Origin: an uncultured Methanosarcinaceae archaeon
GTDB lineage: Archaea; Halobacteriota; Methanosarcinia; Methanosarcinales; Methanosarcinaceae
Direction of reading: 5' to 3'
Assembly (NCBI GenBank): GCA_963727895.1
Contig: CAVSHT010000009.1
Coordinates: 96,001 to 160,000 of the forward strand
Length of the DNA stretch: 64,000 nt
Part shown: positions 1-64,000 of the stretch, one piece after another
How positions within the stretch are numbered: the first letter of the stretch is position 1
Layout of the letters: every line of letters starts with the position of its first letter
Program-made: the position numbers and the translations under genes
Notes under the pieces: generated by a model
What the model was told of the DNA's origin: nothing
Database searches by the model: none
Seen by the model: only the letters and a program-made list of their open reading frames with translations

Positions 1-282
1 TCGGGTCTGGAAGTTATCCGCTATAAAGTTCAGGAGACTTTAAATGACCTTTTAGATGTTGAAACTATTGTGGAAAAAGATGACAGTAGACTTTTAAGAA
101 TCCAAACCGACATTCAACAACTCTACAACAACGAAGAAAGAGTTTCCTGTATATCGGATGAAGAACTTCTTGCTTATGTGGAAAAATATTTTCTTTATCA
201 ACCAATCTGCAACCCAACACATACAGGTAGGCGAAAATTGAAAAGCAAAGGAAAAATAGTCGATTCTGATGAAAAATATTGA
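1..282 (+). CDS. Hypothetical protein, 3' part (5' end outside window)
   Basis: Frame open from base 1 to TGA at 280-282; no motif recognised. Confidence 0.5.
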   Translation, partial: SGLEVIRYKVQETLNDLLDVETIVEKDDSRLLRIQTDIQQLYNNEERVSCISDEELLAYVEKYFLYQPICNPTHTGRRKLKSKGKIVDSDEKY

Positions 283-308
283 AGGAATAAAGTTCCTTCA
301 GTAGACTC

Positions 309-1337
309 TTATTTAAAAATTTCTGCTGTATACTTTGCGATCTCACTGGTCATCTGACTGAGTTTTGCATTACCGCCGAGATCGTAAGTTACAAATTTAC
401 CTTCGGAAATTACCCGCTTTGTAGCTTCAAATATCGCTTCAGACTTCTCTTTTTCACCAAAGTAATCAAGCATCCATGCGCCTGCAAGTACAGTTGCAAC
501 AGGATTTACTTTATCTTGACCTGCATATTTTGGAGCTGAACCATGAGCAGGTTCAAACATTGCAAAATAATCCCCAATATTGGCAGAGTATATTAGCCCA
601 ATGCTGCCTACAAGAGCTGAGCATTCTTCACTGATTACGTCCATAAACAGGTTTGTAGAAAGGAGAACCTTTTTATTGAAAATCTGCGGGTTCTTGATCA
701 ATTGTTGAGCAATGTTATCTATGTGATAGGGCCAGATCTCGATGTCAGGATAGCCCTGTCCAACCTTTTCGACCTCTTCTAAGAAGGAACCACAGGTCAG
801 TTTTAGAATATTGCTCTTATGGATGGGCACAACAGCATCATAGCCTCTTCTTTTAGCTTCCTCAAAAGCGTAATTGGCAATTTTATGGGATGCTGTACGT
901 GTAATTTTACGAATTGCAATTGAGACATCGTCTGTCAGCTGAATTTCTTCTCCAATGTAGAGGCCCTCTGTACCTTCACGTACACAAACCATTTCTACAT
1001 CTCCGAGAGGCGCACTTGAATTAGGGAAAGTCTTGACTGGCCTTACATTAGCATAGAGATCATATTTTGTCCTGATAGATACAGCCACACTTCTAGGAGA
1101 GCCGATACCTCCAGGAGTAGTTGTTGGACCTTTAAAACAGGCATCTGAACTATCAAGGATTTTCCATGTTTCATCAGGAATAAGAGAATTGCCTCCTTGC
1201 TTTTTCCACCATTCAGCTCCTGCTTCACACATAACGAATTCAACATCTGTACCAGCGGCTTCTACAACTTTAAGCATTGCGTCTACAAGTTCGGGGCCTA
1301 CCCCGTCACCTTTGATTACTGCTGCGGTTTTACTCAT
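309..1337 (-). CDS. Isocitrate/isopropylmalate dehydrogenase family protein
   Basis: GDGVGPE, DLYANVRP, HKSNI, TNLFMD and FEPAHGSAP motifs. Confidence 0.92.
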   Translation of the reverse strand: MSKTAAVIKGDGVGPELVDAMLKVVEAAGTDVEFVMCEAGAEWWKKQGGNSLIPDETWKILDSSDACFKGPTTTPGGIGSPRSVAVSIRTKYDLYANVRPVKTFPNSSAPLGDVEMVCVREGTEGLYIGEEIQLTDDVSIAIRKITRTASHKIANYAFEEAKRRGYDAVVPIHKSNILKLTCGSFLEEVEKVGQGYPDIEIWPYHIDNIAQQLIKNPQIFNKKVLLSTNLFMDVISEECSALVGSIGLIYSANIGDYFAMFEPAHGSAPKYAGQDKVNPVATVLAGAWMLDYFGEKEKSEAIFEATKRVISEGKFVTYDLGGNAKLSQMTSEIAKYTAEIFK

Positions 1338-1716
1338 ATTATCACCAGATCTTAGGGTTCGTATTTAAAGAACCGTAGCGCCTGAAAACTAAGAAAGCGG
1401 AACTATTCGAAAATTCGGTATAAATAATTGGATATTCCCGCCGTACTCAACTTAAGGCCATATATTTCAAGTTTTGGGTAATTAATGATATTCTAAACAA
1501 TCTTTAAAGTGAAATCAAATTCAAAAAAATCTGATCCATTATATATACATTTGCACACTTTTTTGAAAAATCATATCTATATTTTCTGAGAATATCAATC
1601 CATACTTACCCTGAAATTTCAATAAAGAAAATAAGATCTTTAGTCAAAAACAGGAAATTTCAAAAAATGCTAACCTTAATCAAATGCAAGAAGCTTCATA
1701 CCTTTGAGGAATAAAA

Positions 1717-2559
1717 ATGCCTGCAAAAGTTCCAATTACCGATAATCACATGCACATCGACTTCAGAGCCAAAGGACTTGAAGCCGTAAGGGAATTCAAA
1801 AATTCTGGAGGAACCCATATAATTCTGGTTACCAAACCCAGTTGGTCGCTTGGAATAACGGTAAAAAAGCCGGAAGATTACCTTAAGGTTTTTGATGAAA
1901 CTATTGAGATCGCATCAAAAATTAGGGAGCTGGGAATAGGAGCTTTTCCTGTACTGGGTGTCCACCCGGCAGAAATCTCAAAGCTTACCGAATATATGGA
2001 ACTGCAGGAAGCTACAGAGATTATGAAAAAAGTTCTCAAGCTTGCTTCAGGCTATGTGGAAAAGGGACTAGCTGTGGGTATAAAATCAGGACGCCCTCAT
2101 TACCCAGTTCCTCCTGAAGTATGGGAAGCTTCAAATGATGTAATGGAATACGCTTTTTCTCTGGGAAAGGAACAGGACTGTGCGGTTCAGCTTCATACAG
2201 AAGACGTGGGAGAGCCTGAACTTAGGGATATAGCAGAGAGAGCAAGAAAAATAGGCATAAAAATGCATAGAGTTGTTAAACACTATTCTCCACCTTTAGT
2301 AAATCTCTGTGAAGAGCTTGGACTTTTCCCAGGAGTGATTTCGGTCAAAGGAGCAATTGAACACGCAATTGAAGAAGGTACCCGGTTCATGATGGAAACG
2401 GATTATATTGACGATCCTGACAGACCAGGTGCAGTACTCGGCCCGAAAACAATTCCCCGAAGAACAAAAAAACTCATGGAAATATACGGGGAAGAACCTT
2501 TCTGGATAATTCATAAGGAAAATCCTGAAAAAGTATATGATATCGAAATTGAGATTTAA
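1717..2559 (+). CDS. TatD-related metal-dependent hydrolase
   Basis: N-terminal TDNHMH, GVHPAE, VQLHTE and METDY motifs. Confidence 0.85.
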   Translation: MPAKVPITDNHMHIDFRAKGLEAVREFKNSGGTHIILVTKPSWSLGITVKKPEDYLKVFDETIEIASKIRELGIGAFPVLGVHPAEISKLTEYMELQEATEIMKKVLKLASGYVEKGLAVGIKSGRPHYPVPPEVWEASNDVMEYAFSLGKEQDCAVQLHTEDVGEPELRDIAERARKIGIKMHRVVKHYSPPLVNLCEELGLFPGVISVKGAIEHAIEEGTRFMMETDYIDDPDRPGAVLGPKTIPRRTKKLMEIYGEEPFWIIHKENPEKVYDIEIEI

Positions 2560-2800
2560 AGCCTTTCAGAAAAAGAAAATCAGATATAAGATTAAATAAC
2601 ATAATTTCGAGAACGAATAACTACAAGAAGAATTTAAAGAAAATAATCGATTTAGAACCATAACAGCTAAGACGGAGACTATGCTCTCCATCTAAACCCT
2701 CTGTTGTTTCCGGAAAGGGAAAACTGTCGGAAACCAAAGTATTGCTGCCGGAACATAGCCTACAGTTAAGATTTCCATTTTTCATTTTCTACTTTGAAAC

Positions 2801-3286
2801 TTACTTTCTCTTTATTTTCACTATATCTCCTAGAGTTGTGTCTTTCTTTAAATGAGAAACTTCCTGCCCTGAGCCCTCCAAACGTTCGGTAAGTTTGATG
2901 TTAAGAGCGTGTTCAATTTTCTTTCGGACGGAATCTTCTGGTACGATCTCACTGCGTTCTATTTTTCTGATAAGAGATGCTTTTTCCTTGATGTTTTCAG
3001 CTAGATCCTCCTGAGACCAGCCTTTCGCTTCTCTGGCATCCCGTATGATATGATCATAGTTATCCAGGAGTTCATCTTTCAAGATGTCGAAAAAATCCTT
3101 TTTTGGCCTATTTTCTGTTCTTGTTACCACACGAGCTACCGGAGAGATTTTTCTTGATACAGGAGTTCGCTTATCGACAGGTTTACCATACGGAGCACAT
3201 TTTTGGCAGACTTGTAGTTCACTGTTATCAATTGTAATGCATATAGGATTTCCGTGAATCTCTGCACCACATATTTCGCACTGCAT
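2801..3286 (-). CDS. mbf1: Archaeal multiprotein bridging factor aMBF1 (Zn ribbon + Cro-type HTH)
   Basis: CEICG...[21 protein letters not shown]-terminal TLGD; divergent from pan. Confidence 0.88.
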
Positions 3287-3343
3287 GTTGATCACTTCGA
3301 AAACGCTATATACGGTACGAACTTAAATATTATTCGGAGCTCC

Positions 3344-4642
3344 ATGACGGAAAGTACCAGAAGTAAGGATGAAATCATGCGCAGTCACCTTGGTAAGTCC
3401 GAACCTATGTATGACGGAATAGAACCTGGAGAGCTGGGGGAAGTAACTGAAAGCGCCCAGGATCGAATGAGGCAACTTGAAAGCCGAAATAGTTTTCTGG
3501 AAGAGCAATGCAGCCAGATTGAGTCCGAAAAGCGTTATCTGGAAAATCAAAAGATAAAGTATGAACGGGAAATAAGAAAGCTGCAATCTGAGCTCGATCG
3601 GATGAAGACCTCTCCGCTCATCATCGGGACGGTCATTGATGTAATTAAGAACGATAGGATAATTGTTCGGAGTAGCAACGGACCTCAGTTTCTGGTTAAT
3701 GTCTCACAATATATAGATGAGAAAAAATTGCTTCCAGGAGCAAAGGTTGCCCTGAACCAACATACGCTTGCCATTGCCGAGGTAATTCCTTCTACGGAGG
3801 AACCTTTTGTTGCTGCAATGGAGGTCCTCGAAAGTGTAGAAGTGGACTATGACCAGATAGGTGGTCTCGATGAGCAAATACAAGAACTTCAGGAAGCAGT
3901 AGAACTTCCTCTTATTGAACCCGAACGTTTTGCTCGGATAGGTATCGAGCCTCCCAAGGGAGTTCTTCTATATGGACTTCCAGGAACAGGTAAAACCCTG
4001 CTCGCAAAGGCCGTGGCTCATAGAACGAATGCAACTTTTATAAGAGTTGTAGGTTCTGAGCTAGTGCAGAAATATATCGGCGACGGTTCCAAACTTGTAA
4101 GGGAAATATTCGAAATGGCACGGAAAAAAGCCCCAAGTATCATCTTCATTGATGAACTTGATTCAATTGCTGCAAGACGTTTGAATGAGACAACTGGCGC
4201 AGATCGTGAGGTTCAGAGGACTCTCATGCAGTTGCTGGCGGAGATGGATGGATTTGATAAAAGGAAAAATATCAGAATAGTTGCAGCAACAAACCGTCCT
4301 GATGTACTTGATCCGGCAATTATGAGACCAGGTCGCTTTGACAGGCTTGTCCATGTTCCTATGCCTGGAATAGAAGCAAGAGGGAAGATTATCCAGATTC
4401 ACTGCGAAAAAATGACTCTTTCAGGAAATATAGACTTTTTGAGGCTTGCAAAGGCTACAGAGGGAATGAGTGGCGCAGATCTAAAAGCGATTGCAACTGA
4501 AGCAGGTATGTTTGCGGTTAGGAAAGACAAAGATGTGATTGAGATGGAGGATTTCCTCGAAGCAGTGGATAAGGTATCTATGGCTGCTGATACGCAGAAG
4601 ATGATGTCTACAAGTCTCCCTGAAACAACTATGTTTGTGTAA
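3344..4642 (+). CDS. pan: Proteasome-activating nucleotidase (AAA+ ATPase)
   Basis: N-terminal coiled coil, GLPGTGKT Walker A, IIFIDELD Walker B, RPGRFDR; start placed at ATG 3344. Confidence 0.95.
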
Positions 4643-4790
4643 ATTCATAACAAATAGAGCGCCCCTTAAGGGGCTTATTTTTGTTTTGGGTTTTCACAGA
4701 AAGTTGATGTTTTTCCTGAAAAGTTTTTGTTAGCATGTATTGAATCGAAACCAACAAACTATTTTTGTAATTATTACCTAAAGATAACCT

Positions 4791-5375
4791 GTGAATTCAG
4801 ATTTTCATATCAAGCCTGAAATTCGAATTATGGGTATAGATGATTCAGCGCTCTTTAATGAAAAGGTAATGATAGTTGGAGCTATTTTTCGGGGTGGAGA
4901 CTGGATTGATGGGGTTCTTCGTTCAGAGATCACAAAGGATGGACTTGATGCTACTGAGATTATTTGTAATATGATAAATACGAGTAGACATCATAGCCAA
5001 ATAAGAGTGGTAATTCTTGACGGAATTACTTATGGTGGTTTTAATGTTGTAGATATACAGGTACTTTATAGGAAAACTGGAGTTCCTGTAATTGTAATTA
5101 TGCGTTCCTATCCCGATTTCGAAAAAATTAAATCCGCTCTCAAAAACTTCCCTGATGGGGATGATCGCTGGGAAATAATAAAAAGAGCCGGAGATATTGA
5201 AAAAATATCCGGTGAAAAAAACTCCGTTTATATCCAAAGAGCAGGGATTGGCCTAGAAACTGTGAAAAAAATCATTCAACTTACTTCAATAAGAAGTAAT
5301 ATTCCTGAACCTTTAAGAGTTGCCCACCTAATTGCAACAGGTATTATTATGGGAGAATCTAGAAGAAAAGCGTAA
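4791..5375 (+). CDS. DUF99 family protein (endonuclease V-like)
   Basis: IMGIDDS, DGLDAT, LDGITYGGFNVVDI and IPEPLRVAHLIA motifs. Confidence 0.85.
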   Translation: MNSDFHIKPEIRIMGIDDSALFNEKVMIVGAIFRGGDWIDGVLRSEITKDGLDATEIICNMINTSRHHSQIRVVILDGITYGGFNVVDIQVLYRKTGVPVIVIMRSYPDFEKIKSALKNFPDGDDRWEIIKRAGDIEKISGEKNSVYIQRAGIGLETVKKIIQLTSIRSNIPEPLRVAHLIATGIIMGESRRKA

Positions 5376-5813
5376 GACGTTGAATTTTATATAAAGTTGG
5401 TATAAAACAGTGTATAAATTAAGGATTCCGAAAACTAAGGAGTTAGAGTGCTTTTTTAAGTAACAGGTACAGGTTGGAGTAAAGGGAAAGGTAGAAATAT
5501 AGTGATGATTTTCAAAAAATAAAAAATTAACGATTTTTAGCCTAAAAATTAAAGAAGATTGGGACGAAGGAAATATAAAATAGGAAATAAAACCAGGCGA
5601 TAAAAGCTGTGAATACGAAAAATTTGAGGTTAGGCAGCAAATAGAAGAATTTAATTAAATTATTAAACCAATACATTATAAGTTTAAAGACTGAAACAGG
5701 AAAACTATTAAATTGGAAACTGTATATGTGGATTAAAATATACGTGTCCCTTTAACATTTATCTTTAAATTAGCCATTAAATATTACCCCATAGGATGGA
5801 GGAAAACAGTATT

Positions 5814-6938
5814 ATGAGATCCATTGTGGAAGAAGCCCTTGCTCGATCTGCCCTGGAAGGACGTACCGGGCAGAAGGAGTACTCAAACTCAGATTACTCT
5901 AATGTAGATTCAGACGTTGATGCTGAACTTGAAGAGATTCTTAGAAACCTTAAAACAACTATCAAAGTGGTAGGTTGCGGAGGCGGCGGATCAAACAGCA
6001 TCCAGCGGATGATGGGTGAAGGAATACAGGGAGCTGACCTCGTTGCCTTGAATACAGATGCTCAGCACCTTCTTCATATACGCTCCGGCAAAAAAATTCT
6101 TATCGGGAAAAAGAAAACTCGTGGACTTGGAGCCGGTAGCCTTCCTCAGATAGGAGAAGATGCTGCAGTTGAGAGTATTGACGAAATTAACAAAGTTGTC
6201 GAAGGCTCTGATATGGTCTTTATTACAGCAGGCCTTGGAGGAGGAACTGGTACTGGATCGGCACCTGTTGTAGCCGAGGCTGCTAGAGACGCAGGAGCTC
6301 TTACTATTGCAGTAGTCACTCTGCCTTTTAGTGTTGAAGGTCATGTTCGAAGAACTAATGCAGAAGCGGGTCTTGAACGCCTTAGAGATGTTGCAGACAC
6401 AGTAATAGTAGTTCCCAACGATAAACTGATAGAAGTAGTTCCAAGACTCCCGCTTCAGGCTGCCTTCAAAGTATCAGATGAAGTACTTATGAGGGCTGTA
6501 AAAGGTATAACTGAACTAATCACAAAACCCGGACTTGTAAACCTTGACTTTGCAGATATCCGAACTGTTATGCAGAATGGAGGCGTTGCAATGATAGGAC
6601 TTGGGGAGTCCGATGGAGAGAACAAAGCTGTAGAATCTGTACAGAAAGCCTTACGTAGCCCACTTCTTGATGTGGATATTTCTGGTGCTACCTCCGCTCT
6701 TGTTAATGTAGTCGGTGGCCCTGATATGACAATTTCTGAAGCTGAGTCTGTAGTTCAAGAGGTTTACAATAGAATAGACGCTAATGCCCGCCTGATATGG
6801 GGTGCCCAGGTTGACCCTGACCTCGAACAGACTGTGCGTACTATGATAGTGGTTACAGGAGTAACATCAGCCCAGATTTATGGTCATGGAAATGACAAGG
6901 AGATTACCTATAAATATGGAATTGATTTTGTAGAGTAA
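5814..6938 (+). CDS. ftsZ: Cell division protein FtsZ
   Basis: [17 protein letters not shown] and NLDFAD; ATG 5814 follows GGAGG (alternative start 5796). Confidence 0.97.
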
Positions 6939-7349
6939 TCAAAGAAGAGACAAAAGGGACTGAAATCTTCGGTTGGAACAAAATACTGTTTTCCGTTCTT
7001 AAAAATAAGTATAAGGAATCGGAAAAACCAATCGAAAACTATTTTTATGGTAACTGCTGTATGATGCCGATACACTTTGGCATCAAAAAAACAAATATTG
7101 CTACTGACGCAATTAAAGATTTGGAATTAATATCGATTTCAGCATCAAAATCTCATGACGTTTTAAAGTCGTGTCAATGATATCTTCATATAATAGGAAT
7201 TAATAATATAATCCGCCCGTTCCTTCCGTAATAGAAATCTGGAAATTATATGCATAAATAAAGAGAATTTCAGGAATAAAAAGAATATAGGAAGGACTGT
7301 AGGCAAAAATTCAAGATAAATAAAAGAAATAAGAAAACCTGGATGTGAA

Positions 7350-7568
7350 TTGATGGTAGAATCCACGTTTGAACCGAAAGAAGCTGTACAAAGCGTTGGT
7401 CAGGTAATCCGGTCATACCTGAGAGTCCTGAAACTTACTAAAAAACCGTCCAGGGAAGAGTTCTTGACCATTGCCAAGGTTGCAGGTATTGGCATTCTGG
7501 CTGTGGGAGCAATAGGATTCATAATATATGTACTGTTGACAATGTTGCCCCAGTGGGTGGCCAAATGA
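7350..7568 (+). CDS. secE: Protein translocase subunit SecE/Sec61-gamma
   Basis: RVLKLTKKPSREEF plus one TM helix; position between ftsZ and spt5. Confidence 0.93.
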   Translation: MMVESTFEPKEAVQSVGQVIRSYLRVLKLTKKPSREEFLTIAKVAGIGILAVGAIGFIIYVLLTMLPQWVAK

Positions 7569-8023
7569 GTGAGGATTCCCAGATATTTGTAATCAAGACC
7601 ACAGCGAATCAGGAAAGATCGGTTGCAGTAGCTCTTTCCAGAGTTTCAAAAAAAGAAAAACTGGATATAAGGGCGATTCTAGCTCCTGATGAGCTAAAAG
7701 GATATGTCCTTGTTGAGGCTCCGAAATCTGGAATCATAGAGCTGGCAATCCAGACTATTCCCCATGCACGAGCTCTTGTCAAAGGGAGCTCATCAATTGC
7801 TGAAATTGAGCACTTCCTTAAACCCAAACCGACAGTGACAGGAATAAAGGAAGGGGCTATAATTGAGGTTACTTCAGGACCCTTTAAGGGGGAGAAAGCC
7901 CGGGTTAAAAGAGTTGATGAAGGGCACGAGGAAATTACTGTGGAACTATTCGATGCTGTGGTTCCGATTCCCATCACGATTCGTGGAGACACTGTAAGAA
8001 TAATCAAAAAAGAGATAGAGTGA
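7565..8023 (+). CDS. spt5: Transcription elongation factor Spt5 (NusG)
   Basis: NGN domain (LKGYVLVEA) and KOW (SGPFKGEKARV); ATGA overlap with secE. Confidence 0.95.
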   Translation: MSEDSQIFVIKTTANQERSVAVALSRVSKKEKLDIRAILAPDELKGYVLVEAPKSGIIELAIQTIPHARALVKGSSSIAEIEHFLKPKPTVTGIKEGAIIEVTSGPFKGEKARVKRVDEGHEEITVELFDAVVPIPITIRGDTVRIIKKEIE

Positions 8024-8148
8024 CACTACGACGAGATGGAATAATACCTCAAAATTCCAGCTTATTAACAAATAAAATCACCAGTACTCAGAGTAGATTG
8101 AAACATATCTGCAATTTTTATAGTATTATTAAAATCGGTGAGACTTAA

Positions 8149-8634
8149 ATGACAAGTATTGTTGAAGCACTTGTCCCAGGAGGAAAAGCAAATCCTGGAC
8201 CACCTTTAGGTCCAGCGCTTGGTCCACTTGGGGTCAACATAAAAGAAGTAGTAGAAAAGATCAATGAGAAGACTAGGGACTACAACGGAATGCAGGTTCC
8301 TGTTAAAGTAATCGTTGATGATAAGAAGAACGTCGAGATCGAAGTGGGTACCCCACCAACTGCATCTCTTATTATGAAAGAGTTAGGGATTCAGAAAGGA
8401 TCAGGAAATGCAGGTAGCGAAGTTGTTGGAAACATCACTATTCAGCAAGTCGCAAAAATTGCTCGCATGAAAAAGGAAGATGTACTGTCCTACGATCTTA
8501 AGGCAACTATGAAAGAGGTTATGGGCACCTGCGTCCCTATGGGCGTGACTGTAGAGGGAGCTAAGGCACAAAAAAGCCAGACGGCACTTGATCAAGGCAA
8601 ATTCGACGATCAACTTGCCGGTGAGGCTTGGTAA
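8149..8634 (+). CDS. rpl11: 50S ribosomal protein L11
   Basis: GGKANPGPPLGPALGPLGVN. Confidence 0.97.
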   Translation: MTSIVEALVPGGKANPGPPLGPALGPLGVNIKEVVEKINEKTRDYNGMQVPVKVIVDDKKNVEIEVGTPPTASLIMKELGIQKGSGNAGSEVVGNITIQQVAKIARMKKEDVLSYDLKATMKEVMGTCVPMGVTVEGAKAQKSQTALDQGKFDDQLAGEAW

Positions 8635-8814
8635 GCCTTCAAACTCCTTAATTTAAATCCGGGATATAATTACCACCAATAGTTTTAAATTGAATAGCAC
8701 TAATAGCTCAAAAGCCTTGCACATAGTTGCAATAAATTAAAAAAGATAGTTATTAGTAGCGGTTTATCGTTAAGAATAATATAACTCGGATTTATGGGGA
8801 AGCCCTAATACCAA

Positions 8815-8864
8815 CCGTAGTAAGCCTAAAAGGCTGCTTGAACAATTAAGTTCAAACACTACGG
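8815..8864 (+). promoter_or_regulatory. Candidate structured mRNA leader of rpl1-rpl10-rpl12
   Basis: Stem CCGTAGT/ACTACGG enclosing two hairpins, ending directly at the GGAGGA SD. Confidence 0.5.
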
Positions 8865-8875
8865 GGAGGAACTAT

Positions 8876-9517
8876 ATGGCAGAAAAAACTATATTGGAAG
8901 CTGTCAAGAAAGTACTTGAGGAATCACCAAAGCGCAATTTCTCTGAAAGCGTGGATATGGCGATTAACTTAAAGAATCTTGACATGAACCAACCGAAAAA
9001 CAGAGTCGATGAAGAAGTGATTCTTCCTCACGGGCTCGGAAAAGAACTAAAGATCGGTGTTTTTGCAAAAGGCGATGTAGGCTTGAAAGCAAAGGCTGCC
9101 GGTGCTGCATATGTTATTTCTGATGTTGAGCTCGATGAACTGGCCGCTGACAAAAATAAAGCCAGGATTCTTGCAAATGAATGTGACCTTTTTATCGCAG
9201 AAACCCAGTTCATGCCAATAATTGGTAAGAACCTTGGAATTGTTCTTGGACCTAGAGGGAAAATGCCTATTCCACTCTTACCTAACAAGGACATAGGCGA
9301 ACTCATTCAGAGCAAGCAAAATGCGATAAGGTTGAGGTCAAAAGACAAGCTTACTTTCCATGTGCCTGTCGGCCGAAGGAACATGAGCCCAGAAGACCTC
9401 GCCGAAAATGTCGAGACTATAGTTGCCAGACTAGAGCGTGTCTTAGATAAGGGTAAACACAACGTGAGAACAGTCTATGTAACGACAACTATGGGAAAAT
9501 CCGAAAGGGTGGTGTAA
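8876..9517 (+). CDS. rpl1: 50S ribosomal protein L1
   Basis: RNFSESVDMAINL, LGPRGKMP, TTMGK. Confidence 0.97.
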   Translation: MAEKTILEAVKKVLEESPKRNFSESVDMAINLKNLDMNQPKNRVDEEVILPHGLGKELKIGVFAKGDVGLKAKAAGAAYVISDVELDELAADKNKARILANECDLFIAETQFMPIIGKNLGIVLGPRGKMPIPLLPNKDIGELIQSKQNAIRLRSKDKLTFHVPVGRRNMSPEDLAENVETIVARLERVLDKGKHNVRTVYVTTTMGKSERVV

Positions 9518-10558
9518 ATGGCAGAGGAAAGACATCACACTGAGCATGTCCCGCAATGGAAAAAGGATGAGATCGAAAATATAAAAGAACTCATTCAGTC
9601 CCATAAGGTCTTTGGAATGGTTGGAATCGAGGGCATTCTTGCAGCCAAGATCCAAACAATTCGTCGCGACCTTAAAGACGTTGCAGTGCTCAAAGTCTCC
9701 AGGAACACCCTTACAGAGCGGGCTTTTAACCAGCTCGGAGAAAAAATTCCCGAGATGGGTAAATACCTTGATAAGCAGACTGCTCTGGTATTTACTAATG
9801 AAAGTCCTTTCAAGCTTTACAAAATACTTGAACAGACAAAAACTCCATCTCCAATTAAAGGAGGTGCAATAGCTCCTGTGGATATTATTGTCCAGAAGGG
9901 GCCTACCAGTTTCCCACCTGGACCGATTCTCGGAGAATTCCAGAGTGCAGGAATTCCCGCTGCAATAGACGCAGGGAAAGTTGCAGTAAAGGAAACTAAG
10001 ATTGTCTGTAAAGCAGGTGATGTGGTTCCACAGAAGCTCGCAACTATGCTCACAAAGCTTGAGATATACCCTCTCATTGTAGGACTGGACTTAAGAGCCG
10101 CCTATGACGATGGGATGATTTACGAGCCGGAACTCCTTGCAATTGACGAAGACCAATACTTCTCTGACATTATCAGAGCAGCTCAGAACGCTTTCAATCT
10201 CTCTGTCAACACTGCGTATCCGACAAGCGCAACAATTGACACTCTGCTGGCAAAAGCCTTTGCAGAATCAAAGAACCTTGGTGTCAATGCTGTCGTGTTT
10301 GATTCTGGAGTCATGGACACTCTGCTGGCAAAAGCTCATGTCCAGATGACATCCGTTGCATCCAAAGCCGCAGACAAAGATGCAGATGCTGTGGATGATG
10401 ACCTGAGAGATGTTCTCGGAGCAGCTGCAAATGCAGCCGCCGCAGTAGCTAAGGAACCTGAGAAGAAAGAAGAAGTAAAGGAAGAAGAGGAAGAAGAGAA
10501 AGAAGATGACCACACCGAAGAAGACGGAATGGCCGGTCTTGGAGCTCTTTTCGGATAA
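9518..10558 (+). CDS. rpl10: 50S ribosomal protein L10 (P0)
   Basis: VPQWKKDE, GPTSFPPGP, acidic tail ending GLGALFG. Confidence 0.97.
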   Translation: MAEERHHTEHVPQWKKDEIENIKELIQSHKVFGMVGIEGILAAKIQTIRRDLKDVAVLKVSRNTLTERAFNQLGEKIPEMGKYLDKQTALVFTNESPFKLYKILEQTKTPSPIKGGAIAPVDIIVQKGPTSFPPGPILGEFQSAGIPAAIDAGKVAVKETKIVCKAGDVVPQKLATMLTKLEIYPLIVGLDLRAAYDDGMIYEPELLAIDEDQYFSDIIRAAQNAFNLSVNTAYPTSATIDTLLAKAFAESKNLGVNAVVFDSGVMDTLLAKAHVQMTSVASKAADKDADAVDDDLRDVLGAAANAAAAVAKEPEKKEEVKEEEEEEKEDDHTEEDGMAGLGALFG

Positions 10559-10594
10559 AAAATATACTTACGATAATTTAAATTTAGGTGATCA

Positions 10595-10915
10595 ATGATG
10601 GAATACATATATGCAGCTCTTTTATTGCACAACGCTGGTAAAGCAATTAACGAAGAAGCAGTCACTGCCGTTCTCAAGGCAGCAGGTGTAGAAGTTAACG
10701 AAGCTAGAGTAAAAGCCCTTGTCGCAGCCCTTGAAGGCGTAGACATTGAAGAAGCAATCTCAAAGGCAGCATTTGCAGCTCCTGCAGCCGCCGCAGCTCC
10801 TGCAGCCGCCGCAGCTACCCCTGCCGCAGAAGAAGCTCCTGCCGAAGAAGAAGAGAAAGAAGATGAACATGCCGAAGAAGACGGAATGGCCGGCCTCGGT
10901 GCCCTCTTCGGATAA
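10595..10915 (+). CDS. rpl12: 50S ribosomal protein L12 (P1)
   Basis: [11 protein letters not shown], Ala-rich hinge, GLGALFG. Confidence 0.97.
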
Positions 10916-10941
10916 ACACAAATCAAATCTTTAATAACATG

Positions 10942-10967
10942 GCTCGCCATAAGGCGAGCATTTTTTT
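10942..10967 (+). terminator. Hairpin plus T-tract after the ribosomal protein operon
   Basis: GCTCGCC-ATAA-GGCGAGC followed by ATTTTTTTT. Confidence 0.6.
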
Positions 10968-11201
10968 AAATTTTAGTTACTCTTTAGTTCGAAGTTTCAG
11001 TTATCTAATTCACTTTTTCCTGAGGCTTCGTGAGAATCCTTTTAATTTGTTTTTCAAAACTTTTAAATCTTATTTTGTCACTTAACTTTTTAATGACAGG
11101 ATTTTACAAATACAAGCAGACAGGTTATATTTATTAACTATGTAGACGTTCTTTATTGAAGTATAGTAAAAGATCCTTATTCTACAAGATAAACGATTTT
11201 T

Positions 11202-12194
11202 ATGTCCCGATTTAATCCAATCCTGGCTTTAAGGGCTCTTTGGCAAATTCGAGTACAAAAACGTCCTTTTGTGATGTCACATGGCGTAAATGCTCGCTGC
11301 AATATGCGCTGTAAATTCTGTGAGTACTGGAAGGAAACTGGAGAAGAGCCGACTAAAGAAGAGATTTTTAAATTGTTAGACGACGCAAAAGAATTTGGAA
11401 TAGGAGTCTACAATGCCTGGACTGTAGAACCTCTTCTTAGAGAAGATCTACCCCAAATTATGGCACATGCCAAAGAACTTGGAATGATCACTTCCATGGT
11501 CACAAATGGAAAACTGCTCTATGAAAGAGCAGAAGAGTTGAAGGACGTGGACTTTCTTTCAGTGTCAGTAGATGGGATAGAAAGTTATAAAGAAATTCGT
11601 AAGATGGACTTTGAAACTCTGCTGAAAGGCTTAAAAAAAGCCATTGAAGTGAGAAAGATCCAAAAAAATAGGAATCCTATTTTGATGAACTGTGTACTCA
11701 CAGGAAAAAATCTGGACGATATCGAGACTCTGATATTACTTGCAAAAAAGCTGGGAGTAAAAGTTTCATTTGAACCTGTCCATGAGTTTCCAGGTATCAG
11801 TGAGGAGATCTGGAACGAAATTGGAATCCGTGATATGGAAAAATTCCGCAAAACAGTTGACCGCATAATAGAATTTAAGAAACAACATTACCCTATAATT
11901 AATTCCATAACATACCTCAAAATGGTTCGAGACGGAGAAATGGACTATAAATGCAGAGCCAGTGGAGTTATTATAAATGTGACACACGACGGCACTCTGG
12001 AAACCTGCCGTGTACATAATGAACCCCTTGGAAATGTGATATGGGACGGCTTCGAAAGTGTCTGGGAAAACTCGGAAGAACACAGAAAGGAAATTGTCAA
12101 AAATTGCAGTGGCTGCCTTTTTTTTGGATATACGGAAAACAGTTTGATGCAGAGCTTTAATCCTGAAGTTCTGATGCATTACGAGTGGATGTAA
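11202..12194 (+). CDS. Radical SAM protein with C-terminal SPASM/twitch-like domain
   Basis: CNMRCKFC motif; C-terminal Cys cluster (C..., LETC, CSGC). Confidence 0.9.
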   Translation: MSRFNPILALRALWQIRVQKRPFVMSHGVNARCNMRCKFCEYWKETGEEPTKEEIFKLLDDAKEFGIGVYNAWTVEPLLREDLPQIMAHAKELGMITSMVTNGKLLYERAEELKDVDFLSVSVDGIESYKEIRKMDFETLLKGLKKAIEVRKIQKNRNPILMNCVLTGKNLDDIETLILLAKKLGVKVSFEPVHEFPGISEEIWNEIGIRDMEKFRKTVDRIIEFKKQHYPIINSITYLKMVRDGEMDYKCRASGVIINVTHDGTLETCRVHNEPLGNVIWDGFESVWENSEEHRKEIVKNCSGCLFFGYTENSLMQSFNPEVLMHYEWM

Positions 12195-12195
12195 A

Positions 12196-12367
12196 TCCCG
12201 AGTCCCGTCTCGGGAGGACGGCGCCCTTTTCGCTCACTTCGTTCGCTCAAGAGGACTGAACCCGGGGGCAAGAAAAGATATTTTTTAAATTTAGAGCGCT
12301 CAGCACCTCAGTCCCCAGCACCTCAGTCCCGGCGGCTTCGCACGCTTCGTGCCTTCGGGCTTCGCCG
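12196..12367. repeat. GC-rich hairpin cluster with CTTCG/CGAAG mini-hairpins and a 15-bp tandem repeat
   Basis: TCCCGAG/CTCGGGA stem; CGCTCACTTCGTTCGCTC; CAGCACCTCAGTCCC x2 (12301-12330); four CTTCG between CGGCG and CGCCG (12330-12367). Confidence 0.75.
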
Positions 12368-12416
12368 AAAAATTACCTACTCCCAAAGCAGTGTAAAGTG
12401 GTAAAGTCGAAAGTGG

Positions 12417-13675
12417 TTACAATTTCCTCAGAAGACGCAAGCCAACGAAGGCGGAGCGGTCGTCGGTGCCGACCCAGCGGTAAGCTGACCGGCAGTACCC
12501 GGCAGAGATGATCCAGCCGCCACCACGTATCACACGGGCGGGGCTATCTCCATCTTCCCAAGCACTACCATCAGAAGGAGCTCCTTCATAATTATTATAC
12601 CATCTGTCCTGAACCCACTCCCAAACAGTTCCATGCATGTCATAAAGGCCCCATAGATTTGGCATCTTTTGTCCAACTGGATGAATTTCACTTCCAGAGT
12701 TATCACTATACCATGCATAATCCCCAAGCTTCGATTCATCATCCCAGAAGAAATACCTTGTTATTGTCCCGGCACGGCACGCGTATTCTCACTCAGCTTC
12801 GGAAGGTGAGCCCATTGAAAAATTTCCGGCTGGGATCAGTACGAAGTCCATTTCTGTAAAAGGACTGGTGAAGGTTTTTGGTATTTCTTGATCTTTGAAA
12901 ACTCTTGGAGTTTCTTGTTCCCTGAATTTCACTAAAACAGGTGAGTATTCGAGTTCTTCATTTTCCAGGTAACATTGGACTGTGTTAATATATGTTTTAA
13001 CACTTATTTTACCTTTTAGAAGATCTTCTAAAGAACTATTAATTTCTTTGTCAGTATCAGTTAATTCTCCTGGTTTCTCATAACCATCAACAAGAACAAT
13101 CATGGATATATTGTAGACATCAATTGGAAGCTCTTTTCTGATTATTCTAGCCAATTTGCGTTTCTTCCTCTTGAAATCCTGCTCTTTGACCTTTAAGGGA
13201 TTCTTTCCAATGAGAACCTTTCCTTCATTATCGACGAAAATAAAAGGAACTTGTGAATATCCAATAGTTTTTTCATAAACATAATTATAAAGATCATCAA
13301 GATTTATGTCGCCGTTATTATCACCAGCAACAGCTCCGCTTTTTAGTCCTTCGACAAAATAATATGTAAAAACACCATTCTCCAGTTTTTCATCTTCTTT
13401 TGCTACATCGAACTCACTAGATGCAGAGAGTATAACAGTACCTGATCCAGAAGACTTAGAAATAATTTCTTTTAAATTATTGCCTTTTATGCTTGCAGCT
13501 CCACTGTAACAGCAATCGAGAACTACAACAGTCTTGCAGCTTGAAGCATCTATACACTTCCTGACCAATGAATAATTCAGAGACGTGGGAATTAAACTAT
13601 CCATCTTCGTATTTTTAAATAATAGACACAGATCATGTTGAGAGTCAGGTTCGCCGTGGCCTGAAAAGTAAATCA
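12417..13675 (-). pseudogene. Caspase-like (peptidase C14) + FGE-sulfatase/CLec domain protein, disrupted; probable DGR target
   Basis: LIYFSGHG and LDCCYSG dyad motifs; PSEAE*EYACRAG with in-frame TGA at 12789-12791; WGLYDMHG.VWEW; RVIRGGGW...GLRL; 5' end cut by IS1. Confidence 0.85.
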
Positions 13676-14415
13676 GGTATTGTTAACTAAACATATTTAA
13701 CTCTTTATTTATGTATTTCATCAATAGAATAACCGAGTACTTTAGCATTTCAAGACTTTTTGTATAACACTTTGTCTTTCTTCTCAACCTTGCTAGAAAA
13801 TGCCTCAATATGCTGTTATATCCTTCAACTGTAAATGTTTCTGCTTTTGATTGAGTATGAATCGTTTCAGGAAGAAACTCTGCATATGCTCTCCAGTGAT
13901 CTGTCATCACTTCTCCAATCTCTTTTTTCTTCAATTTTTCCCAGAGTAGTTTTCCAGTTTCCGTTCCTCTGCTACCAAAAGAGCAGTTGATGAACTTTTT
14001 CCCAACTCTATCAACAGCAATCCAGATCCAGCAATATTTTTTTTGTTACCGATGTAAGTGTGCATTTCATCCATTTCAACAATAGATATCTCATTTTCAC
14101 TTTTTAGGTCCTCTAACTCCTGACCAAATTTCTTTATCCATCTTTAGACAGAAAACATGACTCACCCCTAAAAACCGTCCTATTGAGCGAAAGCCCAATC
14201 CTTCAAGGTAAAGTTGTAAAGCCTGTCTTTTAACAGAGGCGGAAAAATCAGTTGATTTTAGCTCGACTGTATAGTTATAGCCACAATCAGAGCATTTGTA
14301 CCGTTGACGCCCGCCAACTATACCGTTTTTTTGTGACTAGAACTATTACATTTTGGGCAATTCATGAAGAAATATATGTTATAAGCATATATATCTATTT
14401 TTTATTACCAATGCC
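13676..14415 (-). mobile_element. IS1-family insertion sequence, copy 1 (740 bp, defective)
   Basis: Ends GGTATTGTTAA / TTACCAATGCC; InsB-like TDHWRAY...VEGYNSILRHFLARLRRKTKC; frameshifted InsA part. Confidence 0.9.
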
Positions 14416-14832
14416 AAAAGTAAATTTATTTGGTAGATATATGATTTACTTTTTCATATTTACCGAGAAATAGCACTTTTAACAATACTATCTTCTTCAG
14501 ATTCAATTTCATAAAGACATGTAAATTTAGTGAAACGTTAATTTTGAAGTACCAGTTTGTGAATATGAATAGATTATTTAATAGTTTTCTATAAAATAAT
14601 ATATATATTTGTTGAAAGTTTCAAATTAAAAAGATAGGATAAGAATAGAATAGAGATTTAATACTTATTCACTTACAATTATTAATAAATAAGGAAACGT
14701 AGACTTATAGTTGGATAAAAAGATAATAGTTAAAACTTAAAATTGAAAATTAATAGTTAAAATCTGGAATTCCAGAAATTAACCGTGAATAGAGTACAGA
14801 TAGCTAAATACTCTTTTTAATTCCAAATGATT

Positions 14833-16321
14833 TTAATTCAGCAACCTTAGGGCTTCGGCTATAGACCATCTGACTTCGGGATCGGGATCGTTTAAGTTTT
14901 TGAGAAAAGAGGATGTTGCTTTTGGGTCACCTATTTTTGCAAGAGCATCAGCAGCATATCGTCTTACCCAAAGTCAGCAGCATATCGTCTTACCCAAGGG
15001 TTGCTGTCGTTAAGAGCTTCAATAAGCGCATCAACTGCTTTTCGGCTGCCAATATTTCCAAGGGCATAGACTGTGGTGATTCGGAGTTCAGAATCGTTTT
15101 CGGTTAGTATTTTTAGAAGATTGTCTACCGCTTTATCAGCTTTGAGGGCTCCTAAAGAATACGCTGCGGCGTTTCTTACTTCAGGATTTTCATCACTCAG
15201 GCACTTGAGAAGTGAATCTACTAATTCTGGATCTCCCAATTTTCCAAGAGATTCGATAGCACACTGTCTAAGTTCAGGGTTTTATCTTTTAATTTATGTA
15301 CAAGGACTTCAGTTGCTTTTTTACTGCCAAAGCTTCCTATAGCCAATAAAATTTGTCTCTGCAATTCCGGAGAACTTTTATCCAATCTTGTGATTAGTGC
15401 TTCTTCAGCTTTTTCATCACCGAGAATTCCTAGAGAACGGATTGCAGCTATCCTGACTTCAGGAACTTTGTCGTCCAGGCTTTTAATTAAAGGTTCAATC
15501 GCCCGTTGATCTTTAAGGTTTCCTAGAGATTCTATTGCACATGCTCGGAATGTAGGATCTTTATCTACAGTTAACCGTTTAATTAACGGCACTACTGCAT
15601 TTTCGGTTCCAATATAACCTAGAGATCTGACTGCAGCTATTCTTACTCCAGAGTCATTGTCATCTAAAAGCTCAAATAGTGCTCCTTCTGCTTTTTTGCT
15701 TCTAACCTGTCCTAGAACCTTGGCTGCAATTTTCCTGACTTCTGGATGTTCGTCGTCCAGTGCTCTTATACAAAATTTTATATCCTTTTCATTCTGTTTT
15801 AATGAATTAACAGGATTTCCTTCCTGTTCTTTAAGAATATTTGAAATATAATAGAATTTTTCAGACGAAGTTTTCAAACCCGAAACGTTACTTAAAAGGT
15901 TCATGGAAGAGTAAACAATAGCCACAAGGGACAGAACCATTGAAATGAGAGAGGAGATCAACAAAAGTTGCATCTTGGTTTTGGAAAAAGAGCCAAGGCT
16001 AAAAACAATCAGTATCAATCCGTTAAAATAGATTGTACCTGCTGCAGTATAGGACACTATTTTAAGAGGCGGTTTTATCCTATTGGCAATCGAATTGGTA
16101 TCATCTTTTTTGCTTTGCAGGGAAATTGTAAAGATAGCAATGAATACGGCATATAATGCAGCTACAGATTGCATTACCGTTGATGGAAGCCAGAAAGTAT
16201 TCCCAGAGCTTGCAGAAGTACCTGCATTTTCATTTCCTGATAGTGTAAAATAGCTCAAAATAACCAGAGCAAATAAAAAGAAAACTTCAAGCTTGTAAGT
16301 TTTCAGATCAGTCAGTTTCAT
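14833..16321 (-). pseudogene. Membrane-anchored HEAT/PBS-lyase repeat protein, frameshifted
   Basis: N-terminal TM helices, repeated 'L.D..PEVR..AA..LG.'; frameshift near 15290 and a 26-bp tandem duplication at 14948-14997. Confidence 0.82.
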
Positions 16322-16544
16322 TCTACAGGCTGCTTGTACTCAAAGAATTATATAATAATTCCGCTGAGTCAAGTTCCGATTCACTTTCTAAATAGAACCA
16401 TGATAAAAGCAATTAATCTTTATTAAAATGGAAGTCTATAAGTTAAAAAGTAAATGATTTAGGGTTCATTGCTTGTTTTATTTCATTGCTCACGTTAGTT
16501 CATTGCCTGTTTTAATTCATTGCCTGAATTTGTATAATTATCAT

Positions 16545-17333
16545 TTATACAGTTTTTATTACGATTTGATCCCCACTTTTTAGTCCGAACTGAAGTGCAG
16601 CATTTCCTTTATTTACTGCAATTTCCAGAAAACCGTGACTGCCTATAAGAGCAAGAGGTTCTTCTCGTCCTACAAAACCATAAGTCTGAACAAAGGAAAT
16701 TCTTCTCCCATTTACTTCTATCTGCGAACCAAAAGTAGAGAACTTAAAAACTACTTCTTGCGGGATATTGGTAACTATATTTCCAAAGCTGTCTGCAAAA
16801 ATAATCTCGCCTATAAGGAAAGGTCCATCAATTCCGAAATTTTCAAAATCAAGATTCACGAAATCCGAAATTCGTGGTCCTACATCTTCTATAGGTATAC
16901 CTTTTGAGATGTGAGCTCCCACAGGCGCAAAAATGTCCCTTCCGTGGAAAGTTGAAGAAATTCCTGATTTAAGCATAAGTTCAGGATTTGTGATTTCGTA
17001 TACTTCAATTTCACCAAGTCGGCGCGCTGCAGGGATCAGAAGCCCATTGTCAGGGCCAACAAAAAATTGCTCTCTTCCTTCGTTACTTGCTTTTATAGCA
17101 AGAGCACGGCGTGAAGTCCCAACTCCGGGATCTACGACGCCAATATGTATGGTGCCCTCTGGAAAATACTGAACAAGTGAATAGAGGGCAAAAGCTCCTT
17201 CCCGGATTCCAGCCTGCCGGATGGAATGAGTGATATCAATAATCTGTACCTCTGGATTAATTCCAAGAATAACGGCTTTCATGGATGCAAGATAAAGGTC
17301 TCCAAAATCTGTAGTCAAGGAAATCACAGGCAT
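16545..17333 (-). CDS. SAM hydroxide adenosyltransferase (DUF62, chlorinase/fluorinase family)
   Basis: ISLTTDFG, VVDPGVGT, GPDNGLL, STFHGRDIFAP, DSFGN. Confidence 0.92.
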   Translation of the reverse strand: MPVISLTTDFGDLYLASMKAVILGINPEVQIIDITHSIRQAGIREGAFALYSLVQYFPEGTIHIGVVDPGVGTSRRALAIKASNEGREQFFVGPDNGLLIPAARRLGEIEVYEITNPELMLKSGISSTFHGRDIFAPVGAHISKGIPIEDVGPRISDFVNLDFENFGIDGPFLIGEIIFADSFGNIVTNIPQEVVFKFSTFGSQIEVNGRRISFVQTYGFVGREEPLALIGSHGFLEIAVNKGNAALQFGLKSGDQIVIKTV

Positions 17334-17407
17334 AAATATCACTTGTTTTTTCCTTTTTTATATATTATGCGATTATGACTTGTTCGATCATGAATTAATC
17401 GATACTG

Positions 17408-17878
17408 TTAGTTTACTTTTTCAAGCCTTAGTAAAAATTCCTTTACATCCAAGCCAGACGCATAACCTGTAAGTTTTCCGTTTGAGCCTATTACCCTGTG
17501 ACAGGGAATAATTATCGCAATTGGATTCCGGTTATTTGCAAGCCCCACAGCCCTATAAGCCTTTGGCTTTCCAATAGATACAGCTATCTCTTTATAAGTT
17601 CGAGTTTCCCCATAGGGAATTTCGCATAAAGCTTTCCAGACAGATTTTTGAAAATCCGTTCCTTCAGGAGCCAGCTTAAGGTTAAAAGATTGGAGTTTCC
17701 CGGAAAAATAAGCTTCAAGCTGCCTCGCAGCCTCCCTGAAAAATTCGTAGTTTTCTATCCAGTCAACAGGAATTTCTACTCTTTTCTTGCCTTTCAGAAA
17801 ATTAAGGTGTTTCAGACCTTTTTCATCCCCTACAAGAAGAATGAGACCGATTGGAGATTCGATTATACTGTAATACAT
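17408..17878 (-). CDS. ogt: Methylated-DNA-protein-cysteine methyltransferase
   Basis: IPYGETRTY, RAVG, active site IPCHRV. Confidence 0.95.
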   Translation of the reverse strand: MYYSIIESPIGLILLVGDEKGLKHLNFLKGKKRVEIPVDWIENYEFFREAARQLEAYFSGKLQSFNLKLAPEGTDFQKSVWKALCEIPYGETRTYKEIAVSIGKPKAYRAVGLANNRNPIAIIIPCHRVIGSNGKLTGYASGLDVKEFLLRLEKVN

Positions 17879-18160
17879 ATTTTTCGTCTCCAGAAACCCA
17901 GAAATGTTGTTGCAGATAATTAATTATCGTTTCCAGTAGAAATCTTTATTCAACGGTAAATAAGAGATATAAAACAGAATAGAGTTCACTAAATAGAGTA
18001 AAGATCGCTGAACATATTAGGTTTTAACAGATAAAAATAACTAGGGAGAAAATTCCCGCTGCAAAAAAAAATTGAAGGCTAAGGACACTTAAGTGCCCGC
18101 CAACATATTTAAAAATCTTACCTGAAGTATTTTGAATGTTTTACCTGAAAAATTTTAATT

Positions 18161-20224
18161 TCATTTGTTTTTACATCCAATTACCCAGAAAAATCCAGAT
18201 GTACTCAAATTTTTCGCGGCGGAATCAGACTCATTTGTACTTTTTTCTGCTTCCAGTTTATTGAGTTCCTGAATTCTCAACTCAACAATATCCATTGCAT
18301 CTTCAAAAAGCTGCTTGTTTATTTCGATTCCGAAATATTTTTTGAGTTTTTCTTCAGGCGGCATTGTCGAACCTGCCGAGAGGTATGCAACATAGTTTTT
18401 GTTGAAAGTTTCGGGGTCTTCCTTGTACTGTTTAAAGAGAGCAAGGGTTATTGCCTTTGAAACTGCATAGTTGAAGGTATAGTAATTGTTTGTTAAGTAA
18501 ATATGGTTAATATAATCCCATTCCGCAGAATCCTCATTATAATATTCGACCGAGTTGCTCCTATATTCTTTATAGAGATTCGTCCAGATTGCATTAAGGT
18601 CGGATCCATTGACAGTCCCATTTTCAGCACATAGCTTGTGCGCTTTGTATTCAAATTCCGTAATCATAGGCTGGAAAGTAAAGTAGTTCTGGTATTCCCC
18701 TATATGTTGGGAGAGAACATTAACTGCGGTATCTTTATCGGAGTTTTGAACTACATAATCAACAAAAAGTTCTTCGTTGAAAGTGGAAGGAACCTCCATT
18801 TCATAAGTCGTACCTGAACAGTAGACATAATCAACGGAGTTACCCATAAGGTAGAAATTAATCCCATGTCCCAGTTCATGAGTAATAGCTTTCTGGTCGC
18901 TGATTAGACCATTGTAGTTGAGAAAAACAAGGGAGGGAGACTTCAAAGAACATAAACCGTAAGTGTAACCTCCTGGCTGTTTTCCGTGTTCAGGATCAGA
19001 GTATACATCTATGAAATTTCCAGTTACCATTTTTAAAAAGATTTCATTAAAACGAGGATCCATCTTGGAATAGGATTTCTGGATTTCTTGCAAAGCTTCC
19101 AGATATGTATAATTCTTGCCAGGCTGATCTGTCAACTGCAGCGCAAGATCGTATGGCCTGAGCGTTTTAATTCCAAGTTTATTTCTTCTATATTTGTTAT
19201 ATTCCTCAAAAACACCTTTTCTCTCTTTGAAAACCGTATTCATACCTTCAACCTGAGTGCGGTTAAGATAGAGATTATACAATGTGTAATTATAATAATC
19301 CGTGTAATTCAGCTCTCTGGCAACAAGATCATCAAGTTTGGCTTTTTTGGAATAGAGAGCTGCCATTGAATCGGATTCGTTTATCAAGTGGTAAAACCTC
19401 TGGTCATAACATTTCTTTCTGTCTTCCCGGTTTGTATCTGTTGATAGTAAAGTATTGTATGACTGGGAATTAACCGAATATTCATCTCCATTTTCAAGCG
19501 TTATATTTCCTGCCATTGTGACATTATTCGTGATTTCTGAAAGTGCCTCTGTTTCCAGCTTCATGCGCTGATTTTCGAGCTCTTCAAGGTATACAGCCTG
19601 AGATTCATTCATTGCTCTATGTTCTGAAAACCTCATATAGTTAGCTTCAAAATAAGGTCTGTACTCCTCAAGTTTAGGCTCTTCGGAAAAAAGCCTGCCC
19701 CATTCATCCTTATTGAGCGAGGTCAATTTTACAGTTGCAAATGAGGTGGTTTTTCCATATTCGGTAACCAGATTCTGAGATTCCATAAGAAGAGAAGCAA
19801 AGGACGGATCACTAACATTTTTGCTGTTCTGAGTATATGCATAAACATATAAAACCTCAAGAGCCTTTGAAAATTCCTTATCAGCATCCAGATAATTCAG
19901 TAAAACAGGTCCTGACAGATTCTCAAATTTCGGACGGAAAGTTTCGTTTATTTCTTCGGATCTATTGTTTAAGATCTCAAGTTCTTTTAGAGCATCTTCC
20001 TTGCTATTGAAGAGATATGAGTTATTCCATTCAGTTGTAACCTCATTGAGATTTAGTTTTTCAAACGGTTGTTCCATGTATAATATTTCAGAAGAATTCG
20101 TAACTTCCGTAGAAGCACTGCCTTCTGAAAACGTTGCAAAGGAAAGTAGTAACCCTAAAGTAATGAGCCCTTTAACTATTCCGAGAACTAGCCCTTTACC
20201 TGATTTTTGTCTCATAAAAGCCAC
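18161..20224 (-). CDS. Secreted M3B oligoendopeptidase F-like protein
   Basis: Signal peptide, HELGH zinc motif, EVPSTFNE, W..I.HIY...YYTFNYA. Confidence 0.88.
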   Translation of the reverse strand: MAFMRQKSGKGLVLGIVKGLITLGLLLSFATFSEGSASTEVTNSSEILYMEQPFEKLNLNEVTTEWNNSYLFNSKEDALKELEILNNRSEEINETFRPKFENLSGPVLLNYLDADKEFSKALEVLYVYAYTQNSKNVSDPSFASLLMESQNLVTEYGKTTSFATVKLTSLNKDEWGRLFSEEPKLEEYRPYFEANYMRFSEHRAMNESQAVYLEELENQRMKLETEALSEITNNVTMAGNITLENGDEYSVNSQSYNTLLSTDTNREDRKKCYDQRFYHLINESDSMAALYSKKAKLDDLVARELNYTDYYNYTLYNLYLNRTQVEGMNTVFKERKGVFEEYNKYRRNKLGIKTLRPYDLALQLTDQPGKNYTYLEALQEIQKSYSKMDPRFNEIFLKMVTGNFIDVYSDPEHGKQPGGYTYGLCSLKSPSLVFLNYNGLISDQKAITHELGHGINFYLMGNSVDYVYCSGTTYEMEVPSTFNEELFVDYVVQNSDKDTAVNVLSQHIGEYQNYFTFQPMITEFEYKAHKLCAENGTVNGSDLNAIWTNLYKEYRSNSVEYYNEDSAEWDYINHIYLTNNYYTFNYAVSKAITLALFKQYKEDPETFNKNYVAYLSAGSTMPPEEKLKKYFGIEINKQLFEDAMDIVELRIQELNKLEAEKSTNESDSAAKNLSTSGFFWVIGCKNK

Positions 20225-20518
20225 CTTAACAAGTATAGGAATCGATCAATAGTATGAAGAAAATATTTCAAGATAACAATATAACAATAAGTATAACTTC
20301 TGATATTTTTAAGATATTAACATAAAAAGCTATCGATTTTAAACTGTTATAATGACAAAAATACGGATTGTATATGAAAATTAAAAATCAATTAATTAAC
20401 TGGTGTATTGGAGTTTACTGAAAAAAAGTAAAAAAATTGAGTAAGAATAAAAGTAAAAGTAGTTTAAAAAATGAGATTAGTAAAGCCCTAAGACCTTACT
20501 CTAATTTACTTTACCTGC

Positions 20519-21805
20519 TTATTTTGCAAGGTTGTAGTTCTGGTTTACGATTTTCAGGGCGCAGAAGTTACCGCACATTGTGCAGGCATCAGAGTCTTCA
20601 GGAGACCTGCTGTTCCTGACTTCTCTTGCGTGTTCAGGATCGATTGCAAGGGAGTACATCTTTTCCCAGTCGAGTTCTCTTCTGGCTCTGCCCATTGCAA
20701 GGTCCTGTTCTCTTGCCCTGTCTGGATATTTTATCATGTCACCTACGTGAGCTGCAATTCTGGAGGTTTTGACTCCTGTGATGACGTCTTCAAGGTTTGG
20801 AAGGGCAAGGTGTTCTGCAGGAGTAACGTAGCAGAGGAAGTCACAACCATAGGAGGCAGAAACAGATGCTCCGATTGCAGTTACGATGTGGTCATAACCG
20901 GGTGCAATGTCAGTTACAAGCGGACCGAGCATATAGAAGGGCTTATGACCGCTCATTTCCTTCATAAGTTTTACGTTGGTTGCGATCTGGTCTAGAGGGA
21001 CATGACCCGGACCTTCGACAATGACCTGCAGACCCTGTTTGTGGGCTTTATCGGCCAGCTCGGCATTGATAATGAGTTCCTGAATCTGGGCACGGTCAGT
21101 TGCATCGTGAACTGCACCTGCACGCATTCCATTTCCGGTAGAGAGAACTACTTCGTGCTCCTTGAGAATTTCAACGAGATAATCAAAGTTAGCATAAAGA
21201 GGATTTTCCTTTTCGTTGTGGAGCATCCAGGAAGTCATGAAAGCGCCACCACGAGAACAGAGACCGCCGTACCTTCCGTGGGCTTTGAGCCGATCCATAG
21301 TGATATTGTTGATCCCTGTATGGATTGCCATGAAATTGGTTCCGAGTTTTGCCTGATCTTCGGTCACCTTGAAGAGTTCTTCTTCAGTCATATGCACGAT
21401 TGAACCGTATTTCCTTGCAGCTTCAATGAAAGCCTGGTAAAGAGGCACTGAACCAACTGAAAGGGAAATGCTGTCAATAACCATTTTCCTGATTGCAAGG
21501 AAGTCTCCGCCAGTCCCAAGTTCCATAAGGGTGTCTGCACCTGCGGCTTCCGCAGCCTTTGCTTTCTCGACTTCCATATTTGGATCAACAATGTCTGAGG
21601 ATACACCGATGGATGCATTAACTTTGGTCCTGAGACCTTCTCCTATACCGCAGATCTTTACCTGTCTGTATGGGGAAGTTGGAATAACAATTCTTCCGGC
21701 TGCAACTCCACGACGGATGAATTCAGGGTCAAGTCCTTCATCCTTTGCAACGATCTTCATTTCTTCAGTGATAATTCCTTTTTGTGCATCTTCCACAATT
21801 GTCAT
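20519..21805 (-). CDS. thiC: Phosphomethylpyrimidine synthase ThiC
   Basis: TKVNASIG, SRGGA, EGPGHVP, PGYDHI, YVTPAEHL, CTMCGNFC. Confidence 0.95.
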   Translation of the reverse strand: MTIVEDAQKGIITEEMKIVAKDEGLDPEFIRRGVAAGRIVIPTSPYRQVKICGIGEGLRTKVNASIGVSSDIVDPNMEVEKAKAAEAAGADTLMELGTGGDFLAIRKMVIDSISLSVGSVPLYQAFIEAARKYGSIVHMTEEELFKVTEDQAKLGTNFMAIHTGINNITMDRLKAHGRYGGLCSRGGAFMTSWMLHNEKENPLYANFDYLVEILKEHEVVLSTGNGMRAGAVHDATDRAQIQELIINAELADKAHKQGLQVIVEGPGHVPLDQIATNVKLMKEMSGHKPFYMLGPLVTDIAPGYDHIVTAIGASVSASYGCDFLCYVTPAEHLALPNLEDVITGVKTSRIAAHVGDMIKYPDRAREQDLAMGRARRELDWEKMYSLAIDPEHAREVRNSRSPEDSDACTMCGNFCALKIVNQNYNLAK

Positions 21806-22191
21806 GTTATTAACCTCAAGCTTTCTGTGATCTGTAAAATCTGTCTATAAAATTAAGTTGTAATTAAGGTAAAAGTGAGTTAGACCATAAAAGGAGCGTA
21901 ATTATATATAATACTTTTTAAAAAATTAACTTTAACCTAAATCAATTTTACTTTACTTTAATGTCTATAGTTATTGAAAAATATAAGATATATGATTAAA
22001 ATAAATATTTTATAGATATAGAACCAAATTTCATTGAGTCAAAAACAAGTAAAACTGTTTTATGGGTCTTTGGAGAATGATTAAATAAAGTATCAAAATA
22101 AATTTTGGAGAAGGATGAATAAGAACCTATCCGAAAAATAAGTGTTAGCATGTTATGTGTCTTTGGGAGCTGAACAACTGATAGTCTCTAA

Positions 22192-22430
22192 GAGGCTGTC
22201 TTAAAATTCAAATCATTTCTACATTTGGATAGTGGGCATTGTTGATTTCAAATTCAGATCGTAAATTTATTGCATCGAGATTATTCGCGAGAGGTATGAA
22301 ATCAAATACATTAAACATCATGGTTAAAAATTACACTTTAGGCATTTAATGACTTAACGTACCGTTTTGAAGTTCAAATGCTTAAGTCCTGTTCCAATTG
22401 TATAATCAAATTTAATTTTAAGACACGCTC
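22192..22430. mobile_element. MITE, IS5-family-like (239 bp)
   Basis: TIRs GAGGCTGTCTTAAAATT / AATTTTAAGACACGCTC (15/17), flanked by TAA...TAA; no ORF. Confidence 0.72.
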
Positions 22431-22478
22431 TAAGCAAACTGAAAAATACTCAAGGTTCCCATGACCACACATAGCCCT

Positions 22479-23330
22479 TTATTTCAAATCTTGCGGCTGC
22501 TTATGCTTAGGAACAACTGGCAATTCTGTAGTAGTTATCAAAATTGGGCTTTCAATATCTATTTCCCTCTCAATCACTAATTCTTTTCCTTTCTTAGTGA
22601 GAGCAAATAGTGGAATTGCAGCAGCTACTTGAACTATGGGTTTTGCAAGTTCCCTTATATACTTAGAAGCACAACTGGTCACTAGGTCTGAATTTTCCAG
22701 AAGACCTTGAGCTTCTTCCTTGCTGACACCTGTAACATGTACCGCAATTATTATAAGATCAAGCCCAAGTTCAGCCTCGAGTTCTCTCAGATTTTTTGCA
22801 GTTTTTGAATCAGCAGTGGTTACTGCAACCTTTTTGTAATCAAGTTCTGCAGCTTTCTTTGCTCCTCCTACAGGGTCTATTGATGCAGTTTTAGTATCAA
22901 GCACAATCCCACCGAGTTTTTGAATTCCATTTATAACATCCTCAATGGATTCAGTTTCGACCAAACCTGACATCCTGCCTCCCATACCCTGGACGAGCTC
23001 TGGATTATCGGATATAACAGTTCCTGCTCCGTCACAGGCGGTTACAGTTGCATCAAGAAAACCACTGCGTAAACCAGACATCATTATTTCTGAAGCTCCA
23101 AAAGCTACAAAAGTATCATGCCCAAGGAGATGACGCCTGGCTGTGAACATTCCATAGTCTTTTATCTTGGATTCTACATTCTTTTTGACTTATTCAGAGG
23201 TAATTTTCTGGACACCGCTTAGCTTGTCAATGAGAGGACACCATTCAAGTTCAGACTCTCCAATTTCGATTACTTCACCATCCTTTACTACTACCCTTGT
23301 TTTTCCCATTATTTCCATTATGTGAGGCAT
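22479..23330 (-). pseudogene. DUF2099 / methanogenesis marker protein 8-like, in-frame stop
   Basis: HIMEIMGKTRVVV...WCPL, FGASE, ACDGAGTVI, GGRMSGLV; TAA at 23190-23192 in frame with both halves. Confidence 0.8.
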
Positions 23331-23340
23331 GATTGTACCT

Positions 23341-23772
23341 TCAATTATTGGCACTTTTAGCTTTGGCTTCTGCCTTGGAGTTAAATTTGGCAGCGTCAAT
23401 TAGAAATCTCTCATGTGTGCCCTCAGAAATCTTGTCAACGCCATCATCAGCTATAATTGAAAAAGTGAGCTTTCGTCCCTCTATTGTTTCCAATTTTGTC
23501 TTTACCGTAATGGTCAAACCGGGTGAATTAGCCGTCGAATGGCTTAATCTAACACCAGTGCCCACATTCTGCTCAGCAGGGAAGTCTAAATAGGGATTTA
23601 TTGCTTGAATACAAGTCCATTCAAATAATCCAACCATGAACCCAGTAGCAAAAACTTTTGGCATAACCTGAAATTCAGGTGATTCTGGATAAAGGAAAGG
23701 AACAGTCTTATTCTCTGATATTTTGAACTTGAATTCGTAAGCTAGACCAGGTTTCAAAGAAGAACTATCCAT
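23341..23772 (-). CDS. Thioesterase, fluoroacetyl-CoA thioesterase (FlK)-like hotdog fold
   Basis: VFATGFMVGLFEW, VGTGVRLSH, ISEGTHERF; GGAGG upstream of ATG 23772. Confidence 0.85.
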   Translation of the reverse strand: MDSSSLKPGLAYEFKFKISENKTVPFLYPESPEFQVMPKVFATGFMVGLFEWTCIQAINPYLDFPAEQNVGTGVRLSHSTANSPGLTITVKTKLETIEGRKLTFSIIADDGVDKISEGTHERFLIDAAKFNSKAEAKAKSANN

Positions 23773-24263
23773 ATATAACCTCCTTTTAGAACATTCTACA
23801 CAAATAACTTCTTTAACTCTGGGACTTAGCAGCTGAACTGATGAAAAAGTAGCAATAAACATTAAATGTCTAAAATACAAATTAAAACAACAACTTGTAA
23901 CAACTTTTGTTTTTTAATTCAAGTACCTTAGTCTCATACTTAAGATTCTTTTAAGTTCTATTAAGTGTTTATGGTCTCAAAATAAGGAAGATGTTTAATT
24001 ACCTGATTTATAGTTAAAAATGTATAAGAGTCTATTAGATTCGTCATTTAACATGTTGTATAAATTACTTTGACCTATACCTAATATTCATTCCGGTGTG
24101 CATAGTGCCTACAACAATATAGGAAGTCACAAAACTTATCGGATAGGTTCTAGTATCAAAATAAATTTTAGAGAGGGAAAATAATGTATAAGAATATATT
24201 TTCCTTTAAATATATTTAAAGAAAAAGGTACTGGAAAATTTTGTAACTAGATTAAGAGATTTT

Positions 24264-25181
24264 TTACTTTCTCTTTTTATTTTGTTCCGTAACTAACTGG
24301 ATAGTTTCCCTGTGGAGGGTTAATATGAAATCACTCAAGGTCCCGAAAATAAACATCTGAAGGCCGAATATAATCAATAAGGTTGTAAGAATGGTAAGTG
24401 GAATATGATCGATTCTCCTGAACCACTCGATTATAACAAAAGTTCCTGTGAACAGGCCTGCCATGATTAAGATAAAACCTATAATTCCAAAGTAAAACAT
24501 GGGATTATGCATTTTTGCAAGCTTGTAAATAGTAGACCCGATTCTGAACCCATCTTTTACCGGATTTAGCTTGGTTGCACCTTTTTCACTTCTTGGGAGA
24601 TAAGTGATAGGGACTTCTTTAACCTTCTGTTTTTTAAGAATGCATTCCACAGAAATCTCGGTCTCGATTTCAAAGCCTGTCTTGTTAAGTTCAAGCTCTT
24701 TTACACTTTCAAGCGTAAATGCACGGTAGCCTGAGAGAATATCTTTTAATTTCACTTCATATGCAATGTCAAAAAACATGTTTATAAGGTGGTTGCCCAC
24801 AAGATTGAGTCTTGTAAATGCGCCAGAAGAATAGTTCTCCAGCCTGTTACCTATAACATGATCGGCGCAATTTTCCAGAATAGGTTTAAGGAGAGAATGA
24901 GCATCTTGGGCAAGATATGTACCATCTCCGTCTATTAATAATATATAAGGGCAATCTAATAACCCAAAAGCCTGAATCATTGCCTGGCCTTTACCTTTTC
25001 CAGTTTGCATGACAACTTTTGCGCCTTCAGCTTCTGCAATTTGCCCTGTGCCATCTTTGCTGTTTCCATCGATTACCAGAATGTTGGAAAAGCCTTCTTG
25101 CCTAAAGTCCTTAATAAGCTGCCCTATTGTTGCAGCTTCGTTCAGGGTGGGAATAAGAATGCAAATATCTGCGCTGTTCAC
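24264..25181 (-). CDS. aglJ: GT2 glycosyltransferase, AglJ-like
   Basis: LIPTLNEA, IDGNSKDGT, IDGDGTY, SGYRA, GFEIETE; two C-terminal TM helices. Confidence 0.82.
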   Translation of the reverse strand: MNSADICILIPTLNEAATIGQLIKDFRQEGFSNILVIDGNSKDGTGQIAEAEGAKVVMQTGKGKGQAMIQAFGLLDCPYILLIDGDGTYLAQDAHSLLKPILENCADHVIGNRLENYSSGAFTRLNLVGNHLINMFFDIAYEVKLKDILSGYRAFTLESVKELELNKTGFEIETEISVECILKKQKVKEVPITYLPRSEKGATKLNPVKDGFRIGSTIYKLAKMHNPMFYFGIIGFILIMAGLFTGTFVIIEWFRRIDHIPLTILTTLLIIFGLQMFIFGTLSDFILTLHRETIQLVTEQNKKRK

Positions 25182-25287
25182 GTCTCACACATATCCTTTG
25201 CCGGAATCTCTACGCGCATCGCAGAATCCGTTTTATTGTAAATTAGTCTCTTTCTAGAAAAGTGGTATATTAAAATATTGAGGGTTC

Positions 25288-25839
25288 TTATAACAGTCCC
25301 ATGTTGTCGAGCTGCTGACGGACGACTTCGACACCTCTCTCACAATCATTAGGAGTCTTGCCACCTGTAACTACCAATTTTCCGGAGCTGAAAATAAGCA
25401 CAACTACTTTGGGGTCATCGATCCTGTACACAAGGCCAGGGAATTGCTCAGGCTCGTATTCAATGTTTTCAAGTCCAAGCCCTATCGCAATTGCATTCAG
25501 GTTCAAAATAGTATGCAGATCTGCGGAAGCAACAATATTCTGGACAGTAATCAGGGGGTTCTCTATCATCTTAATCCCGATGCTGCTCAGCTGTTTCGCT
25601 ATGTTACCTATAACTATGTGAACGTCGGCAACATTTTTTGCCCCTGTACAGACAACCTTGCCGGAAGTAAAGATCAGGAATGCAGCTTTAGGATCTGAAA
25701 CTCTGTATACGAGCCCAGGAAACTTCTGTTTGTTATATTCGGCTCCTTCGAACTTGGATTCAATATCATTTAAGTCGAATTCCTCAGCGAGTTTGGTGGA
25801 TGCAACCACGTTTTCGATCTTGATGCTAGATTCGCTCAT
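25288..25839 (-). CDS. tbp: TATA-box-binding protein
   Basis: Twofold repeat NVVAS...FPGLVYR...IF.SGK.V.TG.K. Confidence 0.97.
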
Positions 25840-26028
25840 TCGTAAACCCTCAGTATATAAAGCAAAGGTAATATCCTCTATCCAGTATATAAAGCTATAG
25901 TAAAATACTTTGTATACTATATAAATACTTTATATATAGAATATAAATACGACAGAAAAACTTAAATTCAGGGCTTCCATGACTAAAAAGAAATTGATAT
26001 AGAAATCAGTGAAAAATTATATTCATTT

Positions 26029-27156
26029 TCAGGCACTTCCATCTTCAAAATTCTTAAGTCCTTCAAGAACGGAATCATACTTTGTACAGACTCTCTGGAG
26101 AAGATCGCCCTCAATACTGCGGTGTGTAGGTATAAGGATCTGAGCTCCATTTCCTATTTTAGCTCCACTTTTTGAGGTTCCATAATCAGGAGCTATAAGG
26201 ATTCCATCTGCAGAAATTCTAAGGGAAAGGTCGTTTACGATTCTTGAGACCATTTCAGTTGCAGGTCTTACCTTCTTGTCGATAAGAACAGCAGAAGAAA
26301 CATATCTTTCCCTTAATCCCTCGGATTTTCTTTATGTTACTTTCTACTGTTTTGGGATCTACTATCATCGGGAAGTTCCTCGGCAATTAACGCAATCGCT
26401 TCTATAAGGTCTTCAAAAGTTGTTGAATGCACCTCAAGGATTTCTCCGTCGCAATACTGCCTTACAGTATCGGGGTAACCAGCCGAGATCACTACCACAT
26501 CTGCCTCAAGCAGGCGGGAAATTTCCTCCTTTGATGGCGAATATGCATTAGCTACAAAGTATTCCCTGATTCCACACATGACTCATCAGAGACTCATACA
26601 TTGGAGTTACAGCAATAGTCTTCTTTCCAATCCAGAGATCTATCTCACTCTGTTCTCCCTGTGATCTCAAAAGTTCAAGGATTTTTTCTTTTATGGCTTT
26701 CGGATCGTTTCTTTTGAGCCCAAAATAATCTGCAAAAAGAGGAGTTGTGGAGAGTTCCCTGCTTCTCCCGCAAGGTATAGACTCCACAAAGCCTCGCTCT
26801 ATAAGATCCTTTATGTGGTCATAAGCTCCGCTTCCTCGCATATCAATGAGATCCGACTGGAGCAAAGGCTGATGATAGGCAATCATTGAAAGGGTACGAA
26901 GTTTAGGGGCTGAAAGCTCTTTTGGAGCAACTTCCCGCATAAGTTCAGAATATTCGGGTTTTACCTGCATGACATACCTCTCTCCAAGATCAAGAATCTC
27001 TATCCCTGATCTCCGAGAAGAATAAGCCTCTGTCAATTCTTGTACTGCCAAAGCGACGGTTTTTTTGGGTTTTCCTGTGATTTTTGTAAGCTTTTCGAGG
27101 CTTACTGCCCTTCCAGCAGCGAAAAGCGCGGCTTCGATAATTTCAAGCTCACTCAT
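26029..27156 (-). pseudogene. scpB: Segregation/condensation protein ScpB with C-terminal extension, two frameshifts
   Basis: IIEAALFAAG, LRTLSMIAYHQP, TTPLFADYFGL; continues in ORFs 26337-26579 and 26029-26253 in other frames. Confidence 0.8.
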
Positions 27157-27313
27157 AAATATCACTTCCAGAAAAAAAATAAAAACATTCTTCAATCATG
27201 TTAATTGGTAATCGAATGGATTTAATAATCGAAATAACTTGAGTAATGATTATTACAGGTTTTTGTTAAGAATACTACAAAATGCAAAGAATATTCAAAA
27301 TATAAAGTAATAT

Positions 27314-28333
27314 TCAAGAAACAGTTATCTCAGGTCCTTCACCCAGATTTTCATGTGGTGGAACACCTTCTGTCGAATCTGGCTCTGAGAGATCTTTAGT
27401 GTCAGATTTTGAAATTTCGGCTTTTGATTTAATTCTCATCTCATGGAAAAATGATGGATTTGCTTCTGTGGAGAAACCGGACTCTTCTCCCGGATAGATA
27501 TATAATTCGTCAAAAAGTTCCTTCTGGAAAAGCCAGATCTTCTTATTTGAGGCAAGGAAAAGAAGAGATAAATAATCCATAATTTTATCTTCACTTGTTT
27601 TCATGAAACTAGAAAAGAATACTACAGGCTGCTCTGTAAATAGTTCAGTAAGCCTTTCCCATATTATTGTCATCCGCGAGCCAATTACTTCTTCATGCGC
27701 AATTCCCAGAATGTCTCCGGTAGTAAGTTTAGGGCGAAGATCAGATTCTTCTGAACTTCGACTGGCTTTTTTTTCATTTTTTCTTGAGAGGCTTTTTTCA
27801 GCTTTTTTTAGCTCAATAATTAGTTCGTTAAGTGTGACCGGTCTCGTGGAAATCCGCCTGACAGGAAGCTTTGGAATAGGGAATTTATCAGGTTCAGTAA
27901 ACTCGGAATCATCAGAAAAATCAGGCCCAAAATCCTTGATTTCTTCCTCCTCTACCTCAAATAATCCAGAAGATTTCATGCGCAGGAGGATTGCAGAATA
28001 AAGAAGTGTCCTTGAAGAAATTCTCAGATCCATCTTTTTGAGTTCTTCTATCCTTCCCAAAAAACTGTCAGTTAACTTTACTATATCTATATCCCAGGGA
28101 TCAATTTTTCCATCCTTCACAAGCTCAACCAGTATCCCCAATGATTCAGAGGTCTCAAACTCTGAAATTTCAAGCACGTTCCAATCGATTCCAAGATCAG
28201 AAAGAGTTGTTGGCAACTCATAAGTTTCATGGTCTGTTAATAAAGAGTCCCCTTCATCGGATTCAGAAATTAAGTTATCTTGAAGTTGCTGAACTTCAAG
28301 TGCTGCTTCTGAATTGTCAGAAAATTCAGTCAT
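27314..28333 (-). CDS. scpA: Segregation/condensation protein ScpA (kleisin)
   Basis: IDPWDIDIV, SAILLRMKS, RPVTLNELI; between smc and scpB. Confidence 0.9.
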   Translation of the reverse strand: MTEFSDNSEAALEVQQLQDNLISESDEGDSLLTDHETYELPTTLSDLGIDWNVLEISEFETSESLGILVELVKDGKIDPWDIDIVKLTDSFLGRIEELKKMDLRISSRTLLYSAILLRMKSSGLFEVEEEEIKDFGPDFSDDSEFTEPDKFPIPKLPVRRISTRPVTLNELIIELKKAEKSLSRKNEKKASRSSEESDLRPKLTTGDILGIAHEEVIGSRMTIIWERLTELFTEQPVVFFSSFMKTSEDKIMDYLSLLFLASNKKIWLFQKELFDELYIYPGEESGFSTEANPSFFHEMRIKSKAEISKSDTKDLSEPDSTEGVPPHENLGEGPEITVS

Positions 28334-31300
28334 TAAACTTCACCCCAGTAATGCTCGTGAGGTTATTTTCCTGCATTGTAACCCCAATTGTCCGCTTTGC
28401 AGCCTGAATCATAGGTTTTCTTAAGGAAACAACAATAAACTGAACTTTTGAGCCTGAGGTTTTAACGCGTCTTGAAACTCTTTCCACATTCCTGCCGTCC
28501 AAAAACATATCGATTTCATCAAAAGCGTAAAAAGGAGCAGGACGATATTGCTGGATAGCAAATATGAAAGCAAGAGCTGTAAGGCTTTTTTCCCCTCCGG
28601 ACATTGCTTCGATCCTCTGGAGAGTTTTTTCTTTAGGCTGCGCCTGAATAGTCATCCCTCCTGCAAAAGGGTCATCGGGATTTTCAAGCAGAAGTTCACC
28701 CATACCATCGGAAAGCTCATGGAATATTTCCATGAAGTTGGAATTAATGCCTGTATAGGATTCCATAAAAGCATCCCGCTTTAATTGCTCATACTGTTCA
28801 ATGCGTTCAAGGAGTTGCTCTCTCTCGGTAAAAAGAGTGTCACGTTTTCCCTGCAAATCCGAAAGCCTTAATTCTACCTCATTATACTCGTCAATTGCTC
28901 GCATGTTTACAGGTTCAAGCTTCTTGAGGGCTTCATCTATTGCCTGAATCCGCATGTAAACGGTTTCGTAATTCGGAACCTCATCAGTTTCTTCTATGCC
29001 TCTTTTAAGGATTTCTTCAAAAAACTGCTTTTTCTGGTCAAAAAGCGCATTCTTTGTAGCCGTGAGCGTAAGCATCTGCTGCTTTGCTTTTTCAAGCGTA
29101 GTCGAGGCAATGCTTACTCTGCGCTTGGCAACACTGTGTTCAGCCTGAACCTTTTCCCGCTCTTGCTGAAGCCCTATCAATTCATCGGAAAGTTCAATAT
29201 CTCTGGTTTTCTTTTCTTCGAGTTTCTGCTCAAATTCCTTAATCTTTTTCTTCAAAGAGTTAACTTTCTCCAGTCTTGAAGCTTTCTTCTCATCAAGTTC
29301 CCGAATAAGTTCCTTTGCTTCGGTAATTTTCTGTTCAGCGTACTCTTTTTCAAGCTGCAAGGCGTTCAGAGTAGCTTCAGTATCCCGGATACGGCCATCA
29401 AGACGGCGGAGTTCTTCATCAACAAATTCGACCTTTTTATGGATTTCAGGCAGAGGAGACTCTGCAAGTTTTGCATCCAGTCCGGAAATCTGCAATCTCA
29501 AGTTCGGAAATAGCTTTTTCTTTCTCGGTTTTTTCTGCAATTACCCTGTCCATATCAGCCTTGAGTTCGGTTCTGGACTCTTCAATTGCTTTAAGATCAG
29601 CCTGTTTTTCCTCAAGAAGTTCAGCAAGTTTTGCTTCCCTACCTGCAATTTCTTCAAGCTGACGCTCTTTTCGTGAGGTATTAGCTTCGCAGTCCCGAAT
29701 TTTCCGGCTTAACTCGAAAAGATGGCTTTCAATGTTATCCTGTTTGCTTATAGCTGCATTTCGACTTGCATCAAGAGATTTGATTTCTTCCGCAAGTTCA
29801 AGCAATTTATCTTTTTCTGAAGCCGCAAAAGAAATTCCCGATTTAGAGGAAACTGATCCTCCTACCATTGCTCCGCTCTTTTCAAGAAGTTCACCTTCAA
29901 GAGTTGCCATCCTTGCTTTTCCCATGAAACAACGGGCACTGGCAAGGTTTTCCATAACAAGAGTATCCTGAAAAACATACCAGAAAGCAAGCTCAAAATC
30001 GGGATCGAACTCAATAAGATCAATTGCGTAACCTATTACTCCGTTTTCATAACTCAGGTTTTCAAGATGTTTTGCTTCTTTCATTTTGTTAAGGGGAAGA
30101 AAAGTAGCTCGTCCTCCTTTCCTTCGCTTCAGGTATTCAATTGCTTCAGCAACATCAGCATCCGTATCCACAACAATTGCTTGCATCCTGTTTCCTGCGG
30201 CAATCTCAAGAGCTGTTGAGTGTTTCTTGTCCACTTTTCCAAGCTGAGCAATGGTCCCATGAATTCCAAAAAGGTCTTCTTGCCTTGCAGCCCCTATAAC
30301 CATCTCTACAGCCCTGGAATAACTCCCTCCTTGTTCAGAAGCCCGTACCCTTGCTTCCGTAATTGCATATTCCTGCTGAAGACTGTGAAATCGATTTTCA
30401 AGGTTCCGGATATCTTCTTTTATCCTGAAATGGCTGCTTTCGATATCATCACGGTCTCGAATAAGGGATTCCATGTTTTCGGAAAGCTTTTCAAGTTCGT
30501 ACCTGACAGAGAGAGTATCACTATCTGAAGTAGTAACCGCAGTTTCAGCATCCTTAATCTGGTTTTCGATTTCCCTGAGTTCCAAAGATTTTCTTCGAAT
30601 AGTATCAAGAAACCTATCCTCAGTTCTAATTAGCTCGTTTTTTTCGTTTTTTGCATCTTCAAGTTTCTTTCTGACCTCCATGAGCTCATCCCTTGTAGCA
30701 GCAAATTTTGCGTCTACACCCGCAATTTTACTCTGGAGCAGCATGCGCTCGGTTTTACGTTCAGAAAGCTCTGAAGAGATGCTGTCTTTTCTCAGAGTTT
30801 CAGCTTCAACTTTTTCTTCGAGTTCTCTTATTTTGCCCTTTGTAGAATCAATCTCTACAAAGGCTTTCCTGCGTCTTGAATCAGAGTCCTCAAGTTCAGA
30901 TTCCGACAGTTCGATACTATCTACACAGCGAGAGATTTCTCCTTTAGTTTCCTCAATCTCTCTTTTAATTTGAAGCTGTTCATCCTCTCCTTTTTTTCTG
31001 ATTTCAACAGAAAGTTTTTCCAGTGTTTCTTCAAGAACCTGAAGTTCCTGCGCTCTTTCACCCAGGATGATCTTGACTTTTTCAAGATGTTCTTCCTTTC
31101 CTGCAAGTTCCTTATCCACGTTCTGCAGTTCAGCTCTTGCATCCTTGAGTTTGGAAAGCAGGACATACCCTTCGAATTTGATTTTTTCAGCCTTAAGCGC
31201 CTGGTATTTTAAGGCCTGGTCTCGTTCCCCTGCAAGTTTTTCTAACTGAGTGCGTACTTCTTCAAGGATTATATCTACACGCTCGATTTGCTGTCTTACT

Positions 31301-31855
31301 ATTTCCAGTTCTCCAAGTGCCTTTTGCTTGCGTTCGTCAAATTCTGAAACCCCTGCGATTTCGTCGATAATCTTTCTTCTTTCCACAGAGGTCATGGAAA
31401 TAATCTGCGTAATATCTCCCTGCATAACTACATTGTAACCTTCAGGCGTTATTCCTGCTTTTGCAAGCTGGGAATGGATTTCCCCGAGACTTACGGATTT
31501 TCCATTGAAATAAAAATAGCTGTAGTACCCGCTTTTTGTTCGCCGAATCTTTCTTGAGACCTCAATTTCGTCAAGTTCCAGAGGTAACTTATGGTCAGAG
31601 TTGTCAAAACGAATCGTAACCTGGGCAAAATCAGGTTTTTTTGTCGGATCTCCATTGTAAATCAGATCAGTAAGTTTTTCAGCTCGAAGAGTCCTTGAAC
31701 TGGTGAGCCCCAGTGCAAAGAGAATCCCATCTATTATGTTAGACTTTCCACTACCATTAGGACCGGAAATTGTGGTAAAGTCATTATAAAAGGAAATCTT
31801 TACTTTTTTTCCCAAAGGACTTAAAATTAATAAATTCAATCTCTTTTATATACAC
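28326..31855 (-). pseudogene. smc: Chromosome segregation protein SMC, two frameshifts
   Basis: GTG start reading YIKEIEFINFKSFGKK then shift in an A-run (~31804-31810); GPNGSGKS; hinge GRATFLPLN; second shift ~29490; MSGGEKS, FDEID. Confidence 0.88.
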
Positions 31856-31910
31856 AGAATTCCTCTGCAATTTTACGTTTTTGAGCAAGTTTCGGTCTTT
31901 TTAAATCTTA

Positions 31911-32925
31911 TTACGCCCGAGAACTTTTTCGGCTACATGTAATGACTTCAACATCTTCATTTTCCCGCACGTCCACGGATTCTTCTATGAGATGTTTTTT
32001 CGAAATTCTTTCGGCAATTATGTATTCACACTTATAATTATCTGCATGTTGGGTTTCAGCAGGTTTTGCCATATCGAGCAGAAGGCTGCTTTTGAGGGAA
32101 CGACGGTCCTGAAGGCTGTTGCCTGGTTCCGTTTTTATTGATGTCCTCTGCTTGGCAAGTTCTTTAATAGATGGTTGCTTAACAGATGGTTGCTGTCTAA
32201 CAGTACCTTTAGGCCGTCTTTTATCGACGTTTTCTGCAATTATATATTCACACTTAGTTTCGACGTCTTCTCTGTCAAGTTCTGCTGGCTCTATCTCCTT
32301 GAACTTCAGCTGAACTTTTGCACCTGTACCTGGCAGAGAGGCAGGAGCTTCCCTGAACTTACCCAGTCTATATGCTGGTTTTTCGTTTTGGAACTCCTTT
32401 TTTGGTCAAGTTTTCGGGAAAGAGGTGGAAGGTCAAGAGGATCTTCAGGAAGAGTCGAGAGTAATGGAAGATGGAATATCAGGAGGTTGAGCAACCGGAA
32501 CAGTCTTTTTTGCATCATCCAGCTCTCTAGTAAGATTTTCTATTTGTGTTTCCTAAATATTTTATTAGTGTTTTTTGGTCAAGTAATTCTCTGACAAGCC
32601 CATCCTGAACGCCTGTAAGTTCCTTCAGCTTCCGCTCAGTTTTCTCAGAGTCATTTTCCCCAGATGTTTTTAATTCCGTTCTTATTTCATTAAGGATCGA
32701 TGCTTTGAGTAAGGCAGGATTAGGAATTCCCATAAGCTCTGTCCTAATTTCGGAGAGGACAAGATCTTTGATGGAGTCCTTATCAGAAACATTTTCCATT
32801 TCGGTGCGCAGTTCGTTGAGAACCGAAACCTTAATCGATTTCTGGAGAGTCTCTAGCTCTTCATAGGTTATAGACAGTCGCCTTTTAAGCGGTGTATTAT
32901 GCATGTCTCTCTGTCCAGTTCTCAT
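31911..32925 (-). pseudogene. Hypothetical coiled-coil protein upstream of smc, fragmented
   Basis: Coding-like fragments in several frames (32527-32925, 32306-32518, tail ending TAA at 31911-31913). Confidence 0.55.
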
Positions 32926-33540
32926 AAAAGTACCTCTCATAATAAATTTGAGTTCCAATTTCCTGATAGCCTGAAGTCTTATGACAGGAAGGTGTATCAG
33001 CACATTATAATTAAATGGATTAAATCATAAGAATTTAAATAATATGTACAAAGTACATGTAATCTTACTTTATATATATATGGTAATCGATAGTACTTTT
33101 CTAGCTTTATAGATCTCTTAATTACAGAAAACTAACACTTTTCTATTTATCTTTGTCGAATTATTCTCCAAAAAATAATCGAATACACAGAGAGTAAAAT
33201 AAAACAATATATAAATTCTAAAAGATTTTTTAGGGAAAAACATAGAATCTGTAGAAGCAGGGAATGAAGAAAAATCAAATAACTTGAATTAAATTTCGAT
33301 ATATATTTTTAATACCTTGTATCATAAATAATAAATGCTAAAGACTAAGAGGCACTTTACATTAGAAAGAAATGGAGTAATATTTATGTTCAAATTTGGG
33401 ATAGACTCTCAAGGAAAGCAAAGAAAAAGATTGATTATTACAAAATAGGGGAATGAAATCCAAGCTTAACTCTAAAATACAATCAGTTAAAGGACGGATT
33501 TCAGCCAGGGAAATAAAATTTTTGAGGGAACGTGTGTTTT

Positions 33541-33780
33541 TTAGTTGATGGATGAAAAAGAATCCTTGAAATCGACCAGTACAGTTTCCCTTGTTTGAAT
33601 TTTTGGGGATGTACAATCCATTTCCGCAGCATTTTCGTTAACAACGGAACCGTGAGTTCCGATATTTTCAAGGAAAAATTGAACCTCATCAAGTTCGGGC
33701 TCGCGGAAATGATCCATTTCAATAATATCCATAATAACACTCAACACGTTTTTGTGTAAGTGATTGGTTATTCGGGTCAT
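33541..33780 (-). CDS. Small hypothetical protein
   Basis: 79-aa ATG ORF with AT-rich upstream region; no motif. Confidence 0.35.
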   Translation of the reverse strand: MTRITNHLHKNVLSVIMDIIEMDHFREPELDEVQFFLENIGTHGSVVNENAAEMDCTSPKIQTRETVLVDFKDSFSSIN

Positions 33781-33899
33781 TGGGAGTAATCATAATATAT
33801 CGTATATTAATAATTTACGGTAAACACAGGATTTTTTGAAAAGGACTAAACTAATATATTAATATATAAATGTTATGACCCGGATTAAGTATTATTTTT

Positions 33900-34639
33900 G
33901 GTATTGTTACTTAAATATGTCCAGTTCTTTATTTCTTTATTTCATCAATAGAATAACCGAGTACTTTAGCATTTCAAGACTCTTCGCATAACACTTTGTC
34001 TTTCTTCTCAACCTTGCCAAAAAGTGCCTCAATATGCTGTTATATCCTTCAACAGTATACGTTTCTGCTTTTGATTGAGTATGAATCGTTTCAGGAAGAA
34101 ACTCTGCATATGCCCTCCAGTGATCTGTCATCACTTCTCCAATCTCTTTTTTCTTCAATTTTTCCCAGAGTAGTTTTCCAGTTTCCGTTCCTCTGCTACC
34201 AAAAGAGCAGTTGATAAACTTTTTCCCAACTCTATCAACAGCAATCCAGATCCAGCAATATTTTTTTTGTTACCGATGTAAGTGTACATTTCATCCATTT
34301 CAACAATAGATATCTCATTTTCACTTTTTAGGTCCTCTAACTCTTGACCAAATTTCTTTATTCATTTTTGGACAGAAACGTGACTTACCCCTAAAACTCT
34401 TCCTATTGAGCGAAAGCCCAATCCTTCAAGATAGAGTTGTAAATCCTGTCTTTTTACAGAAGCGGAAAAAGCAGTTGATTTTAGCTCTACTGTATAGTTA
34501 TAGCCACAATCAGAGCATTTGTACCGTTGACGTCCGCCAACTATACCATTCTTTTTGTAATTAGAACTATTGCATCTGGGGCAGTTCATGCAGAAATATA
34601 TGTTATAAGCATATATATCTATTTTTGTGTACCAATTCC
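33900..34639 (-). mobile_element. IS1-family insertion sequence, copy 2 (740 bp, defective)
   Basis: Ends GGTATTGTTAC / GTACCAATTCC; InsA CPRC...QRYKCSDC and InsB; premature stops. Confidence 0.92.
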
Positions 34640-34886
34640 ATTTTCTTTAATCTATTTTTTCAGTTTTAGTAAAATAAAAAGATATTTCAGTACTTTGGTA
34701 TTTCTGTATGCTCCACTTATTCAGAGAGATCATACTTTTTAATCAAAGAATATATCCGAGTGAACAATAAAAATTTTTTTATTTGGTGAGTGAGTAATTC
34801 CATAACTGTACACGTATGTTTATAAACAATAAACCAGTTCAGCCTACTACTAGAAAACAAATACTAACACTTAGAGGAAACACGAA

Positions 34887-35342
34887 TTGATTAGAAAAGC
34901 TAGGGTAAATGACGTAGTTGTGATGAAGCAGATTATCAACACTTATTCAAAGGAAGAGCTAATGCTAGCCCGTTCATTGAGTGAGATGTACGAAAACATC
35001 AGGGATTATTATGTTTGTGAGATTGATGGAGAGGTTGTGGGATGCTGCGCCTTGCATGTTATATGGGAAGATCTTGCAGAGATACTTGCCCTTGCCGTGC
35101 ACTCAGAACATGAACGAAAGGGAATAGGCACAAAGCTTGTTTCAGCCTGTCTTGAAGATGCTGAAAACCTTGGTATGAAAGATGTCTTTGCACTTACTTA
35201 TGTGCCTGGTTTTTTTGAAACATTGGGCTTTAAGATTGTTGACAAGAACAGTCTCCCCAGAAAAATTTGGGCTGGTTGCCTAAAGTGTCCCAAGTTTCCA
35301 GATTGTAATGAAATTGCTGTCCTGAAATCAGTTAATTCCTGA
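34887..35342 (+). CDS. GNAT N-acetyltransferase, short ArgA-like
   Basis: RSLSEMYENIRDY, DLAEI.ALAV, RKGIG, VFALT, C-terminal CLKCPKFPDC. Confidence 0.85.
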   Translation: MIRKARVNDVVVMKQIINTYSKEELMLARSLSEMYENIRDYYVCEIDGEVVGCCALHVIWEDLAEILALAVHSEHERKGIGTKLVSACLEDAENLGMKDVFALTYVPGFFETLGFKIVDKNSLPRKIWAGCLKCPKFPDCNEIAVLKSVNS

Positions 35343-35469
35343 ATTATTTGAATTCTTTTTATTTTTTAATATTATATTACAAAAAATTAATTGGATTTGA
35401 GGAAATCACAGTATCAAATAAATATAAATAACCAAAAATCAAAAATTATTTATCCTGGCGATTACTTTT

Positions 35470-35485
35470 TTTAGGATATCCTAAA
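35470..35485. promoter_or_regulatory. Probable DtxR-family operator
   Basis: Perfect palindrome TTTAGGATATCCTAAA 41 bp upstream of the DtxR-family gene. Confidence 0.7.
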
Positions 35486-35526
35486 TATCTGGTCTTAAGT
35501 CAGGCATACATTGGCAGGATGATGTA

Positions 35527-36192
35527 ATGCAGATAGAGCGATTTGAAGAGTATCTTGAAACTATTCTTTACCTAATAAGAAAGAACCAGAGCCCTGCAAA
35601 GACCAAACAGATCTCTGAAGAACTTAATGTATCTCCCCCGAGCGTGACGGAAATGATAAAAAAGTTACATTCTTCGGGACTTGTAGAGTATACACCTTAT
35701 CAGGGAGTTGAATTAACAGAAGAAGGAACCGATCAGGCTATAAAAATTAAAAGAAAACATCAAGTGCTTGAAACCTTCCTTGTTGATGTTCTTGATTTTG
35801 ATCGAAAAGAAGCCCATAGAGAAGCCTGCGAGCTTGAGCATGCTGTATCTGATGCTGTTCTGGAAAAGATCTACGAATTTCTGGGAAGCCCCGAATATTG
35901 TCCTGATGGGAATCCTATTAACATTGACAAAAATAACATCAAGCTAGAAGATGAATTAATTCCGCTTGATGAAATGGAAGAGGGAAGTTCAGGCAGAATT
36001 ATAAGGGTAACCCTTCCCAGAGAAACAAAGGAACGACTGACTTCTCTTGGGATTCTCACGGGAGAAAATGTTGAAATCAGGCGCAAGCAAAAACAGGGCT
36101 GTATCTCAATAATAGTAGTAGGGTCTGAAATTGCTCTCGGAAAGGATGTTGCAAAGAAAATTTTCATAGATCCAAAACGCAAAAACGTTTAA
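35527..36192 (+). CDS. DtxR/IdeR-family metal-dependent repressor with FeoA domain
   Basis: EEYLETI, LNVSPPSVTEM, EACELEH, CPDGNPI; C-terminal FeoA-like region. Confidence 0.92.
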   Translation: MQIERFEEYLETILYLIRKNQSPAKTKQISEELNVSPPSVTEMIKKLHSSGLVEYTPYQGVELTEEGTDQAIKIKRKHQVLETFLVDVLDFDRKEAHREACELEHAVSDAVLEKIYEFLGSPEYCPDGNPINIDKNNIKLEDELIPLDEMEEGSSGRIIRVTLPRETKERLTSLGILTGENVEIRRKQKQGCISIIVVGSEIALGKDVAKKIFIDPKRKNV

Positions 36193-36240
36193 AGGCTCAG
36201 AGAAGGCATATAACTGACATCTAACAGAAAAAACAGAGAT

Positions 36241-38220
36241 GTGATAGGGATTTCTAGTTCATGCTGCACTTCCGAAAACGTCAGTAAAAATAAAACTCCT
36301 TATGATCTGACAATTGCTTTCATAGGAAACCCAAGCGTTGGAAAAAGTGTTTTCTTCAGCAGACTCACCGGAGTAGGTGTAGAGGTTTCAAACTATCCTG
36401 GAACCACAGTTGCACTTAAAAAGGGAATTGTACAAGCTCGGGGAAAAACTATTGAAGTAGTTGATTTGCCAGGCATTTATTCTCTTGGAGTCACAAACGA
36501 AGATGAAAAAGTAACCAAGAAATTTCTGATTGACGAACACCCTGATATAATTATTAATGTCCTTGATGCAAGCAGGCTTGAAAGAAATCTGTACCTAACT
36601 TTACGGCTCCTTGAACTCAATATCCCCATGGTTATTGCGTTAAATCAAGTAGATCTGGCTGCAGACCTTGGAATTCTTGTCGATACGAATGAACTTTCCG
36701 AATTGCTTGGTTTGCCTGTAGTGCCGACAGTTGCAACCTGGGGGATAGGACTCGATGAGGTAATGCTTGTAGCTCTTGAAGAACAGGGTAAAACTCAGGA
36801 ACATTACAGGGTAAAATACAGCTCGTGGATCAGGGAAGCTCTTTCCAGTTTGGACTATGCTTTTCCCAATGTTCCTCCAAGTGCAAAGACTGCAGCTCTA
36901 TTAAACGATGCCGAATTTGTAGAACTTTGCTGCATGCCACCTGAGGCTAATGCCCTTCTTTCTTCAGCCAGGAGGTTAAGGCAGAATCTGGAAATGAAAC
37001 AGGGAATTTCAGTGCCTGATACGGTTGCAAGGGATCTCTATGGAGAAGCAGGATATATTGTTGACAGCGTGATTTCAAGGTTTGAACCTAAAAAGAATTT
37101 ACGAGAAAAAATAGATGCTGTCCTTACCTCACCTAACTTTGGGATCGCAGTACTGGTATCTGCCCTACTCCTGACTTTTCTTTTAGTTTTTCGAGTCGGA
37201 GGTTTCCTTGAAGATTGGATAGTAAATGGAATCTTTGAACCTCATGTGATTCTGCCTGCAGAAGCCGCAACTTCAAATATGCCGCTTATTCTCAGAAACT
37301 TAATTGTATATACTCTCAGGGGAGTTGAAGCAGGATTTGCAATTGCAATTCCATATATTGCGGTCTTTTACGCCATTCTTTCAATATTTGAGGATTCAGG
37401 TTATCTTACCAGAGCAGCTTTTCTGCTGGACAATCTTACTCATAAGCTTGGACTTCATGGAAGAGCTGTGATTCCACTGGTTCTTGGCTTTGGCTGCAAT
37501 GTTCCTGCAATTATGGCAGTGCATTCTCTCGGAACTCGAAGGGAGAAAAGAATAGCTTCTCTCCTTATCTCTTTAATTCCTTGCTCTGCAAGAACCGTCA
37601 TTATACTTGGGCTTGTTGGAACTTTTGTAGGTTTCTGGCCTGCGGTTTCAATATATGTTCTGGAAATTTTCATTATTGCTGTCATGGGTGTGATCTTGGG
37701 AAAAAGCCTTCCAGGTCAGAGAAGTGGCTTTATTATGGAGATGACTCCTCTCAGAAAGCCTGAATTGAAATCTACACTCAAAAAGACCTGGATGAAGAGT
37801 AGAGAGTTTTTGTATATTGCTTTCCCACTTTTGCTTGCGGGAAGCGCTTTTCTGGGAGTAGCCGATGCTCTTGGTCTTCTTTCAATCTTCCAAAATTTTG
37901 TAGAGCCTGTATCAGTGGGCCTGCTGGGACTTCCAGCATTTGCAGCAACTGCTTTGGTTTTTGGGATTCTTCGAAAGGAAATGGCACTTCAGATTCTTGC
38001 TGTACTTGCAGGTACAGCCGATTTTGCGGCTGTAATGACACCTGTACAGATGTACCAATTTGCTGTAATTACAACCATCTATATGCCTTGTGTAGCAACA
38101 ATTGCAGTACTAAAGCATGAACTTGGAACGAAAGATACGATTTTGATAGTTATTTTCACTATATTGTTGGCTCTTGGAATAGGGATCTTGATCCGGATTT
38201 TTGGTCCTTCTTTCCTTTGA
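36241..38220 (+). CDS. feoB: Ferrous iron transporter FeoB
   Basis: GNPSVGKS, NYPGTTV, DLPGIYSL, EDSGYL.R, GFGCNVPA, PCSAR. Confidence 0.95.
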   Translation: MIGISSSCCTSENVSKNKTPYDLTIAFIGNPSVGKSVFFSRLTGVGVEVSNYPGTTVALKKGIVQARGKTIEVVDLPGIYSLGVTNEDEKVTKKFLIDEHPDIIINVLDASRLERNLYLTLRLLELNIPMVIALNQVDLAADLGILVDTNELSELLGLPVVPTVATWGIGLDEVMLVALEEQGKTQEHYRVKYSSWIREALSSLDYAFPNVPPSAKTAALLNDAEFVELCCMPPEANALLSSARRLRQNLEMKQGISVPDTVARDLYGEAGYIVDSVISRFEPKKNLREKIDAVLTSPNFGIAVLVSALLLTFLLVFRVGGFLEDWIVNGIFEPHVILPAEAATSNMPLILRNLIVYTLRGVEAGFAIAIPYIAVFYAILSIFEDSGYLTRAAFLLDNLTHKLGLHGRAVIPLVLGFGCNVPAIMAVHSLGTRREKRIASLLISLIPCSARTVIILGLVGTFVGFWPAVSIYVLEIFIIAVMGVILGKSLPGQRSGFIMEMTPLRKPELKSTLKKTWMKSREFLYIAFPLLLAGSAFLGVADALGLLSIFQNFVEPVSVGLLGLPAFAATALVFGILRKEMALQILAVLAGTADFAAVMTPVQMYQFAVITTIYMPCVATIAVLKHELGTKDTILIVIFTILLALGIGILIRIFGPSFL

Positions 38221-38334
38221 ATTCTTTTTTGGTTATACTCTTCTAGTTATATTCTTTTACATATTTTTGTGCATCAAAAACGTATACTTTTCCTTAGTGA
38301 TATTCAGGGATCTTTTTATTGGGGGTATAAATAA

Positions 38335-39074
38335 AGAATTGGTACACAAAAATAGATATATATGCTTATAACATATATTTCTTCATGAACTGCCCCAGAT
38401 GCAATAGTTCCAGTCACAAAAAGAACGGTATAGTTGGTGGGCGTCAACGGTACAAATGCTCTGATTGTGGCTATAACTATACAGTAGAGCTAAAATCAAC
38501 TGCTTTTTCCGCTTCTGTAAAAAGACAGGATTTACAACTCTATCTTGAAGGATTGGGCTTTCGCTCAATAGGAAGAGTTTTAGGGGTAAGTCACGTTTCT
38601 GTCCAAAAATGAATAAAGAAATTTGGTCAAGAGTTAGAGGCTCTAAAAAGTGAAAATGAGATATCTATTGTTGAAATGGATGAAATGTACACTTACATCG
38701 GTAACAAAAAAAATATTGCTGGATCTGGATTGCTGTTGATAGAGTTGGGAAAAAGTTTATCAACTGCTCTTTTGGTAGCAGAGGAACGGAAACTGGAAAA
38801 CTACTCTGGGAAAAATTGAAGAAAAAAGAGATTGGAGAAGTGATGACAGATCACTGGAGGGCATATGCAGAGTTTCTTCCTGAAACGATTCATACTCAAT
38901 CAAAAGCAGAAACGTATACTGTTGAAGGATATAACAGCATATTGAGGCACTTTTTGGCAAGGTTGAGAAGAAAGACAAAGTGTTATACGAAGAGTCTTGA
39001 AATGCTAAAGTACTCGGTTATTCTATTGATGAAATAAAGAAATAAAGAGATAAATATGTTTAGTTAACAATACC
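38335..39074 (+). mobile_element. IS1-family insertion sequence, copy 3 (740 bp, defective)
   Basis: Near-identical inverted copy of 33900-34639 with the same stops after VSVQK and LLMK; ends in TTAACAATACC. Confidence 0.92.
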
Positions 39075-39085
39075 AAGAAAATTAG

Positions 39086-39160
39086 CGGGCGCGAAGGGAT
39101 TTGAACCCCCGATTTACAGCTTAGGAGGCTGCCGCCATATCCTGGCTAGGCCACACGCCC
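39086..39160 (-). tRNA. tRNA-Arg(CCT)
   Basis: Acceptor GGGCGTG/CGCGCCC, anticodon arm GCAGC-CTCCTAA-GCTGT, GGTTCAAATCC. Confidence 0.96.
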
Positions 39161-39334
39161 ATGAAACATTTTCTAAAAATACCTTATACCTGCTTGTTGA
39201 ATTCACATTTAAGATAAAGCTAGGTAAAGCATTCATAATACCGGTATAAGGTGTATATCAAATTATCGCTTCAGATGAGAGATGTATGTTTCTGTGAAAT
39301 AAGAATAGATCTCTCTGGAAAGTTTTAAATGTAA

Positions 39335-39364
39335 TGTAAACCCTTTTTTCACAAATGGTTAACA
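39335..39364. promoter_or_regulatory. BirA-type operator upstream of bioY
   Basis: TGTAAACC-N14-GGTTAACA matches the BirA box pattern. Confidence 0.75.
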
Positions 39365-39457
39365 ATTGGTTAGTTTTACAATTGGCTGCATATATTTCAA
39401 GGATTAAAAATTAACTTTTATGATGTTAATTATACGGTTATACGATTGATAATATTA

Positions 39458-39557
39458 ATAGAGGTTCAGCCTCTATCAGAAAATAGAGATTCAGTCTCTA
39501 TTAGAAAATAGAAGCCCAGTCTCTATTAGAAAATAGAAGCCCAGTCTCTATCAGAAA
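39458..39557. repeat. 4 x 25-bp tandem repeat with palindromic units
   Basis: ATAGAGGTTCAGCCTCTATCAGAAA followed by three variants. Confidence 0.85.
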
Positions 39558-39732
39558 TTTCAGGTTTTACTAATTAGTTTAAGTTTCTGTATTTCATTCT
39601 TACAAGCCTATATTGCACTGATATATAGCCTAAAAATTTCGGCTATAAGAAACTTTGACAGGTTCAAAACAGGCAAAAAGAGAAACACAGAGTAAAGTTG
39701 ATAAGAGGAAAATAAGAGGAAAAAATGTGCAG

Positions 39733-40290
39733 ATGAAAAACAATGAGTTTTATTTGATCAATAATTCTGAACTAAGAATGATGGTTTTTGCATCTCTTTT
39801 TGCAGCCTTGACTGCTGCAGGAGCTTACATACAGATTCCTATACAATTCTCCCCTGTTCCTGTTACACTGCAGGTTTTTTTTGTCCTTCTTGCAGGAAGC
39901 ATGTTGAAAAGCAAATGGGGAGGTTTGAGCATGATTGTTTATACCCTTCTTGGAATTGTAGGACTTCCGGTATTTTCAGGAGGTAGTTCCGGAATAGGTG
40001 TACTCTTTGGGCCCACAGGCGGATACATAATTGGCTTCATTTTTGCGGCTTATATTATAGGAAAGCTTTCAGAGATGACTGAAACTGCAAAGAAATCCGG
40101 ATTTTTCATTAATACCCTTAACATGATTGCAGGAGTCCTGGCTATTTATGCATGTGGTTTTGTCCAGCTAATGTTTGTAGCTAAACTCGAACCTGCAACA
40201 GCTCTTGCTCTTGGTGTCATTCCTTTTCTCCCTGGAGAAATAGTAAAAACTACAGTTGCCGTATATATTGCTTCAACCCATGAACTCTAA
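39733..40290 (+). CDS. bioY: Biotin transporter BioY (ECF S-component)
   Basis: PVPVTLQ, GLPVFSGG, GPTGGYIIGF, PFLPGE. Confidence 0.93.
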   Translation: MKNNEFYLINNSELRMMVFASLFAALTAAGAYIQIPIQFSPVPVTLQVFFVLLAGSMLKSKWGGLSMIVYTLLGIVGLPVFSGGSSGIGVLFGPTGGYIIGFIFAAYIIGKLSEMTETAKKSGFFINTLNMIAGVLAIYACGFVQLMFVAKLEPATALALGVIPFLPGEIVKTTVAVYIASTHEL

Positions 40291-40396
40291 CTACTTTACT
40301 TTTAATTTTTCTAGAAAAACCTAAATTAAATAAAAAAACTAATGAAATTCTAATTTTCCAGAAAATTGAAAATGAAATAGAAAACTTTGATTAACC

Positions 40397-41221
40397 ATGA
40401 TCAGGCTTGAAAAAGTAAGCTATAGTTACCCTGATGGTACCTTTGCACTTGAGAATATAAACCTGGTAATAAAAAAAGGCGAATTTTTAGGGATAATAGG
40501 AAAAAATGGCAGTGGAAAATCCACACTTGCTCTTCTGATCAGTGGACTCTTGAAACCCCAAACAGGTACGGTTATGATAAAAGAAATGGATACTCATGAC
40601 CTTTCAAAACTGCCTGAAATCCGAAAGTGTGTAGGTATCATATTTCAGAACCCTGAGACTCAATTTGTGGGAAGGACAGTCGAAGAAGATCTGGCTTTTG
40701 GCCCCGAGAATCTTTGCCTACCACCTGTCGAAATCCGAAAGTATGTGGATATAGCGCTTGCCGAAACAGAGCTTGAGAAATACAGGTATCGCTCTCCTAA
40801 AACCCTGAGTGGCGGACAGGGACAATGTGTAGCTCTAGCAGGAGTTCTTGCAATGAATCCTGAATGCCTTATCTTTGATGAGGTAACTTCCATGCTTGAC
40901 CCCGAATCTGGAATAGCTGTTCTTGAAACCATAAAAAAACTGCACCGAAAGGGAAAAACAATTGTATATATTACTCACAATCTTGAAGAACTGCATGACG
41001 CAGATAGAATCCTTGTAATGGAAAAAGGGAAAGTAAAGCTTGCAGGAGAACCTGAGAGTATTTATTCTGATGTTTCTCTCCAAACGCTTGGTTTTGCCCT
41101 GCCTTCACTGTTTGAGCTGGCCAAACATCTGAAAATGCAAGGAATAGTAATACCCTGGGAAAAAACATATTCTCCACAGATCTTTGCAGAGGAAATATGT
41201 CGATTATTCTTGAAAACGTAA
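40397..41221 (+). CDS. ECF transporter ATPase (EcfA1)
   Basis: GKNGSGKST, FQNPETQF, LSGGQ, IFDEVTSMLDP. Confidence 0.92.
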   Translation: MIRLEKVSYSYPDGTFALENINLVIKKGEFLGIIGKNGSGKSTLALLISGLLKPQTGTVMIKEMDTHDLSKLPEIRKCVGIIFQNPETQFVGRTVEEDLAFGPENLCLPPVEIRKYVDIALAETELEKYRYRSPKTLSGGQGQCVALAGVLAMNPECLIFDEVTSMLDPESGIAVLETIKKLHRKGKTIVYITHNLEELHDADRILVMEKGKVKLAGEPESIYSDVSLQTLGFALPSLFELAKHLKMQGIVIPWEKTYSPQIFAEEICRLFLKT

Positions 41222-42018
41222 ATTATTCTTATTCCAGAAAGACCCCTCTCGAAACTCCTGCTTTAAGGGATATTAACCTGCAAATCGAAAAAGGAGAATT
41301 TGTAGGAATAATTGGGGAAAAAGGTGCAGGAAAATCTACTTTAACAAAACTGTTCAACGGACTTTTAAAGCCTGAAACTGGAACTATCCGCGTTGATGGG
41401 CTTGACCCCTCTTCGAAAGAGGCAAAACGCAAGATAGGGATGGTTTTCCAACAGGCCACTGACCAGCTTTTTTGCAAAACAGTGTATGAGGAAATATCTT
41501 TTGGACCTCTGAACTTCGGTTGCTCAAAAAAAGAAACCGAGGAAAGAGTATATGAAGCAATCAAAGCTGTTTCTCTCGACCAGAGCACACTTTTTCGAGA
41601 TCCTTTTAGTTTGAGTGGAGGAGAAATGCAAAGAGTTACTCTTGCAAGCGCGCTGGCCCTCATGCCAGATTACCTGGTGCTAGACGAGCCTATAACAGGG
41701 CTTGATCCTGTTGGGAAAAAGGAAATTCTTGGTTCTTTAAAAAAAATAAAAGATATGGGGACTGCAATCATAACAGTGACCCATAACCTCAAAGGATTTT
41801 TCCCCCTGCTGGATAAAATAGTCCTCATTAAAGAAGGAAGGATAGTTTTTCAGGGAAGTAGGGAAAGTTATCTTGAAAAAGGGTTCACACCTCTTCCACC
41901 TATCGCCTCCATGATGAAAGAACTAAGGGCAAGAGGACTGCCAGTAAATTCTGTAGCATTCACGATTGAAGATGCTCTTGAAGAGATTCTTAGAGCGAAA
42001 TCCGCGCTCAAAAAATAA
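41197..42018 (+). CDS. ECF transporter ATPase (EcfA2)
   Basis: YSRKTPLE, GAGKST, PFSLSGGE, LDEPITGLDP. Confidence 0.92.
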   Translation: MSIILENVNYSYSRKTPLETPALRDINLQIEKGEFVGIIGEKGAGKSTLTKLFNGLLKPETGTIRVDGLDPSSKEAKRKIGMVFQQATDQLFCKTVYEEISFGPLNFGCSKKETEERVYEAIKAVSLDQSTLFRDPFSLSGGEMQRVTLASALALMPDYLVLDEPITGLDPVGKKEILGSLKKIKDMGTAIITVTHNLKGFFPLLDKIVLIKEGRIVFQGSRESYLEKGFTPLPPIASMMKELRARGLPVNSVAFTIEDALEEILRAKSALKK

Positions 42019-42128
42019 CTTTAAATATATAAATCAAGGAAGATATGAAAAAACCAGAACAAAGAGAAATTAGAAATGAAAGTAGAAAAATTTTTGAAGT
42101 ATACCTAAAAGAACAAATGTGAAAGAAT

Positions 42129-42914
42129 ATGAAGGAACCTGTTTTTAGTTACGTACCTGGGACTTCTTTTCTTCACAGGCTTGATCCCAGGACAAAAATC
42201 GTAGCAGTAATGCTTTTAGGAATTCTGACTTTCAGGATTGAAAACTTTTGCAGGTATAGGGATTCTTTTCGCATTTTTCGTTGTCCTTGCTTTACTCTCA
42301 GCGTTGCCTATGAAAATATTTTTCAGATCAGTAAAGCCTATGATGCTGTTTATACTCTTTATTTTTCTTACAAAGCTATTTTTTACCGATGGTAAAACCC
42401 TTGCTTCTTATTGGATTTTGCAACCAAGTCTGGAAGGGTTGGAAACTGGGCTCAAACTTGCTGCCCAATTTATACTCCTTTTGCTTTTTGCAGCCCTTTT
42501 GACAGCCAGTACCGATCCTTCGGCAATTACCGCGGCATAGAAAGAATGCTAAGACCTTTACCGCTTCAATGGCTGAAAATCAGTTCTTTTGAGCTTGCTA
42601 CGATGATGAATATTTCTATAGCATTTCTTCCTCTTCTGTTTGAACGAGTTGAGAGGACAAAAGCTGCTCAGGCTGCAAGAGGAATGGATTTTGTAAGGAA
42701 TCCTCTTCGTTCAATTCCTGCCCTTGCGATTCCTCTGCTAAGAGGTGTAGTCAGGGACGCTGAGGAACTTGCTCTTGCAATGGAAAGCAGAGGTTACCAG
42801 GGAAAAAGGCGGACTTCAATACATGAGCTTTCCATGCAGAAAAGTGATTGGAGGGCTCTTTTTATCCTTACACTTTTTACCATTGTTCTTTTGAATTCTC
42901 TGAAAATAACATGA
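42129..42914 (+). pseudogene. ECF transmembrane component EcfT, two frameshifts
   Basis: YVPGTSFLHRLDPRTK; AQAARG; AMESRGY; split over three frames. Confidence 0.85.
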
Positions 42915-42983
42915 AGAAAATTAGAAGATAGAATAAATGTTTTAACAATGTTCTGAATTACTAGCAGTCTTTACAAAGATATT

Positions 42984-43009
42984 AATATATGAACAATTGT
43001 TCATATATT
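42984..43009. promoter_or_regulatory. SmtB/ArsR-type operator
   Basis: Perfect 26-bp palindrome AATATATGAACAATTGTTCATATATT immediately before the ArsR ATG. Confidence 0.8.
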
Positions 43010-43010
43010 C

Positions 43011-43358
43011 ATGCAAGATAAATGTGAAAGAGTGGATTTAAAACAGATAGAATACTTGTTACAAAAGGTTCCTGATCCAGAAAATATCACACGTATGGCT
43101 GCAGTTTTTCAGGCGCTCCAGTCCGATACTCGCCTTAAAATCCTGTTCTTGCTAAGGCAAAAAGAGATGTGTGTCTGCGAACTCGAGCAGGCGCTTAGTG
43201 TTACTCAGTCTGCAGTCTCGCATGGTCTTCGAACCCTCAGACAGCTTGACCTCGTGAGGGTCAGAAGAGAGGGAAAATTTACGATTTATTATATTGCAGA
43301 CGAGCATGTCAGCACGTTGATTGAGATGTGTCTTGAACATGTGGAGGAAAAAGCATGA
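43011..43358 (+). CDS. ArsR/SmtB-family metalloregulator
   Basis: TRLKIL, EMCVCEL, QSAVSHGLRTL, DEHV...EHVEE. Confidence 0.92.
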   Translation: MQDKCERVDLKQIEYLLQKVPDPENITRMAAVFQALQSDTRLKILFLLRQKEMCVCELEQALSVTQSAVSHGLRTLRQLDLVRVRREGKFTIYYIADEHVSTLIEMCLEHVEEKA

Positions 43359-44728
43359 GCTTTGAATTCCTAGACGTTTTTCTGATCCTTATTTCAGGCG
43401 TTCTCCTCGAATCATGGAAAATCTTTGTAGAGGCAGCTCCTTATCTTATTTTCGGCCTGGGAATTGCAGGCATTCTCAATATTCTGGTTCCTGACCAGAA
43501 AATAGTGGATTACCTTGGAGCATCGGCAGGAAAAGTTCGTTCTGTTGTCAATGCATCCCTGGCAGGCCTGCCCCTTGCCACTATGCTCCTGTGGAGTAAT
43601 TCCTGCAGCTATGTCGATAAGAAAAAGGGGAGCAAACCGAGGTGCAACCCTTATCCTTCCTTATTTCGACTCCTGAGACAGGAGTAGACTCAATAGCAGT
43701 GACTTATGCTCTTCTGGACCCTCTTATGGCAGTTTTCCGTCCACTTGCTGCCCTGACGACTGCTATTCTTGCTGGACTTGCAGACAATTTTTTGATAGGA
43801 GAAGACCGAGGAAACGAAGAAAGCAGCAAAAAACAGGAAAATTCTGAGTAAAAAAGCAGGAGTGTTTGCAGCCTCAACTTTGATTGGATCTTCTGTTCAG
43901 GAAGACTCATGCAGTTCTCCTTTCTGTAGTTGCAATAATCTAGTAGATTCAAATAATAGAAAAATCGAATCTGTTGGCACTATGGTTAAAGCTATAGAAT
44001 TAAACCTTCAGGAGTAAAACCTCTTGAAATCAATAATAAACTTGAAGGTGTCCGAAAACTTACCCTAGTGAATCAAAACTTCCAGAAAGATACTACTTCA
44101 TGCGGCTGCAGAAGCTGTGGGTGCGGAGAAACAGAATCCGGAAAAGATGGGAAAACATAAGGATTCTGGAACAACCAGATTGATTAAAGGGATAAAATAT
44201 GCTTATATCGAGTTACTGGCAGAGATTTCTAAATGGATGCTTGTTGGAATCTTGTTTGCAGGAATTATTTCCTACGCAGTCCCCGAAAGCTTGATCCAGA
44301 ATTATCTGGGCGGTGGGTTCAGGTCAATGCTGGTTATGCTTTTAGTTGGAATTCCTCTTTATATCTGCGCTACAGCCTCTACTCCTCTTGCCGCAAGTCT
44401 TGTAGCCAAGGGAATGAGTCCAGGCACAGCTTTTGTTTTCCTCCTTGCAGGCCCGGCAACCAATGCAGCAACTATAACAATGGTTGCTCGTTTTCTTGGA
44501 AAACGTTCGGCAACCCTGTATCTTGCAACGATTTCCATATGTGCTATTGGGGCAGGATTCTTGCTGGACTGGTTATATCTGAAGCTAGGGATTAGTGCAG
44601 TAGCAACTGTGGGAACTGCAAAAGAATTGCTTCCTGAAGATCTGAAGCTGGGACTTGCACTTGTCCTCCTTCCTTTTATGTTATATGGTATTTTTCGCAG
44701 CGAAAAAGAGTGTGGTTGTTCTAACTGA
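43355..44728 (+). pseudogene. Heavy-metal efflux permease (DUF318/ArsP-like), multiply frameshifted
   Basis: EAAPYLIFGL, SFLISTPETGVDS, PLYICATASTP, FLLAGPATN spread over several frames. Confidence 0.82.
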
Positions 44729-44897
44729 AGCTTTCAGCTTTTAAGCCTATTTACTATTTAGTACATTACAGATACAGAAAAAGGACGGCATAGATTTAAA
44801 AAACAAAAGTGATACAAATATTAGAAAAATAGTATCATGCAAGAAAAAACTAAAAACAATTTGTTAAAACTATAATCAAAATAGTTATAGAATTAAG

Positions 44898-44972
44898 CGG
44901 GCTCGAAGGGATTTGAACCCCCGACGTCTGGGTTAGAAGCCCAGCGCTATATCCTGGCTAAGCCACGAGCCC
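44898..44972 (-). tRNA. tRNA-Arg(TCT)
   Basis: Acceptor GGGCTCG/CGAGCCC, anticodon arm CTGGG-CTTCTAA-CCCAG, GGTTCAAATCC. Confidence 0.96.
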
Positions 44973-45325
44973 TGTTTGCTTTTCTTAGTGCGAAGTACGA
45001 AATGAGCGTTCTTACATAAAAGCTTTTTGTTTGAATTTCATAATAGGGACTGAAAAAGTATTAAAATATTTACATAGAATCGGAATTGTAATATATATTT
45101 AGTATATACTCACTTATTTGGCATTTTACTTAAGAATTTGCCAGTATGGAAACTTCCCTGAGGCTTTGAATTTTTAAAACCCCGCGCAAAGCTTACATAC
45201 TGTCAATGAATGAAAAAAAAGTAAATGATCTATCAGGTTTGCATATTAAAACCGTGTTTAATTGAAATTTTCAAGGAAACAGGCAAACCATATTAACTAG
45301 TAAGATTGCAGAGGATTGTTCGCAA

Positions 45326-46204
45326 ATGAGTGAGTTACTGATTTACTTGGATGGGAAGTTTGTTCCCAAATCCGAAGCCAAAGTTTCGGTCTATGACCAT
45401 GGTTTCCTCTATGGCGACGGCGTTTTTGAGGGAATAAGAGCATACAATGGACGTGTCTTTAAGTTAAAGGAACATGTCGATAGGCTTTACGATTCAGCAA
45501 AAGCGATTGCAATGGATATCCCTCTTACAAGAGAAGAGATGAGCGAGGCAATTCTTGAGACCCTCAGAAAAAATAACCTCAAAGATGCATATATCCGTCC
45601 TATTGTTTCAAGGGGAGCTGGAGATCTTGGGCTTGACCCTCGCAGTTGTGAAAAGCCCTGCATGGTTGTCATAGCACAGGGTTGGGGAGCCATGTACGGT
45701 GACCTGTATGAAGTTGGGCTCAAAGCCGTCAGTGTCTGTGTCCGGAGAAATGCACCTGATGCCATATCCCCTAATATCAAGTCCCTGAACTACCTGAACA
45801 ATATCCTGGCAAAGATCGAAGCCAACGAAAAAGGAGGAGATGAAGCTATCTTCCTGGATCATAATGGTTTTGTCTGTGAGGGTTCTGGAGATAATATCTT
45901 CATAGTCAAAAATAACAAGGTTTTTACTCCCTTTACGATCAACAACTTAAAAGGGATTACCAGAGCTACAGCCATCGAACTTCTGGATGAGATGGAATAC
46001 AAAGTTATCGAAACAAATCTTGGTCTATTTGACCTTTACACAGCCGATGAAGTTTTTGTCACAGGTACGGCAGCTGAATCTGCCCCAATCACCAAACTTG
46101 ACGGAAGGATCATAGGCACTGGAAAGCCCGGACCCATGACAATGAAGATGGTTGAAGCCTTTGACAAAATAACCCAGAGTACAGGCACACCCATTTATAA
46201 ATGA
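45326..46204 (+). CDS. ilvE: Branched-chain amino acid aminotransferase
   Basis: [38 protein letters not shown]. Confidence 0.95.
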
Positions 46205-46588
46205 AAGGACAGCCTTGAAAAATGAAAAAACAAAAAAGGCAATAATCAAGCGGGAATTTTCCCGCCATTATTCTTTTTTAGTCGGTGTTCTAAGAAAATA
46301 ATTTCTTTTAATGTATTTATTAAATTTCTTTGTGAACACCTTTTAGAGCCTTGTTTTAAATATATTCTTTAATTTTTATTTGAGTCTCTGTTAACAAATT
46401 TATTTCATGCAGTCTAAGGAATTATATTCCCAGGCTTGTCTTTATATAATGGTTCCTCGAGAAAAGAGGCTGCTTTACTAGTTTCTGTCAGCCTAACTCT
46501 TTAAGGAAAAAATAAGTATAAAAACAGGTCAGGTAATGCTACTAAACTAAAAAACCATCTGAAAGTGGTAGGTAAGGATTTGATTTTT

Positions 46589-48517
46589 ATGAAACGTAAA
46601 GAGTTTCGGAAACTTATTTCCGCAGATAAAGCACGGGAAATAATAAATAGTTTGGAGGTTCTTCCCCGGCAGGAGGACTCCTCTCTTGAAAACGCATTCG
46701 GTAAAATCCTTGCAGAAGATATAATTACCGAAATTAATGTACCTCCTTTCCCAAGAGCAGTAATGGATGGTTATGCAGTTAGGGCAGAATACACATATGC
46801 CTGCAGTGAAACTAAACCTGTAAAACTCAAGATTTTGGGAAACATCCAGGCAGGTTCGGATGAAAAATTCACGGTTTCAGCCGGAGAAGCTGTGGAAATA
46901 GCTACAGGAGCACCGATTCCAGAAGGAACAAACGCTGTGGTCATGGTTGAATACACTTCTGAAGAAGATGGAACAGTGTTGATACACAGCCCTGTAGCTT
47001 TGGGAGAAAACATTATGAAAGCTGGCTCAGACGTCCGGAAAGGAGAACGAGTACTTAGGAAAGGGCGGAAACTTGGGACCCGAGAAATTGGAGTGCTGGC
47101 ATCTGTCGGAAAAAAGAATATACCTATCCTTAAATTAAAGGTTGGGATCATCTCAACAGGAGACGAGCTTGTGCGCCCCGGAGAGAAACTTACTTTCGGA
47201 AAGATATATGATGCAAACTCCTACACATTGTATGCCGGTCTGCAAGAGTGTGGAGCTTTCCCATTGCTTTATGGAATAGTAGAAGATAAAGAAGTAGTAA
47301 TAAGAAAGGCACTTGAAACTGCAATTTCGGAATGTTCACTGATTCTAACTTCTGGAAGCACGTCCTCCGGGGCAGGGGACGTAATGTACAGGCTCATAGA
47401 TGAAATTGGAGAAACCCTTGCACACGGTGTGAATATAAAACCTGGAAAACCTGTGGTTATTGGAATAATAAAAGCCGTCCCAATAATAGGGCTGCCAGGA
47501 AATCCTACTTCCGCATTAATGATTTTTAATAAATTCATAGTCCCTCTGCTCAAAAAAACTCTTGGAAATAAAGAAGAGTATATGAAAGTGGAAAAAGGAA
47601 TTATGGGCATTAATTTTTTATCAGAAGGACGACAACAGCTTCTACCGGTAGGACTGATCCGTGGGAAAGTCTATCCCGCAGATAAAGGTTCAGGTGCGAT
47701 AACATCCCTTTCCGGGGCAGATGGTTTTATCGATATACCTTCAAACACCGAGTTTCTCGAGGCAGGAACACCCGTAGAAGTAACTCTTTTTGGAGAAATT
47801 GAAAAACCTGACATCCTAATAGCAGGTGGTTTCTGCCCTGAAATTGATCTGCTTGGAGATCTTAGTGGACTTCGTTTCAGGACTATTTACACAAGTTCAA
47901 GCGGAGGATTCAGTGCAATTGCCTCAAATACGGCTGACATTGCAGGCGTAAACATGCCATCACAAGACTCTAGGGAACAGGCAGAAATAATGTATAATAC
48001 CCCTACAATAGAGAATATGGAACTTTCAGGCGTTGTTCTTGTCAAAGGGTACAAACGAGAAGTAGGCTTTACTTTTAGGCAGAACAGTCCTATTTCCGGA
48101 CTCTCTGACCTTCCAGGAAAACAGCTCATTAACCGAAATAGAGGATCAGGTATAAGAGCTATTTTGGATCTTAAAATTGCGGATTTTGCGGCTCATAAGG
48201 GAATTAGTAAAAAAGAATTTACGGATTCAATTCCTGGATACTCATCCGGTGTAAAATCTGAGAGAGCTATCTGTGAGGCTGTTGTTTCAGGAAAGGCTGA
48301 TATCGGTGTGGGAATAAGAAATTGTACCGAAAAGAATGGTCTCCAATTTATAGAATTTACAGAAGAAGAGTATGATTTCCTTATAAAGAAGGAAATACTG
48401 GATACCCCTGAGGTTCATAAGTTTCTGGAAGTACTTAATTCCAGAGAATTTGCTTCAAAGCTTCCGAAAGGGATGCATGTTTATGAGAGAACAGGAGAAA
48501 TAATTTATTTTGAATAA
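46589..48517 (+). CDS. moeA: Molybdopterin biosynthesis MoeA fused to a substrate-binding (PBP) domain
   Basis: VPPFPRAVMDGYAV, IATGA, STGDEL, IKPGKP, GLPGNP; C-terminal INRNRGSG. Confidence 0.9.
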   Translation: MKRKEFRKLISADKAREIINSLEVLPRQEDSSLENAFGKILAEDIITEINVPPFPRAVMDGYAVRAEYTYACSETKPVKLKILGNIQAGSDEKFTVSAGEAVEIATGAPIPEGTNAVVMVEYTSEEDGTVLIHSPVALGENIMKAGSDVRKGERVLRKGRKLGTREIGVLASVGKKNIPILKLKVGIISTGDELVRPGEKLTFGKIYDANSYTLYAGLQECGAFPLLYGIVEDKEVVIRKALETAISECSLILTSGSTSSGAGDVMYRLIDEIGETLAHGVNIKPGKPVVIGIIKAVPIIGLPGNPTSALMIFNKFIVPLLKKTLGNKEEYMKVEKGIMGINFLSEGRQQLLPVGLIRGKVYPADKGSGAITSLSGADGFIDIPSNTEFLEAGTPVEVTLFGEIEKPDILIAGGFCPEIDLLGDLSGLRFRTIYTSSSGGFSAIASNTADIAGVNMPSQDSREQAEIMYNTPTIENMELSGVVLVKGYKREVGFTFRQNSPISGLSDLPGKQLINRNRGSGIRAILDLKIADFAAHKGISKKEFTDSIPGYSSGVKSERAICEAVVSGKADIGVGIRNCTEKNGLQFIEFTEEEYDFLIKKEILDTPEVHKFLEVLNSREFASKLPKGMHVYERTGEIIYFE

Positions 48518-48878
48518 AAAACAGTTCTTTTGAATCAGAGAGACAACTTCTTTGATTAAAGAAATAGTTTCTTTGAAAAAAGATTCCCTTTGAATAAAGT
48601 TATGGTTAAGAAATTTTCACCTGGGACTTCATTCAATAAACTTTAAATATTATTATACTTATTAAGAAATATAAATAATTATGAGTCACATCATTATAAG
48701 GATCAGTAAATGAAACCATTCCATAGTTATATATATTGTATTAACTATTCAAGAATAAAATATCCATATACGGATCTTTTTTGGATCAAAAAGGTTTGTA
48801 AAGAGACTGTTTGGATGCAGTTTCTTTTTCAGGTAATATGAAAATCATTTCTTCAGTTCCGAAGTTGGCAGGTTCCAG

Positions 48879-49973
48879 ATGAGCAGTATACAGGAGCAAA
48901 TACAAGAAATCGAAGACGAAATTCGAAAGACCCAGTACAATAAAGCAACTTCCCATCATATAGGCAGGCTAAAAGCCAAAATCGCCCGCTTGCGAGATGA
49001 AGTGGAGAAAAAAGCCTCGGCAAGAGGAGGGGGAGAAGGGTACTCGGTCCGAAAATCAGGAGATGGAACTGTAACTCTTGTAGGTTTTCCATCAGTAGGG
49101 AAATCTACGCTTCTGAACAAAATAACGGGTGCCAAGTCAGCAGTGGGAGCATATGAGTTTACTACCCTTACAGTTGTTCCAGGAGTTCTTGAACACAAAG
49201 GAGCAACAATTCAGTTTCTGGATGTCCCAGGACTTGTAAAAGGAGCTTCTTCAGGACGTGGACGTGGAAGGGAAGTTATATCGGTTATCAGAAACTCAGA
49301 TATGGTTATATTTTTACTTGATGTCTTCCAACCTAAACACTACGAAGTACTTATGGACGAGCTTTCTCAGGCGGGAATTCGAATAGACCAGGAACCTCCT
49401 GATGTAGTAATCAAGAAAAAAGATCGGGGTGGAATAGAGATTAACTCAACCATTGACCTTGATCTGGAAGATGAAACTATCAAAGCTGTACTGGATGAGT
49501 ACAAGATCCACAATGCAAGTGTACTTATAAGAGAAAACATAACGGTTGACCAACTTATTGACGTTGTCCTGGAAAACCGTAGTTATGTCAGGTCTCTTAT
49601 AGCTGTTAATAAGGTTGACCTAGCCTATCCCCAGTTGATTGAAGAATGCAGAGAAATATACCCTAACTCGATCTTTATTTCAGCCCATAAAGGCACTAAT
49701 ATCGAGACTCTCAAAGACGCTATTTATGACAGGCTGGGTTTCATTCGAGTCTATTTAAAACCACAAGGCCAGCCCGCAGACATGGAAGAGCCTTTGATAG
49801 TTATGAGTGGAACCAATATAGGCCAGATTTGTGACCGCCTTCACAGGGATTTTCGCAGGAAATTCCGCTATGCTCAGATATGGGGCACATCCGCAAAACA
49901 TCCAGGGCAGAGAGTAGGAATAGACCACAGAATGCAGGACCAGGATATTCTTACAATTATCATTCAGAAGTAA
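48879..49973 (+). CDS. DRG/OBG-family GTPase with TGS domain
   Basis: TQYNKAT, GFPSVGKS, YEFTT, DVPG, NKVD; C-terminal TGS. Confidence 0.93.
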   Translation: MSSIQEQIQEIEDEIRKTQYNKATSHHIGRLKAKIARLRDEVEKKASARGGGEGYSVRKSGDGTVTLVGFPSVGKSTLLNKITGAKSAVGAYEFTTLTVVPGVLEHKGATIQFLDVPGLVKGASSGRGRGREVISVIRNSDMVIFLLDVFQPKHYEVLMDELSQAGIRIDQEPPDVVIKKKDRGGIEINSTIDLDLEDETIKAVLDEYKIHNASVLIRENITVDQLIDVVLENRSYVRSLIAVNKVDLAYPQLIEECREIYPNSIFISAHKGTNIETLKDAIYDRLGFIRVYLKPQGQPADMEEPLIVMSGTNIGQICDRLHRDFRRKFRYAQIWGTSAKHPGQRVGIDHRMQDQDILTIIIQK

Positions 49974-50043
49974 TAGAAAAGTGATAGAAAACTAGAGACG
50001 CGAAAAAGAAAAACAAGTACTTTCGCATCTCTCTTTTTTGAAG

Positions 50044-52155
50044 TTATGTAGTTTCAAATGCCTGTATTGTATCTGAATCATTTGAAAAAGTATTTTGTTT
50101 CCGGTTATTTTCAGAATTCATACAGCTATTTGCTTCAATTTCCTCCTCAAATTCAGCAGCACATTCAGCCGGACTTTTTCTGGAAATGATCTCAGGTATT
50201 TTTCTGAAAAGCTCAACTTTTCCATTATTTCCGAGACCATACCTCTCCTTTGCAGCTTCAATAATGGCTGCAAGCATTCCAGAGTAGGAAATATTGGCAT
50301 AAGCTGCCATCTTTGCAAGGTGACCATCCCAACACCATCCAGGATTAGGATTTACTTCTAAAAGCTTGGGTTTGCCTTCGGCATCAAGCCTCCAGTCAAA
50401 GCGAGCATAATCTTTGCATCCCAATCTTGTGAAAAGAGTAAGACAGCATTTTACGATCTCTTTTCTGGTTTTTTCTGAAATCTCGGCAGGCACAGATCTG
50501 ATGTTCCAGTATGGAGAATCTGGAAGCCATTTAGCTTCATATCCGCAGATCTTTGGAAGTTCATCTGGCACTTCAGAATAATCTTCTTCCGTAATAGGCA
50601 GTACAGTACATGAAGGAGGATTTCCAATAATTCCAACACTGATATCTTTTCCTGGAAGGAATTCTTCAAGTAAGAAAGACTTATCAGACCCTATTTTGTC
50701 TCGAGTTGCCGCAAGAATTTCAAGAAGCCCCTCGTGATTGTGGGCAATGCTATTTTGTGTAATCCCAAAACTGGAATCTCCTGAATTTGGCTTTACAAGC
50801 AGAGGAAAAGAGAGAGAAATTTTGGGAAGATCTGATTCTTCAGTTACAAGCATTCCCTTTGCTACAGGAATACGCATCTCTCTGGCAACACCCCTTATTA
50901 TGGATTTATCATAACAGAAGGCAAGGCATTGAGGACCTGCACCTGTATAAGGAATATTAAGCTGCTCAAGTAAAGCAGGCATATGCAGCTCTTTTGTAGG
51001 ATCGTTATAAAATCCTTCATCACAAAGATTGAGTACAAGATCAATTTTTGCTGATTTTTTCTTCAGGTCTTCCAGCAAAGTTTCATGCCTGTCAAGGAAA
51101 GTAAATCTCATGAAGGGGATCTCTTCAAGTGCTTTTTTCATTCTTTCAAGTGTATCGAAATCGTCATCATCAAACACACAGGCAGGTTTGACCTGATCTT
51201 CTTTTCTTGGATCTCCTAGTATAACTATGATATTCATTGACTTTTTATTATCGGCTGACTGAAGAGAAGAAGACCACGGTTTTACAGCAGAAGCGGAGAC
51301 AATTATTCTCTGTTCCATCATGCCTGCGTCCTGAGTGCCTGCGGATACCGGACTAAAAGTAGAATGAAAAGCAGGACTGCTAAAACCTGATGCGGTAAGT
51401 AGCTCAAAAAGGCTTTCTTTATTGTATAATCTTTCAGCGTAAAACTGGTCTGCAATTACTCCCCTGTCTATACGATTTATCACTTCCCTGCAAATTAACC
51501 GCTCTCCATCGGCTGAAAGAGCCCTTTCCCTGCAGACAAAGTACTTCCCGTCCAGCCATTCCCATGATCTGGGCTGAAAACTCTTTTTCATATGGTCTCC
51601 GTCTACGGCATCAATGAAAACTCTACCTTCTGGTTTCAAAACTCTAAATATTTCTTCAAGAATTTTTATGTCCTGGAGAGTAGAATCAAAGTATCCAAAA
51701 CTGTTGCCCATTATAGTAACAATGTCAAAAGTATCAGATGGGTAAGGGAGTTTTCTTGCATCCCCTTCTCTGAACCTGACCTGCAGGTTTTCTTTCTGTG
51801 CTCTGGTTCTGGCTTTCCTTATCAGGTACTGAGACCTATCATACCCTTCTACATTTAAAACCCCCCTCCTTGCAAGTTCAAGTACATGCCTTCCCTGACC
51901 ACAACAAAGGTCAAGGATTTTGTCTTCAGGCGAGACCCCCATAATGGAAACAATAAGATCGACCTCTTTCTTAGTAACCTCCATATCATCCAGAAGATCG
52001 GCATCGGTCTTGAGATAAAGTGAGTTAAAAAGAGTTTGCCACCAATTGGACTGGACATGAGTTTCAAGATCCTCAACAGGTCCAAAGGTTTTGATCTGTA
52101 CAGTACTCTTAGCGCGTTTGCGCCTGGTATTTGTAACTGCATTATTCTGGGTCAT
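50044..52155 (-). CDS. Class I SAM methyltransferase fused to a D-Ala-D-Ala-ligase-like ATP-grasp domain
   Basis: ILDLCCGQGRH, GNSFGYF; then IPYTG, VKPN..DSS.GI, EEFLPG, YARFDWR, LEVNPNPG. Confidence 0.85.
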   Translation of the reverse strand: MTQNNAVTNTRRKRAKSTVQIKTFGPVEDLETHVQSNWWQTLFNSLYLKTDADLLDDMEVTKKEVDLIVSIMGVSPEDKILDLCCGQGRHVLELARRGVLNVEGYDRSQYLIRKARTRAQKENLQVRFREGDARKLPYPSDTFDIVTIMGNSFGYFDSTLQDIKILEEIFRVLKPEGRVFIDAVDGDHMKKSFQPRSWEWLDGKYFVCRERALSADGERLICREVINRIDRGVIADQFYAERLYNKESLFELLTASGFSSPAFHSTFSPVSAGTQDAGMMEQRIIVSASAVKPWSSSLQSADNKKSMNIIVILGDPRKEDQVKPACVFDDDDFDTLERMKKALEEIPFMRFTFLDRHETLLEDLKKKSAKIDLVLNLCDEGFYNDPTKELHMPALLEQLNIPYTGAGPQCLAFCYDKSIIRGVAREMRIPVAKGMLVTEESDLPKISLSFPLLVKPNSGDSSFGITQNSIAHNHEGLLEILAATRDKIGSDKSFLLEEFLPGKDISVGIIGNPPSCTVLPITEEDYSEVPDELPKICGYEAKWLPDSPYWNIRSVPAEISEKTRKEIVKCCLTLFTRLGCKDYARFDWRLDAEGKPKLLEVNPNPGWCWDGHLAKMAAYANISYSGMLAAIIEAAKERYGLGNNGKVELFRKIPEIISRKSPAECAAEFEEEIEANSCMNSENNRKQNTFSNDSDTIQAFETT

Positions 52156-52347
52156 GATCTGATATCTTCCAGAAAAAAGAGTATGTGGTTTGAATATATC
52201 AAGTTTATTAGACAGTTGAATGTATTTATATTTTATTCATCCGAAAATAAGCAAAATAATTGAGGGTTAAAATTACATTTATATCGAATTTAAAACATCA
52301 TTATTTCTTTAAAAATTCATAATAATATTATTTGTCCCTTTTACAGA

Positions 52348-53619
52348 TTAGAGGAATATATAGTAAATAATCGCATCTAAAATCGTTATTAAGAGTCCAA
52401 TTCTTGAAAATTCGGAAAAAGAAAGAGTTTTTCCTTCTTTTTCTGCATTTTGAATGATTATTACATTGCTTGCAGCTCCGAGGATTAGAAGGTTTCCTGC
52501 AATTGTACTTCCTGCCGCAAGCGCCATTAGTTGCCCTTGAGATACTGTATTGCCCATGACAGGCAGATAAAGTGCAACGAAGGGGACATTAGATATAAAC
52601 TGGCTAAGTCCAATGCTGAGAGCAAGTATCATTGATATAGAGCTTAAATGGGGAGATAACCTAGAAAGCAGTTCCTGACATGTTCCGGAGATCCACACGC
52701 TTTTCATTAGAACGAACATTGAAATGAAAAAAATTAGAGTTGTCCAGTCAATATTTTTTAAAATCTCTACGCGTTTTCTACTGAGCAGGACAGGTAACGC
52801 AGAGATAAGAGCAATCCAGCTCAAATCAAAATCCCAGGCAGGAAAAAATTCTACAAGGAATATTTTACAGGCTATAAGAATTAGTAAAAGTAAAAGAGCA
52901 ATTTTGGAAGTATTGGCAAGTTCTTGATCTGTTATGACTTCTTCTGAATAAATTAGGGTTGATTTTCCAAACTCTTCCCTAAAAAATATTTTTAGCACCA
53001 CATAAGCAATTAAAAGACATATAAGGGTTGGAAGAGCTAATGAACGCAAAAATGTTAAAAATGGAGAATCTAGATTACCATCAATTGCTATGAGAAGGTT
53101 TTGAGGGTTTCCAATAGGGCTCATAACGCTTCCTGTAGTTACCCCGAATGCAAGGGAAAAAAGCATGAGTTTGGCAGATACGTTATACTTTTTTGAAAAT
53201 CCCAGAACAAGTGGAGTGCCCATGATAGCCAGTGTATCATTCATAAGAATGGATGAAAGTATTCCTGTAGAAAAGATCACAAACAAAACAAGTTGATCTA
53301 TATTCTTCGCCCTGGAAACTATCCTGTTCCCAAGACAAGCAAGATAGCCGCTCCTGTTAAGTGCTTCTCCAATGCAAAAAGCCCCAAAAAGGAAGAGAAG
53401 AACATTCGTATTAATTGCGTCAAGAGCTTCTTTAGGCGAAATCACTCTGAGCAATAGTACAAGTATTGCTCCAAAAGTCATAATCTGCCATATTTTGAAT
53501 TTTAAAGATCCAACCTGTCTGAGAGCAGTGAGTACAAAAACACCCAGAAGAATAAGCACTGGAAGATCAGGTAAAGATACAGGAGAAGACAGTATCATCT
53601 CTGTTACCATAGAATCCAC
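52348..53619 (-). CDS. ArsB/NhaD (SLC13-like) anion permease
   Basis: Multiple TMs; MNDT, SPIGNPQN, ISNVP, GSTIAGNL..LGAASN. Confidence 0.88.
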   Translation of the reverse strand: MDSMVTEMILSSPVSLPDLPVLILLGVFVLTALRQVGSLKFKIWQIMTFGAILVLLLRVISPKEALDAINTNVLLFLFGAFCIGEALNRSGYLACLGNRIVSRAKNIDQLVLFVIFSTGILSSILMNDTLAIMGTPLVLGFSKKYNVSAKLMLFSLAFGVTTGSVMSPIGNPQNLLIAIDGNLDSPFLTFLRSLALPTLICLLIAYVVLKIFFREEFGKSTLIYSEEVITDQELANTSKIALLLLLILIACKIFLVEFFPAWDFDLSWIALISALPVLLSRKRVEILKNIDWTTLIFFISMFVLMKSVWISGTCQELLSRLSPHLSSISMILALSIGLSQFISNVPFVALYLPVMGNTVSQGQLMALAAGSTIAGNLLILGAASNVIIIQNAEKEGKTLSFSEFSRIGLLITILDAIIYYIFL

Positions 53620-53825
53620 TAACTTGAAAATATATATTTGGAATGTGATGCCAATTTAAGTATAAAATTCCTGCGCTCATAGAAAGGTTGTTCACAAAAG
53701 AATCGTTTAGGGAACTTGGAGATCGGAAACCCTGACAGTGTTTATTCTCATTAAAAAAAATAAACTAGTTATATACTAGTGTTAGATTGTTATTTATGGA
53801 ATAAAATCAAATGGTGTGGAAAGTT

Positions 53826-55550
53826 ATGAAATTCGGTTTCAGGAAACCATCTTTAAAAAGATCTATTAAAGCAAGAACTACTGGTAAATTAAAACGCAAA
53901 GTAAAAAAGACCTTAGTACCATTTAGCATGAAAGTACATGAGGAGATTATCCTCACATGCTCTCTTGATCCTTTTTCCCCATAATCGCAAATATTTCACT
54001 AATTATTTTAATCCGTTCATCAACCGAAAAAATCTCAGTCTCAATAATCTTTCTCTTTTGGATTTCTCTTTTGATATCCGGTTTCATCTTCGTCCATCTC
54101 ATCGTTTGTAATAAGATGCCATAGTATCGTTGCAATTTTCCTTGCTAAGGCAATAATTGCTTTTGCATGTCCAATCGACTTCTTTTTTCTGTTAAAAAAC
54201 TCTTTTAACCTGCTATTCTTCTTTCTTGCTGCTGCTTGAGCAATCTGTGTCAGAATCCACCTTGCTACTTTTGATCCCCTCTTTGTGATTCTGCCGTTAT
54301 AGTATTTATCTGCAGATTGATACACATTAGGAACTAGACCAAGCCAAGAAGCAAGCTTATTTCCAGAAGAAAAATCCTTAAAGTTGCCTATTTCAGCAAG
54401 TAAAATTGCCGCACCAAGTTCCCCCTATACCTGGAACTGACATTAAAATCTCCATTTCTCGCTTATGATTTCGAGAAGCATAATTGAAAATTTCTGTTTC
54501 TAAAGCTTCGAGTTCATCATCAAGACTTTTTATGAGTTCCAGACAGATCTGAAGTCTGAATGCAGCACTTTGAGAAATTTCTCGATCAAGAATTTCTCTT
54601 ATCTGAGCAGCTTTTTTCCGAACATTTGGAGAGAGGCTTGCAATAATCTGATCAACACTCTTACCTGAAGAGATTCCTAATAAAATCATTCTGCCATTCT
54701 TGCCAAAAACGTCTGTCAGCACATTATTCAGGTGTAGCATTTCAGATGCAAAAATTGAATTTCAGATGCAAGAATTGAGTGAGCTTTATTTTTTAAATCT
54801 GTTCTTTTTTGTACAAGTGTTAACCGAAGTCGAACATATGATCTAAAATCTATATGATCCTTTGGAAAAACTCTTGATGGCTGAATCATATTATTAAGTG
54901 CAAGTTGTGCAATGACTTCTGAGTCAATCTTATCTGTTTTTGTATGGGTAAATACCTTCATATCTCGCGCATTTCCAACTATCACAGTTAGATGCTTTAC
55001 CAATGAATCATGAATCGGAACCTAAAATTCGCTGGTTGATTCACATGCAACAACATCACATTTTTCTGATATTACCCAATTTTTAAGGGCTAAAATTCCT
55101 TCATCATCTCTGTTGAAACGTTGCTGTTGTTTTTCACCAGATCTACTGAGAATTGTAGCAATGAAAAAGAGTTTGTGAATGTCTAAACCACAAGCTTTGT
55201 TTATGACTTCAATCAAATTAGATCACCAAATTTATTTGGGCAGTGGAATTGCCTAAAAGGCCAATTTAGCATCCGTGATCAAAGCCACACTTGAGCCTTC
55301 GATGGCAATTCACTGATTAGTTTTAGGACGGTTTTGAAAAACCAAAATCGAGACAACCTTACTGCCCAAGGTAATGAGGGCTTAATAGTCAAAAAAAAGA
55401 ACGGAGAGTACTTTCATTAGTTGTGCTTGTTATTCGAAGAAAAGCATGTGCGTTTTAGGGGAAAAGGGAACGAGAATTGTAAAAAATCCAAAAAAAGCAG
55501 TGTACAATAAGTTTACCATAGGACATCATTTAGTGTATTCGGTTTTTTTA
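53826..55550 (+). pseudogene. Small basic protein gene split by the IS110 insertion
   Basis: MKFGFRKPSLKRSIKARTTGKLKRKVKKTLVP before the IS; ...KGTRIVKNPKKAVYNK... after it. Confidence 0.65.
53921..55451 (-). mobile_element. IS110-family element, transposase fragmented (53953-55216); boundaries approximate
   Basis: CGLDIHK, ACEST, KTDKID, SVPGIG, YQSA...GRITKRGS, IALARK; subterminal IR ATGAAAGTAC (53928-53937) / GTACTTTCAT (55408-55417). Confidence 0.85.
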
Positions 55551-55800
55551 AGAGGCTATCTAAAAAATAAATTGTAACTATTCAGATAGCGCCTTGTTAA
55601 GGCTACACAATTTTTCCAATCTCCGAGGAAAAATTGGATATAAAATCAATGTTGCACTGGCGCACTCCACAGCAAGCTAGCAGGGTATTCGACTGAAATA
55701 AATTAACAATGTTTATTTTTGAGAACCGTTGAGTTATTAAAAATAAAACAGAATGAAGAAATATAAAAAGGTTAAAGTTTTCAGAACCGGGAGGAAAAAT

Positions 55801-56817
55801 ATGGGCACAGATATAGGCGATCTGCTCCAGAAAAGAAACGTTGAGCTTTCGGATTTTACAAATCAGGTGGTTGCAATTGATGCATTTAACACACTGCACC
55901 AATTTTTAAGCATTATTAGACAGCGGGATGGAAGTCCCCTAATTGATTCTGCAGGAAGAGTGACATCCCATCTTTCAGGCTTGCTTTATCGGACAGCGAG
56001 CCTTGTTGAAGCTGGGATTAAGCCTCTTTTTGTTTTTGACGGCAAACCTCCGGATCTCAAGGCTGAAACCCTGAATAAGAGAAAAGAAATAAGAGAATCT
56101 TCTCGAGAAAAATGGGAAAATGCAAAGGCTGCAGGGGATCTTGAATCGGCTTATAAGTATGCTCAGGCTTCTTCAAAAGTAAACCAGGAAATTGTTGAAG
56201 ATTCCAAATATCTCCTCAGTATTATGGGAGTTCCCTTTGTCCAAGCTCCCTGTGAAGGTGAAGCACAGGCTGCACATATGGTTCTAAGGAAAGATGCAAA
56301 CTGCGTTGCTTCGCAAGATTATGATTCTTTTCTTTTCGGAGCTCCGGTTGTTGTCCGGAACCTGGCTATAACAGGAAAACGCAAGCTTCCGGGAAAGAAT
56401 ATTTACGTTGATGTCGAACCAGAAAAAATAGAGCTGGATGAAACTCTTGAAGCCCTGAAAATTACTAGGGAACAACTAATTGATATCGCTATCTGTGTGG
56501 GCACGGATTATAACAAAGGACTGGAAAAGGTAGGTCCTAAAACAGCCCTCAAACTAATAAAAAAGCATGGGGATATTTATACCATACTTCGAGAAAAAAA
56601 TGTAGAAATTGATGCTGTGGATAGGATAAGAGATATTTTTCTCCACCCTGAAGTAACGGATAATTATGAAATAAAATGGGGAAAACCTGACTCTGAAAAA
56701 CTTCTCGAATTCCTCTGCGAAAGTCACGATTTCTCAGTTGATAGAGTGAAAAAAGCTGCAGAACGCCTTAAAGCCGCATCTGGAGCCAGACAAAAAACTC
56801 TTGATCAGTGGTTTTAA
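55801..56817 (+). CDS. fen: Flap endonuclease 1
   Basis: [34 protein letters not shown] box QKTLDQWF. Confidence 0.96.
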
Positions 56818-56977
56818 GGAGTGTTCTGTGTAAAATTTTCATTTAAATTCATTATTTCTACAAATATGGTTGTACATGTTAACTCGCTCGGATTAGTCGA
56901 GAAATCATTTTACAGACAGGCTGAACATAAACACAACAACCTCCTTTCCATTCTTACCAATCTTATATCTAAGTTTT

Positions 56978-57934
56978 TCAAAATCGGGAGATTTCTGCTC
57001 CGCGATTCCTTGCCTTGGTAAGCATCACGAGTCCACCAACGGATTCGTCTAGCATTTTCTGAACTTCTGCCTGAAGCTGCCTGCCTTCCGATTTATTGTC
57101 TACAAAGGAGTATACTACAGGACCAAAAGAACTTACTCCGGCCCCGTAACTTCGATTGCGCATAAAAGAAGCTATACTTTTCACAAAATCAGGCCAGATA
57201 AGGTTCTCTCTTTTGTTAAATCCAACAGTCTGAACATGATTTACTGCAGCCCCAAAACTTTCGATATCTTCCTCTATTACGGCAGGCATCATCTGCATGA
57301 GCACTACATGGCAAATTTCCCTAACTTCTTCAATAGGGAGAGGACAGAATTTTTTGAAGGTTTCGATTTCTTCCTGGTCGTGCATTCCTTTTTCATTTGG
57401 AATTGCTACAACCATATCCCATTCAGGAAAATCTTCTCTGAAGAGCACTGGTCCAGGAGGCACACGACTAGCAGCCGATGGCATAAAACCACCTTTATCT
57501 TTAAATTTGTGCCCTCCGTCAACTATAAATCCGCCTTTTTCAAAAGCAGCAACCCCAATCCCGGATGTACCACCTCTGCTAATAGCAACTGCAAGTTCTC
57601 TAACGTTCTTCCCAAGTGCATACAGTTCGTTCACAGCTGCTGCCGCAGCCAGAGAAGATTGAGTTCCGGATCCAAAACCTACATGGGCAGGGTACAATTC
57701 CTGTACATTGATCTTGATTCCTTTTCCTTCTGGAAGCAAGGCTTCAGCAGCTTTTTTCATTCTATTGGCAAAACCTTGAAGACCTTCAATAATAATTTCA
57801 TCATCTTCTTCGGCAGTAATTCTTATATTAGGAGAGGAAAGGGTTAGTCCTGCTCCTCCATCAACTCTTCCGATTTCCGCATTCATATCAATAAGGGTCA
57901 TATGAATTCGGCAAGGGGTGGTTATTTTGATCAT
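56978..57934 (-). CDS. mptG: Beta-ribofuranosylaminobenzene 5'-phosphate synthase (methanopterin pathway)
   Basis: RIHMTLID, RVDGG, GHMP-like PAHVGFGSGTQ, RGGTSGIG, SSFGP. Confidence 0.9.
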   Translation of the reverse strand: MIKITTPCRIHMTLIDMNAEIGRVDGGAGLTLSSPNIRITAEEDDEIIIEGLQGFANRMKKAAEALLPEGKGIKINVQELYPAHVGFGSGTQSSLAAAAAVNELYALGKNVRELAVAISRGGTSGIGVAAFEKGGFIVDGGHKFKDKGGFMPSAASRVPPGPVLFREDFPEWDMVVAIPNEKGMHDQEEIETFKKFCPLPIEEVREICHVVLMQMMPAVIEEDIESFGAAVNHVQTVGFNKRENLIWPDFVKSIASFMRNRSYGAGVSSFGPVVYSFVDNKSEGRQLQAEVQKMLDESVGGLVMLTKARNRGAEISRF

Positions 57935-58157
57935 TCTTGTTAAACTCCGAGAATAGACTTGAAGCTTTATGGTTTTCTAAGTCTTCTGATCTTTTTATTA
58001 TAGAGGCTGATATTTAATCTTTTAAAAATGGTTTTTATTAAACTTCAAGTTTCATGGAAAATAGCACACAAAACGTAAAAAAGAGAATTAAAAAAGAAAA
58101 TTACAGTTAAGAGGAATTGATCGATCAAAAGTTTAAAATAGTTTTCTATCTCTTTAA

Positions 58158-59705
58158 CTACTTTTTTGTAATAAGTGATTCTCCTTTCATTTCCTCAGGT
58201 TTTGGGATCTTAAGGAGTTCCAGAAGAGTTGGTGCCAGATCGCACAGTTTTCCGTTCCTAAGAGCTTTTGTCTCACTATCCCCTACGTAAATGCATTTTA
58301 CCGGATTTGAAGTATGTGCAGTATGTGGTTCTCCTGTTGTTAGATTTTTCATCTGTTCGGCATTCCCATGGTCTGCAGTTATAATTGCTTCACCTCCGAC
58401 TTCTTCCAAAGTTGCTGTGATTTTGCCCACACAGTTATCTACAGTCTCTACTGCTTTTACTGCAGCCTCAATAATTCCGGTATGCCCTACCATATCCATA
58501 TTTGCGAAATTAAGGATTATTACGTTGTATTTTCCTGAGTTAATTCTTTTTATCACTTCATCCGTAACCTCATATGCACTCATTTCTGGTTTGAGGTCAT
58601 AAGTAGCAACTTTTGGAGAGGGAATAAGGCAACGATCTTCACCTTCATAGCATTTTTCCTGCCCTCCGTTCAAGAAGAAAGTCACATGGGCATACTTTTC
58701 GGTTTCAGCAATTCTAAGCTGAGTTAATCCATGTCTACTCAAGACTTCTCCAAGTACATTGACCAATTTTTCGGGAGGAAAAGCTATAGGCAAATCCAGT
58801 GTTTCATCATATTGAGCCATGCAAACATAGTAGACTTTTGGGTGTTTTTCTCTGGTAAAACCTTCAAAGTCTTTGTTCATAAAAGCCCAGGTAAGCTGTC
58901 GTGCTCTATCGGGTCTGAAATTAAAGAATATTATGGAATCATTATCCTGTATTACTGCCTCAGGATTTCCTGTGGAATCTGTAATCACAGTCGGTTTTAC
59001 GAACTCATCAGTTTCTCCTCTTTCATAAGATTCAGAAACTGCAGTCTCTGCATCATAAGCCTTATAGGGAGCAATTCCCAGATTCAGGGCATCATAGGCA
59101 AGTTTTGTTCTATCCCAGCGTTTATCTCTATCCATTGCATAATAACGCCCTGATACGGTTGCGATCTTAGCACTACCGTTTTCGTTACAAAAAGCATCAA
59201 GTTCCTTTATGTCTTTGAGGGCGGCTTTTGGAGGCACATCTCTACCATCCAAAAAGGCATGTATATAAACTTTTTTTAACCCTTTTTCATGTGCAAGTTT
59301 GATGAGAGAATAAATATGAGTCATGTAACTGTGGACGCCTCCGTAAGAAACAAGCCCCATGAGATGCAGGCTCGAGTTATTGACTTTGGCGTTTGAAATT
59401 GCGTTTAAAAAAACAGGATTTTCAAAGAAATCTCCGTTCTTAATTGAGAGGTTTATTCGGGTAAGATCCTGGTATACAATTCGCCCTGCTCCTATATTCA
59501 GATGCCCTACTTCAGAGTTTCCCATCTGACCTTCCGGAAGACCTACAGCCTCCCCTGAAGCTTCTAATAAACACCAGGGATATTTATTCGTTAAGTTATC
59601 AAGATTTGGAGTTCTGGATAACAGGATAGCATTTCCGTCTCTAGCTTCTCTGTAGCCCCAACCATCAAGAATTATCAGCATAAGAGGTTTTTTTGCCTGA
59701 GTCAT
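58158..59705 (-). CDS. gpmI: 2,3-bisphosphoglycerate-independent phosphoglycerate mutase
   Basis: [46 protein letters not shown]. Confidence 0.96.
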
Positions 59706-59843
59706 ATGAAGCAAATTCCACACATGTTCATAAGAAGCTTTTGATATACACTAACATATTAGCTTACTGTGATATGTTTTTGAAGATATTTGTACATTTG
59801 CAGAAATTGGTTTTTAGAAAAGTGATTTGAAAATAGATATATT

Positions 59844-60129
59844 AAAAAGAACGGCAGCCGCAAAAAATCTGTGGGTAACATTGCAACAGTGGCTCACCTA
59901 AATGGCGATATATGGCCTGACTAAACAGGCTGAGTGGTTGATCTGCTCGCCGTTCTTGATAACAATTATATTGTGAACGGCTGTGAGCAAACAATGAGAG
60001 GAAATGAATTAGCCGTTCACATTTTGCAGGGCATGAGTAACCCGCGAGGCGGTTGTTTATAGGGAGGTTGAAAGGAGGCGCTGTTACCCGCCCCCAATTG
60101 TGTATCTTCACCAGCTCAGTGAAGTTCCG
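59844..60129 (-). ncRNA. Candidate structured small RNA (~280 nt)
   Basis: GC-rich island with four stem-loops, TATA-like box upstream on the minus strand, T-tract at the 3' end; no credible ORF. Confidence 0.55.
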
Positions 60130-60562
60130 TTTTTCAAGTAAATTACAAATATATATTAGCATTTAAAGGATATGAAGGTATGTGTTTTTATCACCAACCG
60201 TATATACATAATATTAATATATACTTGTGTATAAAATATATACATATAAAATATAGACCCGTATGTCTAGACCAATTGGTCTAGTACAATAAGCTAGGTA
60301 TTTTATTATTTTGTAGACCAGTCAGTCTAGTCAAAACGCAGGCAACGCAGATAAACGCAAGTAAAAACGCTCAAAATGCACATTTTTCAAAAAACTTTAA
60401 GCATCAATTGACATGAAACGTGTCAAAACAACGTATACTTACGCGCGCGAGTCCCCATAGAATTAACTTAAAGGGTCTTCAAAAATTTTGGTGTTTCTCT
60501 AAAGGATTAGACGCCAAAACGCAAAAAACGCAAGTATTTTTTGTGCCCTCAATTGTGTAGTT

Positions 60563-61112
60563 ATGAACGAAATGAAAGCGATATTCCGCCATTGACTTTG
60601 TGTTTATCGAGCATGATTTTTCTTCAAGATCTGCAGCATTAATGTAGATCATAGATAACCAGCTTGCAAGAAGAAACATAAACGGTGAAACTAGAAATTA
60701 TCTTCTTGGGACTAGGTATAGTGAAGAAAAGAAAGAACATGGCGGGGATAGAAAATCAATTATTCACAATGAACAATTGAAACCAACTGTTAAGAAAATA
60801 GCTGAACAGTCAAAAGCAGGTTTAAGCACCGTACAAAGAACTGAGAAGTATGCTGCTGCTATTAACATCATTGTTTCAAACACTGGCATAAGCCGCCATT
60901 TGCTTTAATTAGGCAATATAAAAGCCCCAATGAAAGACATAGTTGAACTTGCAAACAAATGCCCACCTGAAATACAGGCAAATGGGGACTACTTAATTGC
61001 TATTCCTTTTGAATTGCGCAGTATAGCAAAGAACAACAAATATTTTGAGTGCAAATGTGATCCGGCAACAGGCGAGATTTTGTATGTACCTTTGAACAGG
61101 GGAGGGGTATAA
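60563..61112 (+). pseudogene. Decayed ParB-N-like/HTH paralog of 61113-62312
   Basis: M*IIDNQLARRN...HGGDRKS...KIAEQ with in-frame stops at 60645 and 60906, continuing into ORF 60930-61112. Confidence 0.6.
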
Positions 61113-62312
61113 GTGGAGTTGAAAATAGGTCAAGAGTTTAAAGAATTGATTCCTCCTCTCTCAGCTGAGGAGCTTACAAATCTTGAGCAGAGCCTATTAA
61201 CTGAAGGCTGTAGGGATGCTATTCTCACTTGGAATGATTGCATTATTGACGGTCATAACAGGTATTCTCTGCGTACTAAGAACAACATATCTTTTAGGGT
61301 AGAGGCTAGAGAGTTTGAATCAAGAAATGACGTTTGTATATGGATGATTCAAAACCAATTCGGCAGAAGGAATTTGGCTAATTATACTAAAGGTAGTTTG
61401 AGCCTGAGACTTAAAGAGTATTTTAGAAAGAAAGGGAAAGAAAATATTTCTAACGCTGTTTCAGTTGCTAATGCAAACCGTAGTGAAAATCCAAGTTGTC
61501 AGAAATCTGACAAGATGGAATTTTCGAAAATAGACACTAAAAAAGAACTCTCAAGGTTGGCAGGTGTATCATATGATACAATATATAAGGTTGAGGAAAT
61601 TCAGTCTCAAACTCCTTCAACGCTCCTTCCTGAATTGGAGCGTCTAATAAATTCAAATGCAATTAGTCTTAATCAAGCTCATAAATTTGTCCGTGCAATA
61701 AAAGCAATTCAAGGAAAAGTACCTGACGAGGTTACAGTTGCAAATAAAATTCTTAATGAGTTCAATCAGAATCCTTCTGTTTCCCTTGAAAGTAAGACAA
61801 AAGACGTAATACGTGAAACTCAGCGTGCAGAAAGAGACCGGCAATTGAGAGAAGCTGAAGAAAAGAAAAGACTTGCTGCAGAGCAGGCTAGAAGAGAAAG
61901 AGAATTAAAAGAAAAAGCTGAGCGTGAACGTCTTGAAAAAGAAAGATTAGAACGGGAGCGCATTAGGCAAGAACAGCTTGAGAAAGAAAAATTAAGACGA
62001 GAACAGTGGGAAAAAGAAAGAGCTGAAAAAGAGCGCATTCGAAAAGAAAAAGCAGAGCAGGAAAGAATAAAAAGAGAAAAACTTGCATTTGAACAAGCTG
62101 AAAAAGCAAGAACAGCAGCAGAGCGGACAGCAGAATTTTCCGAAGCAATGGGCATAATTACTTTGCCCCACCCACGAAAAGTATGTGTCCTTCTGTCCTC
62201 ATTCTGTTTTCGAGTTCTTTCCATTCCTTCTGAAGTTTCGCTGCCTGTTTCTCTTTATTCTTTTCCTACCTCGCGCGACGCTCTTTTCGCCTCGCCTCGT
62301 TCTCTGCTATAG
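61113..62312 (+). CDS. ParB-N-like + HTH + charged coiled-coil protein of mobile-element type, probably truncated near 62120
   Basis: LIPPLS.EE, IIDGHNRY, NQFGRRNL, LAGVSYDTI; E/R/K-rich helix; last ~60 aa are antisense to minus-strand genes. Confidence 0.7.
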   Translation: MELKIGQEFKELIPPLSAEELTNLEQSLLTEGCRDAILTWNDCIIDGHNRYSLRTKNNISFRVEAREFESRNDVCIWMIQNQFGRRNLANYTKGSLSLRLKEYFRKKGKENISNAVSVANANRSENPSCQKSDKMEFSKIDTKKELSRLAGVSYDTIYKVEEIQSQTPSTLLPELERLINSNAISLNQAHKFVRAIKAIQGKVPDEVTVANKILNEFNQNPSVSLESKTKDVIRETQRAERDRQLREAEEKKRLAAEQARRERELKEKAERERLEKERLERERIRQEQLEKEKLRREQWEKERAEKERIRKEKAEQERIKREKLAFEQAEKARTAAERTAEFSEAMGIITLPHPRKVCVLLSSFCFRVLSIPSEVSLPVSLYSFPTSRDALFASPRSLL

Positions 62313-62502
62313 CTTTTTGAAACTGCTCGGTTTTTTCAAGGCGGGTGACTTCTTCAATGGCGAACAGTTGAACTGGTCTGTCTCTCCTGTGAATGTTTGT
62401 GACTTGGGCTGCACATTCTAAACCTGTGTCTCGCATTATTTCAGCAGTCCATCCTCTGCTTTTTATTTCAGTTAGTGAGTAATATATTTTTGGATAATTC
62501 AT
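62158..62502 (-). CDS. Hypothetical protein with in-frame TAG at 62266-62268
   Basis: 78-aa ORF (IKSRGWT) continues past TAG for 35 codons to TAA 62158-62160. Confidence 0.5.
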
Positions 62503-62522
62503 TTTTAATCACGCTGTAAAAA

Positions 62523-62871
62523 TTATTTTGTTAGTAGTGGGTTTACTTTTAGAACCACTTTTTCAGTAATTTCTTTATTTATAGCCATGTCATGACGCTG
62601 ACTTACTGCTCTAATTTTGGCGATCTTATTCTCCTCAGGTATTTGCTTCGGAACTTTTTGTTTTTCAGAAATTTTCCTGCCTTTTGCTTTCATAGCTTCT
62701 GTAGGTTCCTCAGGATCTTTACCCAAACGGAAAGGCCAGAGCGCGCACTTGCAAGTAAGGTTCAGCATTTGAACCCGCTGCACAGTTTTTCACGTCAAGG
62801 TATGATCCGCCGCAGCACTCTAAACAATGTGTTCTAACTGTTTGTAATAGTTTCGTTTTTGTAGTCGTCAT
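62523..62871 (-). pseudogene. Small Cys-rich mobile-element protein, frameshifted
   Basis: VRTHCLECCGGS...C then, in another frame, CALWPFRLGKDP. Confidence 0.6.
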
Positions 62872-62892
62872 TTTTATTCCCCAAAAGCATTT

Positions 62893-63063
62893 TTACACCT
62901 TTGTTGGTGCGCGCTCAGCTTGTCTGACGATTCTCAAACTATTCAATGAATTGATATGAACTTGAACTACGTCATCACGTTTTAGATCTATTTTTTCACA
63001 ATACTTTTTTGGCACAATGATTACTAAGTGCCCCCGGAACATTTTCGCTTTCGTTTTTATCAT
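62893..63063 (-). CDS. AbrB/MazE-like small DNA-binding protein (56 aa)
   Basis: GHLVIIVPKKYCEKIDLKRDDVVQV pattern; below ORF-track length cutoff. Confidence 0.55.
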   Translation of the reverse strand: MIKTKAKMFRGHLVIIVPKKYCEKIDLKRDDVVQVHINSLNSLRIVRQAERAPTKV

Positions 63064-63073
63064 GTATTCGACC

Positions 63074-63229
63074 TCAATCGATTTTTATTTTAGTTATATG
63101 CAAACTGTTTCCTACTTTTTCGATGTTGACGCAACTTTCACAGTTCAAATCAAGTTCATGCGCAAGTTTAGCAGGAACTCCAATTCCGATACTGCCGTCT
63201 CGATTTAACTTTAAAACTGTTTTCAACAT
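63074..63229 (-). CDS. AbrB/MazE-like small DNA-binding protein (51 aa)
   Basis: GSIGIGVPAKLAHELDL..ESCVNIEKVGNSLHI. Confidence 0.6.
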   Translation of the reverse strand: MLKTVLKLNRDGSIGIGVPAKLAHELDLNCESCVNIEKVGNSLHITKIKID

Positions 63230-63680
63230 TTTTAAAACTCCGAATCTTCGATTATTACTACTATATACGCTGCCAAAATAAGTAAGCGTTTCGATAATTA
63301 AGCTCATAAGTCCAAAAAAACTAAATTGTCAGACTTTAAAACTGCTTAGGAAAATAAATAGAATATATTTCCAAAATATAAAAAGAATCGTAACCAGTTA
63401 AATTCTGAAAAAGAGAAGGATTAAATTTTTTGGCCGTAATTATGGGGACTCGGACATGTAATGCCCAATCGACTTCTATTTCCTGTCGAAAAACTAACTT
63501 TTATAATTATAATAGTTAAAAGAAAAAATTAAAGTAGTATGTTTGAAAGTAATATAAGGAGTTCGAATATGCCTGTCAACTATATTTGAAACTCACATTC
63601 CAAGAGGCAATAATTCCTTGGTTTGAGAGTGTTTAAGGTTTATCCCTGCCTCTTGAGTAAAAGAAAGAGGTAATTAACTG

Positions 63681-64000
63681 ATGACAATAAAGAAGAAAAT
63701 CAAAATAAGTGCTGTGTTCGCAACCATATTACTTGTGACCATCTTATTAGTGTCAGTAGTAAATGCTCAAGGAAATGAAACTACACAAAAAAATGCTACT
63801 GAAAAGCCTACCTTTTATCCGGAAACTCTTGAGGAACTAAGAAGTAATCCAGATTTTGTTGCTGAATATGGGAGCATACCCACTTTCACAACAACAGAAG
63901 AGAGATCCAAATGGATCGCTATTCTCTCTAAAATATTAGATAATATTTCTGTTGGTTTTGGTCAAGATCAAAAAATGATGAAGTATTTTGATCCGGTTGG
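63681..64000 (+). CDS. Secreted protein, N-terminal part (runs off window)
   Basis: GAGGT upstream; signal peptide KKKIK-hydrophobic-VNA; frame open to window end. Confidence 0.7.
   Translation, partial: MTIKKKIKISAVFATILLVTILLVSVVNAQGNETTQKNATEKPTFYPETLEELRSNPDFVAEYGSIPTFTTTEERSKWIAILSKILDNISVGFGQDQKMMKYFDPV

Follow-up and report, generated by a model that had tools for sequence, protein, structure and literature searches.

Positions 12427-12548 of the window, by which we mean the whole stretch of 64,000 nucleotides that was analysed, are a genuine DGR variable region (VR). The sequence is homologous to the template repeats (TRs) of DGRs in related archaea, and its differences from these templates cluster at the template adenines. 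It makes up the last ~40 codons of a gene remnant, at the C-terminal end of an FGE/C-type-lectin-fold domain. On the evidence set out below, this stretch is very probably a fossil, the frozen VR of what was once a DGR target gene. The assembly to which the window belongs, through contig C9, comprises 3.67 Mb in 19 contigs and is 84% complete; homologues and syntenic records assign it to Methanosarcina. A first-pass annotation of the same DNA had proposed that a caspase-CLec/FGE fusion ends in a DGR variable region; the identification is upheld by the adenine signature, and the extent it gave (12417-12545) differs slightly from the stretch that is homologous to a TR.

The gene remnant lies in a minus-strand open frame that runs from 13682 to the TAA and is interrupted by one TGA (Table 1). 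Read through, it yields a product of 421 residues (P0001) having three family matches. Pfam FGE-sulfatase is matched by residues 293-419 of the 421 (E 8e-29), but only in its C-terminal 143 positions; this falls short of a complete domain of the catalytic FGE/SUMF1 type, given that profile positions 113-255 only are covered and 79 codons are gone. The caspase part gives a weak match to Pfam Peptidase_C14 (E 1.3e-4) and a match to NCBIfam NF047832 ("caspase, EACC1-associated type") of 98.9 bits, below the cut-off of 140 and spanning profile positions 74-207 only. The sequences YFSGHG and LDCCYSG, read in the first pass as a caspase-like His/Cys dyad, are indeed located inside these two matches. 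At the nucleotide level, the caspase part is 94-95% identical to the related loci L135 (a metagenome contig, the closest relative) and L025 (Methanosarcina sp. UBA5), and the orthologue encoded on L135 (P0002) passes the NF047832 cut-off with 149 bits.

Table 1. Features of the window in and around the gene remnant, in order of position.
Feature	Position	Strand	Remark
E2, conserved GC-rich element	12296-12367	-	core 12330-12367
E1, CCACTTT-type short repeats right after the stop codon	12393-12416	-	aligned in 18 related loci and the window
Stop codon TAA of the gene remnant	12417-12419	-	
FGE-sulfatase / C-type-lectin-fold domain, C-terminal part	12420-12806	-	Pfam positions 113-255 of 255
Variable region (VR)	12427-12548	-	122 nt homologous to relatives' DGR template repeats (TR)
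In-frame TGA	12789-12791	-	Trp (TGG) in orthologues, EAEWEY
Junction of in-frame FGE-domain deletion	12801-12811	-	237 nt (79 codons) deleted
Caspase domain remnant (Peptidase_C14, EACC1-associated type)	13239-13676	-	without first 76 codons
Cys motif LDCCYSG	13500-13520	-	
His motif YFSGHG	13653-13670	-	
IS element, ~743 bp	13676-14418	-	replaces upstream small gene and caspase 5' end
Remnant of the stretch preceding the small EACC1-like gene of L135	14416-14502	-	90% identity

The tail is set apart from the rest of the gene by its composition. The GC content is 0.68 at 12450-12549 and 0.58 at 12400-12499, compared with 0.27-0.45 in the gene body and 0.34-0.40 in all 19 contigs; for the VR as delimited here it is 66%, for the remaining gene 37%. 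Codons ending in C account for 19 of the 33 codons of VIRGGGW...VGLR versus 59 of 375 in the remaining remnant (Fisher p = 2.8e-7), and the adenine content of the same 33 codons is 10%, versus 33% elsewhere in the remnant. The earlier description of a GC-rich tail of ~40 codons in an AT-rich gene is borne out by the GC, NNC-codon and adenine counts alike, and the codon string quoted with it is correct.

Evidence for adenine-directed diversification comes from the comparison with TRs. Aligned to the 125-nt TR of L135, the window VR has 21 of 34 adenines changed and 5 of 87 other bases, with one 3-nt gap; in a fixed register, 22 of 35 adenines are changed, their replacements being T (10), G (8) and C (4). 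Identity is thus 94% at non-adenine positions and 38% at adenines, and the change at non-adenines (5.7%) equals the divergence of the caspase part. The TRs of three further loci (L033, L125 and L120) return 21-22 of 31-33 adenines changed and 10-14 of 88-89 others (Fisher p 5e-9 to 2e-7). The signature is in each case read against the TR of another genome, the own genome being without a cognate TR. The refutation that had been laid down beforehand, namely differences not concentrated at positions 1-2 of NNC/NNT codons, fails, for this is where they are concentrated. Between the window VR and the orthologous VR of L135, 18 of 35 TR-adenine sites are different, as are 5 of 87 others; diversification therefore went on around or after the split of the two lineages. 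The window VR further shows a 3-nt deletion and a TTC to TTG change (F to L) that turns the conserved GFR motif into GLR.

An ordinary FGE C-terminus, GC-rich on account of its amino acids (Gly, Arg, Ala, Cys, Trp) or of a foreign origin and with no DGR involved, is extremely improbable as an explanation of the tail. The conserved RGGxW...CRSA...GFR scaffold does use GC-rich codons, and the control paralog C7:66814-67476 of the same genome also mismatches the TR more at adenines (12 of 20, versus 16 of 52 at other bases). That alignment is partial, however, covering just 72 nt, and another ordinary FGE paralog aligns to the TR over 12 nt only. The window VR is identical to a real TR at 94% of the non-adenine positions and at 38% of the adenines. 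In addition, the tails of the ordinary paralogs C7:66814-67476 and C9:77942-78610 have a GC content of 0.45 and 0.38 and an adenine content of 0.22 and 0.28, respectively, and lack the E1/E2 flank considered below, so that the composition of the window tail is not a general property of the FGE domain.

The same pattern of a fixed scaffold with free positions is found among proteins. Many Methanosarcina proteins of 567-590 residues with caspase and FGE domains were retrieved in a protein search, and the alignment of 22 of them has the tail scaffold RGGxWxxxAxxCRSAxRxxxxPxxRxxxxGFRLLRKL, in which the x positions vary freely. Three pairs among P0005, P0006 and P0007 are 95-96% identical outside the VR and 48-67% inside (P0005/P0007, 463/483 outside the tail and 13/27 inside; P0005/P0006, 512/535 and 18/27; P0006/P0007, 460/483 and 13/27). 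For the window remnant and its L135 orthologue (P0001/P0002), the identities are 347/390 outside and 15/26 inside. P0011/P0012 is the sole exception, with 524/535 identities outside and a nearly unchanged tail (26/27).

In the relatives L135 and L033, the DGR core is retained directly beside the target gene, not remotely. The L135 contig, 94.3% identical in nucleotides to window 13676-12801, carries in this order a small ORF and a caspase-FGE target; genes for HRDC (Pfam E 5.7e-20), Avd (NCBIfam NF033474, 104 bits, cut-off 80) and an intact reverse transcriptase (RT; RVT_1 with IGSLTSQ and YMDD motifs) together with the TR; a small EACC1-like ORF; and the orthologue of the window gene. Substitutions between TR and VR fall on TR adenines in 24 of 24 cases for the window-gene orthologue and in 18 of 19 for the second target. 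The small ORF directly upstream of the caspase gene in both L135 and L025 encodes 129 aa and matches Pfam EACC1 weakly (E 0.043; 14.2 bits, cut-off 23.6). L033, a contig of a Methanosarcina MAG, has its upstream genes in common with the window. There, the stop codon of a KAP-NTPase-like/FGE gene is followed by ~115 nt of conserved flank, HRDC (Pfam E 1.4e-20), bAvd (E 5.2e-18), an RVT_1 RT with IGSLTSQ and YMDD, and the TR, and 24 of 25 TR/VR substitutions are at TR adenines. A single in-frame TAG (L033:12129-12131) is present in the otherwise open 363-aa frame of this RT, at a position where the RT of L135 has Arg. Methanosarcina is able to read TAG as pyrrolysine, and the codon may represent read-through or else a first inactivating hit.

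Further loci appear in various states of reduction. In L120 (3596-4074) and L125 (3590-4074), the TR follows the VR at a distance of ~200 nt, and the interval holds neither HRDC nor Avd nor RT; a search of the two genomes yielded no RT. The substitutions in L120 are at A in 17 of 17 cases, those in L125 in only 26 of 46; the adenine-only pair of L120 points to a very recent loss of the RT or to an RT acting in trans. L025, which has the upstream HEAT-repeat genes in common with the window, retains the relic of a decayed RT end and a TR immediately before its small ORF and caspase gene. As regards an RT in the genome of L025, none was found in any of four genomes (G059-G062). The relic, given its shared context, indicates that a DGR was once there and that the loss is not peculiar to the genome of the window. 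Following the TR, ~170-370 nt are 80-87% conserved between species (L033:12897-13265, L120:4075-4447, L125:4075-4316 and L135:4966-5134); this stretch may belong to the DGR RNA as a structured spacer, and isolated relics of it occur in genomes G027, G001 and G028. Of 45 archaeal loci scanned for further VR-like sequence, 14 contained a second copy, the one in L033 being the TR. The second copy in L046 was set aside, as it reflects two paralogous targets and not a TR; and an RT in G049 (33-39% identity) was judged unrelated to the window VR family, having an AT-rich context and a different type of TR.

The gene of the window is dead from four inactivating lesions, judged against L135 and L025. 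That this copy is broken, as the first-pass annotation had stated, is evident from an IS element, a 237-nt deletion and the in-frame TGA; the fourth lesion is that of the VR, with its missing codon and GLR in place of GFR. The IS, which we take to be IS1-like from its frameshifted transposase ORFs, stands in for 654 nt comprising the small upstream ORF and the first 76 caspase codons; the position directly upstream, where an EACC1 gene would be placed, is thus occupied by the IS. The deletion junction exhibits microhomology of 11 nt when compared with L025, or 6 nt when compared with L135. The IS gives 301 BLAST segments genome-wide, with dozens of copies of 90-96% identity on C9 and C8 alone, and this abundance indicates an IS expansion in the genome. 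On its other side, the locus is flanked by a radical-SAM-like gene (11202-12194), and the genes at 8149-10915 presumably encode the ribosomal proteins L11, L1, L10 and L12. A radical-SAM gene and rpl12/rpl10 are likewise found downstream of the L125 locus, and L028 has the same radical-SAM gene. A GC-rich sequence of ~38 nt just past the radical-SAM stop (12197-12234) recurs on at least 8 contigs with 82-100% identity and probably represents a terminator-like element or a repeat scattered among intergenic regions. A deletion scar, suggested by the flanks of the L033 cassette that seemed to adjoin each other in the window, was dropped, the distal flank (12197-12260) holding this dispersed repeat.

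The genome itself, searched in its 84%-complete assembly, yielded no DGR-type RT, no Avd and no TR. DGR-type RTs bear the motif [I/L]GxxxSQ. Three RVT_1 loci are present, all with a QG-type motif 4. Two are group-II-intron-like and broken, the third is located next to Cas6 and a CRISPR array, and the best E value with which the DGR RT of L033 matches any of them is 2.4e-7. The last of the three (G000:C11:157690-160877), a 404-aa RT ORF adjoining a Cas6-like ORF and the array, looks like a CRISPR-associated reverse transcriptase locus. For Avd, the protein search and NF033474 each gave 0 matches in this genome. The TR of L135 together with its post-TR DNA matches the window VR only, and the assembly contains no second copy of the VR except the 3' end of a paralogous pseudogene (C7:116666-116871). 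This FGE-domain pseudogene (C7:116550-117450) contains TAG and TGA, a VR-like tail of 57% GC and a degenerate E1/E2 flank; relative to the L135 TR, its tail has 24 of 37 A and 18 of 87 non-A positions changed, and it is a second, older relic of the same kind as the window VR.

The first-pass annotation had regarded the window VR as the remote target of a DGR encoded at another place in the genome, which would mean that a trans-acting element still diversifies it. The missing part of the assembly could hold a DGR core, repeats being prone to fail in assembly; trans-acting DGRs and remote targets are known in bacteria, as described by Dore et al. 2024 (PMC10907252); and the L120 pair implies that loci without RT in the genome can look recently active. 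We nevertheless consider continued remote diversification very unlikely, and this part of the annotation is not sustained. No RT, Avd or TR turned up in 3.67 Mb, the site that holds the core in the relatives is assembled here and occupied by the IS, and with the gene dead, diversification would be without a product. The VR has moreover acquired non-adenine changes, including a lost codon and the lost conserved Phe.

Across the genus, DGR components are much rarer than their traces. An RT of the L033 type is present in 2 of 59 Methanosarcina species genomes (that of L033 itself and a different, AT-rich element) and Avd (NF033474) in 1 of 59, compared with TR/VR-like DNA (E <= 1e-6) in 16 of 59, the full TR with post-TR region being found in 2 (G012 and G030). 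In the family, the RT of L135 has matches at E <= 1e-25 in 4 of 177 genomes. On viral contigs, no close relative of the DGR RT was found, the best among the matches listed (80 loci) having 45% identity; with distant relatives only, there is no sign of a virus-borne DGR.

The rarity of the RTs just described could suggest that the module had been diversified in another lineage and arrived by recombination or horizontal transfer, with no DGR ever having acted here. The block of FGE domain, VR and 3' flank is common to genes whose N-terminal parts vary (caspase, KAP NTPase and others), and homology between L135 and the window begins only ~90 nt before the small gene and ceases ~100 nt after the stop codon; the wider flanks differ, so that L135 shares the module but is not strictly the same locus. 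Against such an arrival, L025, whose upstream genes are those of the window, retains its TR relic just ahead of the module, and L033, also with upstream genes in common, has the full cassette. Relic and cassette together locate a DGR of close relatives in the same chromosomal surroundings, and the transfer reading is held to be highly improbable. We infer that the DGR core was lost from the lineage of the window, rather than never present in it.

The window also retains a 3' flank of ~100 nt that is common to bona fide DGR targets; positions 12316-12416 are 72-85% conserved in 11 loci and aligned in 18 related loci. For the core of E2, RNAalifold predicts a hairpin of 17 pairs, 3 of them with compensatory changes and with a GCGAAGC mini-hairpin at the tip; in the window, a 15-nt tandem duplication at 12301-12330 is found in E2 and two outer pairs are broken. 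The sequence of E2 was looked for after the TRs of the relatives and is absent there, and the search of 11900-12700 against Rfam gave no match at E <= 1. Target recognition in BPP-1 requires a hairpin/cruciform, and such elements of DGR targets, as reported by Guo et al. 2011 (PMC3240598), have stems of 7-10 bp and GRNA loops and are located 4-34 bp from the VR. By analogy, E2 is a candidate DGR target-recognition hairpin; it resembles the BPP-1 element described there, but lies farther from the VR (~60-100 nt from the end of the TR homology) and has a different, GAA-type loop.

The kind of system to which the window relic belongs is already known, from DGR-diversified CLec sensors fused to protease effectors and from EACC1-caspase modules. 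As in the FGE-type CLec targets of the HRDC-containing "architecture C" DGRs (Wu et al. 2018, PMC5758913), the VR is the last ~40 codons, the scaffold is RGGxWxxxAxxCRSAxRxxxxPxxRxxxxGFR, the template has AAC/AAT at variable sites, and the relatives of the window combine HRDC, Avd, RT and TR; TvpA of Treponema denticola, also named in PMC7159879, is a comparator for the FGE-type VR. What differs is the archaeal host, Methanosarcina, and the state of the window copy as a pseudogene without RT, Avd and TR. The position of the small ORF directly upstream of the caspase gene in L135 and L025 is as in the two-gene EACC1-caspase modules of Kaur et al. 2020 (PMC7159879) and Evans et al. 2025 (PMC12642450), which are mainly those of actinobacteria, proteobacteria and other bacteria; unlike in such modules, the small gene of the window is deleted and the caspase truncated, with its NF047832 score below cut-off. 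Parallels also exist to the DGR "antigen sensors" that Dore et al. 2024 (PMC10907252) describe from multicellular bacteria, where a chromosomal DGR diversifies CLec tips on protease/NTPase effectors, several targets are served by one TR, loci are incomplete, rearrangement is driven by transposons and the host forms aggregates. Dore et al. deal with bacteria plus CPR/DPANN RTs (PMC10907252), and the Methanosarcina loci differ in being mostly RT-less relics. In the papers searched, no such system is described for Methanosarcina or any other methanogen, apart from a DGR of an ANME virus that PMC9723712 cites; the string "Methano" is absent from the main texts of PMC10907252, PMC8144416 and PMC5758913, and 11 of the 13 supplementary files of PMC8144416 contain no Methanosarcina, Methanosarcinales or Methanoperedens.

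How the intact system might work can be outlined from these precedents. In the relatives it comprises a small EACC1-like gene and, after it, a gene whose product begins with a caspase-type protease and ends with an FGE/C-type-lectin domain; the last ~40 codons are rewritten by a neighbouring HRDC-Avd-RT-TR cassette. Copying of the template RNA places random bases opposite its adenines, and the resulting cDNA takes the place of the VR, in line with the DGR chemistry of adenine-mutagenic reverse transcription of TR RNA and subsequent VR replacement as summarized in PMC7159879 and PMC10907252. The hypervariable lectin tip may serve as a cytoplasmic ligand sensor, ligand binding would switch on the protease, and cleavage of EACC1 would release a pore-forming toxin, with death of the infected cell as the outcome. 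In the preprint of Evans et al. 2025 (PMC12642450), caspase-like proteases are described to cleave EACC1, the C-terminal fragment of which forms membrane pores, and the EACC1-cleaving proteases are fused to varied sensors, DGR targets included. By analogy, the intact Methanosarcina proteins presumably couple sensor, protease and pore to trigger cell suicide. The possible role in sensing or defence raised in the first pass fits the published EACC1-caspase modules and is inapplicable to the dead copy of the window. In the genome studied here, the proposed course of events is that the DGR core disappeared, an IS-associated deletion took the EACC1-like gene and 76 caspase codons, 79 codons of the lectin domain were deleted and a Trp codon became TGA. 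Loss of the core combined with these lesions would have left the VR frozen in its last diversified state and drifting.

Lastly, the relic has importance beyond the individual gene. The local anomaly in composition is seen as a lasting footprint of adenine-directed hypermutation, one that outlives both the retroelement and the function of the gene, and the analysis provides a worked example of how an orphan VR can be recognised by comparison with the template repeat of a relative. Among the relatives, intact and apparently active DGRs accompany EACC1-like/caspase-lectin genes of Methanosarcina. A broader reading, to which we give slightly better than an even chance, is that a chromosomal DGR of the aggregate-forming Methanosarcina hypermutates the lectin sensor tips of suicide-defence proteins (the EACC1-like gene with the caspase, and the KAP NTPase) and is eroding across the genus, the basis for erosion being TR/VR-like DNA in 16 of 59 species genomes versus Avd in 1 and this type of RT in 1-2. 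If true, archaea would possess a counterpart to the "antigen sensors" that DGRs diversify in multicellular bacteria. Confirmation would carry over to the archaea the link that has been proposed between multicellular life and immune sensors of rapid diversification, and a genetically tractable archaeal host would become available for studying it.
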